Source: a virus
Taxonomy: Duplodnaviria > Caudoviricetes
Direction: 5' to 3' (one strand)
Virus record (IMG/VR): IMGVR_UViG_3300022917_000008
Location: 64,001 to 128,000 of that record
Length of the DNA: 64,000 bases
Part shown: in pieces, positions 1 to 64,000 of the stretch
Position numbering within the stretch: position 1 is the first letter of the stretch
How the letters are laid out: every line of letters starts with the position of its first letter
Position numbers and translations under genes: made by a program
Notes under the pieces: generated by a model
The model's database searches: none
What the model was told of the DNA's origin: nothing
Seen by the model: the letters and a program-made list of their open reading frames with translations, nothing else

Positions 1-498
1 CCTTGAACCTACACCAGTGAATTGCTTGTACAGTTCAGGTACTTCAGACTCTCTGAATGTATGGAAGTTATAGTTCCATACATACCACTTATTGGTTAGC
101 ATGTCAAAGACCTTTACCTCATGCCCAGCCATTATACCAAACTGTACAGTCCAACCAGTACCCCCAGATACTATAGGATATGCAGTCTTGTTTACATAAC
201 CCTTGTGATCCTTATGCCCAGGGGCTATGATATAGGATACAGCCACTACCTGCTGGGAGCCCATGTTAACCTGTAACCAATCCCTTCTCACATAATTCTT
301 ACCACTAAACTCAGATGGTCTACCTAATACTAGGGCAGCTTTACTGAGTGAAATGTCAATCTGCTGCAGTATTGTAGGGTGTTGGGATTTGAGATCATTC
401 TTGGACCACACGTTCACGGTAATATTAGAATGTTCAGCTAGGTCTGTCCATGCTTTATCAGCACCTGGAGCACCTCCTGTATGTAGTATTCTGCTCAT
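1..498 (-). CDS. SLOG/YspA-like nucleotide-binding protein (partial, runs off the left edge)
   Basis: Manual translation MSRILHTGGAPGADKAW...SGGTGWTV...FTGVGSR; GGAxGAD and SGGT motifs typical of the SLOG fold. Confidence 0.65.
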   Translation of the reverse strand, partial: MSRILHTGGAPGADKAWTDLAEHSNITVNVWSKNDLKSQHPTILQQIDISLSKAALVLGRPSEFSGKNYVRRDWLQVNMGSQQVVAVSYIIAPGHKDHKGYVNKTAYPIVSGGTGWTVQFGIMAGHEVKVFDMLTNKWYVWNYNFHTFRESEVPELYKQFTGVGSR

Positions 499-515
499 AT
501 GATTTGGTTTAAGTG

Positions 516-1064
516 TTAATGGAAACGTCCACATGGACCTTTTAACTGATAGCAATAACCTGTAATGAATTCCTGTGGTATAGGTAGAGTAGCGAACATA
601 AAGCCATTACCATTCTTCACTATAGCCACTTCTCTAACCTCATTCTCATCAAACTCATCTCCTTCTTTTACCCATGTAGCTTCAGGAGATATAGGACCTA
701 TTATTTTATAAGAGGATTCAAAAGTACAATCATTAGGATTTAATTTCTGCCCATTTTCATAATCCTTGATTACTATGTAATCATCTCCATTCTCACGACT
801 CCCACCTATTTCAGATATTACCCCCCATGGATCACTCTTAGACCACTTGGCTTTATCACCCACCTTTATATCCCTACTACATAGGAATAGCTTCAATATC
901 TTAGCCTCCTGATCTCTTTGTGCTTCTGGTGTAAAGTCTATAACAGCAGTACCTATGTACCCTTTACCATAGGCAGCAAGACCAAGAGACTTACCAAGGA
1001 TGTACTTATCCCCAGCCTTTATAGGGCCTTCTACAGGCACTAGCTTAGCAAAATATGGTTTCAT
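516..1064 (-). CDS. hypothetical phage protein
   Basis: 182-aa ORF in a tightly packed minus-strand gene run. Confidence 0.75.
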   Translation of the reverse strand: MKPYFAKLVPVEGPIKAGDKYILGKSLGLAAYGKGYIGTAVIDFTPEAQRDQEAKILKLFLCSRDIKVGDKAKWSKSDPWGVISEIGGSRENGDDYIVIKDYENGQKLNPNDCTFESSYKIIGPISPEATWVKEGDEFDENEVREVAIVKNGNGFMFATLPIPQEFITGYCYQLKGPCGRFH

Positions 1065-1300
1065 GGCTGTACTTTTATCTCACTAAGGGACCTGTACTCT
1101 TTAGTATGTCCATTAGTGAATGTGACTGTGTATGTTGTCCAGGTCTCTTGTGCAGGCCACCAATCATTCTCCCTAGTTGAAGGACCTATATCCCTACTGT
1201 TGTGTTCCTCCTTAATTCCAGCCACAACTAGGGGAACTTCTACACCCATATCAGTCTTGACTAACACTGTCTTACCCTTCAATAAGTCTAGTACATTCAT
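1061..1300 (-). CDS. hypothetical protein
   Basis: ATGA overlap with the downstream gene. Confidence 0.7.
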   Translation of the reverse strand: MNVLDLLKGKTVLVKTDMGVEVPLVVAGIKEEHNSRDIGPSTRENDWWPAQETWTTYTVTFTNGHTKEYRSLSEIKVQP

Positions 1301-1309
1301 ATAATGAGT

Positions 1310-1531
1310 TTATCCAATTATGGTATGTTTGTTTGGGCATTTCTCAAAGTTGGTGCCATCTGTCTTGTAGACTAATGTATCAGAGTCATCATAGAATGAA
1401 GTTAGAATCTCATTCCATGCCTCGTCATAGGTGTCATAGAGTTGGTAGTATTCCCCATTGTTATAGAACTTACGTGCATACTCATCATCTATCCATGACC
1501 TAACCTTTACACAGACAAAGTATTTGCTCAT
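1310..1531 (-). CDS. hypothetical protein
   Basis: Packed ORF, overlapped by the upstream gene's stop. Confidence 0.6.
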   Translation of the reverse strand: MSKYFVCVKVRSWIDDEYARKFYNNGEYYQLYDTYDEAWNEILTSFYDDSDTLVYKTDGTNFEKCPNKHTIIG

Positions 1532-1779
1532 ACAACGAGGTTATTTATATTAAGAATGGATTGTTCATCAACTGTTGCCCATATCTCTCCTGTACCATAG
1601 TCATCATGGTTCTGGTGTGCAGTGGCCTTGGCATGCTTAGCAGCTAACACTAGGGCTTGATGTATAGCCTCCCTTGCCATTGCCTTGGCATATTCCTTGG
1701 GTGTCCATAATGGTTTGTCCTCCTGTAGTTTTGCTAATACCTTAAGGCATGTGGCATCAAGGTCTATTTTGTCCTCCAT
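1528..1779 (-). CDS. hypothetical protein
   Basis: Packed ORF with A-rich upstream context. Confidence 0.65.
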   Translation of the reverse strand: MEDKIDLDATCLKVLAKLQEDKPLWTPKEYAKAMAREAIHQALVLAAKHAKATAHQNHDDYGTGEIWATVDEQSILNINNLVV

Positions 1780-1879
1780 GATTGTTTGATTTAGAATGTG
1801 TAATTGTCCCAGTAATCCATTGGATTACCTACCTCCATTGGGTAACTGGGGGAATCATACTCTTCAGGTACTTGGTCCA

Positions 1880-2362
1880 TTATTGTTGCATTTGTTTACT
1901 GAATGATTGATACTCAGCACGTATTTCCATAAGTAATACGCCTAATCTATTGAGGCCATGTCCTGTTTTATAGTCCACACCCCAGTACTGATCTCCCCAG
2001 TTGTTCCACTCTATGATGGGAGTGTCACCAGTAGCCATTAGAAGCCCAAACCAGGGCTGTTGCATAAACTTCTGCTCCAGGGCCCTTTTCATTACAGAGT
2101 CCTTTATTTGGCTCCATTTAGGCCCAGGATCAAGCCTCTTACCCATTCTCTTTGCATCAAATGCACTCATGAGCCTGATCTTTTCCCTTAGTTCCTCATT
2201 ATCAGTCTTCATAGCCTGGTAATAATTCTCAACTGAGGGCCAAGGCCAGTCACCACCACAATAGAACTCACATGGGTCTATATTGGAGAACCAGTTCTTT
2301 ATCCATCTGCCTTTGTATTCAAAGACTAGCGGCTTATGTTCTGACCAGTCTAGTGTACTCAT
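1880..2362 (-). CDS. NADAR (YbiA-like) family protein
   Basis: WFSN...WPSVENYYQAMK...AKRMGKR...MKRALEQKF...LMATGD..IIE...DQYWG...GLNRLGVLLMEIR match NADAR motifs. Confidence 0.9.
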   Translation of the reverse strand: MSTLDWSEHKPLVFEYKGRWIKNWFSNIDPCEFYCGGDWPWPSVENYYQAMKTDNEELREKIRLMSAFDAKRMGKRLDPGPKWSQIKDSVMKRALEQKFMQQPWFGLLMATGDTPIIEWNNWGDQYWGVDYKTGHGLNRLGVLLMEIRAEYQSFSKQMQQ

Positions 2363-2733
2363 GGTTCTGGGTATTTATAGGTAGGTAATCCTAAGGATGT
2401 AGCTAGTTTAGAAGCCTCTGCATGTTGTTCCCTAGTTAGTACAATAGTAAGGTCTTCATTCCTGTACACGTTGCAGGGCATCTTCAGGCCCTCATACTGT
2501 TGGAATGCAACTAGGGATAGCTGACCATCAGTGGCTAATACTCTAGCTTCCCTATGTACAGCCTTAGTTTCATTCCATGCACATGCCCAGTTAGGTACAA
2601 CTAAGGAAAGTACTGGTATCTCTATTGTATAAAGAGGATATGTACCACACATCTTGTGTGCCTCCTCTATAAGCATAGTTGCATCATCCCTATGTGTTTG
2701 GTCCAGCTTGTCATAGTATTGTATCTCTCTCAT
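2359..2733 (-). CDS. hypothetical protein
   Basis: Overlapping stop/start with both neighbours. Confidence 0.7.
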   Translation of the reverse strand: MREIQYYDKLDQTHRDDATMLIEEAHKMCGTYPLYTIEIPVLSLVVPNWACAWNETKAVHREARVLATDGQLSLVAFQQYEGLKMPCNVYRNEDLTIVLTREQHAEASKLATSLGLPTYKYPEP

Positions 2734-2942
2734 ATCTCAGAGTTTATTGGGTATGCAAGAGTACCACCACCTGTATGCTCACAAGGCATGAATTCTATCT
2801 CCATACCTACCTTAGCCTTTACATCATTGAAGAAAGACTTGGATACTGGTATTGCCTGGTTTCTACTTACCTGACCACCAATTAGTGTCATGTACTCAAC
2901 TGTGAACACACCAGGCATATGTTCTCTTACTATACCTTTCAT
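2730..2942 (-). CDS. hypothetical protein
   Basis: Overlapping stop/start with both neighbours. Confidence 0.65.
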   Translation of the reverse strand: MKGIVREHMPGVFTVEYMTLIGGQVSRNQAIPVSKSFFNDVKAKVGMEIEFMPCEHTGGGTLAYPINSEI

Positions 2943-3322
2943 GATTGTTTGTTTAGTACATTAAGGAATAACTGGGGCAGTATTACATTAGGTGGTGCAT
3001 CCTTGAACATAGGTGCTATTTCTTCAGGTGTATAACCTGCTCTACCACAGCCTATTGCACACATATTGAATGTGTCATCCTTGTGCTTAGTTAGTGCAGC
3101 ATAGAACATAGCCTTTACTTGCACTTCAATCCAAGGTAGTGGAACTGACCTCAGTTGTCTATGCTTAGGCTTTGTTAAGTCCTTGGTTATGATGGCCCAC
3201 GCATTGCCTTGTAGGCCCATAGCTTGTCCATATATAGCTCCATGGTATAGCTTTGCTGTTTCAGCATCACCAGCACCATGCCTGCCCTCAGTATTTGATC
3301 CAAATCCAAATATGTTGGCCAT
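2939..3322 (-). CDS. macrodomain-like phage protein (A1S_2505-like)
   Basis: IFGFGSNTEGRHGAGDA...AIGCGRAGY..EEIAPMF...NVILP motifs. Confidence 0.75.
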   Translation of the reverse strand: MANIFGFGSNTEGRHGAGDAETAKLYHGAIYGQAMGLQGNAWAIITKDLTKPKHRQLRSVPLPWIEVQVKAMFYAALTKHKDDTFNMCAIGCGRAGYTPEEIAPMFKDAPPNVILPQLFLNVLNKQS

Positions 3323-3669
3323 TATACAAATGCTTTAATACATGTACAATCTGCTATTTTCTGTACAGCCTTGACTGCATCCCCGTAGTGATGCTCAATC
3401 ACTGAATCAGGTATAAACACAGGTATAATCATACCTTCAAGCTCCTCCCTCTCACCCCTGTCAAACCTTTCTATCAGCTCTTGCTGAGCCTCAGTGGTGG
3501 GTATAGAAGCCAATGTGAAGCAATTGCTTTTGTCCACATATGTTATGTGGCTTTCACCTACATGACAAGGAACTATTTCCTTGATGGGTAGTGCTAATGC
3601 ACAGCTTTCACCTTCACATTCCTTTGCCTCATTGAGAATGTCTTTAGTGATGACTAGATTGAATTTCAT
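3322..3669 (-). CDS. hypothetical protein
   Basis: TAATG coupling to the next gene. Confidence 0.7.
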   Translation of the reverse strand: MKFNLVITKDILNEAKECEGESCALALPIKEIVPCHVGESHITYVDKSNCFTLASIPTTEAQQELIERFDRGEREELEGMIIPVFIPDSVIEHHYGDAVKAVQKIADCTCIKAFV

Positions 3670-3699
3670 AACAATGTGTGTTTATTAGTTAATGAATTG

Positions 3700-3771
3700 T
3701 TGCGGGACTAGGATTCGAACCTAGATTTCTGGGTTATGAGCCCAGTGAATTAACCTTTACTCTATCCCGCG
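3700..3771 (-). tRNA. tRNA-fMet (CAT, initiator type)
   Basis: Reverse complement CGCGGGA...CTGGG-CTCATAA-CCCAG...GGTTCGAATCC...TCCCGCAA; C1:A72 mismatch and three G-C pairs in the anticodon stem. Confidence 0.92.
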
Positions 3772-4220
3772 ATGTAATAAGCTCCTATACAGGGATTATC
3801 CCACTTATTGACCCATCCCTGTATTTGTTACTTAAATGCACGGCATATACATAACATCGGTACAAGGCTTAATCTATCAATAAGGTGTATAGGAGCTTAA
3901 GAAGTTAAAAAGAGAGCATATGATATCTTACCTGGGTAGTTAGTCCTTTCATTTATCTCTGCTCCCTATGGATTTTATTTTTGGACACTGCTGGTGGAAA
4001 TGCCTTAAACCACCTCACGCATAGTTATACCTGCTAGAGAACTACCAATAGCTAGTATGCTAACTGTCATCTTCTTGCTAACGCAATAAGTTAATGATAC
4101 TCCAATTATACAAGGTTAGGATAATTAATCCCTTGAATTACCCAGTGTTTTGCTGGTACCCTCACCATTAGTATTAGTCTGGTACTACCCAATTGGATAT
4201 AATCAGAGTATCAAAGAGAT

Positions 4221-4458
4221 ATACTCCCTCAATCAATAGCAATAGATTACTCAGAGACTCGTGAGACTCTGGACATACTTGGCCATTGCACAGGTCATAC
4301 TATGCAGTTAAGCTAGTGACTCCTGTACATTTGATGTGGTCCTTTACAACTTTCGTAAGTATGTAGACTATCCCTAGTTTGTCCCTGCTAATCATGTAGT
4401 TCTCAGGACATACTGAGCATGTAACAGGGTCTGTTTAGAGCTATTGAAGAGGGAGTAA
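4221..4458. ncRNA. putative structured ncRNA (multibranch)
   Basis: ORF-free; nested inverted repeats TACTCCCTC/GAGGGAGTA, CAATAGC/GCTATTG, ACATACTT/AAGTATGT, CCCTG/CAGGG, CTCAG/CTGAG. Confidence 0.5.
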
Positions 4459-4463
4459 TATGT

Positions 4464-4718
4464 TTAGTCTTCTTTGTATACTACAAGCCTTTCACCAGGT
4501 TTATAGCCTCTGAATGAATGAAAGAATCCCACCTCCACTGATGTGTCAGTCTCATTGAGTATGAGTGTGTCCCCATCTTTTACAAGGGGCCATTCATCAG
4601 GATCAGGGAAGTGCATGTGTTTGAGCACCAATGGTGGTCTGTAGAACCAGCATAGTGCTGGTACACCAAGGATGATAATGATTGAGCTTATTATAGCCCA
4701 TGTGTTTATCCTCTTCAT
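4464..4718 (-). CDS. small membrane protein
   Basis: N-terminal hydrophobic helix. Confidence 0.65.
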   Translation of the reverse strand: MKRINTWAIISSIIIILGVPALCWFYRPPLVLKHMHFPDPDEWPLVKDGDTLILNETDTSVEVGFFHSFRGYKPGERLVVYKED

Positions 4719-5270
4719 AGTAGAAGATTTAAGGTTAAAAATACAGGCTTTACCTACCTGCTTGCCATTGTGCTGTTGCTAGTTGGTTTGACCCAATAGC
4801 CCTTATTGCCCAATGCGAGGATGAATACTTTGGCACCTGAGGTTAAATCATATTACCTAGACAACACTGATACTGGATGTATCTCTGTGGAAGCCTGTGG
4901 GTTGATCACAGGCTGTCTCCACGTATTGTCTGTGTAGGATTGTACACTCCTACATTGTGCGTGTAACCCTGCTACTACTGCCTAGGATCATTCATAGCAA
5001 GGTAAAAGGATTGACTGTAGAACTGATTTACTGCCTACTGATGGCTCTAACTTACAGTATTTGGTATCGCAGTGAATGTTTACCACTTGGGTGTCTGTTC
5101 CTGCTATTACAGTCAATCACTATCTTCTGTCATTGTGATCCAATGGTGGATGGTTGAAGTAATACATGTATGCCAGGAATACTACGAGTGTTCCAACCAA
5201 TAGTACCCCTAACCACAGCTCTTCACTCTTGTACCATGGTACTTTTGGCTTAGCATTCATAGTTCTAGGT

Positions 5271-5477
5271 TTATAGTGTTAATAATAGCGTTAATATAAC
5301 AACAGCACACTTACATATCATTCTGTTCCTCAATACCTTCCTTTGTTGTACTACCTCAGCATGTATGGTGAGTATTAGTACTGCGTGCTTTATCATTGCA
5401 TGTGATCCTTGCTCCTCTATCATCTTGTTCCACTGTTCAGGTGTGTACACCCTATGTAGTATCTCTGTGTTTCTCAT
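5271..5477 (-). CDS. hypothetical protein
   Basis: ORF in the minus-strand run. Confidence 0.55.
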   Translation of the reverse strand: MRNTEILHRVYTPEQWNKMIEEQGSHAMIKHAVLILTIHAEVVQQRKVLRNRMICKCAVVILTLLLTL

Positions 5478-5498
5478 GTCTAATAGGTTTAGGGTTGG

Positions 5499-5888
5499 TT
5501 AATAATTGTACCAGTGCTTATACCCTACCACCTTGTGATCTACTTTCAGCCAGAATGGTGGTCTTCTTATGAAGAATGTCCATTTACCCTTGCTGAATAA
5601 TGGCTTTCTCCTACCATCATAGAAGTGACCACTCATAACCCAGGTTCTTTTGTAACCAAATGTACTGTCACCATTGCTGTAGTACATCATAACAGGCATT
5701 GTATCCACCCTGTTGAAGTGTCCAATTGTGGTATAATATCCAATGGTATTCTTGTAATAACCAGGATATCTATGATCAGTGATCAGGGGACCATAATGCC
5801 CCTGTGCTGGTGCTTTGAATGCCATTGAGCATATGGTTAGCAGTATAAGCACAACTACTATTAACCTGCCCTTTTCTTTATCTGACAT
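5499..5888 (-). CDS. exported/membrane hypothetical protein
   Basis: Signal-peptide-like N-terminus. Confidence 0.65.
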   Translation of the reverse strand: MSDKEKGRLIVVVLILLTICSMAFKAPAQGHYGPLITDHRYPGYYKNTIGYYTTIGHFNRVDTMPVMMYYSNGDSTFGYKRTWVMSGHFYDGRRKPLFSKGKWTFFIRRPPFWLKVDHKVVGYKHWYNY

Positions 5889-5907
5889 ATGATTGGTTTG
5901 TTTGGTG

Positions 5908-6141
5908 TTATAGTACTATGTTTAACCTGGTATACTTACTTGTACCACTACTGTATACATACAGTAATAACAGTCCTCCTTCATCAGTGCCATACACATA
6001 ATGAGCACTAGGGTTAACCTTCATCACAGCTTCATACACCTCCTTCCTTAGTACATCTACTGGTATGATATTAACCTCAGTATCTCTGCTGTTAGGTAGT
6101 TGTTGTGCCTCCTCTACCTTTATTTCTCTTACTTCTTTCAT
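5908..6141 (-). CDS. hypothetical protein
   Basis: ORF with A-rich initiation context. Confidence 0.6.
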   Translation of the reverse strand: MKEVREIKVEEAQQLPNSRDTEVNIIPVDVLRKEVYEAVMKVNPSAHYVYGTDEGGLLLLYVYSSGTSKYTRLNIVL

Positions 6142-6211
6142 AATAGTTGGTTTAATGTTTGGTGTGCAGCCCTCACCATAAGGGTATTGGGCTTAACACA
6201 CAAAAAGAAGT

Positions 6212-6517
6212 TCAATTGGGACTTATTTTGCTCTTTATTATGCGCCCCTTATGTATTGATATCTGTTCCTTGGGTATAGTTGCCAGGTACTCACAATAGG
6301 CATTGTATGCCTGCTGTTCCCCCTCCCTGCTCAGTGAGAAGTAACCAAAGGATTTGGGTGCACTACAGCCCTGGTATCTAGCTACAAATGAGTGCTTCTT
6401 ACCATTCTTCTTGATGTATACACCCTTGTACCTTGATCTTACACTAATACCCTTCTTCTTGGCATCCCTGACAAACACTTCCCAATTAGTCTTATTGAGT
6501 GGTATTACTATAGCCAT
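6212..6517 (-). CDS. AP2-like DNA-binding domain protein
   Basis: SRYKGVY...FVARY...SFGYF...AYNAY resembles the AP2 domain. Confidence 0.6.
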   Translation of the reverse strand: MAIVIPLNKTNWEVFVRDAKKKGISVRSRYKGVYIKKNGKKHSFVARYQGCSAPKSFGYFSLSREGEQQAYNAYCEYLATIPKEQISIHKGRIIKSKISPN

Positions 6518-6588
6518 GTTGTTTGAATTAATGCCCTAGCTAGTTCATATTCTTCTCAGGGAATAGTTCATCTAACTAGGGCAATATG

Positions 6589-7116
6589 TTATTTGCATTC
6601 ATCCTGGTATGATTGTATGTGCACAGCCATATTCTCCTCCATTCTCACTTCCTCCTCAGTTTGTGTCTTCACACCACCCTTGCTGAGGATTCTGTCATCA
6701 CCACTGAGGCATACAGGCACATAACCCTTGGATTCCCAATGATCTATAAGCTCAATGAATCCCCATATTCTTGGGTCTTTCTTAACCTCCTCATCAGGTA
6801 TCTCATACTTCCTGTATACCTCAAGAAGCGCATCTTTGAGGCCTTTCCATGTGGTATTGCCCTGGGCTATCTTCCAGCCTATATAATCAAACCAATTGGC
6901 TCTGGATGCATAGAATGCCACTTCTCCCACTATACCTGAGTATTTGTATTCCCCTCTCATGTAGGCATCATATACTCCAGGTTTGTCATATGGTGAAGCA
7001 TAAGAACCCCTTGGTTCATTGTCTATCTTAGTACCCCATAGATCACATGCCTCGTGATCTAAGTCATTGATAACTATGGCCTTGCCATCCTTATCATGTA
7101 TTTGGAACTGGTTCAT
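6589..7116 (-). CDS. hypothetical phage protein
   Basis: 175-aa ORF. Confidence 0.75.
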   Translation of the reverse strand: MNQFQIHDKDGKAIVINDLDHEACDLWGTKIDNEPRGSYASPYDKPGVYDAYMRGEYKYSGIVGEVAFYASRANWFDYIGWKIAQGNTTWKGLKDALLEVYRKYEIPDEEVKKDPRIWGFIELIDHWESKGYVPVCLSGDDRILSKGGVKTQTEEEVRMEENMAVHIQSYQDECK

Positions 7117-7170
7117 AATGTTTGTGCCTGTATCGTAGGCTTACGCTTTTTTGTTTGTGTTATAATATGT

Positions 7171-7887
7171 TTAGTCAACACTGCGGTATATGACTTTGCC
7201 TCTCTTACCATTCTTAGTGAGATAGTAATCCCTACTATAGATTAGTACATTGAGTGGTACTTTTACCTCATATACACCCAATGGTGTATCACCTATCTTA
7301 GTCTTCTTGATCACAGGTCTGTCAGTTGATATGAACTCAGAGTTCAATATCTTGATGTATGCTATGTTTCTTCCATCATACATCTGCAGCTCCAATAAAC
7401 TGACTGGCCTCTCATTATAGAAGTATTTTATGGGCTTATCAGTGTCAAATACATATTTCACACTGTCTTTGCTGTAGTCGTACTGTAGTGTGTGTACATG
7501 GTCTGATACACATGTTATTACACTTGGATTGTTATTCCATTCATCTCTCAGATCATAGTATTCTGATGCAGGCTCTGAGAATACACCTGAGGTATATGCA
7601 TCATCCAGCTCTTTCCTCCTGTCCTTCCTGTGTGTGACAATGGCAGCCTTTAATAGCCTCACAGAATCTGCCTTAGTTGTCTCATGGATATAACCATTAG
7701 CACAACACGTGAAGTAATGCACCATTGGTCTATGCCAATGACAAGGACATAAACAAGGTATTGAGTCTTTGTATACTGTGTCCTTCTGTCCAAATACTAT
7801 CATTGGACATATTAGTAGCAATAGTAGTATGTATCTCATAAGTAATGATTTGATTGTTATGTCCCTCTGCACTCTATTGTAGTTCAC
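7171..7887 (-). CDS. exported hypothetical protein (true start probably MRYILL, near 7839)
   Basis: Signal-peptide-like segment followed by a Cys/His cluster. Confidence 0.65.
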   Translation of the reverse strand: MNYNRVQRDITIKSLLMRYILLLLLICPMIVFGQKDTVYKDSIPCLCPCHWHRPMVHYFTCCANGYIHETTKADSVRLLKAAIVTHRKDRRKELDDAYTSGVFSEPASEYYDLRDEWNNNPSVITCVSDHVHTLQYDYSKDSVKYVFDTDKPIKYFYNERPVSLLELQMYDGRNIAYIKILNSEFISTDRPVIKKTKIGDTPLGVYEVKVPLNVLIYSRDYYLTKNGKRGKVIYRSVD

Positions 7888-7910
7888 AGTTATAGTTACA
7901 TTTAGATGTA

Positions 7911-8115
7911 TTTCTACATTGCACTGTAAGGATGTGAACCCAAGTTATATTACAATAGCCTACCCTTGGGTAGCTGATTAAAATTGTCTGACTCTAGGCA
8001 CTCTTATAAGTAGGCATTAACCAGACAGTACACCTCAGTTGAATGTAGAATGTTAATCAGGAGGATTGGCTATACCTCTAGGTTGTGGTGCATTACAAAG
8101 AGGAGGATGTAGAAA
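7911..8115. ncRNA. putative structured ncRNA
   Basis: ORF-free; four nested stems TTTCTACAT/ATGTAGAAA, ATAGCC/GGCTAT, CTGATTAA/TTAATCAG, TGTCTG/CAGACA. Confidence 0.45.
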
Positions 8116-8469
8116 CACCCTCCGTGCTTTAAATCCAATATCCTATGAAACCCTATCCATGTTCTGAATAAGTAAGTTTGTTCGTGTGTTTTTGTGGTCT
8201 TACAAACATAGCTAATTGACTTAGCTTGTGTATTGATTGTTAAAGATAAGGGCTAACCAAATGAATGATTAGCCCTCTGTTGAGCTGCCAGGTGTATCAA
8301 TAATATGACAATACTATGACAATTGTCAATGCATTGTATACCAATATGTTACATAATACCTCTGAGTCTTAGGTATTGGAAATGTGGAGAATAATTTGTA
8401 GCTTTGAGCTAAGACAAGCATATTCAAAGCTCCTTCACACTGCGTGTTTGTGATTCGACAAGCAATGCA

Positions 8470-8880
8470 CTAAGAAATGTATTCCACTGTGATCCTCACA
8501 TAAGGAGCATCTCTGTTCTCTCCAGTGTATACAAATATGAAGTCCTGACCTCTACCATGTATTAGGTACACTTCCTCAGCATCACTCCTGTAATGGAATA
8601 TTTTATCCATTATTTCCTTGTTGAACAACAACACACTTAGTGTTGTAGCTGATTTGTTCTCAGGCATTGTCATCTCTTTGTGCACAATGATGTTGGTCTT
8701 GGATGGCTTTTTGTCATTGCTCATCCACATTACATTGCTGATTGGCATTATGCACATGTACTGGTCAGCTATTGGCTTGTTCTTGTCTTTGTTCTCAACA
8801 AACCTTATTTCCCCAGCTATTGTGTCTATGCTTACATGTGATGTTTCATAGACCTTTCTGTCATTTGTCTTGACTTGCAT
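8470..8880 (-). CDS. hypothetical protein
   Basis: 136-aa ORF. Confidence 0.65.
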   Translation of the reverse strand: MQVKTNDRKVYETSHVSIDTIAGEIRFVENKDKNKPIADQYMCIMPISNVMWMSNDKKPSKTNIIVHKEMTMPENKSATTLSVLLFNKEIMDKIFHYRSDAEEVYLIHGRGQDFIFVYTGENRDAPYVRITVEYIS

Positions 8881-9484
8881 AAAATGGTGTATTTGTGTGT
8901 TAATGAATGCATTAGCTGTTCAGCTCATGTGCTCTCCTCACAGCCTCTTCCCTAGTTAGTCCTAAGTCTAGTATTACTATTCTCTTTGTCCACCTGTTTG
9001 TGCGAAATGTACCATATCCTTCTCTGTATGGCCAAATGGTCTTTATCACTCTCCACTTAGTCCATATTAGTCTGTTGAGCATATGATTGAGTGTTAGTGT
9101 GTTAGGTAATAGAACACAGCCCACATAATGCAGGCAGCAGTGAGTCTTCCAATACTCACATTACTTGACTCACTGCCTTTGTTTGATGCAACTAGTATGA
9201 TATTACCCACTACTAGTGTGGACAACAACAGTGCAAGACCAAATGTTAGTGCTGTAATCATATATATAGTGTTGATTGTGAGGCAATTGGGTCGCATGAA
9301 ATTAATACCTTTTTCTCTTTAGCTTACTCCACCATATTTGTACCTCTACTATAACAGCGAAGTATAGTATGACACACAATATGTATAGCACTGCTCCTAG
9401 TACTAATATTGCTGCTGACCATATCAATATGGCTATTGGTAATGATACGTTATACATAATATGTTGAGTTTTAGGTTGTTGAGG

Positions 9485-9775
9485 TTACTCTGTGTCACCA
9501 AATGCCTCATTCCATTCTTCAGGTACAATACCACTAAGGAGAAACTCTCTTTCTTCCATGCTTAGATTAGGGAATGCATGTTGTACTTTAGTTCCATTAC
9601 TAAATGCAGTAACTTGCTCCTTAGTTATTGCTAACTCAGCAAAGTGTGCTAAGCCTGTAATAGTTGAGCATTTGGCTATTATCATAGTGCCTTCAGGCTT
9701 GGCTAACCACATCTCATTCCACACCTTCAATTGCTCCATGTGTGTACTATTGGCTGGTAATGACTTGTACTTCAT
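9485..9775 (-). CDS. conserved phage hypothetical protein
   Basis: VQHAFPNLSMEEREFLLSGIVPEEW resembles a common small phage protein family. Confidence 0.7.
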   Translation of the reverse strand: MKYKSLPANSTHMEQLKVWNEMWLAKPEGTMIIAKCSTITGLAHFAELAITKEQVTAFSNGTKVQHAFPNLSMEEREFLLSGIVPEEWNEAFGDTE

Positions 9776-9840
9776 ATGATTGAGGTTTAATTGGTTAAGT
9801 GGTTGTACTGTTGGGGCTCATGCCTCTGGCATTTCGCCTG

Positions 9841-10047
9841 TTAGTCAGGTATCTGTTTCAAATGGCCTGTTCCTTGTGGATACTCATCAGCCAGCTCACT
9901 GAGTGATGTACCTAATAGTCTTATTAATTGACTATCTGAACCATTTATCACCTCTGTTATGTTGGACACAATGGCCTCAGCTAGTGTAGTATTAAATCCT
10001 TTTGATACTAGTATTCTGATTAGGTCAATATCTGCTTGTGTGGCCAT
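9841..10047 (-). CDS. hypothetical protein
   Basis: ORF in the minus-strand run. Confidence 0.5.
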   Translation of the reverse strand: MATQADIDLIRILVSKGFNTTLAEAIVSNITEVINGSDSQLIRLLGTSLSELADEYPQGTGHLKQIPD

Positions 10048-10181
10048 AGAACTGAGTATTTAGTTATGTGATCAATTAGTATGAGGAATATGATGAAGTA
10101 CGGATGACTTGTAGATGTGATGTGGTGTTGATGCAGATCAAATAAACACTCATAATCAATGAGTTATACATCAGATGACTG

Positions 10182-10197
10182 TGTTTCACGTGGAACA
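10182..10197. other. parS centromere-like site
   Basis: TGTTTCACGTGGAACA matches the chromosomal parS consensus; intergenic. Confidence 0.8.
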
Positions 10198-10355
10198 TAG
10201 CACAATAATCATAAGAGCTTGGTATATTTTCTCTCTGAGTTGTGAGATAAGAGAAAAATTACACCAAGAAATAGGGTCAATGACCTATTCTGTGATGTAA
10301 TTAACTAACATTCAGTGATACACTGAGAATACGAGACCAGAATTGGCCTTAGTTG

Positions 10356-10748
10356 TTAGACTGCTAAGGCAAACAATGCAGTGCCTTGAGGCATTAGCCT
10401 GATCATGTTGGCTGTCTTACTGTCAACCCCTTCGAATTCCAGGCTTGACATGTTCAGGAACTCACCACTCTTGGAAGGTGTGAGAACTGCCTTGGCAATG
10501 ACTGGCTTTCCAACAGGAATGTGAGTTGGAATGTTAGTGATTGCGCTCTCCAAAGGGAAGAATGTACCAAGGTCAGTGACTACAATCTTAGTCTTCCTGC
10601 CATCAGTGGTGCTCTTCCAGCCTCCAATGGATAATACCTGAATCTCAACAGTCTCAGACTTGGAATTCTTGCTTGCTTCGAGGTTCTTAGCAATGAGTTG
10701 CTCTACAAGGCTAAGTGGTTTTGCTGCTGGTGTGTTGTTCTGTTCCAT
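10356..10748 (-). CDS. hypothetical protein (first gene of the leftward arm)
   Basis: 130-aa ORF next to the strand switch. Confidence 0.75.
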   Translation of the reverse strand: MEQNNTPAAKPLSLVEQLIAKNLEASKNSKSETVEIQVLSIGGWKSTTDGRKTKIVVTDLGTFFPLESAITNIPTHIPVGKPVIAKAVLTPSKSGEFLNMSSLEFEGVDSKTANMIRLMPQGTALFALAV

Positions 10749-10980
10749 GATAAATGAAATTTAGATGTAAATAAAGTGATTCCAAACACCACATGGGATT
10801 TGATCTCACAGTATAGGGGGTACCCCCAACTCCAGATTCTGCATGGGGTTGGTGATGGGGAAGGTACTTACATCTCTACGTACTATAAACTTGGTACCAT
10901 ACAGGTACTTACACTCGTGTATACCAATTAGAACAAGGGTGGGGGTATCTTATATACAACCAAACATAGGGGGTTATTTA

Positions 10981-11012
10981 TTTGGAAGTACCAACTAGGG
11001 GGTGTATATTTG
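10981..11012 (+). promoter_or_regulatory. Bacteroidetes sigma-A promoter
   Basis: TTTG-N20-TATATTTG. Confidence 0.75.
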
Positions 11013-11033
11013 TGTATAAACAAATCAACAAGT

Positions 11034-11369
11034 ATGAACAACCCAAATGACACATTAGAGTCTGCAGCTATTGACCAGATAAAAGGGGCAAACCAAAAGG
11101 CCTTAGCAGGTAAGGTAGTAGACAGTGAACAGCCAGTAACTCCACAGAAGCCTATGTCAATAGAGCAGTACACACAGGCACTAAAGAAGGAGCATGAGGT
11201 AGCCAGGCTTAGGGCAGGCATAGCAAAGTTCATGTTTGAAGAGAACATGGCTATGGTACAACTCAATCAGCTAAGGGCTGGACAACACATGGTGCAGCAA
11301 GCACAGATGCCTGATAATCAACCAACTGAGGAAATCCCACAAACTGAAGACAATGGAGATCAAGGATAA
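11034..11369 (+). CDS. hypothetical coiled-coil protein
   Basis: ATG 11034 lies downstream of the promoter. Confidence 0.7.
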   Translation: MNNPNDTLESAAIDQIKGANQKALAGKVVDSEQPVTPQKPMSIEQYTQALKKEHEVARLRAGIAKFMFEENMAMVQLNQLRAGQHMVQQAQMPDNQPTEEIPQTEDNGDQG

Positions 11370-11658
11370 TCAATACAAGGAAGCACCATCAGGTCCTCCT
11401 GTGTTTCTAGCCCCAGCTGATGCTCCTGACAGGGATGCATTAGAGGCTTATAGGCATGGGTTAATGGAGAGGGTATGTAACCTTGATCCTGAGATTGGAC
11501 TGACTATTAGGAAGGACCTAATAGAGTTTGATGAGCAGCAGACAGCAGTATGGAGCTTGGATAGGATTCAGGATCAGCCTACTGATTGTTTGAGGGATTT
11601 GATAGTGAGGGTAGAGAACACAGAAGACATTCTTAAGGAAGACCCAAGACTACTGTAA
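11353..11658 (+). CDS. hypothetical protein
   Basis: Packed ORF. Confidence 0.7.
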   Translation: MEIKDNQYKEAPSGPPVFLAPADAPDRDALEAYRHGLMERVCNLDPEIGLTIRKDLIEFDEQQTAVWSLDRIQDQPTDCLRDLIVRVENTEDILKEDPRLL

Positions 11659-12077
11659 TGGAGCATTTACATGAACCTGAGATAGACCCTCTGGATATAG
11701 ATAGGCCTGGATACTATACACCCAGGATAGAAGAATTATTCTTCAGTTGTGAAGTAGATGTGTATGAAGGAGACAAGTGGATGTCCTATATCATAGATGA
11801 GGAGTTTGATCTGAACAACATATCAAGCTTTAGTCTAAGGATGAAATACTTACAGGCTAAGGATGTGATGGAACTAGGGTTTGCAAGAGTAATGCCTAAC
11901 ACTCCTATGTATCAAAGAGGGTCTTACACTATTACTACATACAGGCTACTTGATCCAACTTATAGCAGAGTGAAGATCAGTCAGAATGGTGTGACAGTGT
12001 TTGAGGGTCATGTGAAGAACAAGTCAGAGTTAAGAAGGATTCTGATACTTAATGAAATAAATTTTGCTGATAACTAA
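11658..12077 (+). CDS. hypothetical protein
   Basis: TAATG coupling. Confidence 0.75.
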   Translation: MEHLHEPEIDPLDIDRPGYYTPRIEELFFSCEVDVYEGDKWMSYIIDEEFDLNNISSFSLRMKYLQAKDVMELGFARVMPNTPMYQRGSYTITTYRLLDPTYSRVKISQNGVTVFEGHVKNKSELRRILILNEINFADN

Positions 12078-12093
12078 GGAAGGAGTATATTTG
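12063..12093 (+). promoter_or_regulatory. Bacteroidetes promoter of tRNA operon 1
   Basis: TTTG-N19-TATATTTG; leader ATG starts 4 nt after the final G. Confidence 0.8.
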
Positions 12094-12096
12094 GGT

Positions 12097-12192
12097 ATGC
12101 AACAACATGCAATAGATATGGCCAATAGAGAGATCAGGGTGAAGAAAAGCTCTGAGGGTATGCTATTTGCTAGACTAGATTACACAAGTTAA
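12097..12192 (+). CDS. attenuator leader peptide 1 (MQQHAIDMANREIRVKKSSEGMLFARLDYTS)
   Basis: Codons 5-17 match the downstream tRNA set; 12149-12160 is complementary to the terminator 5' arm. Confidence 0.8.
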   Translation: MQQHAIDMANREIRVKKSSEGMLFARLDYTS

Positions 12193-12214
12193 CAGGTTCC
12201 TAAGCAATAAGACT

Positions 12215-12255
12215 ACCCCCAGAGCAGCCAAAAGCTACCTGGGGGTTTTTGTTTT
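12215..12255 (+). terminator. intrinsic terminator (attenuator 1)
   Basis: ACCCCCAG...CTGGGGGT followed by TTTTGTTTT, immediately before the tRNA cluster. Confidence 0.85.
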
Positions 12256-12256
12256 A

Positions 12257-12330
12257 TCCCCTTGTAGCAAACAGGTGTAGGCAAGAGTCTTTTAAACTCT
12301 GGGGTTTGGTTCAATTCCAAACAGGGGGAC
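12257..12330 (+). tRNA. tRNA-Lys(TTT)
   Basis: AGAGT-CTTTTAA-ACTCT; T-arm GGTTCAATTCC. Confidence 0.85.
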
Positions 12331-12332
12331 AA

Positions 12333-12405
12333 GCTGTTATAACTCAACAGGTAGAGTAATTGATTCTTAATCAATGAGTTCTAGGTTCGAGCCCTAGTAG
12401 CAGCA
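12333..12405 (+). tRNA. tRNA-Lys(CTT)
   Basis: ATTGA-TTCTTAA-TCAAT; GGTTCGAGCCC. Confidence 0.88.
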
Positions 12406-12406
12406 C

Positions 12407-12580
12407 ATGATAACAATACACACAGGAGCAGGTGGTATGGAGCTATTCCAAGAAATGATGGATAGGGAACTTGGATATGAAAGAGTATATCTTAGGAAGG
12501 TGCCAAGAATACTAAAGTCTAAGTTCAAAAAGAGTCCCTACACAGGGAAGTACTATAAAAGGATAAAGATGCCCCTTTAG
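12407..12580 (+). CDS. small basic hypothetical protein (57 aa); stop lies inside tRNA-Val
   Basis: Manual translation MITIHTGAGGMELF...KMPL*. Confidence 0.5.
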   Translation: MITIHTGAGGMELFQEMMDRELGYERVYLRKVPRILKSKFKKSPYTGKYYKRIKMPL

Positions 12581-12642
12581 CTCATTGGTAGAGCTTGTCC
12601 CTTACATGGATAGAGTAGGGAGTTCGATTCTCTCAGGGGGTA
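12571..12642 (+). tRNA. tRNA-Val(TAC)
   Basis: TGTCC-CTTACAT-GGATA; AGTTCGATTCT. Confidence 0.88.
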
Positions 12643-12647
12643 CTAAT

Positions 12648-12719
12648 GCACCTGTAGCTCAATGGTAGAGCTGCAAACTTCTAATTTGCAGGCTGGAAGT
12701 TCGACCCTTCCCAGGTGTT
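12648..12719 (+). tRNA. tRNA-Arg(TCT)
   Basis: GCAAA-CTTCTAA-TTTGC. Confidence 0.88.
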
Positions 12720-12725
12720 CTATAA

Positions 12726-12798
12726 GGCCAGTTAGCTCAGTGATAGTAGCAAGAAGCTGTTAACTTCTAGGTCCTAGGTTTGATCCCTAGACTGGCCT
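12726..12798 (+). tRNA. tRNA-Asn(GTT)
   Basis: AGAAG-CTGTTAA-CTTCT; T-loop TTTGATC. Confidence 0.88.
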
Positions 12799-12840
12799 CA
12801 GATATTTTGTTCTTTGGAATAAACTTCATACATTTGTATT

Positions 12841-13230
12841 GTGACACAAAGAGAACAAACAATAGCAACCAAGTTCCTATATTTGATAGGAGTAACTAAG
12901 GGGCAGATATTTGCCAAGTGTAAGAACTGGCAGTCAGCTAGAACAACCATAAGGAGACATGCTGTGAAGATATATGAGACCTCAGGGAAGCCAAAAGCAT
13001 GTAACTCTTGTGGATATGATAAGCATTATGAAATATGTCACATAAGGGCTGTGTCTGACTTTCCAGATGAAGCCTTAGTTGAAGAGATAAATAGTATAGA
13101 CAACCTGATGGCACTATGTCCAAACTGTCATTGGGAGTTTGACAATTTAGATTGTGGGGTGGATGTAACGGTAACACAAGACTCTCATAAGGTCTTAATT
13201 GACAGTTCGATTCTGTCCCCCGCAACGTAA
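12841..13230 (+). CDS. HNH endonuclease with its own promoter (12806-12836)
   Basis: CNSCG...EICHI...NLMALCPNCH; C-terminus reads through tRNA-Met. Confidence 0.85.
   Translation: MTQREQTIATKFLYLIGVTKGQIFAKCKNWQSARTTIRRHAVKIYETSGKPKACNSCGYDKHYEICHIRAVSDFPDEALVEEINSIDNLMALCPNCHWEFDNLDCGVDVTVTQDSHKVLIDSSILSPAT
13153..13225 (+). tRNA. tRNA-Met(CAT)
   Basis: AGACT-CTCATAA-GGTCT; GACAG-TTCGATT-CTGTC. Confidence 0.82.
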
Positions 13231-13327
13231 CACAACAAAACTTGGAGCACAAGTATCTACTCATAAAAGGAGTGCTTAGGGCATAGGCTGGTGACTTCAG
13301 TAATAACCCTTCCAGTGAGAGTAGATT

Positions 13328-13399
13328 AGTACTATCGTCTAGTGGCTAGGACATTGCACTTTCACTGCAATAAAGGGGGATCGAAACCCCCTAGTACTA
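13328..13399 (+). tRNA. tRNA-Glu(TTC)
   Basis: TTGCA-CTTTCAC-TGCAA; D-arm GTCTAGTGGCTAGGAC. Confidence 0.88.
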
Positions 13400-13406
13400 C
13401 AACCAT

Positions 13407-13483
13407 AGCCTCAGGGGCTGCTAGAAGTGGCCACTCCCCTGTCACGGGAGAATATCAGGAGGGTTTGAATCCCTTTGGGGCTG
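13407..13483 (+). tRNA. tRNA-Asp(GTC)
   Basis: CTCCC-CTGTCAC-GGGAG. Confidence 0.8.
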
Positions 13484-13484
13484 C

Positions 13485-13616
13485 ATGAAAGAGACATTCA
13501 ACAGGATATGGAATGATCCAGTGGGATCAGATATCATAGCTGGACTGATAGTGTTAGTAATAGCATTTGTACTATCCAGAGTATTCAACATCAAGATTCC
13601 TCATTTTGACCCTTAG
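13485..13616 (+). CDS. small single-TM peptide (43 aa)
   Basis: MKETFNRIWNDPVGSDIIAGLIVLVIAFVLSRVF...; stop lies inside the next tRNA. Confidence 0.5.
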   Translation: MKETFNRIWNDPVGSDIIAGLIVLVIAFVLSRVFNIKIPHFDP

Positions 13617-13679
13617 CTCAATAGGTAGAGCAGGATACTCATAATATCAAGGTAGTGGGTTCAAATCCCTCAGGGTCAA
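13607..13679 (+). tRNA. tRNA(CAT), probably Ile2 (lysidine type, reads ATA)
   Basis: GATA-CTCATAA-TATC; body resembles bacterial tRNA-Ile2 (CCTTAGCTCA...AGAGCAGG..ACTCATAAT). Confidence 0.75.
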
Positions 13680-13691
13680 CAAACTAACATT

Positions 13692-14471
13692 ATGTTCTAC
13701 GTATTGCAAGAGAATGTTTTCAAGGAGTCCCATCATGAACTAATAATGAACTGGATGGAAAAGGCTGGAATAGAGCATGAAGTAATCAAGTTCAGACCTT
13801 TCACAGACACATTAGAAGTAGAGACTAAGAGGAAGGACATATGGTTATGGGGATCAGTTAGTGCATCCAGGATAGCTGAGAAGTACGGATGGTCTCCTGG
13901 TAGTATGTACAATGACAATCATGACCTTGAGGTCTACTCCAAGTACTATGGTGAGAACATGCTAAACCATGATGGTGTGGTAATGAGAGTTACTGATCCA
14001 CTCCCAGATGGTTTAGTCTCATTCTTTGCTAGACCAACTAAGGATACTAAGGCATTCACAGGACAGGTCTTTGATGCTAAGGAATGGAATGAATGGGTAG
14101 ATGATATGACTAGGGCAGGCTTAGTTAGAAGCTTCAGTAAGGATACTAAGGTACTACTAGCGCCTCTCAAGTTGATACAGCAAGAGGTAAGGTGCTGGGT
14201 GATAGGAGGTAAAGTAGTGTCTGCAAGTAGATATAAGATGCATGACAGGATACAATACCAGAACTATGATGATGAGACTTTCTACACTGACTTTGCCCAG
14301 AAGATGGCAGACATTTATTGTCCAGCAGAAGCCTTTGTGATAGATGTATGTTTGGCTGAGGGAGAACTTAAAGTGGTAGAAATCAACTGCATAAACTGTT
14401 CTGGTTTCTATCATATGAACGTAGATAAAGTAATGAGTGCTCTTGAGACTCATTTTGGCAATGTCACATAG
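13692..14471 (+). CDS. ATP-grasp domain protein (DUF4343/R2K-like)
   Basis: FARP..DTKAFTG, EVRCWVIGGKVVSASRY, FVIDV...VVEINCINCSGFY. Confidence 0.8.
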   Translation: MFYVLQENVFKESHHELIMNWMEKAGIEHEVIKFRPFTDTLEVETKRKDIWLWGSVSASRIAEKYGWSPGSMYNDNHDLEVYSKYYGENMLNHDGVVMRVTDPLPDGLVSFFARPTKDTKAFTGQVFDAKEWNEWVDDMTRAGLVRSFSKDTKVLLAPLKLIQQEVRCWVIGGKVVSASRYKMHDRIQYQNYDDETFYTDFAQKMADIYCPAEAFVIDVCLAEGELKVVEINCINCSGFYHMNVDKVMSALETHFGNVT

Positions 14472-14533
14472 CTCAATGGTTGAGCACCAATCTGATAAGT
14501 TGGGGGATGTAGGTTCAAATCCTACTGTGACAA
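14462..14533 (+). tRNA. tRNA-Ile(GAT)
   Basis: CCAAT-CTGATAA-GTTGG. Confidence 0.9.
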
Positions 14534-14535
14534 CT

Positions 14536-14793
14536 ATGAAACAAGAAATACTAGATGCAGGATGGAAGTACTATCAGAGCCCATATCTAGCTGAGAAGTA
14601 CAGAGAGGGGGTATATGAAAAGGGCAACTACTGGATGAAGATAAATGAAGATAGCAGAGACATAACAGTGATTGCACAAGACCCAGTAAAGCTACTAGAT
14701 GAGGGATGGGTATACCCAGAGAATTTTAAACTCTGTGTTCCTTATAAAGGGCCCAAAACACTAGAAGGCTTGGATAAACTACTAGATTTATGA
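14536..14793 (+). CDS. hypothetical protein
   Basis: Start reassigned to MKQEIL, after the tRNA. Confidence 0.65.
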   Translation: MKQEILDAGWKYYQSPYLAEKYREGVYEKGNYWMKINEDSRDITVIAQDPVKLLDEGWVYPENFKLCVPYKGPKTLEGLDKLLDL

Positions 14794-15074
14794 TGCTCCA
14801 ATTGAACCCTATACTACCAGTTTTCGTTCCTAGGTTCAACATAGAGGGATTTGCCTTTCTTGTAACTAGGGAATCACAAGAGCATTATACAATCTTCACT
14901 GTGGCCTTAGACAATGGTGAGATATGGGACCTAAGTAACAGGGAGGTAAGGTTTTGTGTTAATCACACTATGGACAGATCATTTATTAACAAGGGGGACA
15001 CAATATTCAAAGATGCTTTTAGACCACATAACAGGGCTGTTCCTGATGATAAAACACAGGAGAAGGGTAGTTAG
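14790..15074 (+). CDS. hypothetical protein
   Basis: ATGA overlap; MLQLNP...GEIW resembles a small phage family. Confidence 0.65.
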   Translation: MMLQLNPILPVFVPRFNIEGFAFLVTRESQEHYTIFTVALDNGEIWDLSNREVRFCVNHTMDRSFINKGDTIFKDAFRPHNRAVPDDKTQEKGS

Positions 15075-15176
15075 GTTCAAGGTACCCAGGGCTAAGGTAA
15101 TGCAGGTATACAGGTTCTCTAGGCCCAATGCCAAGGCTTTGTACTTAGGGCTGGGCAGGTTCATCTTTATCAACTA

Positions 15177-15246
15177 GGGCTAGATGCCAATGGCAGGTCA
15201 ACTCCCTTGCAAGGAGATTGTTTGGGTTCGACTCCCACTATGTCCA
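15177..15246 (+). tRNA. tRNA-Ala(TGC), atypical
   Basis: CTCC-CTTGCAA-GGAG; G3:U70 pair; irregular acceptor and D arms. Confidence 0.7.
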
Positions 15247-15302
15247 CTAATTTAATCCCAAGTATGGAGTTAATTTTGTATCTTTATTTGTAAAGATATA
15301 CT

Positions 15303-16673
15303 ATGGCTACTGCAACAATAAATTGGGTACCCACCAATGGAAGTGGGTATGAAATATGGTATGGTAAGCTAACTATGGTTGGCACTACTTTCTTACCTCC
15401 TTCTACAGGCTGGATACAAGCTCCTGGTTCACCTTTTGATTCTACTCTGGGTACAGCTACTATCAATGGACTGGATGACAACACTCAGTACAGGATAGTA
15501 ACTAGGGCTGACTGTACATCTGCTGACAGTCCATGGATTGATAAGAGTGTGGACAAGATAGTCTGCCCTACTTTCACTGTAGTAGCTAATCCAGTAGGTG
15601 GAACAGATGTGGGAGCTTCAATCACAGCAAACATTAGCCTGTCTAATATTGTTGAATTTGGATTGATAGTCTCCTCAGTTACTCTCACTGTCAAGAAGAC
15701 AAGTGATTCTTCAGTAGCAGCAACTAAGGTATTCTCTGCTCCATATACAGACACTACTCTCACTAACACATTCACATCTTTACTTACTAATACCAGTTAC
15801 ACAGTATATCTGACTTTGCATGATAGTGTGAATTCAGTGGATGTTACATGCACAAATCATGCTGTAACAACACTTGCATTCATACCACCTCCTACATGTA
15901 CAGCTCCAACATTCTCTATTAGCAATATCACACAATCTTCTGCCTTAGTTACAATAACATCAACTCTTCTAACTGGGGACACATATGATATTTCTATCAA
16001 TGGTGGATCATCCTATGTCTATACAGGACTAACTGGGGCAACATTCAGTCTTACAGGACTAACCCAGGGCACTAATTATGTAGTTGTGGTAAGGAGGAAC
16101 TGTGCAGCTGGTAATCAAGGCATTAGCACAAGTCAGACATTCACTACTGCAAGTAACATCATACCAGCAACTATACAAGCTAATAGGAGTAATGGACAGA
16201 TCAATACTGGTGGTGGACCAAGGTGGCAGTATTCAATGGTAATAACATTCCAACAACCTACACCATTCCCCATTACTATTTACTTTGGTCAGTCTGTGAT
16301 TGTAGGACAAGTAGGTGGAGGACAGTGTAGGTACAGTCAGGGATATGATATGTATACACCTCCAACTACAGGACCAATAGCTTGTTGTTTTGGTGGATGT
16401 ACATATCCAGCTCCAAACTCTAACAAGCCTTGGAGGATAGATGTACCTGCAGGTGTGGTCACATATACAGTACCATTTGACACTGCATTCAGAGATGGGG
16501 TCACTCATGCTGACTTGCAACAAGTGTGGTGTGTACAGGAGCCTGTGGGCACAGGTGCAGTGGATTACATTAGTGATTTGTGGATGAAGATTACTGCTCC
16601 TTCAGGATATTTCTGTAACTTCACTCCTGTACCTGGAGCACATACATCAGGGATAACAATACACAATCTATAA
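15303..16673 (+). CDS. FN3-repeat, Cys/Thr-rich virion decoration or fibre-like protein
   Basis: GLDDNTQYRIV, SLLTNTSYTV, GLTQGTNYVV FN3 signatures; N-terminus is paralogous to 42583..43809. Confidence 0.8.
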   Translation: MATATINWVPTNGSGYEIWYGKLTMVGTTFLPPSTGWIQAPGSPFDSTLGTATINGLDDNTQYRIVTRADCTSADSPWIDKSVDKIVCPTFTVVANPVGGTDVGASITANISLSNIVEFGLIVSSVTLTVKKTSDSSVAATKVFSAPYTDTTLTNTFTSLLTNTSYTVYLTLHDSVNSVDVTCTNHAVTTLAFIPPPTCTAPTFSISNITQSSALVTITSTLLTGDTYDISINGGSSYVYTGLTGATFSLTGLTQGTNYVVVVRRNCAAGNQGISTSQTFTTASNIIPATIQANRSNGQINTGGGPRWQYSMVITFQQPTPFPITIYFGQSVIVGQVGGGQCRYSQGYDMYTPPTTGPIACCFGGCTYPAPNSNKPWRIDVPAGVVTYTVPFDTAFRDGVTHADLQQVWCVQEPVGTGAVDYISDLWMKITAPSGYFCNFTPVPGAHTSGITIHNL

Positions 16674-16674
16674 T

Positions 16675-17652
16675 ATGAGTTTGATTAAGGATTTCTGCAA
16701 ATGGTTCAATGGGGAAGAGGATGTTGACAATACCCTCTATGTGATTACAGTGGTATTCAATCCTTTCAATTTCAAGTCCAGGTACAAGTTGTACAGGGAG
16801 TTCAGGGAGTACATGTCTACACAGAAGAATGTGAGGCTTCTAACAGTAGAAGTAGCACTAGGGGATAGGCCATTTAGAGTAACTAGGGCCAATAACTCTT
16901 GGAATGTGCAACTAAGGACTGAGGAAGAGATGTGGCACAAGGAGGCAGCTATTAATAGAGGGTTCAAACATCTATTACACTTGGTACCTAATGCCAAGTA
17001 TGTTGGATGGTTTGATTCTGATGTTAGGTTTGCTAATCCAGACTGGGTTAAGGAGACTATTCATGCCCTACACAGGTACAAGATAGTCCAGCCCTTCTCA
17101 CAAGTTGTATACATGGATGCAAAGTATGAAGAGTTGTGGCATACACCAAGTGCACTGAAACACTACCATAACAAATTAGGATACTATCAATATCCCCAAG
17201 TACCTCCTGGGTATCTATGTGGAGGACATCCAGGGTTAGCTTGGGCTGCAAGAGTAGATACTTTCAGGAAACTAGGAGGACTAATGGACTTCTGTATAGC
17301 AGGATCAGCAGACACACACATGCTGAATGCACTACTGGGAGATGTCAACATATTCTACAAACCTGGTATGACACAGGTGTTCAGGACTGAGCTTAAGAAG
17401 TGGCAGGACAAAGCAGATGAGCATGTTAAACAAAATATAGGCTACGTCAATGGAATCTGCTATCATTACTGGCATGGGAAGAGTGAGAAAAGGGGATATG
17501 AGAAGAGGTGGGACATAATGAACTTTCATCAATTTGACCCTTCTACTGACATTGTGAGGGGTCATAATGGACTATGGAAGTGGGCTGGAAACAAGCCCCA
17601 GTTAGTCTATGATCTAAGGAAATCAATGTCAGAAAGGAATGAAGATGAGTAA
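16675..17652 (+). CDS. glycosyltransferase-like protein (GT-A fold)
   Basis: WHKEAAINRG...YVGWFDSDVRF (DxD motif)...HYWHG. Confidence 0.7.
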   Translation: MSLIKDFCKWFNGEEDVDNTLYVITVVFNPFNFKSRYKLYREFREYMSTQKNVRLLTVEVALGDRPFRVTRANNSWNVQLRTEEEMWHKEAAINRGFKHLLHLVPNAKYVGWFDSDVRFANPDWVKETIHALHRYKIVQPFSQVVYMDAKYEELWHTPSALKHYHNKLGYYQYPQVPPGYLCGGHPGLAWAARVDTFRKLGGLMDFCIAGSADTHMLNALLGDVNIFYKPGMTQVFRTELKKWQDKADEHVKQNIGYVNGICYHYWHGKSEKRGYEKRWDIMNFHQFDPSTDIVRGHNGLWKWAGNKPQLVYDLRKSMSERNEDE

Positions 17653-18184
17653 TACACTGATAACACAGGACAGGTTAACAACTTTCTCCTTGCTAAGGCC
17701 CCTAGTTCCTAAAGAAGGATTAGTAGCTGAGGTAGGAGTATATAAGGGAGGATCACTTAAAGTACTAGCTAAACTGTTTGATGACACAGCAGTACTAGGA
17801 TTTGATACATTTGAGGGGTTACCTAAGGAGCAATGGATTGAGAGTGAGATACATGAGCCTGGTGACTTTCATGATACTACAATGAAGGATGTGCAGGAAT
17901 TCTTGCATGATTGTCCAAACGTGGTACTGATCAAGGGACTATTCCCAACATCAGCTAAGGGAATGGATGATTACAAGTTCAGGCTAGTACATTTGGATAC
18001 AGACTTTTATCTGGGTACAAAGTTATCACTAGAGTGGTTTTGGCCAAGGATGGAAAGTGGAGGTATTATAGTGTTTGATGACTATAAGTGGCCCAATTGT
18101 CCAGGTGTAGAACAAGTACTGAAGGAGTTTGGAGAACCTGTGCACCAAGCAGCAGATTATCAGGCATACATAAAGAAACCATGA
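17639..18184 (+). CDS. TylF/MycF/NovP-like O-methyltransferase
   Basis: AEVGVYKGGS, GFDTFEGLP, VHLDTDFY, GGIIVFDDY. Confidence 0.88.
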   Translation: MKMSNTLITQDRLTTFSLLRPLVPKEGLVAEVGVYKGGSLKVLAKLFDDTAVLGFDTFEGLPKEQWIESEIHEPGDFHDTTMKDVQEFLHDCPNVVLIKGLFPTSAKGMDDYKFRLVHLDTDFYLGTKLSLEWFWPRMESGGIIVFDDYKWPNCPGVEQVLKEFGEPVHQAADYQAYIKKP

Positions 18185-18912
18185 CATACATACAGAACAA
18201 GGACGGACTTATAGGAGACTTCCTGGGATCAGTACCTGCAATGCAGGAGCTAGGTAGAAGGGACAAGCTAGTGGTACAGATTCATCCAGAGGCATTGAAG
18301 TTAGTACCTCTTATATACAACCCAGATGGGATTGTATTTACTGAGATAGCAACTGGGCAAGTGTCACATACAATCTACTCAGCTACTGCATTCCAGATTG
18401 CAACAGCAAAGAATCTGTACATGTCACAAGCATTCTTTGAGCAGGTGGGATTGGAGATTCCCCTAGTTGCTCCTAAAGCTGATTTAAGGCTCATAGAGGT
18501 CCATACTCCAACTTATGACTACATCATATCACCTTTTGCTAGAAGCCTACCAAGCAGCCAGAAATTGCCTAAGAGTGAATGGAAGCAGTTGGTGGATAGC
18601 ATGCCTAACAAGAAGTTCTGTGTAATTGGTACAACAGTGCATGATGATCCTGAGTTCATAGTAGGACCTAATGTGGAGACTAGATTTGATATGGACTTCA
18701 ACTATGTAGGTAGCCTGCTAAGGAATGCAACTAAGGGACTCATCAGTGTTGTGACAGGCACTTCTCATTTAGCATTTCACCTAGGAGTGAAGAACTGGAT
18801 ACTTAATAATCAGGACTTTGCATGGGGTACTAATCCAGATGGAGTATCAATCAGGGATCATATTCCAGCTCTATTTGGAGAAAAGATTAGAGAATATTTG
18901 GAAAATAGCTAG
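18181..18912 (+). CDS. glycosyltransferase family 9-like protein (GT-B fold)
   Basis: GLIGDFLGSVPAM...ISVVTGTSHLAFHLG; start reassigned to ATG 18181 (ATGA overlap). Confidence 0.75.
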   Translation: MTYIQNKDGLIGDFLGSVPAMQELGRRDKLVVQIHPEALKLVPLIYNPDGIVFTEIATGQVSHTIYSATAFQIATAKNLYMSQAFFEQVGLEIPLVAPKADLRLIEVHTPTYDYIISPFARSLPSSQKLPKSEWKQLVDSMPNKKFCVIGTTVHDDPEFIVGPNVETRFDMDFNYVGSLLRNATKGLISVVTGTSHLAFHLGVKNWILNNQDFAWGTNPDGVSIRDHIPALFGEKIREYLENS

Positions 18913-18928
18913 GACTGCACTATATTTG
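18897..18928 (+). promoter_or_regulatory. Bacteroidetes promoter
   Basis: TTTG-N20-TATATTTG upstream of the tRNA-like RNAs and suppressor. Confidence 0.8.
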
Positions 18929-18936
18929 TATTACAT

Positions 18937-19008
18937 GCGGGGGATACTTAGAGAGCCCTGTTCTCTTATAACCCTTTAATACAGCCATAAAAGCTGTCCC
19001 CCGTTCCA
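18937..19008 (+). ncRNA. tRNA-like RNA A (acceptor stem, T-like arm, CCA)
   Basis: GCGGGGG/CCCCCGT-T-CCA; ACAGC-N7-GCTGT; no canonical anticodon arm. Confidence 0.6.
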
Positions 19009-19009
19009 T

Positions 19010-19059
19010 GGAGAGGTGCTTCTAAGCTTTAGGTTGGTGTGATCCCAACTCTCTCTGCA
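19010..19059 (+). ncRNA. mini tRNA-like RNA B
   Basis: GGAGAG/CTCTCT acceptor stacked on GTTGG-TGTGATC-CCAAC. Confidence 0.5.
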
Positions 19060-19062
19060 AAT

Positions 19063-19115
19063 GGGTAGAAATAGCATAGAGCTGTCAGTTGGGTGTAAGC
19101 CCCACCTACCCACCA
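19063..19115 (+). ncRNA. mini tRNA-like RNA C
   Basis: GGGTAG/CTACCC-ACCA; TGGG-TGTAAGC-CCCA T-like arm. Confidence 0.6.
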
Positions 19116-19116
19116 T

Positions 19117-19189
19117 GCCTTCCTAGCTCAATTGATAGAGCGTCCATCTCTAAAATGGAAAGATGTGGGTTTGAGTCCCACGGATCGCA
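19117..19189 (+). tRNA. amber suppressor tRNA (anticodon CTA)
   Basis: TCCAT-CT-CTA-AA-ATGGA; canonical D-arm; two acceptor-stem mismatches. Confidence 0.85.
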
Positions 19190-19204
19190 CTTAAACTAAA
19201 CACA

Positions 19205-19567
19205 ATGGCTTAGATTACATCAACATCCAGATTGATAACTATAGTAAGGAGAGACCTTAGTCATGGTTATCAGACAGCACAGACAGGTCATGCAATAGCA
19301 GAATGGGCTTATAACAATCCCAGGACCTTTAGAAGGTGGAGAAAAGAAAGTGGGTACTTAATATGTCTTTCAGTAAGAAACCTAGCAGAGCTAGAGGCAT
19401 TCAACAGAAAGTTATATGACAACAAGATAAAGTACACAGCATTTTATGAACCTGACATTGGAGAGTTTACAGCAATAGCAATAACTCCTTCAACTAAGGC
19501 AGACCAGTTAACTAAGCATCTACAGCTAGCCAATGTAAAGGCTGGCACTAAGGACAAACACAAATGA
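19205..19567 (+). CDS. peptidyl-tRNA hydrolase 2-like protein with an in-frame TAG at codon 3
   Basis: IVRRDLS.G.QTAQTGHA...LICLSV...FYEPDIG..TAIA Pth2 motifs; ATG GCT TAG ATT... is in frame with the ORF called from TTG 19232. Confidence 0.8.
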
Positions 19568-19635
19568 AGCAATTATCCTCATATTATCTCCTAAGTTCCC
19601 TGTTGAATAGACAGGCTGAGATAGTATTGAGTTAA
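19564..19635 (+). CDS. attenuator leader peptide 2 (MKQLSSYYLLSSLLNRQAEIVLS)
   Basis: Codons 4-14 are all Leu/Ser/Tyr; ATGA overlap with the Pth2-like stop; contains the antiterminator strand. Confidence 0.82.
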   Translation: MKQLSSYYLLSSLLNRQAEIVLS

Positions 19636-19660
19636 GTCATTCTTCGGAGACCCTTATACT

Positions 19661-19696
19661 AGCCCTCAGCCTAAAAACTGGGGGCTTTTTGTTTTT
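19661..19696 (+). terminator. intrinsic terminator (attenuator 2)
   Basis: AGCCCTCAG/CTGGGGGCT followed by TTTTGTTTTT. Confidence 0.85.
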
Positions 19697-19698
19697 AT

Positions 19699-19774
19699 GG
19701 CAGTGTGGGCAAAATGGTAAAGTCGCTTCACTTAGGATGAAGAGGTTCTGAGAGTTCGAGTCTCTCCACTGTCA
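19699..19774 (+). tRNA. tRNA-Leu(TAG), short variable arm
   Basis: CTTCA-CTTAGGA-TGAAG. Confidence 0.85.
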
Positions 19775-19777
19775 CAT

Positions 19778-19857
19778 ACCTCCATGGTGAAATTGGTAGA
19801 CGCGACAGACTTAAAATCTGTTCCTTCGGGGTGCCAGTTCAAATCTGGCTGGGGGTA
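19778..19857 (+). tRNA. tRNA-Leu(TAA)
   Basis: ACAGA-CTTAAAA-TCTGT; Leu-type D-arm. Confidence 0.92.
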
Positions 19858-19859
19858 CT

Positions 19860-20258
19860 ATGGATAATAAAACCTACTATAGCTCCATAGCGGAGCTAAA
19901 AGTAATGGCTGATCTAACAGCTAAGCACTATCATATATTCAATCAAGTATCTGGTAAGGCACCATTTGACTTGGTTGCATACAGGGATGGAGAGCTAAGG
20001 AGAGTCAGTGTCAAGAGTTGCAACAAAGACCCTAGGAAGGACGGGGGATTTGTGATAGAAGTTGGCAGGGTAAGAGCCAATAAAACAGAGAATAAGATAT
20101 ACAAGTTTGATCAGTCTGAATGTGATCTGCTGGCCATCTACATAGTCAAAGAAGATAGAATAGTCTATGTGGAGTCAACAGTAGCGCATGATAAAAGGCA
20201 GATCATCATACAAGGAAGGTCCCAGTTGACAGAGGTACATGATCTTGAAAATCACTAG
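19860..20258 (+). CDS. PD-(D/E)XK endonuclease (group I intron-associated type)
   Basis: AELKV...PFDLV...RVSVKS...CDLLAIY. Confidence 0.8.
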   Translation: MDNKTYYSSIAELKVMADLTAKHYHIFNQVSGKAPFDLVAYRDGELRRVSVKSCNKDPRKDGGFVIEVGRVRANKTENKIYKFDQSECDLLAIYIVKEDRIVYVESTVAHDKRQIIIQGRSQLTEVHDLENH

Positions 20259-20299
20259 GTCCCTAAAAAGACGTGGGGGTTGAACTCCCCCACCTTCCT
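20214..20299 (+). tRNA. tRNA-Ser(TGA), divergent
   Basis: GGAAGGT/ACCTTCC acceptor; TGAT-CTTGAAA-ATCA; long variable arm. Confidence 0.75.
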
Positions 20300-20307
20300 C
20301 AAACTAA

Positions 20308-20392
20308 GGAGAGTTGGCTGAGAGGCTTAAAGCACCACATTGCTAACGTGGGGGCTGTAATAGGTCCACTAGTTCGAATCTAGTACTCTCCT
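20308..20392 (+). tRNA. tRNA-Ser(GCT)
   Basis: GGAGAGT/ACTCTCC; loop TTGCTAA; long variable arm. Confidence 0.9.
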
Positions 20393-20398
20393 CTTAAT

Positions 20399-20482
20399 GC
20401 CTACCATGGTAGATTGGATACTACCTGTGGACTGTAAATCCACTGCCCTTGGGCTTATTCAGTTCGATTCTGAAGGGAGGCA
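20399..20482 (+). tRNA. tRNA-Tyr(GTA)
   Basis: GTGGA-CTGTAAA-TCCAC; long variable arm. Confidence 0.82.
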
Positions 20483-20504
20483 CATTTTGTTGTATATTTG
20501 TATA

Positions 20505-20765
20505 ATGGAATACAACATCACACCTCAGGCCCTAGTTGATAGGGGATTCAAGTACCATGCACCAGGCATAAGTGGAGCAGACATGTGGCAGGGAATGCCA
20601 TGGTGGATTCATAAGGAGAAGGATATAGGTCTATGCCTTAGAGGGACTACTTCTACAGCAAAGCCTAGAGGACTAAGGTTAGCTGGACATTTCAATACAG
20701 AGGTGAGAACAATAAAGCAGTTAGAAGTTTTGATGGAAATATTTGGTTTGAATCCAAATAGTTAG
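20505..20765 (+). CDS. hypothetical protein (probably leaderless)
   Basis: ATG 20505 just after TATATTTG; the N-terminus in the ORF track overlaps tRNA-Tyr. Confidence 0.65.
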   Translation: MEYNITPQALVDRGFKYHAPGISGADMWQGMPWWIHKEKDIGLCLRGTTSTAKPRGLRLAGHFNTEVRTIKQLEVLMEIFGLNPNS

Positions 20766-20773
20766 TATATTTG
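20742..20773 (+). promoter_or_regulatory. Bacteroidetes promoter of tRNA operon 3
   Basis: TTTG-N20-TATATTTG; same spacing to the leader ATG as in operon 1. Confidence 0.8.
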
Positions 20774-20776
20774 ATT

Positions 20777-20848
20777 ATGAAACAGACTTGGCAACATACC
20801 TTTACGACACAAACTCCACTAAAAGGAGAAGGGTATCTGTTGTCATAA
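20777..20848 (+). CDS. attenuator leader peptide 3 (MKQTWQHTFTTQTPLKGEGYLLS)
   Basis: Codons 3-14 are all Gln/Thr/Trp/His/Phe/Pro; contains the antiterminator strand. Confidence 0.85.
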   Translation: MKQTWQHTFTTQTPLKGEGYLLS

Positions 20849-20883
20849 CATTCCAAGAAAGATTGTAATAATGAAACACTGAT

Positions 20884-20912
20884 ACCCTCCATTCCTGGAG
20901 GGTTTTTTATTT
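20884..20912 (+). terminator. intrinsic terminator (attenuator 3)
   Basis: ACCCTCCA-TTCC-TGGAGGGT followed by TTTTTATTTT. Confidence 0.88.
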
Positions 20913-20984
20913 TGGGTGGTTGACCAATGGTAGGTCCCTACATTTGGGATGTAGAATTTGCAGGTTCGAGTCCTGTTCACCCAA
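20913..20984 (+). tRNA. tRNA-Pro(TGG)
   Basis: CTACA-TTTGGGA-TGTAG. Confidence 0.85.
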
Positions 20985-20988
20985 CTAT

Positions 20989-21061
20989 GGTGCACAAGCT
21001 AATCTGGTGAAAGCACTAGACTGAAAATCTAGGGAGCTTGGATCAAAACCAAGGTGTACCG
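20989..21061 (+). tRNA. tRNA-Phe(GAA)
   Basis: CTAGA-CTGAAAA-TCTAG. Confidence 0.85.
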
Positions 21062-21062
21062 C

Positions 21063-21494
21063 ATGAAACAATCAAATAGAAAGGATGCTAGAAGGGTCAT
21101 AGACTGTGAAAACTGTGGTAACCCAACAAAGAATGATAGATTCTGTAGTCTATCTTGCTCAGCAGAACATGTATCAAAGGAGCAGTATAGAAAGTTCTTG
21201 AGCAGCCCTGAGGACTTCCAGGGTGAGGAGTACTCTCCTAAGTCCTTTAAGAAGTTTATACTGAAGGAACAGGATTGCAAGTGTAGCATCTGTAGTATAG
21301 ACAATATATGGAATGGTAAGGAACTGGTGTTTGTACTAGATCACATAGATGGAAATCCAGGCAACAATACTAGGGACAACCTTAGGCTAGTATGTCCCAA
21401 TTGTGATAGCCAGTTGGACACATTTAAAAGTGGAAATAAGGGAAGTGGTAGGTACTACAGAACACAAAGAAGATTAGAGGGCAAATCCTCATAA
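21063..21494 (+). CDS. HNH endonuclease
   Basis: CSIC...LDHIDGNPGNNTRDNLRLVCPNCDSQ; N-terminal Zn finger. Confidence 0.9.
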   Translation: MKQSNRKDARRVIDCENCGNPTKNDRFCSLSCSAEHVSKEQYRKFLSSPEDFQGEEYSPKSFKKFILKEQDCKCSICSIDNIWNGKELVFVLDHIDGNPGNNTRDNLRLVCPNCDSQLDTFKSGNKGSGRYYRTQRRLEGKSS

Positions 21495-21567
21495 GGCCGG
21501 TTAGTTTATATGACTAAAATACGTCTCTTGTAAAGATGAGTACTGAGTTTGATGCTCAGACTGGCCT
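21495..21567 (+). tRNA. tRNA-Thr(TGT)
   Basis: CGTCT-CTTGTAA-AGATG. Confidence 0.8.
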
Positions 21568-21573
21568 CTTAAT

Positions 21574-21644
21574 AGCCCTTTAGCACATTGGTAGTGCGTG
21601 GAGCTTTGGACTCCATGAAGTTAGTTCGATCCTAGCAGGGGCTT
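21574..21644 (+). tRNA. tRNA-Gln(TTG)
   Basis: TGGAG-CTTTGGA-CTCCA. Confidence 0.87.
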
Positions 21645-21651
21645 CTTATAT

Positions 21652-21724
21652 GGTGCTTGTAGCATAAAGGTAATGCACTGCTCTGTGAAAGCAGTGAAGA
21701 GGGATCAATACCCTCCTTGTACCC
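21652..21724 (+). tRNA. tRNA-His(GTG)
   Basis: CTGCT-CTGTGAA-AGCAG; G-1 present. Confidence 0.8.
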
Positions 21725-21729
21725 CAAAC

Positions 21730-21798
21730 ACGTGCTAGGCTATGGTAGCCACCCAGTCTCCAAAACTGAAGGAAGTAGTTCGATTCTACTAGTGCGTG
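21730..21798 (+). tRNA. tRNA-Trp(CCA)
   Basis: CAGT-CTCCAAA-ACTG; AGTAG-TTCGATT-CTACT. Confidence 0.8.
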
Positions 21799-21849
21799 CA
21801 ATAGAATAGTTTGATAAGCAAACCTATAAAGTTTGCATGTCAAACTATT

Positions 21850-21881
21850 TTTGTTTATATGAACTAAGACCCATATATTTG
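21850..21881 (+). promoter_or_regulatory. Bacteroidetes promoter
   Basis: TTTG-N20-TATATTTG. Confidence 0.7.
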
Positions 21882-21898
21882 TATTGAAGACCAACAAT

Positions 21899-22246
21899 AT
21901 GAGTGTAGACTTAATCAAGGACAAGATAACAGTAAGTGATAAGACTGAGGCACTCAGGCTGCACCTACTTATTAAGTCCTTCCAGACAGGTCTAAACCTC
22001 TCAGAGTCAGACATTAACAGTCTGGTTGAGCTTAGCATAGTAGGGTATAACCCAGAGTTCTTCAAGGCTTGTGTAGACAAGGGCTATTACAAGAGTGAGC
22101 AGACTGTAAGGAATGCCATAGCCAAGATGACTAACATGGGGATACTGTACTACAGGAAGAGAGGGGAAAGGAAGATCAATGAGGACTTCCTACCTAAAAC
22201 AAGTTCAGACAAGGTAATGTTTCAATACTTAGTGGGTAACATATGA
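21899..22246 (+). CDS. putative winged-HTH DNA-binding protein
   Basis: SEQTVRNAIAKMTNMGIL HTH-like segment. Confidence 0.55.
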   Translation: MSVDLIKDKITVSDKTEALRLHLLIKSFQTGLNLSESDINSLVELSIVGYNPEFFKACVDKGYYKSEQTVRNAIAKMTNMGILYYRKRGERKINEDFLPKTSSDKVMFQYLVGNI

Positions 22247-22581
22247 TAGTAAGGGCATCTGAAATATATACTGTAACAGCACTAAGGCATGGATTGGACC
22301 AAGAACTTGTTTCCTCAGTTGGTGAGACAGTGTTCAAGTCCTTGATGGAAAAGATGGTAGTACCTCATGACCTAGCTTATGAGTTGGATCATGTGGGGAC
22401 ATTTGCTATTAGACACAAGAAGTTCTTGGGTAAGCATGCAACCCTTTTGAGTAATAACCCTGACCATCCCTTTGTGTCAACATGGAGGCATGTTATAGAC
22501 ATGGTACAGGACTTCAGAAACACTAAGGCACAATTTCAATCTAGGAGGGCAGAATATGACAGAGCCAAAAAACAAGGCTAA
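22243..22581 (+). CDS. HU/IHF-like protein (putative)
   Basis: ELDHVGTFAIR resembles the HU beta-arm motif. Confidence 0.45.
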   Translation: MIVRASEIYTVTALRHGLDQELVSSVGETVFKSLMEKMVVPHDLAYELDHVGTFAIRHKKFLGKHATLLSNNPDHPFVSTWRHVIDMVQDFRNTKAQFQSRRAEYDRAKKQG

Positions 22582-22873
22582 GATCAGCCTTAAGAATATA
22601 GGTAGGTTCTTGCAGGGATACTCCAGGATGTTCTCAGAGACCTTTGGCTTGCTTGAAAAGCACAAACAGGAGCAAGTTATATGGAGATCAGAACAGGCCA
22701 AGGAATGCCTTAAAAATGGCTCCTGCTTGTATTGTGGATGTGACACCCCAGCTAAATTTTATGGAGATGAAGCATGTGAGGACCCTCAAAGGCAATGTTA
22801 CCCTAGTATGATGGATGTACCAACTTGGGAACAGTATAAGGCAGAACATCAAATAACCATTAAAGTAGACTAA
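22556..22873 (+). CDS. Cys-rich hypothetical protein
   Basis: CLKNGSCLYCGC...C...CYP. Confidence 0.7.
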   Translation: MTEPKNKAKISLKNIGRFLQGYSRMFSETFGLLEKHKQEQVIWRSEQAKECLKNGSCLYCGCDTPAKFYGDEACEDPQRQCYPSMMDVPTWEQYKAEHQITIKVD

Positions 22874-23181
22874 TGGGACAAGAAGTAACAATAAGCCCTA
22901 GTAGGATGGACTTGGGCAAGATAGATAACAAACCCAGAAAGTTCTGGTTTGAAGTCAGGAATAACCACCATGCAACTCTTGACTTAGCAGCTTGGGCCTC
23001 TTGTGGCTGTACTACACCAATAGTAGTCCCTAGTAGGGTTGAACCTGGGCAGACAGCACAACTGAGGGTAGAATTTGATCCCACTGGTAAAAGTGGCCTC
23101 CAGGAGAAGGGAGTGGGAGTAACTTATGTTATAGAGGGCCATCAGAAGAACACAGGAGCAACCTTTGTTGCAAACATCTAA
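22873..23181 (+). CDS. DUF1573-like Ig-fold protein
   Basis: ASCGCTTP...VEPGQTAQLRVEFD. Confidence 0.75.
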   Translation: MGQEVTISPSRMDLGKIDNKPRKFWFEVRNNHHATLDLAAWASCGCTTPIVVPSRVEPGQTAQLRVEFDPTGKSGLQEKGVGVTYVIEGHQKNTGATFVANI

Positions 23182-23192
23182 AACAAAATACT

Positions 23193-23492
23193 ATGAGTTT
23201 CCACAATCACACACATGAAGAGGGTCATCTATGTGATGACTGCAAGGCAGAATTGAAAGAGGACATTCACCTTATGATCACTATCCTACACTCTCCAGCA
23301 GGGGAATCTACTAGGGACTTGGCTGATAGCCTACTATACAGCTTCCTTATGGAGCTATATGGGGTATGTGACTGTGAGGACCCTGATGAGGATGATGATG
23401 AACAGTCAGATAATGATAGCCCTGTACAAGGTCCTATAATTGGGAACTTGAGGGAGTTCCTCACAGCTATGGGTACACAGCACCACACCTAA
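23193..23492 (+). CDS. acidic His/Cys-rich hypothetical protein
   Basis: 99-aa ORF. Confidence 0.6.
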   Translation: MSFHNHTHEEGHLCDDCKAELKEDIHLMITILHSPAGESTRDLADSLLYSFLMELYGVCDCEDPDEDDDEQSDNDSPVQGPIIGNLREFLTAMGTQHHT

Positions 23493-23522
23493 TTATCATG
23501 TTGGGGGCCAGTCTAGTCAGGA

Positions 23523-23984
23523 ATGGAAAAGTATTGTCCTAAATGCAAGCAGAAGAAAGACACATCCTTCTTCAGACCTAACAAATCTAGGAAGGATGGT
23601 CTTCAACCTTGCTGCATAGATTGTGATAAGGAATATCAAAGGCAATGGTACCAGAGCAACAAGGAAAAGGTAAAAGCTAAGTCCTTAGTAAGCAATAAGG
23701 TAAATAGAGAAAGAGTACAAGAGATTCTACTAAGGGAACTAGAAGGTAAGAAATGTGAACACTGTGGGGAAGGTGATATACTAGTACTAGAGTTTGACCA
23801 CCTAAGAGACAAGCAGTTCACCATAGGCAATACACAGTGGGAGAGCGAAGACAAAATAATAGAGGAGGTAGGAAAGTGCCAAGTACTATGTGCCAACTGC
23901 CATAGAAGGAAAACTCATGAAGATATGAACACATACAAATGGAGGTATAGCCAAGGGGTAAGGCAGGAGTCTGCAAAACTCTGA
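23523..23984 (+). CDS. HNH endonuclease
   Basis: CPKC...CIDC; CEHCG...LEFDHL...CQVLCANCH; stop lies inside tRNA-Cys. Confidence 0.88.
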   Translation: MEKYCPKCKQKKDTSFFRPNKSRKDGLQPCCIDCDKEYQRQWYQSNKEKVKAKSLVSNKVNRERVQEILLRELEGKKCEHCGEGDILVLEFDHLRDKQFTIGNTQWESEDKIIEEVGKCQVLCANCHRRKTHEDMNTYKWRYSQGVRQESAKL

Positions 23985-24014
23985 GCGAAGGTTCAATTCC
24001 TTCTACCTCTTCCA
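23941..24014 (+). tRNA. tRNA-Cys(GCA)
   Basis: GGAGT-CTGCAAA-ACTCT; encoded CCA. Confidence 0.88.
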
Positions 24015-24047
24015 GAAATCCAACAAACCTTAAATAAACCAACACTA

Positions 24048-24120
24048 GCATCAGTAGTATAAAGGCTGATTATACTGCACTTCCAATGCAGGGATGAGGT
24101 TTCGATTACCTCCTGGTGCT
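24048..24120 (+). tRNA. tRNA-Gly(TCC)
   Basis: CTGCA-CTTCCAA-TGCAG. Confidence 0.85.
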
Positions 24121-24137
24121 CAAAAAGAAACCAACTA

Positions 24138-24857
24138 ATGAAGTTTATTGAAAGTACACACAAGTACATTGACGAGGAAGAGAAAGAATATGCCCCAGTT
24201 ACATCTCTACTGAAGAGTTTTCAGGAGAAGGTGGATTGGGATGCAGTAGCAACCAAGAAAGCTAAGAAGGATGGCACAACTAAGGAGGCCTTACTTGCTC
24301 AATGGGCAGACAAGAGAGATAGGGCAGCAGAGAGGGGTACAGCTTACCATAAGCAGAAGGAAGAGGAGTTACTAGGCTATCCCAATGTTGTTGGATACCA
24401 TACAGATCATAGTGGGATTAAGTCTGATGCTGACATGAAGTTAGAGGAAGGCCTGATCTATGTGGAGAAGATGATATGGTCCAAGAAGTATAAGGTGTGT
24501 GGTACAGCAGACTTGGTTGAAGTAGTCAATGGAAAGATCAATATTAAAGACTACAAGACAAATGAAAAGTTGGATTTCGAGTCATGGAAACACCCAAGAA
24601 ATGGATCAAAAAGGCTCCTCTATCCAGTTCAACACCTGGATGACTGCAATTTCAACCTATACCAGCTTCAGGTTAACTGCTATATGTATATGCTACTCCA
24701 GCACAATAGGCACCTTAAGATGGGAGAGATGGAAATCCTCCACGTAGTGTTTGATGAGAACAAGCAGCACAAGGAAACAAGAGTATACCCAGCTATGAAC
24801 TTCCAGAGAGATGTGAAGAACATGTTGGAACAACATCTAAAAACCAGGCATGCTTAG
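24138..24857 (+). CDS. PD-(D/E)XK (RecB/Cas4-like) nuclease
   Basis: GTAYH...E...CGTADL...IKDYKT...YQLQVNCY. Confidence 0.85.
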   Translation: MKFIESTHKYIDEEEKEYAPVTSLLKSFQEKVDWDAVATKKAKKDGTTKEALLAQWADKRDRAAERGTAYHKQKEEELLGYPNVVGYHTDHSGIKSDADMKLEEGLIYVEKMIWSKKYKVCGTADLVEVVNGKINIKDYKTNEKLDFESWKHPRNGSKRLLYPVQHLDDCNFNLYQLQVNCYMYMLLQHNRHLKMGEMEILHVVFDENKQHKETRVYPAMNFQRDVKNMLEQHLKTRHA

Positions 24858-25356
24858 TATAAGAATATTTGAGGCAGTAGATGGGAAACTAGTGATCACT
24901 GATCAATGTCTGAGGATACCCCAGTTGAAAGCTGTGTATGATAGTCAGAAAGACCCTATACCCGCTTTCAATTACATAGACTGGATGACAGCCCCAGATA
25001 GTCCCTATTCAAGATTACCTGAAGAGGAGAAGCTACAAATGATCTCTGAGGATGCAGGAGGTGACTTTGAGGTGGATGATGAACTGATAACAGCTGCCAT
25101 AGACAAGCTCAATGCTTTATATGTAACTCCCACAAAGAGGTACTATGAAGCTGTGAAGAAGTCTCTGGATATAACTAGTGAGCAGTTATCCAACATTACC
25201 CAGATCACATATGGTAAGGATGGTAATGCAGAGATGATAGACAAGATGCAGATGAATGCAGGCAAGAAGATTGAAGCATTCAAGAAGCTAGAGAAGATAA
25301 CTGAGGAGGAGATAAAGGTTGTCCTGCGTGGTAAAGCGCAAAGTGGCATGTACTAA
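24850..25356 (+). CDS. conserved phage protein, possible terminase small subunit
   Basis: Directly upstream of TerL; helical. Confidence 0.5.
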   Translation: MLSIRIFEAVDGKLVITDQCLRIPQLKAVYDSQKDPIPAFNYIDWMTAPDSPYSRLPEEEKLQMISEDAGGDFEVDDELITAAIDKLNALYVTPTKRYYEAVKKSLDITSEQLSNITQITYGKDGNAEMIDKMQMNAGKKIEAFKKLEKITEEEIKVVLRGKAQSGMY

Positions 25357-25358
25357 GT

Positions 25359-27521
25359 ATGTATGAATATCCATTAGAGGTAAAAACCTATACCAAAGAG
25401 ACTGATGCATGGTCTTCTACTACCTTCAGTACTAAGCAGGAGCACATAGAGTTTGTTAGGAACTGTGTAAAGCTACCTGGGGAGTACAGGCTGAAAGGTA
25501 CAAAGAAATGGACTGAGCAGTACACTAACTTCAAAAAGGAAGGTCTGTACACTCCACATGTTCCTAACTCTCGTCAATGGGAGAAGTACTGGCAGGAGGA
25601 GATACATAAGGTCAAGCATGGTGTAATCATAGATGGATGGTACATACCTGGCTTCTACTACTTTTATCTGAACTTCATGGAGATATTCGTGAAGGAGAAG
25701 AGAACTGTACTAGGGCCATCAGTGTGGGATTCTGACTATCACTTCATGATGTACATTATGAGGTGTATACTGGAAGGGCATCATGCAGTTGTAGTTAAGA
25801 CCAGACAAAGAGGATACTCATACAAGATTATGGCCATATTATACTGGTCATATTGCTGGTTCCAGGGAGCAGTGAACACACTAGGGGCATCAGACAAGTC
25901 TTATGTGCAGAAGACATGGGGCTATGTAGAGTCATTCAGGAACTTCATTAACACCAAAACTCCTTGGCTGAGGGGGCCACAAATCCCAAAAGCATTGGAA
26001 TGGGCTGAGAGGAAGCTGGATGAGAATGGTAACTATGTGGGTAATGACTCAATTCTAAGGGGCATATCCTTCCAACAATCACCAACTAAGGGTGTAGGTG
26101 GATACCAATCATTCTTCTTCTATGAGGAAGCTGGTGTAGCTCCAAGCATGTTAGAGACTATAGAGTACATGCTACCTGCCTTAAGAGCAGGTAGAGAAGT
26201 AACAGGTACTATTATAGTCTCAGGCTCTGTAGGTGACCTTGAGGATTGTCAGGACCTAAAGACCCTATTTACTGATCCAGAGAAGTATGGCTTCCTAGGT
26301 GTACCCAATATCTGGGATGACAAACCAGATAGGACCACATGTGGGTTCTTTGTACCAGATAGTTGGTCCCTAGTTGGATTCATAGATGCTGATGGCAATT
26401 CCTTAGTTGCAGAAGCTGAAAGGGATATTAGAGCAGCTAGGGAAAAGGACAAGGAGAGTTTAAGGCCAGAAAAGTACCAATTAAGGGTGTCACAGAATCC
26501 TCTTAGTCCTGAAGAAGCATTTGCCTTCAGAAAGAGTTCTTACTTCCCTCAATGGTTAGTACAGAGACAAAAGGACAGACTAGCTGTAGAAAAGCCTAAA
26601 GACAAGCCTGTAGTACTGTTTGAGGATGATAATGGAGCAGTAAAGTTCAGGTTTGCAGATGAGAAGGACCCACTTCCAATTGAGAACTGGCCTCTCAAAG
26701 ATGCTCAGGATAAAAGGGGATGTGTAGTTATTAGTGAGTTTCCTGGGGATACACCTGATCCATTACTGTATTTTGCTGGGGTTGACCCTGTAGCAACTGA
26801 TGTTACTACCACTTCAGAGTCACTATTCTCAGTTACCATCTTCAAGAACCTCATAGAAACTAAGGTAGAGGATGATGAGGGTAATATAAAGATCAAACTA
26901 TCAGGTTTCAGGCCTGTAGCTAGGTATGTAGGTAGGATGGAAGATATCCCTAGTACCAATAAACAGGGAGAGATGTTGATTAGAATGTACAATGCAAGGG
27001 CTAATGTTGAGTCTAATGTACCTAACTTCATCAACCATATGCAACAGAAGGGTCTGCAGAGACACTTATTCTCAAAGAAGGAGATTGGATTCCTTGAAGA
27101 TATGAAGTTCAATGAGAATGTGCACAAGCAATATGGTACACATATGACTCCCAATGTCAAATCTTACATCTTACAGAACATCAAGGACTATATAACAGAG
27201 GAGTTGGACCACATCAGGAAGGAAAATGGGGAGGTAGTTAAGACTATCTATGGGATTGAGAGGATAACTGACCTGGGATTGTTGGAGGAACTAAAGGAAT
27301 ACAGAGATGGAGTCAATACTGACAGGCTTATTTCATTTGGTCTGGCACTATCTGTGGCAAAACACTATGCTGTGAATGGTGCCCTAGTTAGGAAAGATGA
27401 AACTAAGAAGAAAGATGAGGTAATGATGCCGCACAAAAGGTCATTCTTCAAGTCACTTGATCAGAACCTTAACTATTTGCCTGGATTAAAGCCCAGGTCT
27501 TTTTTCAAACACTTAGGCTAA
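25359..27521 (+). CDS. terL: terminase large subunit
   Basis: KTRQRGYS Walker A, FFYEEAG Walker B, AGVDPV RNase H-like motif, DRLISF. Confidence 0.93.
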   Translation: MYEYPLEVKTYTKETDAWSSTTFSTKQEHIEFVRNCVKLPGEYRLKGTKKWTEQYTNFKKEGLYTPHVPNSRQWEKYWQEEIHKVKHGVIIDGWYIPGFYYFYLNFMEIFVKEKRTVLGPSVWDSDYHFMMYIMRCILEGHHAVVVKTRQRGYSYKIMAILYWSYCWFQGAVNTLGASDKSYVQKTWGYVESFRNFINTKTPWLRGPQIPKALEWAERKLDENGNYVGNDSILRGISFQQSPTKGVGGYQSFFFYEEAGVAPSMLETIEYMLPALRAGREVTGTIIVSGSVGDLEDCQDLKTLFTDPEKYGFLGVPNIWDDKPDRTTCGFFVPDSWSLVGFIDADGNSLVAEAERDIRAAREKDKESLRPEKYQLRVSQNPLSPEEAFAFRKSSYFPQWLVQRQKDRLAVEKPKDKPVVLFEDDNGAVKFRFADEKDPLPIENWPLKDAQDKRGCVVISEFPGDTPDPLLYFAGVDPVATDVTTTSESLFSVTIFKNLIETKVEDDEGNIKIKLSGFRPVARYVGRMEDIPSTNKQGEMLIRMYNARANVESNVPNFINHMQQKGLQRHLFSKKEIGFLEDMKFNENVHKQYGTHMTPNVKSYILQNIKDYITEELDHIRKENGEVVKTIYGIERITDLGLLEELKEYRDGVNTDRLISFGLALSVAKHYAVNGALVRKDETKKKDEVMMPHKRSFFKSLDQNLNYLPGLKPRSFFKHLG

Positions 27522-30308
27522 ATGGCTAATTCAAAGAAAACAAAGAAGGGTGCAGTAGTATTAACTGCCAGAGACCTACTCAATGGGTATGTAGCTGGGG
27601 GATTAGACTACAACATATACAATATGACTCCTCTGCAGATGGTATCAGCAGATGAGAAGGATGAGGATTGGAAGAAATGGAACCTGGATTGGCTTGAAAG
27701 AGCAGGTATAAGACAGTTAATGAGGGAAAGTAGGAGACTGATCAAGAATTACCACCTTGCAAATGGTATCATAGACAAGTTTGACTACATGATAGGTCCA
27801 AACAATGATATGAGTGATCATATTGCAGTGATAGCTGAGGAGAATCAGAACACTATTCCTATCAGATTCTATCCCCTAATACCCAATGTAATCAACACAA
27901 TGGTGTCTGAGCATGCAAAGAGGGACAATAGGATCATTGCTAAGCAAGTGGATGAGCAATACTACAATGAGATGAATGAGCAGAAGATGGGTGATCTAAC
28001 TCAAATCCTTGTAGCTAGAGCTGAACAGAAGCAAATAGAGAGATTCCAGGAGATGGGCATTGACCTAAGTGATCCTGAGATGCAACAACAGGTTCAGCAA
28101 CAGCTGGATACTGCTAAGCAACTAGCTGAATTGGAGGTCAAATACAAGAACTACAGGGGTATAGCAGAGCAATGGGCTAATCATATGATAGCATATGATG
28201 ATGCTAGGTTTGACATGTACAATCTTGACAACTTGGGCTTTAGAGATTCCCTGGTTTGTGATAGAGAGTTCTGGCATATCAGGCTACTGGATGATGATTA
28301 CAAGGTGGAACTATGGAATCCAGTTACTACATTCTATCACAAGAGTCCTGAGACCTATTACATCTCTGAAGGCAACTATGTAGGTAGAATACTACTAATG
28401 TCCATTCCAGATGTAATTGATCTATTTGGGGATAAGATGACTGAGGAACAGATAACAGAGCTAAAGAATGGCTACAGGATCATTAATCACCTTCCCTTAG
28501 TTGATGACGCATATAGAGATCAGTACAACTTCTATACCAACTATGGACAGCCTTATCCGAAGAACATACAGAATGTAACCTGGGGGCAATCCATTGATGG
28601 TAAGTTTGTTAAGAGTATGGGACAACCTACTACTCCTGATAACAATGCATTCAACATGTCATGGCATGATCTAGGTAAGATCACTAGTGACTACTTTAGT
28701 ACACTGGAAGGTCCAGGTATGGTAAGAGTGACTGAGGCCTATTGGAGGTCCCAGGTCAAGGTCTTTAAGTTGACTAGAATAACTAAGGAAGGGGACATCA
28801 TAAAGACTATTGTGGATGAGAATTATATAGTCAGTGAACCACCTGTTTATGACAAGAGTATACACCAAGTAGAGAGTGCAGACAATCTCATTTCAGGAGA
28901 ACATCTGGATGCCACATGGATTAACCAGACGAGGTATGGAGTAAAGATAAATAGTTCCTTAAGCACCTACTACACAAGAAACTACACTAACTTTGATCCA
29001 ATATACATAGGAGGTGATCCTATTCCCTTTGAATTCAAGGGGCAGGGGAACCTCTATGGGTGCAAGTTGCCAGTAGAAGGTAAGATATATAGTGAAAGGA
29101 ACTCCTATTCCAGTAGTATGGTAGATAAGATGAAGAGCTACCAGATTCAATACAACATCTTCAATAACCAAATACTGGAGATGACAGCTGATGAAGTAGG
29201 TAGTGTGTTCATGATAGACCAGAACATGATACCTCGTAACTCGCTGAATGGGGAATGGGGCAAGTACAACTACCCAATGTTCCATCAAGTGATGAAGGAG
29301 TACAACATTGCCCCAGTTGATACAAGTGTTATCAATACTGGTGTAGGTACTAACTTTCAGCACTTCCAGGTAGTGGACCTTACAAAGACACAACAAATAC
29401 TTAGTAGGATACAGCTAGCTGAATGGGCTAAGACACAATGCTATGAAGTAGTAGGAATAACTAAGGAGAGGCAGGGTAATATAGCTGCATCATCATCTGC
29501 AACTGGGGTACAACAAGCAGTGCAGAACAGTTATGCTCAGACAGAGATATACTTTGATCAGCACATGAATGACCTGATGCCTAGAGTTAGACAGATGATG
29601 TTAGACGCTGCTCAATTCATTAGTGCTACTAAGCCTCAAAGTAAGATCACTTACCTGAATAGTGACGACCAGAATGTATTCTTTGAGATCGAAGGGTACA
29701 GACTACTTATGGCTGACTTCAGGGTGTATGCAAGGAGCACAGCTGATATTAAGGCTACTGTAGAGCAACTAAGGAAACTGGCAGTGGAGAACAATACTGC
29801 AGGTGGTTCCCTATATGAGATAGCACAGATGTTAACTATGCAGAGTCCAGCTGAGATCATGTCTAAACTGAAGGAAGCAGATGAGAAGAGACAACAACAG
29901 GCACAAGCTCAGAATGATCATGAGATGATGCTACAACAACAACAGCAACAGTTCCTTGAGAAAGAAGAAGAGAAGAAGGGTGCAAGACAGGATTACTGGG
30001 AAGCTAAGAAGCTTGAAACAGAGATACTTGTGGCTCAGATTAGGGCATCACAGAGTAAATCCAATGATGTCAATGGTAATGGTGTACCTGATCCTCTTGA
30101 GGCTCTGGATATACTTGAACAGCAGAAAGTCAATGCTGCAGCTATTCTGAACAACCAACAGAAGTTGGACCTGGATGAGAAGCAACACAATGACAATATC
30201 AACCTTCAAAGGGAGAAGTTGCAGGTTGAAAGAGACAAGATGGCATCAGATCAGAAGATTGAGGCCATGAAAGCCAAGGCACAGAAGAATAAGCCAAAGG
30301 CTAAATAA
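27522..30308 (+). CDS. portal protein
   Basis: 928 aa after TerL; FYPLIPNVIN and GITKERQG motifs; Gln-rich coiled-coil C-terminus. Confidence 0.88.
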   Translation: MANSKKTKKGAVVLTARDLLNGYVAGGLDYNIYNMTPLQMVSADEKDEDWKKWNLDWLERAGIRQLMRESRRLIKNYHLANGIIDKFDYMIGPNNDMSDHIAVIAEENQNTIPIRFYPLIPNVINTMVSEHAKRDNRIIAKQVDEQYYNEMNEQKMGDLTQILVARAEQKQIERFQEMGIDLSDPEMQQQVQQQLDTAKQLAELEVKYKNYRGIAEQWANHMIAYDDARFDMYNLDNLGFRDSLVCDREFWHIRLLDDDYKVELWNPVTTFYHKSPETYYISEGNYVGRILLMSIPDVIDLFGDKMTEEQITELKNGYRIINHLPLVDDAYRDQYNFYTNYGQPYPKNIQNVTWGQSIDGKFVKSMGQPTTPDNNAFNMSWHDLGKITSDYFSTLEGPGMVRVTEAYWRSQVKVFKLTRITKEGDIIKTIVDENYIVSEPPVYDKSIHQVESADNLISGEHLDATWINQTRYGVKINSSLSTYYTRNYTNFDPIYIGGDPIPFEFKGQGNLYGCKLPVEGKIYSERNSYSSSMVDKMKSYQIQYNIFNNQILEMTADEVGSVFMIDQNMIPRNSLNGEWGKYNYPMFHQVMKEYNIAPVDTSVINTGVGTNFQHFQVVDLTKTQQILSRIQLAEWAKTQCYEVVGITKERQGNIAASSSATGVQQAVQNSYAQTEIYFDQHMNDLMPRVRQMMLDAAQFISATKPQSKITYLNSDDQNVFFEIEGYRLLMADFRVYARSTADIKATVEQLRKLAVENNTAGGSLYEIAQMLTMQSPAEIMSKLKEADEKRQQQAQAQNDHEMMLQQQQQQFLEKEEEKKGARQDYWEAKKLETEILVAQIRASQSKSNDVNGNGVPDPLEALDILEQQKVNAAAILNNQQKLDLDEKQHNDNINLQREKLQVERDKMASDQKIEAMKAKAQKNKPKAK

Positions 30309-30409
30309 CTATGTGATCACCAGAATTAGGCCAAAATAACTTTACAGATTTGGAATTGATCTAACTATTCAATACAATTATACTGTAGAACTCTAAAAAC
30401 CAAATAGAT

Positions 30410-31636
30410 ATGCCAGAGATTTTAACTGACGAGCAGGCAGCTGCTATATGGTCAGGACAAACAACGAGTCTACTAGGGCTTGAGCCAGAGAAGAAAGTGG
30501 ATACTCCACCACCACCTGTTACAAAGCAAGAGGAGCCTCCTAAGGAACCTGTAACAACAGTAGTAAAGGATGAAGACCTTGCTAATGTGTTCCATGAGGA
30601 TGAAGAGGAAGAAGTGGAGGAACAAGAAACCCCACCTGCAACCCCTGCAAATGCTCCTCCTGCAGAGAAGAAGCCAGGGAGAAAGGCTTCAGATTTAGTA
30701 ACTGGGGTTAACCAGATGATTGAAGAAGGCCTACTCCTTGCAGCAGATGATGGACAAGGGGGTATAGTAGAGATCAAAACTATTGAAGATGCCAAAAAGC
30801 TCATTAAGTCAAACCTGGAACACAGACAGGAACAGGATGAGGAACAGTGGTGGGAGTCAAAAAAGAAAGCCTACAGTCCACAAGTACAGGCAGTACTGCA
30901 TTATGCAGACCAAGGTGCCCAGAGTGCTAGTGAAGTGATAGAGCTGCTAGGTGCAATCAGGGAAGTAGAAGAAGCTGCTGAGATTGATATCAAGACCCCA
31001 GCTGGAGCTGAGAAGGCTGTCAGAGAGACATATAGGTCCAAAGGATTCAAGGATGCTTATATAGACAAGCAGATAAACATACTCAAGGACCTGGGAGGAA
31101 GTAGACTCCAGGAAGAAGCTGCAGATTTATATCCTGAGCTTTTAGCCTCAAAACAGGCCCTAGTTGAGAAGAGTATGACAGAAAAGGAACAGAGAAGACA
31201 AGAGGCTGAAGAAGCAAGTAAGGTCTATGTTTCTACAATAAGAAAGACCCTTGACAAAGATGTTATTGGGGCTGTAAAGCTAACCAGAGAGGACAAGGCT
31301 AAGTTGTATGAAGCAATCACATTGCCTAAATACCAGTCCCTTAATGGATCAAAGACCAATCTCTTTGTGAAGACACTGGAAGAACTCCAGTTTGGCAATA
31401 ATGCCAACTATGATCATTACATGAATGTGGTACAGTTTGCTATAGACCCTCAAGGGTTCATAGATAAGTTGAAGACCTCAGTTACTAATACAGTGACTGA
31501 AGAGACCTTCAAGAAGCTGAAGACAGCTAAGGCAACATCTGCTACCACAAACAATGATGATGCAAACAACAGAACACAAGTAGGCAGAACAAATAAAACA
31601 CTCCCTAGTAAAGGATTTGTAAACCCCTACTCCTAA
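30410..31636 (+). CDS. crAss-type scaffold/capsid-associated protein
   Basis: Acidic low-complexity N-terminus; located between portal and MCP. Confidence 0.6.
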   Translation: MPEILTDEQAAAIWSGQTTSLLGLEPEKKVDTPPPPVTKQEEPPKEPVTTVVKDEDLANVFHEDEEEEVEEQETPPATPANAPPAEKKPGRKASDLVTGVNQMIEEGLLLAADDGQGGIVEIKTIEDAKKLIKSNLEHRQEQDEEQWWESKKKAYSPQVQAVLHYADQGAQSASEVIELLGAIREVEEAAEIDIKTPAGAEKAVRETYRSKGFKDAYIDKQINILKDLGGSRLQEEAADLYPELLASKQALVEKSMTEKEQRRQEAEEASKVYVSTIRKTLDKDVIGAVKLTREDKAKLYEAITLPKYQSLNGSKTNLFVKTLEELQFGNNANYDHYMNVVQFAIDPQGFIDKLKTSVTNTVTEETFKKLKTAKATSATTNNDDANNRTQVGRTNKTLPSKGFVNPYS

Positions 31637-31660
31637 TTAGATTAAATCCCCTTATAAGAT

Positions 31661-33295
31661 ATGAGTACACCAGTAATTAATAATGGTATATTCTACAGAC
31701 AGACACAGTTCGACATGAGGTCCCACATGGCTAAGAACTATCTGCCATTCATGAATGTAGATAAGGTCACTGACCTTGGTCCTGTAGAGTATTGGGCAAT
31801 GACTAGAAAGTCAGAGATGCCATTATATAAGATGTCTAGCTTTGGAGGTAAGAACATTGTTGAGATTGATGGCAATGTAGCTAGATTCCAAGTCCCAGTG
31901 TCAATGGATGATACTGTTGAAATAGTAGCAGATATTACTACTGTTGACAAGCCTGGACTTGATGGAATGAAGTTTGAAATCCTTGTGTCTACAGACAGAT
32001 TTGGATATGGAGACATTCTGAAGTTCTCTCAGTTCTCCAACTTCCAGATGGTAGTAACACCTGATCCAATCAGGCAGAAAGGTGAAGCCTTCATCTACAC
32101 AGTTAAGATTCCTGACAATGGGTATGTTAAGTACCTAGACAAGAAGTATCTTGTTCCTGGAGTTAGAATTGGTAAGTATGGCTCTGTAATGTCCCCTGAG
32201 TTTGGACAGTACTATAGCTCATGGAAGTACAGTGGAGTAGGTGAAAGGGAGTACATCATCAAGATTGGTGAAGCTGTAGCCCAGACCTCTTACTGGATTT
32301 CAAACAAGGCTAATGAACATGGCATCTCAGTAGACAATTACAGGAAAGTAATTGAATACGTACAGATTGATGGTACTGGTGATCCCACTGTACCTGAACT
32401 GACTAAGTACATGGAAAGTGTTGGCATGAGCCCACTTGACCTTAAGGCTAGGGTAGACTCTGGTGAAGCCAGGATGAAGTTTGCCTTTGCTATGGATGAT
32501 ATCTCAATGAGAATCCTAGCTAGGGACTATGAGAATCAGCTTATGTGGGGTACTGGTGGTAGAATACTACTGGATGGACAGGATGAAGTTGATCTGCCTA
32601 CAGGATTGTGGCAACAACTGAGTGCTGGTTACATTCACGTGTACAACTATGCCAACTTCTCTAAGTACATGTTTATCAATGCCTACCACAACTACTTCCT
32701 TGGTAAGAGAGACTATGTCACTCCTGGAAGTGAGCCTACTGTTGAAATTGAAACAGGATGGGGTGGAATGGTACTGGTAAATGAGATGATTGCTAAGGAA
32801 ACAAACAGCAACTCATTTGTACTGGATGGCCAGAAACTAGGGGTTGTTACAGGTAATGCCTTCAATCTTGGATTTGGTCTATGGTACAATGAACTGACTC
32901 TGCCTGGTCTTGTAAGGCTGAAGTTCAGATACAACCCTGCTTTTGATGTTATCAACAAGAATGATGTGGACAATCCTAAGATTGCTACAGGTTACAACCT
33001 GTCTTCTTACTCCTTCATCATGTATGATGTTGATGACTTCTCTAACAACGTACAGTTGTTAAGGAACAACAAGGCTAAGGTTAAGATGATCATACAGAAT
33101 GGTAGAGATACCCACCCTCTTGGTGAAATGGGTAATGGAGGAACTTCTAAGTTCTTTGCTCAGAGCAGAAAGTCAGGGTTTGGTGTAGCATTCGAAAGAC
33201 CTTATGATGCTATTAGAGTTATTGACCCAACTAGAGTACTGAAGATTGTTATGAGGAACCCCTTCACAGGATTGCCTTTTGGAGGCCTGGTGTAA
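31661..33295 (+). CDS. major capsid protein
   Basis: Synteny; ENQLMWG...GLWQQL; followed by a strong terminator. Confidence 0.82.
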   Translation: MSTPVINNGIFYRQTQFDMRSHMAKNYLPFMNVDKVTDLGPVEYWAMTRKSEMPLYKMSSFGGKNIVEIDGNVARFQVPVSMDDTVEIVADITTVDKPGLDGMKFEILVSTDRFGYGDILKFSQFSNFQMVVTPDPIRQKGEAFIYTVKIPDNGYVKYLDKKYLVPGVRIGKYGSVMSPEFGQYYSSWKYSGVGEREYIIKIGEAVAQTSYWISNKANEHGISVDNYRKVIEYVQIDGTGDPTVPELTKYMESVGMSPLDLKARVDSGEARMKFAFAMDDISMRILARDYENQLMWGTGGRILLDGQDEVDLPTGLWQQLSAGYIHVYNYANFSKYMFINAYHNYFLGKRDYVTPGSEPTVEIETGWGGMVLVNEMIAKETNSNSFVLDGQKLGVVTGNAFNLGFGLWYNELTLPGLVRLKFRYNPAFDVINKNDVDNPKIATGYNLSSYSFIMYDVDDFSNNVQLLRNNKAKVKMIIQNGRDTHPLGEMGNGGTSKFFAQSRKSGFGVAFERPYDAIRVIDPTRVLKIVMRNPFTGLPFGGLV

Positions 33296-33319
33296 TAGTC
33301 TTATATTTGATACACATAC

Positions 33320-33349
33320 AGGGGAGATGTGCAGAGTCTCCCCCTTTTT
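33320..33349 (+). terminator. intrinsic terminator after MCP
   Basis: GGGGAGA...TCTCCCC followed by a T tract. Confidence 0.75.
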
Positions 33350-33364
33350 CAAAAAACCCACATT

Positions 33365-34291
33365 ATGAGTGATAGATCAATAAGCATTCAATACCTTCCA
33401 TTCCAGGAGGAGAATGATCCAACTAAGCAGTTACAGGCAGGACTATTCCTGTTCCCTGGATTTGAGAGAAGATTAGAGCCTGCTACAAGGCCATCATCAG
33501 GAGGAAAAGTAAGGTTCATCACTGGGCTAGACCCCAATGATTATCCTGAATCAGAGAGAGAAGAGGTTGTACAAGTGAAGAAAGAGTTAGAGGACTACTT
33601 TGGTGCAGACCACATGGACCCCACTAACATTCAGTTTTGGACAGACAAATCTCTCGTCATAAACAAGAAGACTACATTCTTGAATATGAATAAGCCTGAA
33701 GACAAGCTTACATTCTACATGATCAAGGGGGGAGCCTTCAAAGAGATTGCTCCTTCATATGAAAAAGCTACAGACAGTGCAGTACCTCTTAGATGGTACT
33801 TGATTGATGCTAAAGAGTATGCAGAGGTAGGTGTAGCTGATGACAGAAAGATTAACAAGGCAATTGCTGCACTTGAAGCTATTGATGAAGACAAGAGGTT
33901 AGAAGACATCTTCATTATCCACAAGGTACTAGTATCCTCAGATAGAGGAATCACACTAAGGACTCCAAGGGGGATGATGTACAAAGACCTATCAGACTTC
34001 ATACATGGTAAGATAGTCAAGACTAATAAGAAGTTGACACCAAAGCAATTCCTTGATGCAGTTGAATTATTGAAGAAGGACAAGAAGGCACTCTATATTT
34101 CAGCCTACTTGAAAGAAGGTAACTACTTCAACTTCCTTACTACAGCTGATGACAATCAGATAAAGAACATACAAACAGGAACCAAGTATGGTGGTTCCTT
34201 AGATAGGGCAGCCAGGTTCCTTGCAAGTCCAGCTAATCAAAGTGAGCTGGAAAACTTGAAGGAGCAGGTTGAGAAAAAATGGAACCAGTAA
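33365..34291 (+). CDS. conserved crAss-like protein downstream of MCP
   Basis: Synteny; start reassigned to ATG 33365. Confidence 0.65.
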   Translation: MSDRSISIQYLPFQEENDPTKQLQAGLFLFPGFERRLEPATRPSSGGKVRFITGLDPNDYPESEREEVVQVKKELEDYFGADHMDPTNIQFWTDKSLVINKKTTFLNMNKPEDKLTFYMIKGGAFKEIAPSYEKATDSAVPLRWYLIDAKEYAEVGVADDRKINKAIAALEAIDEDKRLEDIFIIHKVLVSSDRGITLRTPRGMMYKDLSDFIHGKIVKTNKKLTPKQFLDAVELLKKDKKALYISAYLKEGNYFNFLTTADDNQIKNIQTGTKYGGSLDRAARFLASPANQSELENLKEQVEKKWNQ

Positions 34292-34292
34292 A

Positions 34293-34988
34293 ATGACACC
34301 ACAACTTGTCCTTATAAAGACCAGACTAAGGCTTAACAAACTGCATAGTAGTGACTATGACAACATACCAGATTGGCAGGTCATGGAAGCAGTTAACAAA
34401 GCACAGCTAGAATGGTTTAGAAGACAAGTACATGGGTCAAATGTAAGGCAGGAAGGTGATGAAGAGAGTAGAGTGAGAGTGGATGACCTTCAGAAGTTCC
34501 TTGTAGAAAAGAGGGTAAATGGGGCAGACAAGAAGGGATACTTCGAGACTGACACATTACCTACTAACTACCTCTGGTTTAAGAAAGTTCTTCCCTATGC
34601 TTCCAAAGACACTTGTCAGGGAATCCTCCTTGATAGTACACTGATAGAAGAGGCAAATGTGCCTGTCTATCTGTTTGACTGGAGTCTCAGTCCTTCATTT
34701 GAGTGGAGACAAACATTCCACACCTTACTTGGCAACAAACTAAGGGTTTATACAAATGATGACTTCCAGGTGGACTATGTGCAGTTGACCTATTACAGAG
34801 CCCCCAAAAAGGTGGATGTAGCTGGGTATACACATGAAGATGCTACAGCCTCCAAGGATTCAGACCTTGAATTTAAGGATGATATAGCAGAGTTGATACT
34901 GGATGATGCAGTCTCCATACTGGCAGCAGACACTGAGTATTTAACTCAGATGCAAGCAGCAAAGCAAAGGGCTGAGGAAAACACCTAA
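34293..34988 (+). CDS. head-tail adaptor/ring protein
   Basis: NKAQLEW...RVDDLQ...LTYYRAP...ELILDDAV. Confidence 0.7.
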   Translation: MTPQLVLIKTRLRLNKLHSSDYDNIPDWQVMEAVNKAQLEWFRRQVHGSNVRQEGDEESRVRVDDLQKFLVEKRVNGADKKGYFETDTLPTNYLWFKKVLPYASKDTCQGILLDSTLIEEANVPVYLFDWSLSPSFEWRQTFHTLLGNKLRVYTNDDFQVDYVQLTYYRAPKKVDVAGYTHEDATASKDSDLEFKDDIAELILDDAVSILAADTEYLTQMQAAKQRAEENT

Positions 34989-35025
34989 GATTCGATTTTA
35001 CATAACAACAAAACTTTAACAAGTT

Positions 35026-36996
35026 ATGAGTTTCTCACACGAGTATAACTTGCCCTATTTTGTAGGGACAGGCGCTATACTAACCTCTGGAACAACAGAC
35101 CAGCTTAAGAAAGGACAGCTTACAGTCTATAGGTCAAGCACTGGCCAGATTGTAAATGGACCAGTTCCTGCTGCTGCCCACCTGCAAATTGCACAAGGTA
35201 GCTGGCATACTGTAGACCAGTTAGGAAGGTTCACTGGGGGTCTGACTCAATCAGATAAGACCATTGAATTTAATGTCAAAGGAATACATTCATTCCAAAG
35301 ATCATACCCAAGAGCTGCTCAATCTGAGCAATGGGCTATTGGTTGGGATGGTATTAATGATTGTAACAAGCTGGCATTCTTTGCTTCAACTAGTTACAGA
35401 TTCAAGGTAAAGGTATGGGGTGAAGATGTCTATGGCACTTACACAAGGCCTATAGAGAGGGAGATCATGATCACAACAGGATGTCCTACTACCTCAGCTG
35501 ATTGCCAAACAGGTAATTGCTTTGACCCTGTGGACACAAAGATTCAGGCATATGCCCTAAAGAAGGCAATTGAAGAAGACCCTGAGTTGAAGTGGTTTGT
35601 GAAGGCTGATGTAATCTCTTCTGATTATGCAGCTACTTCTCCAACCCACACACTGTATAACCTGACTGTTCCTGACCTTGGAGATGTGCAAGCCCTGGCT
35701 GCAGTACAAACTGCCTATCCAACCCTGCAAATCTCTCTGCTAAGCAGAACAGGTATCAACTCCACTTACCAAGCCTGTATTCTAACTACAGCTGGTGCAC
35801 CAGCTAACTACACTCCTGCTGGGTCTATTGCCCTAGCTGTTTGTGGAACATGTCCTGCTGGTTATACTTCAGTGCCTGCTTATGACACTTATGTAATAAC
35901 TAAGGCAGTATCTGCAACTGATGCAATTGATACAACTGCTCACCAAGCAACTTATGCTGCTGCAGTAGTAACTGCATATTCTGCCATAAGTGGTAGTGGT
36001 AAGTTCCTTAGCCAAAATGGAGCTGTGGCTCAAGTACAGATCAATGTAACTGCTGGTACAGCTGTAACTCCAACAAACAACACTTCTGATATTGTAACTA
36101 AGGTTGGTTCTACAGTAGCTCAGTGTACTCCTCCTGCTAACTCAGCAATTGCTTGGGTATCAGCTGGAACAAGGTACAAGACTACTCAGACCCTCTACTT
36201 CACTTTACAGAAGACTTGTGGTGGAACAAACAGACTGTCTGATGTTCAAGCATTCTATGCTGGCAACCCAACAATTGTATCTAACTCAATTGCTGTATAT
36301 GCAAGTGGAACTTGTTCTGACAAGTACACGCTGCAACAATGGAGCAATGATTGTGCACTTGATGGTTGCTTAACTAAGCCAGTGCCTACTTTCACTCCTC
36401 TTCCTTGGTTTGAAGGTCAAAAGCCTGATGTTGATCCTTGTGCTGTAACTGGCCCTGTGGATACAACTATCAAGGTAGGTGTGATCTTAACAGCTGCTTA
36501 TGTAGGAAATACCCAGTTTGGTAACCCAAGCTTCTTCCCAACAGATTACTACTCTGTAAGGCCTCTGAAGCTCGAAGTAACTCAACTGATGGGTATTGGT
36601 ACTACCAACTACGATGGTGAAGGTAAGCCTTGTAATAACTTCGTAGCAACAAGAAGAATCACTAACTCCTCAATGCCAACCCAAAGTGGTGAATTCATCA
36701 TCAGGGAGTACATTAGAGCTAACAGGTACAGAGTACATGGAGAGTTCTACCATGATACAAGGTTGAGAGAGGTGATGGACAACACAGCATTCAATGCTGT
36801 AGATAGAACAAAGAACTATATCACTTACCATCTAAAGGTAACACAAGATAGGTCTCTGTTCAACCATCAGGCTGATTTCTCTCCTGAAATCTATGAGTTT
36901 GTGTTTGCTTTCCCTGTAGGTACAGATACCTCAGCATTTGAGACTTACATAGAGAGCTTCACAGCGCAGAATGGAGTGTTCCTGACGAACAGATAA
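35026..36996 (+). CDS. virion structural protein (auxiliary capsid protein-like)
   Basis: 656 aa, Thr/Ala/Cys-rich, followed by a hairpin. Confidence 0.65.
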   Translation: MSFSHEYNLPYFVGTGAILTSGTTDQLKKGQLTVYRSSTGQIVNGPVPAAAHLQIAQGSWHTVDQLGRFTGGLTQSDKTIEFNVKGIHSFQRSYPRAAQSEQWAIGWDGINDCNKLAFFASTSYRFKVKVWGEDVYGTYTRPIEREIMITTGCPTTSADCQTGNCFDPVDTKIQAYALKKAIEEDPELKWFVKADVISSDYAATSPTHTLYNLTVPDLGDVQALAAVQTAYPTLQISLLSRTGINSTYQACILTTAGAPANYTPAGSIALAVCGTCPAGYTSVPAYDTYVITKAVSATDAIDTTAHQATYAAAVVTAYSAISGSGKFLSQNGAVAQVQINVTAGTAVTPTNNTSDIVTKVGSTVAQCTPPANSAIAWVSAGTRYKTTQTLYFTLQKTCGGTNRLSDVQAFYAGNPTIVSNSIAVYASGTCSDKYTLQQWSNDCALDGCLTKPVPTFTPLPWFEGQKPDVDPCAVTGPVDTTIKVGVILTAAYVGNTQFGNPSFFPTDYYSVRPLKLEVTQLMGIGTTNYDGEGKPCNNFVATRRITNSSMPTQSGEFIIREYIRANRYRVHGEFYHDTRLREVMDNTAFNAVDRTKNYITYHLKVTQDRSLFNHQADFSPEIYEFVFAFPVGTDTSAFETYIESFTAQNGVFLTNR

Positions 36997-37107
36997 TAAT
37001 TCCCTCCTTGTTCTCTATAAAGGGGCTGCTGGCAATACTCACGCCTCAGCCCCTTCTTAATATACAGCATTATTTGTCCCCTTCCCCCCATTTGATTATA
37101 TTATATT

Positions 37108-37647
37108 GTGATAAGCAGACTTGAAATACAGGAGGTTGCAGGTAGCTGCAAGGTGCTAAAGCTAGTGGACTTGTCTACCTATAATGCAGACATTCCAGTA
37201 GCTAATGGCATTTTGGAAGTAACTCCTCCAGGATTCAGCTGTGCAGTGAGCTTTCCTGTGGATCAGAACTTCAGCATCACACTAAACTCTAGTACACTAA
37301 AGATAGCTCCAGCTGTAAGACAGGAAGACCTTATAGACCTTCCAGATGGTATCTATTACTACAAGTACTCCATTAAACCCAATGACCAACTCTTTGTTGA
37401 ATATGCAGCCCTAAGGGCCTGTAGCCTTCTCCAGAAGTATTATTATGCTGTTTGTGAGCTTTTCTCAGATAGGGTGAAGATTACCAGGAGAGAATTTGAA
37501 GAGAAGAGAAGGGCCTTAATTTGGATCAAGGAATTGGTTGATGGAGCTAAATACAAGGTAGAAGAGTGTGGACAGGAGAAGGAGGGCATAGAAATGTACA
37601 ATGAAGCTTTGAGGCTTCTTGAAAGAAAAAACAGCTGTTATTGCTAA
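37108..37647 (+). CDS. tail hub/adaptor-like protein
   Basis: LPDGIYYYKYSIKP motif; synteny. Confidence 0.55.
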   Translation: MISRLEIQEVAGSCKVLKLVDLSTYNADIPVANGILEVTPPGFSCAVSFPVDQNFSITLNSSTLKIAPAVRQEDLIDLPDGIYYYKYSIKPNDQLFVEYAALRACSLLQKYYYAVCELFSDRVKITRREFEEKRRALIWIKELVDGAKYKVEECGQEKEGIEMYNEALRLLERKNSCYC

Positions 37648-37877
37648 TGAAGCCTAAGGAAAGAAATATAATCAGGGACTTGCAATGCACTATGGCAGAC
37701 CTTACATACCAGGAATACTTGGATAGGGTTTACAGCCTTAGTGCCTGCTCAAATGATTATGATGAAGGCCTAATGGAGGAATACAAGCTAAGGCTAGGAC
37801 TTGTGCAATCACAGGTAATGTGCCCCTCTAAACAACCCAAAGTACAACCTATAACACACCATGGCAGGCCCATATGA
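37641..37877 (+). CDS. hypothetical protein
   Basis: Packed ORF. Confidence 0.55.
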   Translation: MLMKPKERNIIRDLQCTMADLTYQEYLDRVYSLSACSNDYDEGLMEEYKLRLGLVQSQVMCPSKQPKVQPITHHGRPI

Positions 37878-38988
37878 CATAGCAGGTAACTTCCAGCCAC
37901 TTAGTCCTAATTTTGCTAAGTTTCAAGTCCTTAGTGCTGCTCCACAAGCAGTGTCTGAGGGTAGGTCTTACTATGACCTAACACAAGGCATTGGTGTATA
38001 CGCTAATGGACAATGGAACTACGCTTCTGGTGGAGGAGGTGGAGCAGTAAGTTCAGTGTTTACCAGAACTGGGGATGTTGTGGCGCAATCAGGAGACTAT
38101 ACATTTGCTCAGATAGGATCAACCCCTACGACTCTTAGTGGATATGGTATTACTGATCCTGTTGCACTAACTAGTGGATCATACTCAAATCCTACTTGGA
38201 TAACTGGGTTGGCCTGGTCTAAGATCACTGGAACTCCTACCACAATCTCAGGATATGGTATAACAGATGGAGTTACTGCATCCAGCGTTACTACATTTAC
38301 TAATAAGACATTCAACACTGCAGGTGTTGGTAACTCCTTTAGTATTAATGGTACAGCTATAACAGCAGTAACAGGTACTGGCTCTGTAGTATTAGCTACA
38401 TCTCCTACCCTAGTTACTCCCACATTAGGAGTAGCAACAGCTACTTCAGTTAACAAAGTAACTATAACAGCACCTACAACAAGTGCTACTTTAACCCTAG
38501 TTACAGGTTCAAGCCTTATAACAGCTGGGGCTTTTGCCATTACTCTAACCAGTACAGCTACTACAAATGTTACCTTACCAACATCTGGTACACTATATGG
38601 TACAGCTTCAGCCTCAATAACATCAGCTCAGCTGCTTGCATCTATGTCTGATGAAACAGGCACAGGATCACTAGTATTTGCTACCTCCCCTACTCTTGTA
38701 TCTCCAAAGCTTAAAACCAGTGTAGTTAGTGGAACTACACAGACCCTGGATGCTACAGCAACTACATGGGTATTTACAGGAGCAGTAGCAACCACATGGA
38801 CACTTCCTGCAGTAACTGGTAATACTGACACTACCTACTTTATTAAGAATAGAGGGTCAGCTACAATAACTTTAACAAGAGCAGGATCAGATAATATATA
38901 TACAACAACAACTGTAACCACGCTCACTATAAATCCAGGAGAAGGTTATACTGTCATTAACGATGGTACCTACTGGATAATATTATAA
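37861..38988 (+). CDS. tail fibre-like protein
   Basis: VSSVFTRTGDV, TPTTLSGYGITD repeats, TGTGSxVxATSPTLV repeats. Confidence 0.8.
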   Translation: MAGPYDIAGNFQPLSPNFAKFQVLSAAPQAVSEGRSYYDLTQGIGVYANGQWNYASGGGGGAVSSVFTRTGDVVAQSGDYTFAQIGSTPTTLSGYGITDPVALTSGSYSNPTWITGLAWSKITGTPTTISGYGITDGVTASSVTTFTNKTFNTAGVGNSFSINGTAITAVTGTGSVVLATSPTLVTPTLGVATATSVNKVTITAPTTSATLTLVTGSSLITAGAFAITLTSTATTNVTLPTSGTLYGTASASITSAQLLASMSDETGTGSLVFATSPTLVSPKLKTSVVSGTTQTLDATATTWVFTGAVATTWTLPAVTGNTDTTYFIKNRGSATITLTRAGSDNIYTTTTVTTLTINPGEGYTVINDGTYWIIL

Positions 38989-38992
38989 TACA

Positions 38993-39490
38993 ATGGCATA
39001 TTTACCAAAGATACTAGCATCAGGTTCAGCAAGTGCAGCAGCCACTCTAGATATAAACATGAGTGCTTACTATAATCTGTACGATGTTATACAAGTAACT
39101 CTCTACAATATACTACCTTCTACTAACGCAGTAGACTTGTATGTAAGGGTTAGTGTAGATGGTACAACCTATGATAGTGGTGCAAATAACTATCAATGGA
39201 GCTTCAACTATGGTTCTGGTGGTAATGGCAACACATTAGACACAGGTATCAAGCTAGGAGGTTCATATGGAACAGGATCATCCAGCCATGGAACAGTAAC
39301 TATCTGGACACCTGGAAGTGCAACATACAATCCCAAGATTACTTGTCATTTAGTTGAAACAGATGGTTCTGGTAACAATGTACCAATAAATGGTGCAGGG
39401 GCTAGACTAACTGCACAACTAACTAAGGGCCTTAGGTTCTATTTTGGCTCAGGAAATATAACTGCAAACTACAAAGTAACAGGATACTAA
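38993..39490 (+). CDS. fibre-associated/receptor-binding protein
   Basis: Beta-rich; ends GLRFYFGSGNITANYKVTGY. Confidence 0.6.
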   Translation: MAYLPKILASGSASAAATLDINMSAYYNLYDVIQVTLYNILPSTNAVDLYVRVSVDGTTYDSGANNYQWSFNYGSGGNGNTLDTGIKLGGSYGTGSSSHGTVTIWTPGSATYNPKITCHLVETDGSGNNVPINGAGARLTAQLTKGLRFYFGSGNITANYKVTGY

Positions 39491-39492
39491 TA

Positions 39493-41217
39493 ATGACTCC
39501 CAAAAATTCAAACATATCAACTCCCTGCACAAGCGCAGTTAGTTCTACATGTGTTACATGGACTGGCCAATCTATACCTGCACTAGGTGTAGTATCAGGG
39601 CAATCTATGACTGATACTATGTACAAGGTTGCCTGTCAGGTTGTTGAGATAACTGAGGGATTAGACCTGTCAGATATGGACCTGAGCTGTCTTATTGAAA
39701 AGACCCCTCTTCTACCTGAAAATAAGACAGTTAGGCTAATCCTTCAGTTGCTTCTTGATAACCAGTGCTCACTCAAGGCTCTTATAGACCAGGCAGGCAA
39801 TACAACAGATGATTTGCCTCCTATTGTAGTGAACATGAAGTGTCTAAGAAGGTTTGATGACTTTGGCAATGAACTACCACAGGACCTGAACCAAGCTCTA
39901 CAATCACTTGTAAACCAGGTCTGTGCTAGTGCTACTGACATTGCATCCCTAAAGAATACTACAGCCAACCTGCAGGATCAGATTGACAATCTGCCAATCC
40001 CCCCTGCCTATGTTGAGCCTAATATAGTTACCTGTGTAACCCCCACTCCAAAACCTGCGAGTGTACAAGTGCCGTTGCTAGCTCAGGATTACTGTAATTA
40101 CAAGGACGTAGTGGGACAGGTAACAGATGTACAACAAGCAGTTGCAAGGCAGCCACAGGGCTTAAATAAGCTCCTGGGGACTGTTGATGGATGGATATTG
40201 AACCCACAGAATCTTTCTCAATCTGAGAACAATCTGTGGCTCCTAGCTAAGAACTTACTGGATAGGATTGACAACATTGAATCAAACTGTTGCAAATCTA
40301 CCTGTAAGGACATCACTCTATCCATACTTGCAGAACCCAACTCAGATGGGGACGCTGTTTACATCACATTCTCAACCTACTTGGGTACTAACATACCCAA
40401 TGGATTTCTTGATAGTGGTGATTCTGTGCTTACCATTACAGACAAGAATAACAAGTTTGCACAGTATCCAATTACTGTTAGTGAGGACACTAAGGAAGGA
40501 CCATTCTCATTTGCAGGACTTGACTTATCAGGACCACTTACAGCCTCAGTTAGTGCCTCTCTAACAAGTGGTACCCTCAATTGTGAGAAGTGTGTAGGTA
40601 AGCAATTCATACCAAATAGTGCTTGTCCTGTATGTCTTGTTACAGGCGCTGGTACAAGTGGCTTAACAACCATTGTATACCAAGCCCCTGGGCAGAAACT
40701 AATACAAACACTGGTTGTTGCTCCTGGATCAACTGGTTACATACAGAAGGGTGCCAGCATTGTTGGTATTGACTCAACTGGTGACTCTAGTGTAACTTCA
40801 GACTGTATTAACCTTGGAGCACCTGCCTATGTATGTGCTAATGTGAAGTATGCAGTATCTGGTAATGCAGGTTCAGCTACAACTTGGGAGAACTACAACA
40901 ATGATACAGCTGCAATAGCAATTGGTATAGGTGGAACAGAGTACCCAATCAACACTACATATAAGGGTGACCCTGTTGCAATCAGCAATGCAATTGCAGC
41001 TGCTACGCCTCCAGGACTAATAAAGATTGTAAATACAGCATCTACCAACCCTGTTGGTGTGAGGTACATAGGAAACATCTTCCTGAAGGTGCCTTCTACA
41101 CTTGTGTCTACTCTGTATATCAAGTGGCAGGTACTTGACTACAATCCTGTTGAAGTGTTTGCAACAACCTGCCCAACTTGTTGTGGAGATAGTGGTAGTG
41201 GAGGACATGGACTTTAA
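39493..41217 (+). CDS. Cys-rich fibre/spike protein
   Basis: SSTCVTWTG motif, coiled coil, beta-rich C-terminus. Confidence 0.65.
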   Translation: MTPKNSNISTPCTSAVSSTCVTWTGQSIPALGVVSGQSMTDTMYKVACQVVEITEGLDLSDMDLSCLIEKTPLLPENKTVRLILQLLLDNQCSLKALIDQAGNTTDDLPPIVVNMKCLRRFDDFGNELPQDLNQALQSLVNQVCASATDIASLKNTTANLQDQIDNLPIPPAYVEPNIVTCVTPTPKPASVQVPLLAQDYCNYKDVVGQVTDVQQAVARQPQGLNKLLGTVDGWILNPQNLSQSENNLWLLAKNLLDRIDNIESNCCKSTCKDITLSILAEPNSDGDAVYITFSTYLGTNIPNGFLDSGDSVLTITDKNNKFAQYPITVSEDTKEGPFSFAGLDLSGPLTASVSASLTSGTLNCEKCVGKQFIPNSACPVCLVTGAGTSGLTTIVYQAPGQKLIQTLVVAPGSTGYIQKGASIVGIDSTGDSSVTSDCINLGAPAYVCANVKYAVSGNAGSATTWENYNNDTAAIAIGIGGTEYPINTTYKGDPVAISNAIAAATPPGLIKIVNTASTNPVGVRYIGNIFLKVPSTLVSTLYIKWQVLDYNPVEVFATTCPTCCGDSGSGGHGL

Positions 41218-41237
41218 TAATATAACAAACTAATCTA

Positions 41238-42581
41238 ATGTGCACTAACTGCAATCAGCCTTCTACAATGCCTTGTTCAGACCCTTGCAAAACCTGTGGG
41301 GGCTGTGTATGTACCTGTTCATCATTGTATGATAGTGTAGGCTGTATCAACATAACTTCTTCAGACTGTGTCAACTATACAGGACTGGATATATCTTGTG
41401 TTGGGATCAAGAGGAATGACAATTTCTCCAAGATCATCAACACTCTATCCACCTATAGCTCAGCTACACTAGGGAGAATCTCCTCATCATCTATGTCCCT
41501 GGTTTCAGTGGGATGTGATCAGTTGAAGTTGGAATTAATTCCTTCCAGCAACCCTGATAATATACTGACCTATGGAACAGATGGGAGACCCTATGTTCCC
41601 AGAACTGACTTACAGCTAGTGGCTACAACTTGCCTTAGCTGGCAGAAGACAGTAAATGGCTCTACAGTCATTTATGTGCCTATTATAGACTGGAACTGTG
41701 TATCCCAGCAGACTTGTCCTCTTTGTGACAACCCTGCTCCTTGTGACGCTCCTACAGGCCTTATAATCAATTCTGTTGGTCAAACAACAGTACAGCTTGG
41801 GTGGAATAGCACAAGTGGAACAACTTATGATGTTCTTGTCAATGGCGTAGTACAAGCTACTGCTGTTAACAGTCCATATACATTCAACTCACTGGTACCA
41901 AATACAACTTATTCTCTGACTGTCAGAGCTAAGTGTGCATCTGGTCTTACTGCTGATACTTCAGCCTCAGTTACAACAATGCCTATAACTAGCTGTACTC
42001 TACCAAGTGGTGTTACAGTTCTGATATCTGGTGGTACTGCTGCTCTTGGATGGACTCCAGGTGGATCAGATGGTACTCAGACAATAGAATACAAGTTGTC
42101 TACTGCTCCCACATACACTCAGTATGCAACACTGAATGCAGCAGCTTCTTCAGTTAACATTCCTGGTCTGTCGCCAAATGTAGTGTACATATTCAGAATA
42201 ACAAACAATTGTGGAAGTGGTTCTGCTAGTGCAGTGACTAAGACAGGAATTGAAATAACTTGTACAACCATAACTTCAGTGACAACTGACACATCAATAG
42301 TAGCATCATTTGCTCCTCTGGGTGGAGACATAGACAGATATGTAGTGAACTTGTATGATGCTGGTGGAGTGAACCTGTTACAAACACAGACATTCACTGG
42401 ACCATTTGATACACAGATCAATGCTACATTCACTGGCTTGACACCATCCACAAGCTATCTGGTAGAAGTACAACCTGCAGCTGGTTCTACAATCAGAACT
42501 AACTGTACCAAGATCACAGCTACAACAACAGCTGTACCTGGATGTCCTCTGCCTACAAACCTAACAGTAACAATATCATAA
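41238..42581 (+). CDS. Cys-rich FN3-repeat virion protein
   Basis: LVPNTTYSLTV, GLSPNVVYIFRI, GLTPSTSYLVEV. Confidence 0.8.
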   Translation: MCTNCNQPSTMPCSDPCKTCGGCVCTCSSLYDSVGCINITSSDCVNYTGLDISCVGIKRNDNFSKIINTLSTYSSATLGRISSSSMSLVSVGCDQLKLELIPSSNPDNILTYGTDGRPYVPRTDLQLVATTCLSWQKTVNGSTVIYVPIIDWNCVSQQTCPLCDNPAPCDAPTGLIINSVGQTTVQLGWNSTSGTTYDVLVNGVVQATAVNSPYTFNSLVPNTTYSLTVRAKCASGLTADTSASVTTMPITSCTLPSGVTVLISGGTAALGWTPGGSDGTQTIEYKLSTAPTYTQYATLNAAASSVNIPGLSPNVVYIFRITNNCGSGSASAVTKTGIEITCTTITSVTTDTSIVASFAPLGGDIDRYVVNLYDAGGVNLLQTQTFTGPFDTQINATFTGLTPSTSYLVEVQPAAGSTIRTNCTKITATTTAVPGCPLPTNLTVTIS

Positions 42582-42582
42582 T

Positions 42583-43809
42583 ATGTCTGCAACAGCAACA
42601 ATAAGTTGGCAAAATCAGGCTTCAGGAACTACACAAGAGCTATACTATGGAAAGGACCTACTAGCCACTGGCTTACCAGGTTCAGGTTCTGGTTGGTTAC
42701 CATCTGACCAGAACCCCCTTCCATCAGCAGCTGGTAGTGCAACTATCTCCAATCTGGATGATAATGTAAAGTACAAGTTCCTAGTCAAGTCTGATTGCAC
42801 CAACTCTCAAAACATCTACTCCTCTTCCACAGCAGTTAAGTGGATATGTGGGGCTCTGCAAACAAGTGGTCCTCAATCAGGTACCCTTGTATACACACTG
42901 CAGGTTGACCCTAGTGTCTCTAATGCTGGGTCAGGGATCACATCCATTGAAGTACAACTAATAGGTGTGGATAGAGTTAACTTTGGTAACCTCTACCAAG
43001 TAAAGACCTACTCTGCTCCCTATTCAGGATCATATACAGACCAGTTCAATGGTGTAAATGGTGACGTAGATTGGACTATCAGAGTCATATACAAGACTGG
43101 AGCCTATCCATCTACAGAGATACATGAGTGTTCTTCACAAGCATACTCTACTACTTCTATACCTGGAGTATCATATCTCCAAGTGAGAAATGCCTTAGTT
43201 GATGGCGTACTAACTCAGCTATCACTGAACAATGCTCCTCAGTTAGCGCAGACATTGACTCCTGGATATGCTTCTAAGACTGATGTAACTGCTCTGCTAT
43301 CAGGAGGTACACCACTACAACCCACAGTGAATCTAACTGGGGTAGTATCTGGTACCCAACTATATGCAAGACAGATCAGGAACAATGCTCAACTGACTGG
43401 TGGACTATTCACATATGCAGGCTCAAACAGTCCTATATCCTCAGTCCCCTGGAACATACAGAATGGAGACATCATTGAAATTACTCCTGCATTCACTAAT
43501 GCTTATGTGTTCAAACAAACAATAGTTGCAAAGAACACAGATGGCTATGATCTCAATGTAAAGATTGATGTGCCTCTAGGTGCACCTTCTACTTACAATA
43601 TATCCTTCACTGGATATGATTATTCCAGTGGAGAGAGTGAACATCTCACAGGAACAGTTACTATAGCACAAGGAGATACTGAAGGCACTCTAGTCCATAT
43701 ACAGAGCACCTTACCTACTCCAGAGTACACTAGGGCCACTGTCACTTCTGTCTGTTTTACCACAGACGCTGGGATAGCATACCCACACATATACGACTGT
43801 CTATCATAA
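42583..43809 (+). CDS. FN3-domain virion protein
   Basis: NLDDNVKYKFLVKSDC; paralogue of 15303..16673. Confidence 0.75.
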   Translation: MSATATISWQNQASGTTQELYYGKDLLATGLPGSGSGWLPSDQNPLPSAAGSATISNLDDNVKYKFLVKSDCTNSQNIYSSSTAVKWICGALQTSGPQSGTLVYTLQVDPSVSNAGSGITSIEVQLIGVDRVNFGNLYQVKTYSAPYSGSYTDQFNGVNGDVDWTIRVIYKTGAYPSTEIHECSSQAYSTTSIPGVSYLQVRNALVDGVLTQLSLNNAPQLAQTLTPGYASKTDVTALLSGGTPLQPTVNLTGVVSGTQLYARQIRNNAQLTGGLFTYAGSNSPISSVPWNIQNGDIIEITPAFTNAYVFKQTIVAKNTDGYDLNVKIDVPLGAPSTYNISFTGYDYSSGESEHLTGTVTIAQGDTEGTLVHIQSTLPTPEYTRATVTSVCFTTDAGIAYPHIYDCLS

Positions 43810-43847
43810 CATTATACACCTGGGTTTGTTGGTTTTCCCAGAATTGT

Positions 43848-43879
43848 AGCCCTGCTTATTCCTAAGTGGGGCTTTTTTT
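43848..43879 (+). terminator. intrinsic terminator
   Basis: AGCCTGCTTA...TAAGTGGGGCT followed by a T tract. Confidence 0.7.
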
Positions 43880-43939
43880 CCTCTTAATATTTGGAAGTTA
43901 GCTATATTTTGTGTAAGTTTGGCTTATCAACAATCAATT

Positions 43940-45295
43940 ATGAGTAACAAAGAAAATTTAATAGCCTATCTAATCAGGAATGGTAAGGACCTATCTTGGC
44001 ACGAACTGGCTAAAGCATTTGGGTATGACAGAGCAGACTCTGCTAGGAATGCTTGGCTAAGATATAGGCAAGACAATCCAGGCACACCTACTTACCTAAC
44101 CAAACCAGCTCAACCTGTTAACAACATAGTAGGGAGCATGATACCTGGTGTTGCTGAAAGACTAAGAAGTAGAGAGCAATACATGATGGACCTTGAGGAT
44201 AAGATCACTAAGTTTGAGGAAGACCTAACTAAGGGCACTGCACAAGTAGAAGCCTTAGTTGGACAGGAGATCAAGACACTGGAAGAACTAGTAGAGAAGT
44301 GTAAGATTGATCTCACCAAATGGCAAATTACTAAATGGGTACAGAACTTCTGGAATAACAAGTACCAAGTAAAGGCCTTCCTTGCTCCCAAGGAAGAGAA
44401 GAATAAGTTCCAGGAGAACTTCATGAAGTACTTGGAGACATGGGACAAATCTGCTCCCATAACTCTCACATCTTCAGGTATGTGTAATACTCCTGTAGAA
44501 TGTTGGGTTGAGGGTGTGGCTAGTGATGTAGAGGCATTGAAGCCTAATGGGTGCCTCATCATCAACAAACAGGACTTACACTTCGACAAATATGATATAA
44601 AGGGTAATAATGATATACGTGCAAGGTTTGCGCAGTACAAAGGTGCTGTTGAGAGAATAGTGAAAAAGGCTAACCTTAGTTACCACATAGCCAAACTAGT
44701 ATATGTGATAGGTTCTGACGAGTTCAATAGTGAGTGGACAGGAATGACAACTAAGGGAACCCCACAGAAGAATATGGTTGACTACCACCAAGGATTTGAT
44801 AGTATATGCAGACACGAAGTAGAGATAATAACTGAGCTGGCAAAGGCTTGTCCTTCATTAGAAGTGATATACATGCCTGGGAATCATGACGAGTATGTAG
44901 GTTGGCACCTAATAACATGGCTACAGGCTTACTTCAAGGGGCACAAGATACTATTTGATGCCAGAACAGACTACAGAAAGTATGGAGCATTTGGCAATTC
45001 CTTAATGATGTTCAATCATGGAGACATCATCAAACCTGAGAAGCTTGCTGCTATATTCCCACAGGAGGCTAAGGAATCATGGTCAAATAGTAACTATCAG
45101 TACATCTTCACTGGTGATAAGCATCATGAGAAGACATTGGATATGGATGGTATCATGTTCTACCAGTTGACTCAAGGATCAAATGCCACATCCAAATGGG
45201 ACTCCAAACAGGGATATCTTGCCAGGGGATTCCTCACAGCTTTTGTAATATCTGAGAACTGGGGTATGGCTGATATATACAAAGAGAAGCTCTAA
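43940..45295 (+). CDS. calcineurin-like metallophosphoesterase with N-terminal HTH
   Basis: DLH, GSD, GNHD, NHGD, GDKHH motifs; promoter TTTG-N20-TAAGTTTG at 43890-43921. Confidence 0.85.
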   Translation: MSNKENLIAYLIRNGKDLSWHELAKAFGYDRADSARNAWLRYRQDNPGTPTYLTKPAQPVNNIVGSMIPGVAERLRSREQYMMDLEDKITKFEEDLTKGTAQVEALVGQEIKTLEELVEKCKIDLTKWQITKWVQNFWNNKYQVKAFLAPKEEKNKFQENFMKYLETWDKSAPITLTSSGMCNTPVECWVEGVASDVEALKPNGCLIINKQDLHFDKYDIKGNNDIRARFAQYKGAVERIVKKANLSYHIAKLVYVIGSDEFNSEWTGMTTKGTPQKNMVDYHQGFDSICRHEVEIITELAKACPSLEVIYMPGNHDEYVGWHLITWLQAYFKGHKILFDARTDYRKYGAFGNSLMMFNHGDIIKPEKLAAIFPQEAKESWSNSNYQYIFTGDKHHEKTLDMDGIMFYQLTQGSNATSKWDSKQGYLARGFLTAFVISENWGMADIYKEKL

Positions 45296-45394
45296 GTTAG
45301 ATTGTTGATATACAAGACCCTGCCACAAGGTGGGGCCTTTCTCATTTGGAGAGTTAATTGGTAAACTTAATAGATTTGATTAAATTGTAGTAGC

Positions 45395-45952
45395 ATGGCA
45401 AGGATCATGGAAGGGCCACCTAGGTTTGCAGACCTCAAAGGTCCTAGATTCAACACAAGGAAGTTTCGCAAGAAGATAGTAACCAAGGAGTTGTTCAAAG
45501 AATGGAAGAAGACTAATCCAGGTATAACCTTTGACCAGTTCAAGCACATATGGAAGATGATAGCACAGGAGATTCAGAATACTGTCATCACTGAGCCTGA
45601 TGGTGTAATGCTTCCCAATGGAATAGGGAAGGTGTACACAGCCTATGTGAAGATGAAGGAGCCTGGAATTGATTGGAAGACTTCCAAAGAACATGATGTG
45701 CTGGTTACCTATGAGAACTACCATTCATATGGCAAGCCAGGCAAGATAGTCTACAATCCCTGTTCCAAATACAAATTGAGTACCTGTACTATGTGGAACT
45801 TCAAAGCAATAACCCCATTCAAGGAAAAGGTATCTCAGGCATTTAGAGAGAGGCCTGAGATATACAAGAACACAGCACAAAAGCAATATCATGGACATCC
45901 CAGTAGTAGGACATCTGATCTCACAACTAATGAATCAAGTAAGGCTGACTAA
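45395..45952 (+). CDS. basic IHF/HU-like crAss-type protein (putative)
   Basis: DGVMLPNGIGKV segment; synteny before tail genes. Confidence 0.5.
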   Translation: MARIMEGPPRFADLKGPRFNTRKFRKKIVTKELFKEWKKTNPGITFDQFKHIWKMIAQEIQNTVITEPDGVMLPNGIGKVYTAYVKMKEPGIDWKTSKEHDVLVTYENYHSYGKPGKIVYNPCSKYKLSTCTMWNFKAITPFKEKVSQAFRERPEIYKNTAQKQYHGHPSSRTSDLTTNESSKAD

Positions 45953-46568
45953 TGCAGATAGTCGTCTTACAAGGAAATTCATTTGGTCAATCATTGATAA
46001 GCATGCAAGATGGCTTATTAAGAGGGAAGCATCCAAGCTGAGGATCATGAAGTTGGACTATTTGTTCCAGACACTTAAGTGTGTTGATGTAATAGAGGTA
46101 CCAGCTGCAGATGAATGTTGTGGTATTAAGACTAAGTGCAAAGTGTGGAGAACAAGGGAGAAGATTCCAGACCTATACACAGATGAAGACGGTGTAATAC
46201 TTAAGGCAGTATATAGCATAGATGGTTCTGAGGAGTTTAGTCCTATCAAGTTACAAGAGTTGATGAGGAAACTAGAGAACCCACATACCAAGTATGACAA
46301 AGCAAGGTACTACTACTATCATAATGGCTACCTCTACTTCCCTATAAAGGGCATCAAGATGGTACAGGTCAAGGGGTTCTTTGTAGATGAGGTCATAAAT
46401 GAGTGCATGCCTGGTAGTGACAAGAGGAAGTGTGTAGCACATATGGATAAGAAGCTAAGGGTACCAGACTATGTACTGGGAGAATTGATGGACCATGCAC
46501 TTAATGATCTGATCAACACTAAGAAGATACCTGTAGACCCCAAAGTAAATAAGGAGGAGAATAGATAA
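45891..46568 (+). CDS. tail ring/tubular protein
   Basis: LFQTLKCVDVIEV...YYYHNGYLYF. Confidence 0.65.
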   Translation: MDIPVVGHLISQLMNQVRLTNADSRLTRKFIWSIIDKHARWLIKREASKLRIMKLDYLFQTLKCVDVIEVPAADECCGIKTKCKVWRTREKIPDLYTDEDGVILKAVYSIDGSEEFSPIKLQELMRKLENPHTKYDKARYYYYHNGYLYFPIKGIKMVQVKGFFVDEVINECMPGSDKRKCVAHMDKKLRVPDYVLGELMDHALNDLINTKKIPVDPKVNKEENR

Positions 46569-47140
46569 TGTCAGCAGTACTAAGGACAAGTGATGTTAGG
46601 TTTAATCTCAGTCAGAAGAGTAACCTTACCAGGAGCTGTATCTATAGGATAGTAGATATGGAGAATGGTAAGGTGTACATAGGTAAAGCTAAGAACCTTC
46701 TTAAGAGATATAATGATCATAAGCATGCCTTATACAAAGGAAGGCATCCAAATATTATACTACAGAGAGTGTTCGACAAGGGTAGAGAACTAAGGATGGA
46801 TGTAATAGAGTTTGTAGATGAGCCTCTTCTATTTGAGAAAGAGAAGTTCTACATAGATTCTCTACAAGCCCTGGATAGGAACTTCGGATATAACATGGCT
46901 AGGGAGGTAAGGGGTGGGCACTCTCCATCTAAAGTAGATGTATATGACAGGGAGTATAGGCTCGTAGAGACATTAGACTCAGTTCAGGAGGCTAAATCCA
47001 AGTATTCCACAAGTGTTAGTCAGATACTAAGGAAGACTCCTGGATACAGATTCACAATGGAAGGATTTACTTTTGCTTACCATGGGGAAGAGGTTGACAA
47101 AACCCCATACAAACATAAATGGAGGAGGATACATGGCTAA
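46568..47140 (+). CDS. GIY-YIG homing endonuclease with NUMOD1-like tail
   Basis: CIYRI...KVYIGKA...R...H...E...FGYN. Confidence 0.9.
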   Translation: MSAVLRTSDVRFNLSQKSNLTRSCIYRIVDMENGKVYIGKAKNLLKRYNDHKHALYKGRHPNIILQRVFDKGRELRMDVIEFVDEPLLFEKEKFYIDSLQALDRNFGYNMAREVRGGHSPSKVDVYDREYRLVETLDSVQEAKSKYSTSVSQILRKTPGYRFTMEGFTFAYHGEEVDKTPYKHKWRRIHG

Positions 47141-48053
47141 TATTTCGTATATCACTTTGGACCAATTAATGGCCTCAGTTGAAAGTGATCTGGATTCCTT
47201 TGCAGATGAAGGTATGATCAACAGGGGTAAGGTCATCAAGGTGGTTAGAAGGGTTAATGAGGACTTAGGTCTAAAGATAAACAGGGAGAAGCAGGCCATT
47301 ATTGAGGTTAAGAACCACAAGGCTGATCTACCTGCAGACTTCATGTATCTGCAGTTAGCCTTCATGTGTGGTAGAAAAGTGGAGTACCATAGCAATGCAG
47401 GAGAGACACTAGGGAATCTAACTGAGGAATGGGATCATCCCAAAGGCATTAGCCCTGTGGTAGCTCTATGTGATCCACTAAGGGCAGGAGAGCAGGTCAA
47501 TGATTGTGGTGGACACTTCTATGTAACACAGAGATGGCAGGAGAAAATAGTACAGTACAATGATCCCAGGCCTATCAGATTAACAGCTGGGGCTCTCAAA
47601 CATTGTACAGATGAGTCTTGGCATCACTGGGGTACAAGAGGAGCAGCTGAATATGAGCTGGATATAGATGAAGGTACAATCACCACTACCTTTGAAGAAG
47701 GTACCTTATACCTCAACTATCTTAGTGACATGGTGGATGATGACAACAATGTACTAATCCTTGATCATCCTCTACTAACAGAGTATTATGAGTATGCAGT
47801 GAAGAAGCATCTGCTGGAGAACTGGTTACTCAATAGTAATGCAGATGTAGCTCAAAGGTTAGGATATGTTAAGCAGGAGCTAAGGGATGCAAGGCTCACA
47901 GCACTAAACTTTGTGAACACAATTGAATATAGTCAGATAAGGGATTTCTACAGACAGAATAGGTTGCAGTTTGCTAAGAAGTACTACAGGATGTTTAGCG
48001 ACTACAATGATTCTCATGGCAGATATCCCACCTATCCATCAGCTTATGCCTAA
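47133..48053 (+). CDS. tail ring/tubular protein
   Basis: ADLPADF...TTFEEGTLYLNY...LILDHP. Confidence 0.65.
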   Translation: MANISYITLDQLMASVESDLDSFADEGMINRGKVIKVVRRVNEDLGLKINREKQAIIEVKNHKADLPADFMYLQLAFMCGRKVEYHSNAGETLGNLTEEWDHPKGISPVVALCDPLRAGEQVNDCGGHFYVTQRWQEKIVQYNDPRPIRLTAGALKHCTDESWHHWGTRGAAEYELDIDEGTITTTFEEGTLYLNYLSDMVDDDNNVLILDHPLLTEYYEYAVKKHLLENWLLNSNADVAQRLGYVKQELRDARLTALNFVNTIEYSQIRDFYRQNRLQFAKKYYRMFSDYNDSHGRYPTYPSAYA

Positions 48054-48429
48054 GAGAGTAATAAAGAGAGGAGTTTTCACTGTTGATCTGTACAAAGTAG
48101 TCATAGAAGTGACTGTACTTGCTACAGCAAAGGATGTTTCATACAAGGCAAGACAACTGTTCAGGAAGTATGGATGGGACCCTAGTGAGGTTGCTAAAGA
48201 GTGTTATGGGTATGCTCTCAACTTCTCCCAGCATCCTGCTGATTTCTACATACTACTTACCACTGAGAATCTCACAGTGAACACAATCACACATGAGGTA
48301 GACCATGTAAGGCAACATATTATGAACTTCCTAAGTCTAACTGGGGAAGAAGAATCAGCAAACCTAAGTGGATATATCAATGAGAAAGTATTTGGCTTTC
48401 TTCAAAAGAACAACTTACAGATAACCTAA
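48046..48429 (+). CDS. small HExxH-motif protein
   Basis: TITHEVDH...EESANL. Confidence 0.55.
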   Translation: MPKRVIKRGVFTVDLYKVVIEVTVLATAKDVSYKARQLFRKYGWDPSEVAKECYGYALNFSQHPADFYILLTTENLTVNTITHEVDHVRQHIMNFLSLTGEEESANLSGYINEKVFGFLQKNNLQIT

Positions 48430-51400
48430 TGGCTGACAACTCACCACTGGATGTAAAGACTAATGTCCCCCAAAAGGGGCTGGTTACAGACCTACTGGAA
48501 AACACAGTTCCAGGGGAGCTGTGGACCTATGCTAGAAATGTAACCCTCAATAGCCAGATAGGGCAGATTGGATTCATGCAGAATGAACCTTCCAATATCC
48601 TGTGTGCTGAGGTGCCATATCCTCCTATAGGCTTCATAAGATTGCTTAGTGATAGATGGGCTGTATTTAGCACAGATGAGTCAAATAGTGAGATTGGGAT
48701 ATTTGATTCCAAGAACTGTTCTTACACTAAGCTGGTAAATGATTCTTGTTTGGGCTTCAGCAAGTTCTATCCCATTCAGGGCTCATCTAAGGAGCTATCT
48801 GATTGTACTGAGGCAATCTACTGGACAGACAAGAAGAACCCAAGAAGGTACCTCAAATTGGCTCAGGTGCCCTATAAATACACCTTGGACACTGATGCCT
48901 GCCAAACCAAGTTATTTACCAATGAATTGGATTGTGATGCTTTACTTATAGACAAGCATTTCTCCTTACCCCTAATTAACTCAACACTAGGGCCTGGAGG
49001 CAATCTGAAGAATGGTACCTACGAGTTTGCCATAGCCTATACCATAAACAGGGAGAGAGTAACTGATTTCTATGGAATGACAAACCCACAGCCAATCTGG
49101 TCTCACCAGAACTATGGGCAGTCTATTAACTTGAATATTGCAGGACTTGATACCCAGTTTGCTGAGTATCAGTTGATTGTAGCTTATGAAATTGATCTGG
49201 TGGTCAGATACAAATCACTGGGCTATTTCCCTATTGCTACAACTCAACACAATGTCTCAACCACAGACAGACCTGAATACACAGAACTGTCACTGGATGA
49301 AATAATAGTGAAGAGACCAAAGTATCCCTATGCAGATGGGGTTACAAGTAATGATCAATATCTACTATGGTATGGAATGACCAGTACTCCTGAGCTTAAC
49401 TACCAGTTGCAGGCAATGGGTATACTATCCAGATATGTGGTGTATCAGGCCCCAGCTGATTATTATGCTAAGGGTGGTAGCATAGTTGGTAATTGTAGGG
49501 ATGAGAATATGGCGTTTGGTATACAATGGCTACTACCAACAGGAGAATGGAGTTCTGCTTTCCATATACCTGGTCCCAAACCCAGTGCAAATGATCTTGG
49601 TTTAGCTAGTGGACCTAATGTCTATGAGGCTGATCTTGATCCAAAAGCAGTAGTGAGGAACTGGCAAGTAACCAATACTGCTGGTCCCTTAGTTAAGTCA
49701 AAGCTTAGTGATCCACAGGTGTTAGGAGAAGGTACAGTTGGTGTATACCTGAGTGCAGAAACATATCCAGATAACAGGACAATGTTTGGAGATGATGCAT
49801 GTACTCCCATAAGACACCATAGAATGCCTGACTCTACTAAGGTGCATATACATGCAAATAGTGGACAGTCCATCAACATCCTGGGAATGAGGTTCGAGAA
49901 CATTGAACACCCCAAGGATGCTCAAGGTAAGTACATTACAGGTATTACTGCATATAGGATTGTAAGAGCAGATAGAAGAGGCAACAAGACTGTAATTGCT
50001 AATGGACTAGTGAGTAATGTAAGAGCATACAATGAGACAAATAGGGAAGTGATGTATGCTAACTATGGTTACAATGACCTAAGAGCAGATAGCTTCCTTG
50101 GCACTAAGCAGGTTAGTAATGGAGACGGTGGGTATGTGCCTCTTACAAAGTACTACAACAGTAGGTTCAACTTCTATGGTCCACACACACAGTTCAATCA
50201 TATAGGCCTTGGTACTGAGATACAATTCTACACTGAGGAGATAGCACAGGTGGAAGGCTTCTTTGAGTATGCATATAGACATCCTAAAGCTAAACTGTTG
50301 ACACAGTTTGATATGTACTTTGCTCTGATCATAGGAGCACTAGATGGATATTATGCTGCTAGCGGAAAGAGAGGGGTAGTAACCACACATGTTAACAATT
50401 CACAGACTAGCATAGAACTGGGTACTGGGGTACTAACAAGTCCAAGTGGTCCTGTAACTGCAACACCAGGTTCTATTGCTGTAACCAATGCACAAACAAC
50501 CAGTGCAGTTAATGACGCACTACAGTTTGTGTCTGGTACAAGTGTAGGTGGAGGAGGTGTAGCAGGCACTGCTTCATCATTTGGTGAAAGAGTGATTAGA
50601 GCACTAGCAGAAGTAGGTGTGTTTGCATACTTTGCTTTACAGACTGCTAACAGGGTACTGGACATAATAAGTGAGGCTTCTCCTTACCAACAGTATGCAA
50701 TGCAGTACAATTCCCATGGGTTCTTCAATGACTATAGGAATGTACCTGTTGATAATAGAAGAAGATATCTTCCCTTCTACCAGTACTTGTATGATGGATT
50801 GAATACAGTGGAAGACCAGGTATTCAATAACTTCAAGAGGGAGAACTCAGTGTATCTGAGAATAGCTAAGGACATAGATGAACCAGTTACAATTGATGAC
50901 ACAAGAAAGACGCTGGTTGAGTTTGGACTTTGTAAGAATCCCCTAGCTCAGGTTAACTCTACTGCATCCATGTTCTATGTAGGGATAAAGAGAAACAATC
51001 CCAACCAGTATGGAGCTATAGATAGTGTGCAATACCTAGATACAGGGTACCTTGATACTACTCTACTCAACCAGGCTGCAGTAGGAAGTAAGGAGATGCA
51101 ATACGCAACTGGACCTGTGTTTGGAGGGGATACCTACATTAATAGGATGACTACAAGAAGGAGTCACCATTTCTTCTCCACATTCTTGCATGATGTAGCA
51201 GACACTTTCATAATAGACTACAGATTGTATAGGAATGTGGCTTATCCTAGGTACTGGATAAATAGCACTCCCTATGATATGAGTGAGTTTGTATCTCTGA
51301 ACCCTACTAAGTCCCACACACCAGCTTCACATCACAACTTGAACTGTGAAGGTAACAGTGGATTTGGTAGTATTACAGTAGTGAAGGATCAATTCTTCTA

Positions 51401-53066
51401 CCTATTCAATAGTGGAGTAATTGACTTCTTCTGTGAAAGTGATTACAACTTGGATTACAGGGACTGGACTACTGACTTCCCAACGTTCTACTCAAGGTTC
51501 AATAGTGATCTTAGTAGTATATTCAGGACAGACAGGATTGAACTAAGGGAAGAATACAAGTATGATCTTAGCTACTCCAAGTTATTGACAGAGAATTACA
51601 TAGTGCAGCAAAGGGTAGACTACAATCCAACCACTGATAGCACATGCTTCCAGTATGTAAAGAATAGAGTAGTATACTCCCTACCTGCATTTAAGGATCA
51701 AAGAGCAGACAATTGGTTGGTGTATCTTGCAGAGAACTATTGGGACTTCCCAATGACTGAGTTTGGTGCATTAACAGCTGTGCACCCAATAGACAATCAG
51801 CAACTGATGTTCCTGTTTGATAAGGCAGGACCTTATGTATCAATAGGTAGAGATGAATTACAGTTGGATGGAAGTGGTAAGAAGATAACATTGGGAGATG
51901 GAGGACTATTCTCAAGACCACCCAGACCCATAGCATTTAGTGATTACTACTATGCTAACTGCCAATCAAGATGGGCATTTGTTAACACACCATTTGGCTC
52001 ATACTATCCATCAGAAAGACAAGGGAACCTATTCAAGTATTTCCCAATAGCATACAGAAACCCAATAACAGAGGTAACAGCTGGGGTAATGGATTATTGG
52101 TTCAACCAGTACCTACCATCAAACCTGGAAGTGCAGTTCCCTAACTACAAACACTTGGACAAACCTTCACTAGGTACTGCAATAGTATCTGCATTTGATG
52201 GCTCATCTGGTGTGTATTATTTAACAAAGAGAGATTATAGACTAAAAGATGTTTATGTAGACAGAGTTACTTATGACCCCACTACAGACAGATTTAAAGT
52301 GGATGGGCATAATGGTCCAACACTTGGGGACCCTGAATACTTTGAAGATGCTTCATGGACTGTATCCTATGATGCCAGGTCAGGCCAATTCATTAGTTGG
52401 CATGACTGGCACCCAGAATGGATGCTGCAAACAGAGAAACACTTCATCACAGCAAAAGGGTTAGGCCTATGGAAACACAATGAGAACTGTACCAGTTTTT
52501 GTAATTTCTATGGGAGTGACTATCCTTTTGAGGTAGAGTTCGTGGTCAATAATGGTCAGAATGTGGAGATACTCAAGTCCATAGAGTACCAAATGGAAAT
52601 AGGCCAGTACTACTCTGATTGTAGGAACTTCCATACAGTACTGGATGACAACTTTGACTATCTAATAGTCTATAACACAGAGCAGTGTAGTGGTCTGCTG
52701 CACCTGAACTTACAGTCCAAGAAGGATATGGCTCAGTTACTAGGATATCCTTACTTCAATCCTGGATTACAGGGTATGGAAATCCTTTATGCAAAGGAAG
52801 AACAGAAGCACAGGATAAACATGTTTAGTGATCTGATCAATGATAGAGGAGAGTTTGATAAGAAGAACTTCCCTATCTGGCTAACAGATGCTAATGGCTA
52901 CACGAGAACAATGCCTCCAGTTACAATCAATTACTCTAAGCCTGTGCAATTACAGAAGAAGTTCAGAAGCACATGGCACAAGATATTCCTTAGTAAGAGT
53001 AAGAGTGGTAACAGGAAATACATATTCAAATTCCTAAATGGTAAGGAAAACTATTCACCAAGATAA
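48429..53066 (+). CDS. tail stabilization/muzzle protein
   Basis: 1545 aa; IYWTD, IRHHRMP, FGGDTYI, WTVSYD..FISWHDWHP motifs typical of the crAss muzzle protein. Confidence 0.8.
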   Translation: MADNSPLDVKTNVPQKGLVTDLLENTVPGELWTYARNVTLNSQIGQIGFMQNEPSNILCAEVPYPPIGFIRLLSDRWAVFSTDESNSEIGIFDSKNCSYTKLVNDSCLGFSKFYPIQGSSKELSDCTEAIYWTDKKNPRRYLKLAQVPYKYTLDTDACQTKLFTNELDCDALLIDKHFSLPLINSTLGPGGNLKNGTYEFAIAYTINRERVTDFYGMTNPQPIWSHQNYGQSINLNIAGLDTQFAEYQLIVAYEIDLVVRYKSLGYFPIATTQHNVSTTDRPEYTELSLDEIIVKRPKYPYADGVTSNDQYLLWYGMTSTPELNYQLQAMGILSRYVVYQAPADYYAKGGSIVGNCRDENMAFGIQWLLPTGEWSSAFHIPGPKPSANDLGLASGPNVYEADLDPKAVVRNWQVTNTAGPLVKSKLSDPQVLGEGTVGVYLSAETYPDNRTMFGDDACTPIRHHRMPDSTKVHIHANSGQSINILGMRFENIEHPKDAQGKYITGITAYRIVRADRRGNKTVIANGLVSNVRAYNETNREVMYANYGYNDLRADSFLGTKQVSNGDGGYVPLTKYYNSRFNFYGPHTQFNHIGLGTEIQFYTEEIAQVEGFFEYAYRHPKAKLLTQFDMYFALIIGALDGYYAASGKRGVVTTHVNNSQTSIELGTGVLTSPSGPVTATPGSIAVTNAQTTSAVNDALQFVSGTSVGGGGVAGTASSFGERVIRALAEVGVFAYFALQTANRVLDIISEASPYQQYAMQYNSHGFFNDYRNVPVDNRRRYLPFYQYLYDGLNTVEDQVFNNFKRENSVYLRIAKDIDEPVTIDDTRKTLVEFGLCKNPLAQVNSTASMFYVGIKRNNPNQYGAIDSVQYLDTGYLDTTLLNQAAVGSKEMQYATGPVFGGDTYINRMTTRRSHHFFSTFLHDVADTFIIDYRLYRNVAYPRYWINSTPYDMSEFVSLNPTKSHTPASHHNLNCEGNSGFGSITVVKDQFFYLFNSGVIDFFCESDYNLDYRDWTTDFPTFYSRFNSDLSSIFRTDRIELREEYKYDLSYSKLLTENYIVQQRVDYNPTTDSTCFQYVKNRVVYSLPAFKDQRADNWLVYLAENYWDFPMTEFGALTAVHPIDNQQLMFLFDKAGPYVSIGRDELQLDGSGKKITLGDGGLFSRPPRPIAFSDYYYANCQSRWAFVNTPFGSYYPSERQGNLFKYFPIAYRNPITEVTAGVMDYWFNQYLPSNLEVQFPNYKHLDKPSLGTAIVSAFDGSSGVYYLTKRDYRLKDVYVDRVTYDPTTDRFKVDGHNGPTLGDPEYFEDASWTVSYDARSGQFISWHDWHPEWMLQTEKHFITAKGLGLWKHNENCTSFCNFYGSDYPFEVEFVVNNGQNVEILKSIEYQMEIGQYYSDCRNFHTVLDDNFDYLIVYNTEQCSGLLHLNLQSKKDMAQLLGYPYFNPGLQGMEILYAKEEQKHRINMFSDLINDRGEFDKKNFPIWLTDANGYTRTMPPVTINYSKPVQLQKKFRSTWHKIFLSKSKSGNRKYIFKFLNGKENYSPR

Positions 53067-53875
53067 TGAAACTCAAAGTAAAGGCCACAGGGGGTCCTAC
53101 AATAGGAACAGGCCAACAGATCAATTGGGATCATGCACTAGCATCCTATGTTGCACAGAACCTAGCTTCTGGACTGATCTCTAGGCTATCCCCTAATAGC
53201 CAGCAGAACACAGTGCAGGAGTTCAATAAGCAACAATACAATCCAATGAACTTCTTGCCCTACACTTCCAATGTGTCTCAACAAGCACAGTTTGGGTATA
53301 GAAGAGGAGGAGCAATAGGTGGATTGGGATACTGGCCACCTAAGAAGATGGAACAAGGTGGTGAGTTTGATATGACTGATGCTATGAGAAAGTGGATAAT
53401 GGATGATGCTGAGCAGACTCCACAGCCACAGGAACAGCAGATGCAGGCAGACCAACAGCAGATGGACCCTAGTATGTATGATGCCTTGCAATATGCACAA
53501 TTCTCCCAGATGATGGGTGGAGATGAGGATCAACAAGGACCTGTAACTGATGATGAACTGTACACCATACTGGGAGATGAGGCAGATGATGGTAGAATGG
53601 ATCAACTGAAGAAGGGTGGATGGATTCAATCTGCTAATGCCAGTATTAAAAGAAGAGGAACAAAGGGTGTATGCACAGGTAGTAAGTTTGGTGGACCTAG
53701 CTGTAGACCAGGTACAAGAAGATATGCCCTTGCTAAAACATTCAAGAAGATGGCTAGGAATAGGAAGAGGCATGAAATGGGTGGCCTTGTGAACTTCCAG
53801 GAAGGTGGTGAGTATGACCTTCAACCAGAACAAATTATAGGCCTTATAGGTCAGGGATATAACATAGAAGTATAA
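53066..53875 (+). CDS. virion cargo protein with repeated xxxGG motifs
   Basis: YRRGG, MEQGG, LKKGG, HEMGG, FQEGG. Confidence 0.6.
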   Translation: MKLKVKATGGPTIGTGQQINWDHALASYVAQNLASGLISRLSPNSQQNTVQEFNKQQYNPMNFLPYTSNVSQQAQFGYRRGGAIGGLGYWPPKKMEQGGEFDMTDAMRKWIMDDAEQTPQPQEQQMQADQQQMDPSMYDALQYAQFSQMMGGDEDQQGPVTDDELYTILGDEADDGRMDQLKKGGWIQSANASIKRRGTKGVCTGSKFGGPSCRPGTRRYALAKTFKKMARNRKRHEMGGLVNFQEGGEYDLQPEQIIGLIGQGYNIEV

Positions 53876-54282
53876 TGGACTTTAATCTAGTACAAGCAAA
53901 AAGACAAAAGGTTACACTAGGCCCTAGTGGACCCGCAGAGTTCTTTGGCAAACTTATGCAAATAAGGGACATTGCCCATCTAACTCACCTTAGGCAGCCT
54001 GATCTAAAGTATTCTACACACAAGGCTCTGAACACCTTGTATGATGAAGTGTTAGACCTAGTAGATACACTGATAGAATCTTGGCAAGGTATCCATGGGC
54101 TGGTAGATGTGGTTATACCAGAGTCAAGATATAGAGATGATCCAGCTACATGGGTACAAGAACTGTACTCTTATATAGCATCTAACAGGACACTATTCTC
54201 AGAAAGCTGGGTACAGAACCAATTAGATGAAGTAGCAACTCTACTAGCCCAAACATTATACAGACTAAAGTATGTACAATAA
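53875..54282 (+). CDS. ferritin/Dps-like protein (DUF5856-like)
   Basis: AHLTH...HKALNTLYD...DTLIESWQG...QNQLDE...TLYRL. Confidence 0.78.
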   Translation: MDFNLVQAKRQKVTLGPSGPAEFFGKLMQIRDIAHLTHLRQPDLKYSTHKALNTLYDEVLDLVDTLIESWQGIHGLVDVVIPESRYRDDPATWVQELYSYIASNRTLFSESWVQNQLDEVATLLAQTLYRLKYVQ

Positions 54283-56333
54283 TGAAAATCAAAGTAAATA
54301 AACTACCAAAGAAGGGATCAGGTGGGCCAATAAACAATATTGCCAACCCCATTCCATTCCCATCACTATTCAACATCAATCCTTTTGGGCTGATAAGTAC
54401 TAACAATACAAACACAAGTGATGATTCCATTACTACTACCCTTCGTCCTATTGATAGGGATCATGCTAATGTGGAGGCTGAGAAAGGGGAAATGCTAGTC
54501 AAAGGAGATATGACTGGTCTATACAAGATAGGAGGTAAGAAGCACTCAAGTGGTGGAACCCCTCTACATGTACAGCAAGGAGCATTCATATTCTCTGATG
54601 ATAAAGGGTTAGCCTTTACCAAAGATGAGAAGGATGTGTTTAACTTCAAGAAGGGTACCAGTGAATCTAAGAGGAATAATACTCCAGCTAAGGTACTGAA
54701 GAGGGAAGTTGATCCTGAACACTACAATAGGATGGTGACTATTATGCAGGACCCTAAGAGTAATGACATAGCAAAGCAAACAGCTGCTATAATGTTACAA
54801 AAGCATCAGCAAAAGATTGGTCAGGTTGCTCTTGTACAAGAGGCCAAAAAGACTAGAGCCACACTTCCTCCATTTGCTACAGGTCCTAGTGAACTATCTG
54901 TAGGACAGAGGGAAGCAGTAGAAGCTGGTGCAGAGAAGATGTATGCAGCTTTAGGTGGATTTGTACCACAGATGGATGAAGGAGGGTATCCTCCTGACAA
55001 GACTGGTAAATGGGCTGGTGACTTTAGGAGGAGCAAGAACCCAAAGAGTGGGCTTGTGTCTAACACTTGGAATGCAATGACTGATTTTGCTTCTCCACAA
55101 GACTATGCTAATGCAGTAGGATACACTGGTAAGCTAGATGCTAAGGACCCTAATAGTATTAAGGGTCTACAGCAGTGGGTAATGCAGAAATACCCTGATC
55201 TTGTTAACAAGTACCATGGACCTACACAATATGGCATGCCTGCTACAGGCTCACCAGATGATGGTAAGTTGGGTGTAAGGTGGAATGCTATTGGATTGGA
55301 TATACAGAGGCAGAGAGACCCTAATCCATCTCCTATCCAACCTATTGGACCAACTGGGGCCACACCTGCTAATCCCATCACAGCTGCTCCACTTGTATCC
55401 AAACCCACTACAGGTGGGAACATAGTCCAGGATCAATGGCAAGGCTACAAGTTTGGTATGAATGCACAGGAGAAGTTGACTACTGTAGCTCCATTCCTGG
55501 CTGCTCTTACACAGAAACCTTACTATGACATGTTGTTGCAAAGGAGTAGTCCTACAGTAAGACTAGATAGAATGGACCCTACGCAGGAAGTGGCTAATAT
55601 ACAACAGGCAACTTCAGTTACACAAAGGGAAGCAGGACAGAATCTGCCTGGTAGAATGGGTGTAGCAGTAGGTGCTAATGCACAGGCTAGGGCTACAAGT
55701 GCAATAGACAATGTGTTCCACCAGGTCAATGAAAGAAACCAACAGATTGGTAACCAGGAAACTGGTATCAACCTACAGAACAAGATGAGAGATCAGGACT
55801 TTAATCTGAGCCAGATTCAACAAACCTATAGGAACAATCTGCTAACCCAACAAAGAAGGGATGAACAGTTAGCCAATGGAGCTACTGCCTCATTGAACAA
55901 TGGTGTACAGATAGCTAACAGATTGGATGCTATGGGGCTTGCAGCTACACAAGCTGCTCTTCCTTATATGACAGGAGCTAAGGATGCTAATGGTAATCCC
56001 TTGTACTACACTGGAAATGATGGACAGATTCATCAGCAGATTGGTGTGCCTATTGGATTCAATGGTGACAGAAGGCCTCTGTTCAATCCTACATTTGGAG
56101 GACTGGAGAGTGTTGGTGTGCAACAGGCAGGGCAAAATGCTACAGGGAGAAGTCTTAATAACATGCTAATGACTCAGATAAATGAGGCTATGAATGATAG
56201 GAGTCCTGAAGGAACCAAGAGGTTATACACTCTACTACTAGGACTTGATAGAACTAACAAGCCTAACACTAAGGGAGATACTCCTCTGGAGAATATTATA
56301 CAAGCTGCAAGGTCTTCATACTATGGTCAGTAA
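54282..56333 (+). CDS. virion cargo/ejection protein
   Basis: ANVEAEKGE...GKKHSSGG...IFSD motif; Gln-rich helical C-terminus. Confidence 0.65.
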   Translation: MKIKVNKLPKKGSGGPINNIANPIPFPSLFNINPFGLISTNNTNTSDDSITTTLRPIDRDHANVEAEKGEMLVKGDMTGLYKIGGKKHSSGGTPLHVQQGAFIFSDDKGLAFTKDEKDVFNFKKGTSESKRNNTPAKVLKREVDPEHYNRMVTIMQDPKSNDIAKQTAAIMLQKHQQKIGQVALVQEAKKTRATLPPFATGPSELSVGQREAVEAGAEKMYAALGGFVPQMDEGGYPPDKTGKWAGDFRRSKNPKSGLVSNTWNAMTDFASPQDYANAVGYTGKLDAKDPNSIKGLQQWVMQKYPDLVNKYHGPTQYGMPATGSPDDGKLGVRWNAIGLDIQRQRDPNPSPIQPIGPTGATPANPITAAPLVSKPTTGGNIVQDQWQGYKFGMNAQEKLTTVAPFLAALTQKPYYDMLLQRSSPTVRLDRMDPTQEVANIQQATSVTQREAGQNLPGRMGVAVGANAQARATSAIDNVFHQVNERNQQIGNQETGINLQNKMRDQDFNLSQIQQTYRNNLLTQQRRDEQLANGATASLNNGVQIANRLDAMGLAATQAALPYMTGAKDANGNPLYYTGNDGQIHQQIGVPIGFNGDRRPLFNPTFGGLESVGVQQAGQNATGRSLNNMLMTQINEAMNDRSPEGTKRLYTLLLGLDRTNKPNTKGDTPLENIIQAARSSYYGQ

Positions 56334-56384
56334 ACCTAAAGTATTATTTTGCAGTAAAGAAGAACAGAACTAAATTGCAACCAA

Positions 56385-59258
56385 ATGCCTTCATTTTTAG
56401 AAAGAGAGCAACTATTACCAGTAGCACCTTCAATAGCTCCTGCAGACCAAGTGCTTGGTGCCTTTGGCACTAGGCAGTCCTTATTTGGTATAGGGGCTTC
56501 TCAACTTAAGAGTGCATACAACAGTTATAGCACTATGCCTCTTACCAACCAACAGAACCAAATGCAGTTGGATGGACTGCTTAAGGAAGCAGGCACAAAC
56601 ATAAAGAAAGCCTCAGTTAGTGACCTTAGTGTTGGTGATAATCAATCAGCTGCTATGAGTGCCTTTGATCCCATTATAAAGGACCCAGATATAATGGCTG
56701 ATGCTGCTTTAACTAAGGGATGGAATGCTGGTAGGAGCAGAGCAGATGCTGATAGAATAAGTAGTGGAGGAAAGAGATTCAACTCTGCTTCCCTTGATGC
56801 TATCAACTATCAACAGCAGCTGTATGCCAAGTCCAGCAAGGATTCATGGAGAGCCTTCTATAACAATAGGGAATCTTACAGTCCTTACTATGACACCACA
56901 GATGAGATGGGCAAACTACAGAAGATGTTCAAGACTGATGTCATTGAGAAGGACCAACAGAATGGAGCCTATATCACTACAACTAAGGACTCATCTTGGT
57001 ACAAAGACAAGTGGCAACAGTTTGTAGAGGCTAATGCCTCACCACAATTGAAGGCACAGATTAGTACTCAATCCAGAGCTGAATACTATAGGGACATGCT
57101 GACTATGCCTAAGGATGCTATCATAGCCAAATACACTGGTCTAAGGAATGAATTACTGAAGAAACAGATGAGAGTAGATGCACAGAACATGATGAACATA
57201 GGTGCATCACTTGCTATGTTTCATGATAGTAAAGATAACTCTCCTCTTAGATCACAGCTACTTGCACAAGCCTCATATCTGAATGATCAATATAGTAAGA
57301 AGAAGCAGGCCTTTGATAGTCCTCTTGAAGGAGCAGATGCACTTGGTGATGTTAACAATCTTGCAATAGGTTCTAGGATTGCAGAAGGTCTTGGGCAGCA
57401 TTCCTACTTTGATAAGGTAGGTGATGCCTTTGCTCACAAAGAAGAAAAGATCAGTATCAAACCTGACTATGCTTACCTGTCTCTGAAGAAGCTACAAGAA
57501 CAATCCAGGGAATTTGGCATCAGGCAAAGTGAGATTGGTAGACACAATAGAGCACTTGAACAGCATGCTTCTAACATGGAGCAGATTGACCTAATTAAAG
57601 CTCAGGCTGCTATTATGAGAGCTAAAGGTAGTGGTAAGAAGGGTATAGGTGATGATGAAGAAGACAACAATCCTTCTAATAGTACAAGTACTGGATTACA
57701 GAACACTAACAGTGTTAGCCCGGCTGGCAATAGTGAGAAGGCACAAACACAAGGACAGTCAATTCTGGATCACCTAGGAAACACACAGAAGCAGTACAAT
57801 GATGTATATGATAATGTGTCTAGTGCTGTATTCTCCCCTCAGTTGATGAATAGCATAAGTGGCCTAGCAAATGATCCATCAAAAGCTGGCCTCAAACTAA
57901 CAGATGTACCTGATCCCACTACAGCCACAGATGGTACAGGTGGTAATAGATCAAGACTACTAAAATTCATAGTAGCTGCAGGAGCACTTGATCAGGATGC
58001 AGGTGGACAGATACTAGGTAATCTAACTGGGGACAAGTATGATCCTGAGACTGCTGCTAAAGATTTGACTGTGGCAGATGCAAGACAATTACTTAGGACA
58101 ATATTCTCTGATCCCAAGATGTTACAGAAGGGCATAGCAGCTATTAAGGGTAATGATCCCTCAATAAACTCCTATGCAATAGCAGCTGAGATTGAAAAGA
58201 GAAAACAAAGGATAGATGGAGAGCATACTGACATTATTAGTCAGGCTATTCCATTAGTCAAGACTAACCTGGAAAGGTACAGTTCACTATTTGAGTCTGA
58301 CTTCTTCTCTAAGGGCAAAATACCTACTAAGGATGAAGTAAGAAAGATCATGCAGACTGTCCCACTAAGTGTACTAAAGGATCAAACACCTAATCCAGGA
58401 GTATTCAAGTCCCCACAGTTCAAGTCTCAGGAAGACTATTACAGGGACCTTGCTACTGATAATGTGATGAAGACTATCCTTGGTACATTGGGTAACAATA
58501 GGACTGCTTACAATACACAATACCAGGATTATTTCCCTGCTAAGGGTAATGCCCAGGCAGATAATGCTTTCAAGAATAACCTGCAGACCCTGATTGAAGG
58601 AGCACAAACTCAAACTAAGGGATTACCTAGTGGAGTGTTAAGTACCCTAGACTATGCTAGGCATCACCCAAGTGCAGTAGAGTATGTAAGAATGAATTCA
58701 GTAGATGAAGCCCATGACACTCCCTGGATGCAGATTTATTTCAAGACTCCATCTAGTGCAGCTGAAAGAGCACTTGTGCCTGAATCTGGGATTGGTATTC
58801 CCACTACTAATGCTAATGACAAGTTTAGACAGGTACCACTAGATGACAGGACCACCCTGCTGAATAACAAGGCATTGAAGTTCCAAGTTACCTACAATGA
58901 TGGAAAGAAGTCTAACCTATCCATCTATAATAGCAGTGGAGACAAGTCTAATCCAATGTTTGATATTAACCCTGATTTCTCTTACCAAACACTAGACATA
59001 GACAGGAGAACAGGTGACATCAAAGGTATAGTTACTGTACACAAGGCAGATGAGGTTAACAACTTGACACAAGGTAGACCTCAGTTGTTCTCACAGGCAA
59101 TAGGCCTTGACCCAACTCAGGTATACAACACACTTGCTAACAAACTAATAAAGAATAGAGATGCAGTTGATGAGTATATGAAGGCTAATGGTAGGATCAA
59201 GAACATCAATGACCTACCAGAATACATAAAGACTGCTCTCAAAAACAATTCATTCTAA
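56385..59258 (+). CDS. large virion ejection protein
   Basis: 957 aa, helical, precedes the giant ORF. Confidence 0.6.
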   Translation: MPSFLEREQLLPVAPSIAPADQVLGAFGTRQSLFGIGASQLKSAYNSYSTMPLTNQQNQMQLDGLLKEAGTNIKKASVSDLSVGDNQSAAMSAFDPIIKDPDIMADAALTKGWNAGRSRADADRISSGGKRFNSASLDAINYQQQLYAKSSKDSWRAFYNNRESYSPYYDTTDEMGKLQKMFKTDVIEKDQQNGAYITTTKDSSWYKDKWQQFVEANASPQLKAQISTQSRAEYYRDMLTMPKDAIIAKYTGLRNELLKKQMRVDAQNMMNIGASLAMFHDSKDNSPLRSQLLAQASYLNDQYSKKKQAFDSPLEGADALGDVNNLAIGSRIAEGLGQHSYFDKVGDAFAHKEEKISIKPDYAYLSLKKLQEQSREFGIRQSEIGRHNRALEQHASNMEQIDLIKAQAAIMRAKGSGKKGIGDDEEDNNPSNSTSTGLQNTNSVSPAGNSEKAQTQGQSILDHLGNTQKQYNDVYDNVSSAVFSPQLMNSISGLANDPSKAGLKLTDVPDPTTATDGTGGNRSRLLKFIVAAGALDQDAGGQILGNLTGDKYDPETAAKDLTVADARQLLRTIFSDPKMLQKGIAAIKGNDPSINSYAIAAEIEKRKQRIDGEHTDIISQAIPLVKTNLERYSSLFESDFFSKGKIPTKDEVRKIMQTVPLSVLKDQTPNPGVFKSPQFKSQEDYYRDLATDNVMKTILGTLGNNRTAYNTQYQDYFPAKGNAQADNAFKNNLQTLIEGAQTQTKGLPSGVLSTLDYARHHPSAVEYVRMNSVDEAHDTPWMQIYFKTPSSAAERALVPESGIGIPTTNANDKFRQVPLDDRTTLLNNKALKFQVTYNDGKKSNLSIYNSSGDKSNPMFDINPDFSYQTLDIDRRTGDIKGIVTVHKADEVNNLTQGRPQLFSQAIGLDPTQVYNTLANKLIKNRDAVDEYMKANGRIKNINDLPEYIKTALKNNSF

Positions 59259-62200
59259 TGCCAGATTTCTCTTATCTTGATGCTTCAGGAATTGGACAGA
59301 TAGAAACTCCAACTCAACAACCTAATACATTGCAGGTTGAGGCCCCCCATATTGGTTATGGTCCTGCCAAACCTACTCTGGACTTTGGTAACATATGGAA
59401 GGAAGGTGCACCAGATACTGGTACTACTCCTCTTTTCAATGATACACTGGACATGAGCAAGTTCAAAGGAAAGACTCCTCCTAGATCATTTGATGCTGAT
59501 AGGTTAATACCCTATAAGCAATCAGGTGCCTATAAGGATTTGGGGTACAATCCTGGTATGCCTGAGGATAAGATTCAAGCTCAATACGACTATGATCAGT
59601 CTAATTGGGAGGCAATGAAGTCTTCCGTTAGTGACTTCTTCCATATCACTGGACAATCATTCACTAACTACTTCAAGACTTATGGGGATAGCATTAAGTG
59701 GCTGACTAACAGGAACCAGGAAGGCATCATGTATAATGACCTGATCCCACAAGTGGAAGCAGATAACGAGGCACAAAGGTCCAACCTAAGGTTCAAGGGA
59801 GATGTGCCAACACACTGGTACAACTATATTCCATTCCCAGGATTACTGAAGGGGGATGTGGCTGAGGAACTATTACCTCAGTTAGGATTTACTGTAGGTA
59901 CAGGAGCAGCAGCTATCATTGAGAACCTTGGTGTATCCCTGATGACTGCAGGTACAGGTGAGGCAGCAGAGATTCCCAATACAGCCACAAAAATGTACAA
60001 GCTGATCTCAGAGTTCAATACCTTAGCTAGGGGAACACAACTTGTTAAGAGTGGTGTTTCTGGCACTGTAGAGGGCCTAAGAGCAGGTTTAGATATGTGG
60101 AGGCTTACAAATGCTACACTTTCAGAAACAAGCCTAGAAGCAGCTACAAACCTTGTACAACACAAGCAGAAACTAATCCAGGATTACATAGACAAGAATG
60201 GTCATGCTCCACTAGAAGGTAGTGATGACATGAAGAAAATAGAAAACTCTGCCCATGATGTAGCTAGAGAGACTATGTGGGGGGAGTTCCCCGTCTTATT
60301 TGCAAGTAACTGGATACAATACAGGAACCTGCTTGCTCCCAATCTAGCTAAGAAATTGGCTGAGAATGAGGTGATGAAGGGTATGAAGATTGTCAATACT
60401 GCTGAGAATGGAATCACATCACAATTTGCTGTTTCAGAAGCTGCAAAGGCCACTCTTGGACAAAGGGTAGCAGGTGGAGCATCTCATTTCCTTAAGAATG
60501 CAGTGACAGAAGGTCTGGAGGAAAGTGGACAGAGATTAGTAAGTACTGCTGCATCTGACTATGAGGAAAAGCTGTACCAAGGTAAGGAGCATTCAATGGC
60601 CAATAGTATCTTCCAGGTAGGTGTACCTGACATACTGAGTGATAGTGGACTACAGGAGTTCATGGGTGGATTTGTAACTGGTGGACTATTCCATGCATTT
60701 GGTATGGCTGGTAACAAGCTAGCCACACTCAAGGGTGTATTCAATGAAGATGGCACACTAAGTGGAAAGGGAAATCTGTTAACAAGGATGGGCTTTGGTA
60801 CTGAAGAAATAGCTAGGGCCAAAGTAAAGGGCCAATTACAGTCTGTAGCTAATCTACTTAATACCGAGGACCTGAAGGATATATTCAAGGAAGAAGGTCT
60901 GGCCAATTTCATAAAGGCTACACAGACCTCACAAGCTATGAATGCAGCCCTATTTGAGAATGACCTATTCAATGTAGGCAATCTCAAATCTAATGCCCTA
61001 GTTAGGTTCCTATATACAGGAATGGAGACTGGTAAGCTTGACCTAAGGCTTGCTCAGTTGGATGCATTTAGAGGGCTATCACAAGAGGAGCTGAACAAGT
61101 TCCTTGATATAGACACAGGTGCACTGGACAAGAACACCACTGGAGCTGTCATAGATCATATCATTGAGAAAGCCGGACAAGTAGAAGAAATATTTGATGA
61201 AGAGAAGGATAGGTTCAAGGACAAGGAGATAAGTGCAATCAAAGCCTTTAATACACAGAATACCTCTCATGAAGGACTAGAGCAAACACTAAGGACCAAG
61301 TATGGTATTGATCCTAATGAGAAGGATATAAGGGGACCATTGATACAAAAGCTGGCTGAAGACCCTGAGAATGAGGAATTGAAGACTGATCTTGCTAGTG
61401 CATATGATAGTAATATCAATAGGAACCTATCCTATATGAACCTTGTTGCAGTAAGAGAAGGTAGGAAAGCAGCTGTGTTTGCTGCAGCCCAAATGCAGAT
61501 AGATTCAGATAGAAGTAAGGAAGCTATTGGGACTATGCAGGACTATGATCTTGCATACTCAGACCTCAACAACACACTGAATCTCACTGAATTACAGCAA
61601 CAGCAGAAGGAATTACAGGAGCAAGCTAAGGTATTCCAAGGTGTGGATAGCCAGAAGATGTTAGAGATTGATGACAAACTGAGAAGGCTGGATAGAATCT
61701 TGCATCATCTTTCACTATTCTACAGGGAGAATATTGATGGTTCCCCTTATGGGCATGGTATGCCCATCAGTGAAGCTGACCACTATGATGAAGGTGCTAA
61801 AGCATTGGTGGCAGCAGGTGCTCTATATGACTATCTGCATGATGAACTTGATCCACAGAAGCTAAGAACTAAGGGCAAAGAGACAAGAATGCTTGCTATG
61901 ATCCTTAGACTGGAGAAAAGAAATAGGGATAACCTATCGCTGTATAACAGACTGACTACATCTGATCAAGGGTTTGATGAGTACAGCAAGCAAGAGACAC
62001 AAAAGACAGCTGCTACAATTGGTAGATGGACTAATGAGTACCTGAAACAACATGCAGATGAACCTGAGAGTGAACCTATACAACAACCTACTGAACAGGA
62101 AGAACAAGTGGTAGAGCATGTTGAGCCAGTACAACCTGTACAGACTCAACAACAACAGGACTTTGATGCAATCAAATCTAAGGTTGCAAAGGGAGAACCT

Positions 62201-64000
62201 TTGTCTGATGAGGAAAAACAATTCTTAGCACAGGGGGCCCTAGTTAATCCTGATATAGCTGAGTTCAGAGCTGCTTATCTTGCAAAACAACCCAAGCCCA
62301 CACAACCAGCCGCTGCTGCCACACCTACAGCACCAACAACACAAACTGTATACACTAGTCCCAAGACTGAACAGGCTGGATATAGACCAGATGTAGATAA
62401 AGGACAGAAGCCTGATGAGGTTGCAGAGAAGAGTAGATTACAGGAACATAATGGTCAAGTGATTGGAAACCCCAATAGGACCATTGTCAATGAAGTGCCT
62501 AAGGCTGAATTTGATAAGATACAGCCTAAACTTGAAGGTGGTTACACTGAGTGGAAACAAGGCTTCTTCAATCACATAGCACAGAATGACCTTGTAGATA
62601 GATTCCAGGGTAGACTTGCCATTGATGAAGCTGCAAACTATCCTAAAGGCACTGTACAAAGAGACTTCCTTGAGAAGAATCCTGATAAGGCTGGACTTGT
62701 GCTGATGATCACAGACAAGGCTGGTAACACTAACTTCACTAGGGAATATGTCCCTAGGAAGAATGGTTCCATGAGAATAGTGCATTCAATGCCAAATTCT
62801 CCTGGTAAAGCTGCCCTGCTTACTAAGATGAAGGCTATGGGCATTACACACATTGATGGGATACAGTTCTCTAATCTATCTCAGGGTATATTTGATGAGC
62901 TGGAAAACCCTAGACATACAGCTGAATTACTAGAGGGGATAAGTGCACAGGACTATCAATTCATCATAGCACAAGGAGCTTCTGGTGAAGACATCTACTA
63001 TGACAATGGAATGGCAATGAAGAATGGTGGTCTTTACATTAAGACTGCAGGTTCTTACATTAAGCTGTTACCTGAATATGCTGGTAATCTTGTAATAGGA
63101 ACTGACTCAAATCCAGACGTGTATGGACTACTGGGTAGAAACTATGCTACCTATGAAGATGCTAAGACTATAGCTGAGTTCTTGCAAAAACTGTTCTACA
63201 CTAATAAAGAGAAAGGTGGACTACAGTTCTCTATTGATAAGAATGGAGATCAGTACCAGGTTAATGCTAGTATCATGCAGGTGGGTGCACCTCTACAACT
63301 AACTCCAGTAGAGCTAGCAGGTACACTGAAAGGACAGAGGATCAACATTGACATGAACTCTCTTGGTACTACCCTCAAGTTCTACCATGTAGAGCAAGGG
63401 AAGGTTGTGTCTACTGATGTAGATTACAATGAGTTCCTGAGAAACAATACACTGACTAACAAGAAGGCTTATGAGAACTCAGATGGTAGAAAGGTAATAA
63501 AGCCTGTAAATAGGTACCTGACACTGGCAGCTGATCTGCAACAAATGGCAGATACACTTGAACCACAAGTAGCTCTAACCTTACCACAGGAAACACAGAA
63601 CATTGTATCCAGGATTACTGACAACCAGAAGAAGGTACAAGGTAAGACTGATGATGGACAGTTCTATATCATAGATGGGGAACAGTACAAGAGGGTAACC
63701 AATGTAATACCCAATGACTTTGATGGTGATACCACCCTATATGAGAATAGTAGAATAGCAGGTTCAACTGTAGATGGTATTGTGAGAGCCTTCTTTACAA
63801 CTGGGGACATTACCAAACCTGAGAACATTAGCCAAGCAGCCTTTGATCATATCATAGATGCTCTGGCTGACATCAAGAAGACCATTGAGAGTAGGGGAGA
63901 AATGTTCCTTACTAACAATCTTGTTATGTTTGATACTCAGCTAAAGATAGCTGGGGAGGTAGACATTCTCAGTGTTGATAGTAAAGGGCAGTTCAGAATC
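59258..64000 (+). CDS. giant virion protein (>1580 aa, partial) with a PD-(D/E)XK-like domain at the window edge
   Basis: ATG 59258 coupled to the previous TAA; start and end are in the same frame (MPDFSYLD... ...YKRVT...IAGEVDILSVDSKGQFRI); absent from the ORF track, as expected if no stop occurs. Confidence 0.8.
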   Translation, partial: MPDFSYLDASGIGQIETPTQQPNTLQVEAPHIGYGPAKPTLDFGNIWKEGAPDTGTTPLFNDTLDMSKFKGKTPPRSFDADRLIPYKQSGAYKDLGYNPGMPEDKIQAQYDYDQSNWEAMKSSVSDFFHITGQSFTNYFKTYGDSIKWLTNRNQEGIMYNDLIPQVEADNEAQRSNLRFKGDVPTHWYNYIPFPGLLKGDVAEELLPQLGFTVGTGAAAIIENLGVSLMTAGTGEAAEIPNTATKMYKLISEFNTLARGTQLVKSGVSGTVEGLRAGLDMWRLTNATLSETSLEAATNLVQHKQKLIQDYIDKNGHAPLEGSDDMKKIENSAHDVARETMWGEFPVLFASNWIQYRNLLAPNLAKKLAENEVMKGMKIVNTAENGITSQFAVSEAAKATLGQRVAGGASHFLKNAVTEGLEESGQRLVSTAASDYEEKLYQGKEHSMANSIFQVGVPDILSDSGLQEFMGGFVTGGLFHAFGMAGNKLATLKGVFNEDGTLSGKGNLLTRMGFGTEEIARAKVKGQLQSVANLLNTEDLKDIFKEEGLANFIKATQTSQAMNAALFENDLFNVGNLKSNALVRFLYTGMETGKLDLRLAQLDAFRGLSQEELNKFLDIDTGALDKNTTGAVIDHIIEKAGQVEEIFDEEKDRFKDKEISAIKAFNTQNTSHEGLEQTLRTKYGIDPNEKDIRGPLIQKLAEDPENEELKTDLASAYDSNINRNLSYMNLVAVREGRKAAVFAAAQMQIDSDRSKEAIGTMQDYDLAYSDLNNTLNLTELQQQQKELQEQAKVFQGVDSQKMLEIDDKLRRLDRILHHLSLFYRENIDGSPYGHGMPISEADHYDEGAKALVAAGALYDYLHDELDPQKLRTKGKETRMLAMILRLEKRNRDNLSLYNRLTTSDQGFDEYSKQETQKTAATIGRWTNEYLKQHADEPESEPIQQPTEQEEQVVEHVEPVQPVQTQQQQDFDAIKSKVAKGEPLSDEEKQFLAQGALVNPDIAEFRAAYLAKQPKPTQPAAAATPTAPTTQTVYTSPKTEQAGYRPDVDKGQKPDEVAEKSRLQEHNGQVIGNPNRTIVNEVPKAEFDKIQPKLEGGYTEWKQGFFNHIAQNDLVDRFQGRLAIDEAANYPKGTVQRDFLEKNPDKAGLVLMITDKAGNTNFTREYVPRKNGSMRIVHSMPNSPGKAALLTKMKAMGITHIDGIQFSNLSQGIFDELENPRHTAELLEGISAQDYQFIIAQGASGEDIYYDNGMAMKNGGLYIKTAGSYIKLLPEYAGNLVIGTDSNPDVYGLLGRNYATYEDAKTIAEFLQKLFYTNKEKGGLQFSIDKNGDQYQVNASIMQVGAPLQLTPVELAGTLKGQRINIDMNSLGTTLKFYHVEQGKVVSTDVDYNEFLRNNTLTNKKAYENSDGRKVIKPVNRYLTLAADLQQMADTLEPQVALTLPQETQNIVSRITDNQKKVQGKTDDGQFYIIDGEQYKRVTNVIPNDFDGDTTLYENSRIAGSTVDGIVRAFFTTGDITKPENISQAAFDHIIDALADIKKTIESRGEMFLTNNLVMFDTQLKIAGEVDILSVDSKGQFRI

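What the first reader, a model, noticed from the sequence alone, without database searches (positions are those of the whole stretch)
19564..19696. Attenuator 2: Leu/Ser/Tyr sensor translationally coupled to the amber-gated Pth2 gene
Codons 4-14 are TTA TCC TCA TAT TAT CTC CTA AGT TCC CTG TTG, using five of the six Leu codons and both Ser boxes. The downstream cluster is exactly the Leu/Ser/Tyr tRNAs. AGGCTGAG (19613-20) pairs with CTCAGCCT (19665-72) and TAGTAT (19622-27) with ATACTA (19656-61), which would sequester the terminator arm. No separate promoter is visible, and the ATG overlaps the Pth2-like stop (ATGA). Inference: leader translation may depend on amber read-through upstream, forming a two-input circuit.
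Basis: partly seen in the sequence, partly recalled or inferred. Interest (0 to 1): 0.85.

Follow-up and report, generated by a model that had tools for sequence, protein, structure and literature searches.

The report
Leader-peptide attenuator gating phage tRNA genes
An uncultured crAss-like phage has a 23-codon test gene, written almost only in leucine, serine and tyrosine codons and wired to a switchable transcription stop, directly in front of its Leu/Ser/Tyr tRNA genes, so it probably makes these tRNAs only when ribosomes read those codons slowly; I found no published account of this control for tRNA genes.

Summary
The 135-nt element (19564-19698) is conserved in nine distinct related phage contigs.

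- **Invariant features:** the ATG, the six codons TCA TAT TAT CTC TTA AGT and a terminator 2-12 nt before tRNA-Leu. One contig, L009, changes CTC and keeps a Ser codon.
- **Codon set:** wherever leader codons 5-13 differ they stay Leu, Ser or Tyr (TCC/CTA, CTC/TCT, TCC/TAC).
- **RNA switch:** the region-2 bases covary with region 1 and with the terminator's 5' arm (CUC/GAG/CUC becomes UCU/AGG/CCU). This supports both the 1:2 and the 2:3 helices.
- **Statistics:** the 11-codon L/S/Y run is the longest in all six frames of the 155-kb genome.
- **Sister elements:** the leaders at 12097 and 20777 match their own tRNA clusters.

Best reading: a ribosome-mediated attenuator gating tRNA genes, confidence 0.7. 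No experiment exists.

The amber codon at the start of Pth2 is conserved in 10 of 10 relatives. The leader ATG overlaps an upstream stop in 8 of 10. No promoter box precedes the leader. Strict dependence on amber read-through cannot be tested here.

This scan has noted the same class in other phage genomes. I found no paper on it.

The parts
18921..18928 (+). TATATTTG box (Bacteroidota-type -7 promoter element). It is the likely promoter of the unit: suppressor tRNA, Pth2, leader, tRNA cluster.
   Evidence: Present just after the upstream ORF and before the suppressor tRNA in 9 of 9 loci (TACATTTG in L009). The same box lies 3-5 nt before the ATG of leaders 1 and 3.
19117..19190 (+). tRNA with anticodon CUA (amber suppressor).
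   Evidence: ARAGORN. Rfam tRNA model, 55.2 bits. Conserved at this position in all relatives.
19205..19567 (+). Pth2-family peptidyl-tRNA hydrolase gene starting ATG GCT TAG (amber codon at 19211-13).
   Evidence: Pfam PF01981, E = 7.6e-10, covering profile positions 3-114. The ATG-x(1-2)-TAG-ATY start is conserved in 10 of 10 relatives.
19564..19635 (+). Leader ORF of 23 codons, MKQLSSYYLLSSLLNRQAEIVLS, including the stop. Its ATG overlaps the Pth2 TGA.
   Evidence: The ORF is open in all 9 full variants and 1 partial variant. The ATG is invariant inside a variable stretch.
19573..19605 (+). Sensor run: 11 consecutive Leu/Ser/Tyr codons. The conserved core is TCA TAT TAT CTC CTA AGT at 19579-19596 (TTA in place of CTA in the relatives).
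   Evidence: Longest L/S/Y run in the genome. Reached by 4 of 400,000 composition-matched shuffles. Variant codons stay within L/S/Y.
19578..19590 (+). Region 1: the 5' strand of helix P1. It lies inside the sensor codons.
   Evidence: MFE fold. 99.1% of cells paired. Two outer-helix pairs carry compensatory changes in L009.
19599..19615 (+). Inner hairpin at the tip of P1. It may act as an RNA polymerase pause hairpin (inferred).
   Evidence: Three of 6 pairs carry compensatory changes and all cells are paired. L002 and L007 have a different, shorter hairpin at the same place.
19613..19631 (+). Region 2. It pairs with region 1 (P1) or with region 3 (antiterminator).
   Evidence: Its core GCUGAG changes to GCUGGG or GCUAGG together with both partners.
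19643..19659 (+). Invariant TTCGGAGACCCTT followed by ATAC. It lies in the antiterminator loop and its role is unexplained.
   Evidence: Invariant columns in alignment A1. Not conserved as codons, because the reading frame differs in L002 and L007.
19656..19672 (+). Region 3: the 3' strand of the antiterminator. It covers 6 of the 9 bases of the terminator's 5' arm.
19661..19696 (+). Intrinsic terminator: 9-bp stem, 8-nt loop, tail TTTTGTTTTT. It ends 2 nt before tRNA-Leu.
   Evidence: Folds alone at -15.5 kcal/mol. A hairpin plus U-run is present in all relatives, with five different arm sequences.
19699..20483 (+). Gated tRNA cluster: Leu(UAG) 19699-19775, Leu(UAA) 19778-19858, a PD-(D/E)XK endonuclease ORF 19860-20258, a diverged Ser(UGA) homolog about 20213-20300, Ser(GCU) 20308-20393 and Tyr(GUA) 20399-20483.
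   Evidence: Relatives carry Leu, Leu, Ser(UGA), Ser(GCU) and Tyr.

Best explanation
This is a ribosome-mediated (leader-peptide) transcription attenuator that decides whether transcription from the promoter at 18921 continues into the Leu/Leu/Ser/Ser/Tyr tRNA genes.

Shown:
- a conserved short ORF whose codons 5-13 are always Leu, Ser or Tyr;
- a helix P1 in which these codons (region 1) pair with region 2;
- an alternative helix between region 2 and the 5' arm of a strong intrinsic terminator;
- no room for a promoter between the terminator and the first tRNA.

Inferred mechanism:
- When Leu, Ser and Tyr codons are decoded quickly, the ribosome runs to the stop codon or leaves. Region 2 is then covered or re-pairs with region 1, the terminator forms, and the tRNA genes stay untranscribed.
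- When decoding of these codons is slow, the ribosome stalls on region 1. Slow decoding could come from too few cognate tRNAs, for example after tRNA cleavage by a host defence or after host shut-off, or from too little charging.
- Region 2 then pairs with region 3, the terminator cannot form, and RNA polymerase reads into the tRNA genes.
- The products decode the very codons that are tested, so the loop is a negative feedback that supplies tRNA on demand.

This copy has no promoter of its own. It lies inside an operon behind an amber-gated Pth2 gene, and its ATG overlaps the upstream stop codon. Its ribosomes therefore probably arrive by termination-reinitiation (inferred).
For: 1. Conservation. 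Nine full variants and one partial variant come from relatives whose Pth2 is 67-77% identical. All keep the ATG, the core codons, P1, region 3 and a terminator just before tRNA-Leu.

2. Codon logic. Variable leader codons stay in the set despite multi-base changes: codon 5 is TCC, CTA or TCG; codon 12 is TCC, CTA or TAC; codon 13 is CTG, TTG, CTA, TCA or TCG; in L009 CTC becomes TCT. The six core codons (TCA TAT TAT CTC TTA AGT in the relatives, CTA for TTA in the window) map onto the five tRNAs behind them: Ser-UGA, Tyr-GUA, Leu-UAG, Leu-UAA and Ser-GCU.

3. Statistics. The run is the longest in six frames of the genome and arises in about 1e-5 of composition-matched shuffles.

4. Structure. 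All variants fold as P1 plus terminator. With region 1 masked and the 3' arm not yet made, the MFE is the 2:3 helix in 8 of 9; the L012 run was uninformative because the script misplaced its terminator arms. The 2:3 duplex has z = -2.2 to -5.2 against shuffles in the eight variants. In L009, 10 of 500 shuffles reached the observed energy. Energies are balanced at -18.9, -19.9 and -15.5 kcal/mol.

5. Covariation. P1 is 99.1% paired with 5 compensatory pairs; 0 of 500 shuffles reach this, and slid controls give 32-52% paired. The core triplets change together across three regions: CUC/GAG/CUC in most variants, CUC/GGG/CCU in L007, UCU/AGG/CCU in L009.

6. Sister elements in the same genome. Leader 12097 (IDMANREIRVKK) precedes the Lys, Lys, Val, Arg, Asn, Met, Glu, Asp, Ile tRNAs. 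Leader 20777 (TWQHTFTTQTP) precedes Pro, Phe, Thr, Gln, His, Trp. The leader-by-cluster match matrix is diagonal. Leader 3 is conserved in 5 relatives.

7. No Rfam family matches 19564-19696 at E <= 1, T-box included.
Against: - There is no experimental or transcriptome evidence. Neither termination at 19696 nor translation of the ORF has been shown.
- The host is unknown. The TerL relatives point to Bacteroidota, where the close coupling of transcription and translation that attenuation needs has not been established, to my knowledge.
- The nine variants are related, so counts across them are not independent events.
- That the ORF stays open is weak evidence by itself, because much of it is invariant at the RNA level.
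- The invariant TTCGGAGACCCTT in the antiterminator loop is not explained by the model and hints at a further partner such as a protein, an RNase or a pause signal.
- In L010 and L009 the 2:3 helix is already the MFE of the free nascent RNA, so the default state is not clear-cut.
- Attenuator-like leaders have misled before. For S. coelicolor ilvB and leuA, mutating the regulatory codons did not behave as classical attenuation predicts (PMC1262725).
Confidence: 0.7

Rival explanations
1. Two-input version. The attenuator works as above, but the leader is translated only by ribosomes that have finished the amber-gated Pth2 gene. Read-through into the tRNA cluster would then need both an active suppressor tRNA(CUA) and slow Leu/Ser/Tyr decoding. 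This is a refinement of the best explanation, not an alternative to it.
For: - The amber codon 2-3 codons after the Pth2 ATG is conserved in 10 of 10 relatives, always as TAG-A. The in-frame TTG is not conserved as a start.
- The suppressor tRNA lies directly upstream in all relatives.
- The leader ATG overlaps the upstream stop as ATGA in 5 loci and TAATG in 3.
- There is no TAnnTTTG box and no Shine-Dalgarno sequence before this leader, whereas leaders 1 and 3 have their own TATATTTG box.
- Where another ORF is inserted, it overlaps Pth2 or lies within 8 nt of it, so a coupling chain could persist.
Against: - In L010 and L011 the leader ATG lies 2 and 9 nt after the upstream stop, and the upstream gene is not Pth2.
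- The A-rich, unstructured start region could recruit ribosomes directly, as is usual in Bacteroidota (my own knowledge).
- An untranslated leader and a fast-translated leader both give termination, so the extra input would change little except early timing.
- Nothing here measures coupling.
Confidence: 0.25
2. A conserved structured RNA with another job. It could be a stabilising or processing element, or a small RNA at the 3' end of the Pth2 message, ending in a constitutive and somewhat leaky terminator. The mini-ORF would then be incidental or irrelevant.
For: - P1, the inner hairpin and the terminator are conserved with covariation.
- An invariant 13-nt motif lies outside the ORF and is unexplained by attenuation.
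- The C-terminal half of the peptide is frame-shifted in L002 and L007, so it is not conserved as protein.
- Phage T4 carries small stable RNAs inside its tRNA cluster (my own knowledge).
Against: This reading does not explain four things.
- Codons that change stay Leu, Ser or Tyr.
- The ATG is an invariant island.
- The same region-2 bases covary with the terminator arm as well as with region 1.
- Two unrelated-looking leaders in the same genome match their own tRNA clusters.

In addition, a constitutive strong terminator 2 nt before a promoterless tRNA cluster would simply silence it.
Confidence: 0.12
3. A translation-dependent sensor whose output is not termination. A stalled ribosome would alter RNA processing or stability (RNase access to the tRNA precursor). 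Alternatively, uncharged tRNAs would bind the codon-bearing strand directly, in the manner of a T-box.
For: The codon match and the structure are equally compatible with any read-out that depends on ribosome position. The invariant loop motif could be a nuclease or protein site.
Against: - A canonical hairpin plus U-run is kept in every relative even though its sequence changes.
- Complementarity to its 5' arm is maintained by compensatory change, which points to the terminator as the regulated object.
- There is no T-box match at E <= 1, no UGGN bulge in the antiterminator, and five different tRNAs would have to be read.
Confidence: 0.08
4. Chance: an ordinary terminator after Pth2, with a fortuitous small ORF next to it.
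For: U/C-rich hairpin strands tend to encode Leu, Ser, Phe and Tyr. Small ORFs and alternative pairings are common in any 130 nt.
Against: (statistics). (conservation and covariation in nine variants). (two sister elements with different composition, each matched to its own cluster).
Confidence: 0.02

Closest known systems
Multivalent leader-peptide attenuators of enterobacterial amino-acid operons (trpL, hisL, leuL, pheL, thrL for Thr+Ile, ilvL for Ile+Leu+Val)
   Same: It has a short ORF with a run of regulatory codons. It has four RNA segments forming 1:2, 2:3 and 3:4 helices, with the regulatory codons in or next to segment 1. An intrinsic terminator is the regulated object. One leader samples several amino acids, as in thr and ilv.
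   Different: The regulated genes are tRNA genes, not biosynthetic enzymes, so the products decode the sensor codons themselves. It sits in a phage, probably of Bacteroidota. This copy lies inside an operon with its start overlapping the upstream stop, not at a 5' end with a Shine-Dalgarno sequence. There is no sequence similarity and no Rfam leader family matches.
Attenuators of aminoacyl-tRNA synthetase genes (E. coli pheM-pheST; predicted leuS and trpS attenuators in Streptomyces, PMC1262725)
   Same: Leader-peptide attenuation is applied to a component of the translation apparatus that serves the sensed amino acid.
   Different: Those regulate a protein (the synthetase) for one amino acid. 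Here the output is a block of five tRNAs for three amino acids. E. coli tRNA-Phe gene pheV, checked here, has only a promoter and no leader.
T-box riboswitches
   Same: Terminator/antiterminator switches that respond to tRNA status and control translation-related genes.
   Different: A T-box binds one uncharged tRNA directly through a specifier codon and a UGGN bulge, and needs no translation. Here there is no T-box match, there is a conserved ATG and ORF, and eleven codons for three amino acids are sampled.
Leader-peptide attenuators in front of phage tRNA clusters noted earlier in this scan (attenuators 1 and 3 of this genome; other large phages of Bacteroidota)
   Same: The design is the same: a codon-matched mini-ORF plus a terminator directly before a tRNA block. 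I verified the codon match of leaders 1 and 3 myself.
   Different: Those are unpublished AI notes, not an established family. Leaders 1 and 3 here have their own TATATTTG box 3-5 nt before the ATG. This one has none and follows an amber-gated Pth2 gene.

Membership tests
Leader-peptide (ribosome-mediated) transcription attenuators | Short translatable ORF upstream of the regulated genes | tested here: met
   A 23-codon ORF at 19564-19635. The ATG is invariant and the frame is open in 9 full variants and 1 partial variant. Translation itself was not measured.
Leader-peptide (ribosome-mediated) transcription attenuators | Run of regulatory codons cognate to what is regulated | tested here: met
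   Eleven consecutive L/S/Y codons precede the Leu, Leu, Ser, Ser, Tyr tRNAs. It is the longest such run in the genome, arises in about 1e-5 of shuffles, and substitutions stay within the set.
Leader-peptide (ribosome-mediated) transcription attenuators | Intrinsic terminator between the leader and the regulated genes | tested here: met
   A 9-bp G+C-rich stem plus U-run at 19661-19696, 2 nt before the tRNA. It is present in all relatives with different arm sequences.
Leader-peptide (ribosome-mediated) transcription attenuators | Antiterminator helix (2:3), mutually exclusive with the terminator | tested here: met
   AGGCUGAG/CUCAGCCU plus UAGUAU/AUACUA, -19.9 kcal/mol. A gapless core of 6 bp or more in 9 of 9 variants, with compensatory changes. 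z = -2.2 to -5.2 in eight variants.
Leader-peptide (ribosome-mediated) transcription attenuators | Helix 1:2 that overlaps the regulatory codons and competes with 2:3 | tested here: met
   P1 pairs 19578-90 with 19618-31. It is 99.1% paired with 5 compensatory pairs. It is the MFE state in all variants.
Leader-peptide (ribosome-mediated) transcription attenuators | Leader stop codon placed so that a ribosome that does not stall prevents 2:3 | tested here: inconclusive
   The stop lies 0-3 nt after region 2 in most variants and at its 5' edge in L003. It lies 9 nt further downstream in L010 and L011. The footprint argument is an estimate.
Leader-peptide (ribosome-mediated) transcription attenuators | Read-through rises when the cognate charged tRNA is scarce | not testable with these tools
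   This needs a reporter, Term-seq or an in vitro coupled system.
Leader-peptide (ribosome-mediated) transcription attenuators | Regulated genes are amino-acid biosynthesis or synthetase genes (all described members) | tested here: not met
   The genes behind the terminator are tRNAs. This is why I file it as a new variant and not as a member of a described family.
T-box riboswitch (Rfam RF00230) | Match to the covariance model, including the specifier loop and the T-box sequence | tested here: not met
   No Rfam hit of any family in 19564-19696 at E <= 1.
tRNA or tRNA-like gene | Cloverleaf recognised by ARAGORN or Rfam RF00005 | tested here: not met
   nothing is called between 19190 and 19699.

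The most novel reading that the evidence does not exclude
The phage runs a demand-driven tRNA supply. Each tRNA block is switched on by its own codon-matched leader when ribosomes slow down on those codons, for example after host anticodon nucleases or host shut-off deplete tRNAs. This particular block is in addition an AND gate. Its leader is fed only by ribosomes that have read through a conserved amber codon in the upstream peptidyl-tRNA hydrolase gene. The Leu/Ser/Tyr tRNAs would therefore be made only once the phage's own suppressor tRNA works and decoding is slow.
Probability: 0.25. Interest if true: 0.9.

Novelty: new variant of a known kind. Interest (0 to 1): 0.8.

Why it matters
Why phages carry tRNA genes, and how they use them, has been debated for decades. 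Recent work shows that phage tRNAs can replace host tRNAs destroyed by defence nucleases (PMC10264068, PMC11555353).

A leader-peptide attenuator in front of tRNA genes would be a new use of a textbook mechanism.
- The sensor measures decoding speed at exactly the codons that the regulated tRNAs read.
- This gives a self-correcting supply of tRNA and a built-in detector of tRNA depletion.
- It would also show that ribosome-coupled attenuation operates in phages of Bacteroidota.
- It offers compact, portable codon-specific sensors for engineering.
- This copy adds an operon-internal layout linked to a suppressor tRNA and an amber-gated Pth2 gene. That layout makes the question of layered translational control directly testable with a 0.8-kb reporter.

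Tried and rejected
- **GenBank phages.** blastn of 18900-20500 hit only tRNA genes and no relative of the element.
- **IMG/VR by single-protein patterns.** Pth2 and the PD-(D/E)XK ORF found nothing.
- **IMG/VR by a 17-nt core pattern.** It gave 42 loci, all chance hits lacking the rest of the element.
- **Metagenome contigs by a two-part motif.** One chance hit in a G+C-rich contig without tRNAs.
- **Where the relatives came from.** They came only through Pth2 homologs and their contigs. P0012 (46% identical, L056) has no element within reach of its contig end. No DNA could be fetched for P0003.
- **Genome-wide TAG recoding: rejected.** Removing TAG lengthens ORFs no more than removing TGA does. 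Only 4 pairs of long in-frame ORFs are separated by TAG, against 16 by TAA.
- **Known RNA family: rejected.** No Rfam hit.
- **E. coli pheV as a known tRNA gene with a leader-peptide attenuator.** This was a memory lead and it failed. The sequence shows only a promoter.
- **MAFFT/RNAalifold on the whole element.** It misaligned the terminators, so I analysed terminators and 2:3 helices per sequence instead.
- **Amino-acid identity of the suppressor tRNA.** Comparison with the phage's other tRNAs gave no clear answer; the best match was 69% to a CAU tRNA.
- **Codon usage.** The sensor codons are not simply the phage's rarest or commonest codons.
- **Literature searches.** No description of attenuation of tRNA genes was found. 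This is absence within the held library only.
Full report
**Context.** The window is bases 64001-128000 of a 155,657-bp IMG/VR virus record that CheckV rates as complete. Its large terminase is related only to crAss-like and other phages of Bacteroidota, at under 30% identity. All 23 tRNA genes that ARAGORN calls lie in the window. Rfam adds a tRNA at 20989-21061 with anticodon GAA, and a weak one at 15178-15246. The genome is not globally TAG-recoded.

**The observation.**
- The leader ATG at 19564 overlaps the Pth2 stop (ATGA).
- The ORF reads MKQLSSYYLLSSLLNRQAEIVLS and stops at 19633-35.
- Codons 4-14 are eleven Leu/Ser/Tyr codons.
- AGGCTGAG/CTCAGCCT and TAGTAT/ATACTA are exact complements.
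- A 9-bp terminator with a U-run ends at 19696, 2 nt before tRNA-Leu(UAG).
This gives the classical 1:2 / 2:3 / 3:4 layout.
- Folding energies are -18.9 kcal/mol (1:2), -19.9 (2:3) and -15.5 (3:4).

**Chance.**
- The L/S/Y run is the longest in all six frames of the genome. The same holds for the T/W/Q/H/F/P run of the leader at 20777.
- Shuffling the 33 nt gives an all-L/S/Y reading in 4 of 400,000 trials.
- Leu, Ser and Tyr make up 19% of the phage's codons.

**Relatives.** GenBank phages and IMG/VR hold no relative. Pth2 homologs at 67-77% identity led to syntenic metagenome contigs. These give nine full variants and one partial variant of the element: the window, L002, L003, L007, L009, L010, L011, L012, L057, and partial L058.

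All variants share:
- the ATG, which stands as an invariant island in a variable stretch;
- TCATATTATCTCTTAAGT (L009 has TTCT where the others have CTCT);
- GATAGTATT;
- TTCGGAGACCCTT;
- a terminator followed within 2-12 nt by tRNA-Leu. In L057 an inserted ORF follows instead.

Behind the terminator lie Leu(UAG), Leu(UAA), Ser(UGA), Ser(GCU) and Tyr(GUA). In the window, the Ser(UGA) gene survives as a diverged homolog at 20213-20300, overlapped by the end of a PD-(D/E)XK endonuclease ORF.

**Evidence that the frame is read.** The peptide is not conserved as a protein. Codons 2-4 vary freely, and a 5-nt deletion frame-shifts the C-terminal half in L002 and L007. Yet every change inside codons 5-13 keeps Leu, Ser or Tyr, including multi-base and non-conservative changes:

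| Position | Variants seen |
|---|---|
| Codon 5 | TCC, CTA, TCG |
| Codon 12 | TCC, CTA, TAC |
| Codon 13 | CTG, TTG, CTA, TCA, TCG |
| Core Leu codon (L009) | CTC becomes TCT |

 The six core codons correspond one-to-one to the five tRNAs behind the terminator.

**Evidence for the switch.**
- All variants fold as P1 plus terminator.
- I masked region 1, as a ribosome stalled at the second Tyr codon would, and ended the transcript before the terminator's 3' arm. The MFE is then the region 2:3 helix in 8 of 9 variants. The L012 run was uninformative because my script misplaced its terminator arms.
- With a ribosome at the stop codon, only the terminator remains.
- The 2:3 duplex beats shuffled partners in the eight variants (z = -2.2 to -5.2). 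In L009, 10 of 500 shuffles reached the observed energy.
- P1 is 99.1% paired with five compensatory pairs. No shuffle out of 500 reaches this, and slid controls give 32-52% paired (without L009).
- The most telling result is a three-way covariation of the core:

| Variants | Region 1 | Region 2 | Region 3 (terminator 5' arm) |
|---|---|---|---|
| Most | CUC | GCUGAG | CUCAGC |
| L007 | CUC | GCUGGG | CCUAGC |
| L009 | UCU | GCUAGG | CCUAGC |

The same region-2 bases thus follow both partners, while the terminator's 3' arm changes to match as well.

**Sister elements.**
- Leader 12097 (…IDMANREIRVKK…) plus a terminator precedes the Lys, Lys, Val, Arg, Asn, Met, Glu, Asp, Met, Ile tRNAs.
- Leader 20777 (MKQTWQHTFTTQTP…) plus a terminator precedes the Pro, Phe, Thr, Gln, His, Trp tRNAs.
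- The leader-by-cluster matrix is diagonal: 15/30, 13/22 and 12/22 matches on the diagonal against 2-6 off it.
- Leader 3 is conserved in five relatives.
- The three leaders differ in base composition, so composition cannot explain the matches.

**What is special about this copy.**
- The octamer TATATTTG fits the Bacteroidota -7 box TAnnTTTG (my own knowledge). It lies 3-5 nt before the ATG of leaders 1 and 3, and after the upstream ORF ahead of the suppressor tRNA, in 9 of 9 loci.
- No such box lies between the suppressor tRNA and this leader in 6 of 8 loci.
- The unit is therefore: promoter 18921, about 190 nt of conserved structured RNA, tRNA(CUA), Pth2, leader, terminator, tRNAs.
- Pth2 (PF01981) starts ATG-x(1-2)-TAG-ATY in 10 of 10 relatives. 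The in-frame TTG of the window is CTG or TTA in most relatives. The amber gate is therefore conserved.
- The leader ATG overlaps the upstream stop as ATGA in 5 loci and TAATG in 3, and lies 2 or 9 nt after it in 2 loci. In four loci the upstream gene is an inserted ORF, not Pth2.
- Coupling is plausible, but dependence on amber read-through is untested.

**Open points.**
- The invariant TTCGGAGACCCTT in the antiterminator loop is unexplained. It is not conserved as codons, and its 5' pairing partner varies or is absent (L003).
- The host and its degree of transcription-translation coupling are unknown.
- Attenuator look-alikes have failed mutational tests before (PMC1262725).

**Novelty.** Searches of the held literature found no attenuation of tRNA genes. 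E. coli pheV has no leader. Earlier notes of this scan describe the same design for attenuators 1 and 3 of this genome and for several other large phages. Those are unpublished AI notes, and I re-tested only the parts cited above. I rate this a new variant of a known kind: the mechanism is the textbook one, while the regulated object (tRNA genes), the checklist-like multi-amino-acid leader and the phage setting are new.

Noticed in passing
window 19205-19213 and L002, L003, L007, L009, L010, L011, L012, L057, L058: The Pth2 gene begins ATG, then 1-2 variable codons, then TAG-ATY in all 10 relatives, directly after a tRNA(CUA). The base after TAG is always A. The window's in-frame TTG is CTG or TTA in most relatives, so read-through of the amber codon seems obligatory for Pth2.
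   Followed up: partly
window 18935-19116 and the same place in 8 relatives: Conserved structured RNA lies between the TATATTTG box and the suppressor tRNA. All loci share a module GGTGCTTCTAAGCTTTAGG...GGTGTGATCCC flanked by G/C-rich complementary arms. Some loci carry one or two further tRNA-like hairpin modules. It may be related to the handle-tagged tRNA mimics noted elsewhere in this genome.
   Followed up: no
window 20213-20300: A diverged tRNA-Ser(UGA) homolog. The acceptor stem, the CTTGAAAA anticodon loop and the T arm are kept and the D-arm region is altered. ARAGORN missed it and it scores only 24.6 bits on Rfam tRNA-Sec. Its 5' half overlaps the end of the PD-(D/E)XK endonuclease ORF 19860-20258, which relatives lack at this place.
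   Followed up: partly
window 20989-21061 and 15178-15246: Rfam finds a tRNA (51.5 bits, anticodon GAA = Phe, matching Pro-Phe-Thr in relatives) that ARAGORN did not call. It also finds a borderline tRNA-like hit (29.8 bits) at 15178-15246.
   Followed up: no
window 19643-19659: TTCGGAGACCCTT (then ATAC) is invariant in nine variants, although it lies after the leader stop and in the loop of the antiterminator. It is not conserved as codons and has no constant pairing partner. It could be a site for a protein, an RNase or a pause.
   Followed up: partly
window 11005, 12086, 12878, 18921, 20493, 20766, 21874: Seven of the eleven plus-strand TATATTTG octamers of the genome lie in the 11-kb tRNA region, each just before an ORF, a leader or the suppressor-tRNA unit. 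About 5.4 per strand are expected genome-wide from composition. They are probably early or middle promoters.
   Followed up: partly
window 19860-20258, 21054-21494, 12900-13150; L003 3338-3706, L010 1456-1953, L011 1077-1562: Homing-endonuclease-like ORFs (PD-(D/E)XK, HNH) and unknown ORFs are inserted at different places between the tRNAs in different relatives. One such insertion lies between Pth2 and the leader.
   Followed up: no
window 19117-19190: The suppressor tRNA's acceptor stem as called (GCCTTCC / GGATCGC) has C-C and U-U mismatches. Its closest relative among the phage's tRNAs is a CAU tRNA at 69% identity, so its amino-acid identity is open.
   Followed up: partly
window 19564-19572, 20777-20785, 12097-12105: All three leaders begin M-K/Q-Q (ATGAAGCAA, ATGAAACAG, ATGCAACAA). 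In MFE folds of the terminated RNA this A-rich start pairs with the terminator's U-run.
   Followed up: no

Follow-up and report, generated by a model that had tools for sequence, protein, structure and literature searches.

Leader-peptide attenuation is a textbook mechanism whose described cases are, to our knowledge, limited to operons for amino-acid biosynthesis and to one synthetase operon. Enterobacterial leaders are either multivalent, as those of thr (Thr, Ile) and ilvGMEDA (Ile, Val, Leu), or single, as trpL, hisL, pheL and leuL, and the attenuator of E. coli pheST, with its pheM leader, controls an aminoacyl-tRNA synthetase and senses one amino acid. The tRNA arrays of large phages are usually viewed either as constitutive supplements to codon usage or as decoys that counter tRNA-cutting defences.

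Here we analyzed an element within a 64,000-nucleotide stretch of DNA, the window, which is the middle part of the genome of an uncultured crAss-like phage (155,657 bp in a single contig, 41.9% GC). The assignment is one that terminase, portal and capsid genes identify from their sequences: TerL matches phrog_6681 and the capsids of relatives match Pfam Crass_capsid, with no more than 30% identity between this TerL and those of named Crassvirales (tblastn). The window holds 25 tRNA genes, amber suppressor included, which cover 20 of 20 amino acids (ARAGORN and Rfam). We hold with good confidence that the element is a ribosome-mediated (leader-peptide) transcription attenuator of a phage tRNA operon, exerting negative feedback on tRNA supply, with the caveat that there are no experimental data and that translation of the leader is unproven.

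Two features of the genome at large are recorded here. CpG depletion is extreme throughout: the NCG codons ACG, CCG, TCG and GCG each make up 0.4-1.2% of their own family, each CGN codon accounts for at most 1.6% of Arg codons, and in the stretch 19000-24200 the tRNA genes hold most of the leftover CpGs. About 7.7-8.1 kb before the window (genome 55911-56315, minus strand), ARAGORN places a tmRNA-like gene of 405 nt with a short tag peptide, possibly a false call.

The leader and the tRNA genes behind it

The original prediction had read positions 20742-20912 as an attenuator that senses Thr, Gln, Trp, His, Phe and Pro. Our analysis supports this reading, with the full anatomy in the right register: a short ORF, regulatory codons, an antiterminator that overlaps the terminator, and a stop codon adjoining the 5′ arm of the antiterminator. 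All of its coordinates agree with the sequence, base for base. The strongest support comes from the match between the leader and the downstream tRNAs, and from the covariation of the two in related phages. Downstream of a gene at 20505-20765, the unit is laid out as follows (tRNA genes by ARAGORN and Rfam).

20742-20773, plus strand: promoter-like motif of the Bacteroidota type, with TTTG at 20742-20745, a 20-nt spacer and TATATTTG at 20766-20773
20777-20848, plus strand: leader ORF of 23 codons plus TAA, with its ATG at 20777-20779 and its stop at 20846-20848
20783-20818, plus strand: regulatory codons 3-14, for Gln Thr Trp Gln His Thr Phe Thr Thr Gln Thr Pro
20913-20985, plus strand: tRNA-Pro(UGG)
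20989-21062, plus strand: tRNA-Phe(GAA)
21063-21494, plus strand: HNH endonuclease ORF (family search), inserted between tRNA-Phe and tRNA-Thr
21495-21568, plus strand: tRNA-Thr(UGU)
21574-21645, plus strand: tRNA-Gln(UUG)
21653-21726, plus strand: tRNA-His(GUG)
21730-21799, plus strand: tRNA-Trp(CCA)
21804-21856, plus strand: operon-closing hairpin and U-run (-22.2 kcal/mol, z -6.3)

The regulatory codons read CAG ACT TGG CAA CAT ACC TTT ACG ACA CAA ACT CCA, as had been stated. All 12 residues fall within the set of amino acids served by the downstream tRNAs and 6/6 members of that set are present, so that the amino acids of the leader, Gln, Thr, Trp, His, Phe and Pro, are exactly the six downstream tRNA identities, a match that the original prediction did not mention. 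These amino acids account for 22.8% of residues in this genome, and from that usage the probability of finding all of 12 given residues within the set is 2e-8. Codons 3-14 are the longest run of the set in six frames across 155.7 kb; the second-longest (10 residues, genome 35350, minus strand) belongs to the N-terminal end of a long ORF of the ordinary kind and was put down to chance. The downstream tRNAs can read every one of the 12 codons, five by Watson-Crick pairing, four by wobble and three by U34 in a four-codon box. Recoding of TAG or TGA as a general code was also considered and discarded, as the long ORFs give no indication of it, and the leader is unaffected.

The four Thr codons and both Gln codons do occur together in codons 3-14, and the retention of ACG had been taken as a sign of selection on codon identity. 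The CpG avoidance behind this argument is genuine, with an observed/expected ratio of 0.073 genome-wide (498 CpG per 155.7 kb), and ACG makes up only 1.2% of the Thr codons of the genome. Under genome codon usage, the probability of at least one ACG among five Thr codons is 0.058 and that of all four Thr codons is 0.017, and the relatives make no consistent use of all four. The presence of ACG despite CpG avoidance therefore stands, while selection on codon identity receives only weak support (P about 0.06).

No Shine-Dalgarno sequence precedes the leader ATG at 20777, and the promoter-like box TATATTTG ends 3 nt before it, so that either leaderless or near-leaderless initiation, or entry from the 20505-20765 transcript, would be needed. 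The bipartite pattern TTTG-N17-21-TAnnTTTG occurs eight times on the plus strand of the genome against 1.6 expected, with 6/8 copies intergenic in the tRNA region, and a -7-like box lying 3-7 nt before the ATG is kept in 5/7 related units. On these motifs, a transcription start at 20742-20773 is inferred.

Behind the leader, the U-tract (to 20912) abuts tRNA-Pro (from 20913) and leaves no room for a promoter between them. We found no bipartite promoter-like motif on the plus strand of 20900-21845, where the single TAnnTTTG lies inside tRNA-Pro, and the next promoter-like motif after tRNA-Trp is at 21850-21881. Together, the abutting U-tract and the lack of a promoter motif in the cluster mean that the tRNAs would be made only by read-through of the terminator. 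The HNH gene that interrupts the six-tRNA cluster was counted against the attenuator reading; it is missing from the contiguous clusters of two related phages, L007 and L009.

Several ORFs are interleaved with the tRNA genes (12840-13150, 19860-20258, 21063-21494 and 23523-23984) and differ between related phages, as if mobile nucleases used the tRNA array as a landing site. Family searches assign 19860-20258 to the PD-(D/E)XK endonucleases and 21063-21494 to the HNH endonucleases; the other two are HNH-like by eye only.

Alternative helices and the closest described systems

The RNA between the promoter-like motif and tRNA-Pro can be divided into four regions, which combine into three helices.

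20789-20803, plus strand: region 1, inside the regulatory codons; in the absence of a ribosome, pairs with region 2 as an anti-antiterminator
20829-20846, plus strand: region 2, extending to the stop codon; serves region 1 as 3′ partner or, alternatively, forms the antiterminator 5′ arm
20871-20888, plus strand: region 3, the 3′ arm of the antiterminator, with 20884-20888 common to the 5′ arm of the terminator
20884-20912, plus strand: intrinsic terminator, an 8-bp stem (20884-20891 with 20896-20903), a 4-nt loop and a U-tract at 20904-20912
20789-20803 with 20829-20845, plus strand: helix 1:2 (-18.2 kcal/mol, z -3.9 against dinucleotide shuffles)
20830-20846 with 20871-20888, plus strand: helix 2:3, the antiterminator (-17.8 kcal/mol, z -3.1 against dinucleotide shuffles)
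20884-20891 with 20896-20903, plus strand: helix 3:4, the terminator (-13.4 kcal/mol, z -3.3 against dinucleotide shuffles)

The antiterminator that had been proposed, AGGGTATC (20830-20837) paired with GATACCCT (20881-20888) and extended by TGTT (20838-20841) with AACA (20875-20878) and by TCAT (20843-20846) with ATGA (20871-20874), is present in the sequence and is recovered in all three parts by ViennaRNA when region 1 is masked. The terminator, ACCCTCCA (20884-20891) with TGGAGGGT (20896-20903) followed by a T-tract to 20912, was likewise found, and the two structures are mutually exclusive, as claimed, because both need 20884-20888. A comparison of the folding energies of the two conformers had been suggested as a check; the values listed above are -17.8 kcal/mol for the antiterminator and -13.4 kcal/mol for the terminator. 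Helix 1:2 was absent from the original prediction and completes a four-region layout of the trp type.

With region 2 shuffled, the 2:3 duplex scored -14.9 against -6.9 +/- 2.4 in the shuffles (p = 0.0035), and the 1:2 duplex gave p = 0.001; combined over seven units, the shuffle tests gave 1e-4 for 2:3 and 3e-8 for 1:2. The ribosome-free fold contains helix 1:2 and the terminator together (-32.6 kcal/mol, z -2.7). The ribosome was modelled as a mask extending 15 nt beyond the first base of the A-site codon. With the A site at codons 4-12, the antiterminator was the minimum-energy fold even with region 4 made (-25.4 to -20.0 kcal/mol), and 0/8 terminator pairs were formed; codon 14 gave a mixed outcome. 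A ribosome at the stop codon left the terminator without a competitor and with 8/8 pairs, and the terminator was also complete without any ribosome.

The phage unit resembles the enterobacterial leaders in having a short ORF with regulatory codons, four regions that form 1:2, 2:3 and 3:4 helices, a stop codon that lets the terminating ribosome mask region 2, a terminator with a U-tract, and an off state without translation. The features expected of such an element are present, namely a short ORF with clustered regulatory codons ahead of the regulated genes, an intrinsic terminator between the leader and those genes, a terminator-exclusive antiterminator whose 5′ arm is masked by a stop-codon ribosome, and a 1:2 helix that blocks the antiterminator in the untranslated leader. 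Classical amino-acid operon leaders govern genes for the synthesis or charging of the amino acid that they sense, and here the phage unit departs from them, with six tRNA genes and the HNH ORF downstream. In contrast to the enterobacterial leaders, the phage unit would regulate tRNA genes instead of biosynthetic enzymes, would sense six amino acids that are the downstream tRNA identities, sits in a phage of Bacteroidota, and lacks a 5′ UTR and a Shine-Dalgarno sequence, since the promoter-like box ends 3 nt before the AUG. It also shows no similarity to those leaders in sequence or by covariance model. None of the Rfam families Thr_leader, His_leader, Trp_leader, Leu_leader and Phe_leader reaches its gathering score; the best match is Phe_leader, with 24.5 bits against a cut-off of 55, and covers the terminator part only, and the window-wide Rfam scan reported tRNAs alone. 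The modelled mechanism thus agrees with classical leader-peptide attenuation in every structural feature that could be tested, and the element belongs to no curated leader family, none of which is defined so as to cover tRNA genes as cargo.

Two other systems come close. The pheST operon, with its pheM leader, also uses leader-peptide attenuation for a component of the translation machinery, but its target is a protein-coding synthetase operon, whereas the output of the phage unit would be the tRNAs themselves, in a direct feedback loop. T-box riboswitches (RF00230) likewise sense the state of a tRNA and choose between terminator and antiterminator upstream of translation-related genes; however, a T-box binds one uncharged tRNA directly and without a ribosome, whereas the phage element has an ORF with six amino-acid types. 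No match to RF00230, with its specifier loop and T-box sequence, was found in the window by Rfam.

Related units and competing readings

Two sister units lie in the window. The leader starting at 12097 has a 13-residue core of only Ala, Ile, Asp, Met, Asn, Arg, Glu, Val and Lys, and precedes tRNAs for exactly these nine amino acids; the core of the leader that begins at 19564 consists of 11 residues, all Leu, Ser or Tyr, and this leader precedes Leu, Leu, Ser and Tyr tRNAs. Both units have a terminator and alternative helices, and we propose that they act alike for nine and three other amino acids.

Outside the three attenuator units, tRNA-Cys and tRNA-Gly (23941-24121) follow directly behind an ORF, without leader or terminator; in the relatives, a Cys or Gly tRNA is sometimes found in a gated cluster, and the leader then has that codon. 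A PTH2 peptidyl-tRNA hydrolase gene (19205-19567; Pfam PF01981, E = 4.5e-10) follows the amber suppressor tRNA(CUA) (19117-19190) at a distance of 15 nt; its third codon is TAG, so that the hydrolase seems to be made only when the suppressor works. The TGA stop of this gene overlaps the ATG of the Leu/Ser/Tyr leader, and the gene adjoins elements relying on stalled ribosomes. About 190 nt without an ORF (18929-19116) separate the suppressor tRNA from a promoter-like motif at 18897-18928; they contain GC-rich complementary segments by eye and have no Rfam match in a window-wide scan.

TerL homologues in metagenome assemblies led to twelve loci, six of which (L003, L004, L006, L007, L009 and L010, with TerL 55-70% identical to that of the window) have syntenic arrays in which the three kinds of unit recur. 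A leader ORF of 23-37 codons is present in 7/7 related units, each with a terminator, and the composition of the leaders is kept while the order of their residues is not. The helix sequences also differ between phages: the closest relative, L003, has the pair AGGCCUG/CAGGCCU where the window has AGGGUAUC/GAUACCCU, with conserved flanks.

Five of the relatives have an intact cluster, and in these the leader varies in step with the tRNA set. The cluster of L004 includes a Cys tRNA, and no other unit has a Cys codon in its leader core; L009 is without the Phe tRNA, and its leader alone has no Phe codon; and in L010 an extra Arg(GCG) tRNA is accompanied by a CGT codon in the leader. The first-cluster units of 4/4 phages agree in Gly, Asp and Arg between leader and tRNAs. 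Over 17 leader/cluster pairs, 182/221 leader residues at positions 3-15 fall in the tRNA set of their own cluster (0.82) against 0.07 in the sets of other clusters of the same phage, and 85/90 tRNA identities are represented in their own leader. The 2x2 Fisher test gives p = 3e-45, which serves as an index only and is not a true probability, because the sequences are related. The downstream tRNAs can read 170 of the 182 in-set codons. The mismatches are Arg codons in the leaders of L007 and L009, for which there is no matching tRNA, the leader of L006, which stands ahead of a decayed cluster (HNH gene and Trp only), and twelve Ser codons in the Leu/Ser/Tyr leaders, from the box that the phage Ser tRNA cannot read.

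In 7/7 Pro-type units, a stalled ribosome left the 5′ arm of the terminator partly or fully sequestered before region 4 was made, and a stop-codon ribosome freed this arm fully in 4/7 units and largely in 3/7 (fold model). The equilibrium fold of the complete RNA retains the terminator at most or all modelled stall positions in L003, L006 and L010, so that read-through there would rest on co-transcriptional kinetics. The fixed-zone shuffle test was not significant for L004, L006 and L007, because region 2 lies elsewhere in their longer leaders and not in the last nine codons.

Other searches returned no further units. Within 10 kb upstream of TerL, the loci L002, L005, L008, L011 and L012 are devoid of tRNAs, and L015 was rejected, because its only tRNAs, for Trp, Met and Cys, come directly after a gene and have no leader. 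A DNA pattern search with the first 20-23 leader bases gave 0 matches in viral contigs, and its matches in metagenome contigs (L013 and L014) were discarded as unrelated ORFs without tRNAs. Comparison of the tRNA region with GenBank phages (blastn) gave only scattered tRNA and HNH matches, and a search for related loci by TerL alone recovered nothing beyond a fragment of this phage itself. In the cultured model Bacteroides phage crAss001, 23 tRNA genes form an array at the corresponding place, upstream of TerL, but the gaps that were read by eye contain no leader-terminator units; this counts against the attenuator reading, and the phage is thus not a ready test system. Ahead of its first tRNA (1640-1690 of that locus) stand a TAnnTTTG-like box and a mini-ORF of four codons (Met Ile Arg Arg, stop), with no terminator, a layout unlike that of the window units.

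The same switch could also report amino-acid starvation through uncharged tRNA, with the tRNA output as a by-product or as part of a general stress response. This fits a structure that is indistinguishable from classical attenuators, which answer to charged tRNA, and the sister-unit Ser codons that the phage Ser tRNA cannot read also fit sensing at the level of the amino acid. However, extra tRNA cannot relieve an amino-acid shortage, and the match extends down to single tRNAs, with both Lys codons where there are both Lys tRNAs, and ATA where there is a third CAU tRNA. Since CGT occurs only alongside the Arg(GCG) tRNA, and codons are gained and lost in the leaders together with tRNA genes, we consider starvation sensing unlikely and infer that a shortage of tRNA, rather than of amino acids, is likely what is sensed. 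If the ORF were incidental, an untranslated RNA element could stand in its place, whether a 5′ leader involved in tRNA processing or a direct tRNA binder of the T-box kind, as the ATG without a Shine-Dalgarno sequence, very near the promoter-like box, might suggest. This is very doubtful, because neither the T-box nor any other Rfam family reaches threshold, the binding of six different tRNAs by one RNA is implausible, and conservation between phages applies to the reading frame, to the composition in amino acids and to where the stop codon lies, but does not extend to the nucleotide sequence.

An ordinary constitutive terminator of the upstream gene (20505-20765), beside a short ORF arisen by chance, is a further possibility, and this gene has no other terminator; the hairpin was picked up by a simple scan that reports 12 sites per 14 kb against 8.3 expected. 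Yet a terminator of that kind, set against tRNA-Pro and with no promoter following it, would keep six intact tRNA genes silent, the alternative helices exceed those of shuffles, and a composition match improbable by chance (2e-8) recurs in two sister units and six other phages, with covariation, which makes the explanation hardly tenable. Equally hard to sustain is the idea that a protein product matters, whether a functional 23-residue small protein or the product of a 66-codon ORF on the minus strand (20692-20892). Both ORFs exist, but the latter has no Pfam match, and in the leaders the order of residues varies between phages with only the composition conserved, which is the signature of a sensor and not of a folded peptide. 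The attenuator remains our preferred reading.

Proposed mechanism and biological meaning

Under the attenuator model, host RNA polymerase would start at the promoter-like motif 20742-20773, as inferred from the motif, and a ribosome would load on the AUG at, or within a few bases of, the 5′ end of the RNA, which is also an inference. The ribosome would then decode codons 3-14, whose content of only Gln, Thr, Trp, His, Phe and Pro codons is evident. Slow decoding would hold it on region 1, and in silico this frees region 2 (20830-20846) to pair with region 3 (20871-20888) and to occupy 5/8 bases of the 5′ arm of the terminator. With helix 2:3 formed, the polymerase would be expected to continue into tRNA-Pro, Phe, Thr, Gln, His and Trp, read-through itself being inferred. 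If decoding is fast, the ribosome would reach the UAA at 20846-20848 and cover region 2, the terminator (20884-20903) could form, and transcription would end one base before tRNA-Pro. Without translation, region 1 would pair with region 2 and the terminator would form, so that the default state would be off. New tRNAs would relieve the stall and the operon would be shut again. Because the leader is written in exactly the amino acids of these tRNAs and a switchable stop stands in front of them, the six-tRNA set is probably made only during slow reading of the leader codons.

Extended to the sister units, this would amount to a modular tRNA homeostat, in which eighteen amino acids are distributed over three attenuator-gated tRNA operons, each turned on only when its own codons decode slowly; we give this wider proposal an even chance of being right. 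A full-text literature search found no report of leader-peptide control of tRNA genes, and most subscription journals were outside its coverage, so the missing precedent is absence of evidence only. If the proposal is true, it would represent the first example of ribosome-mediated attenuation by which tRNA genes regulate themselves.

The arrangement also supplies a sequence rule, by which the leader predicts which tRNAs share one transcription unit, and a compact natural sensor of decoding speed at chosen codons, and it implies that leaderless or near-leaderless translation is coupled to transcription in Bacteroidota hosts. It would also explain how tRNA arrays are regulated in large phages. 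With a homeostat of this kind, the phage could detect and repair the loss of specific host tRNAs, as through cleavage by the anticodon nucleases of host defence systems or through host shut-off, and if such loss is indeed detected, the homeostat would be a counter-defence sensor.
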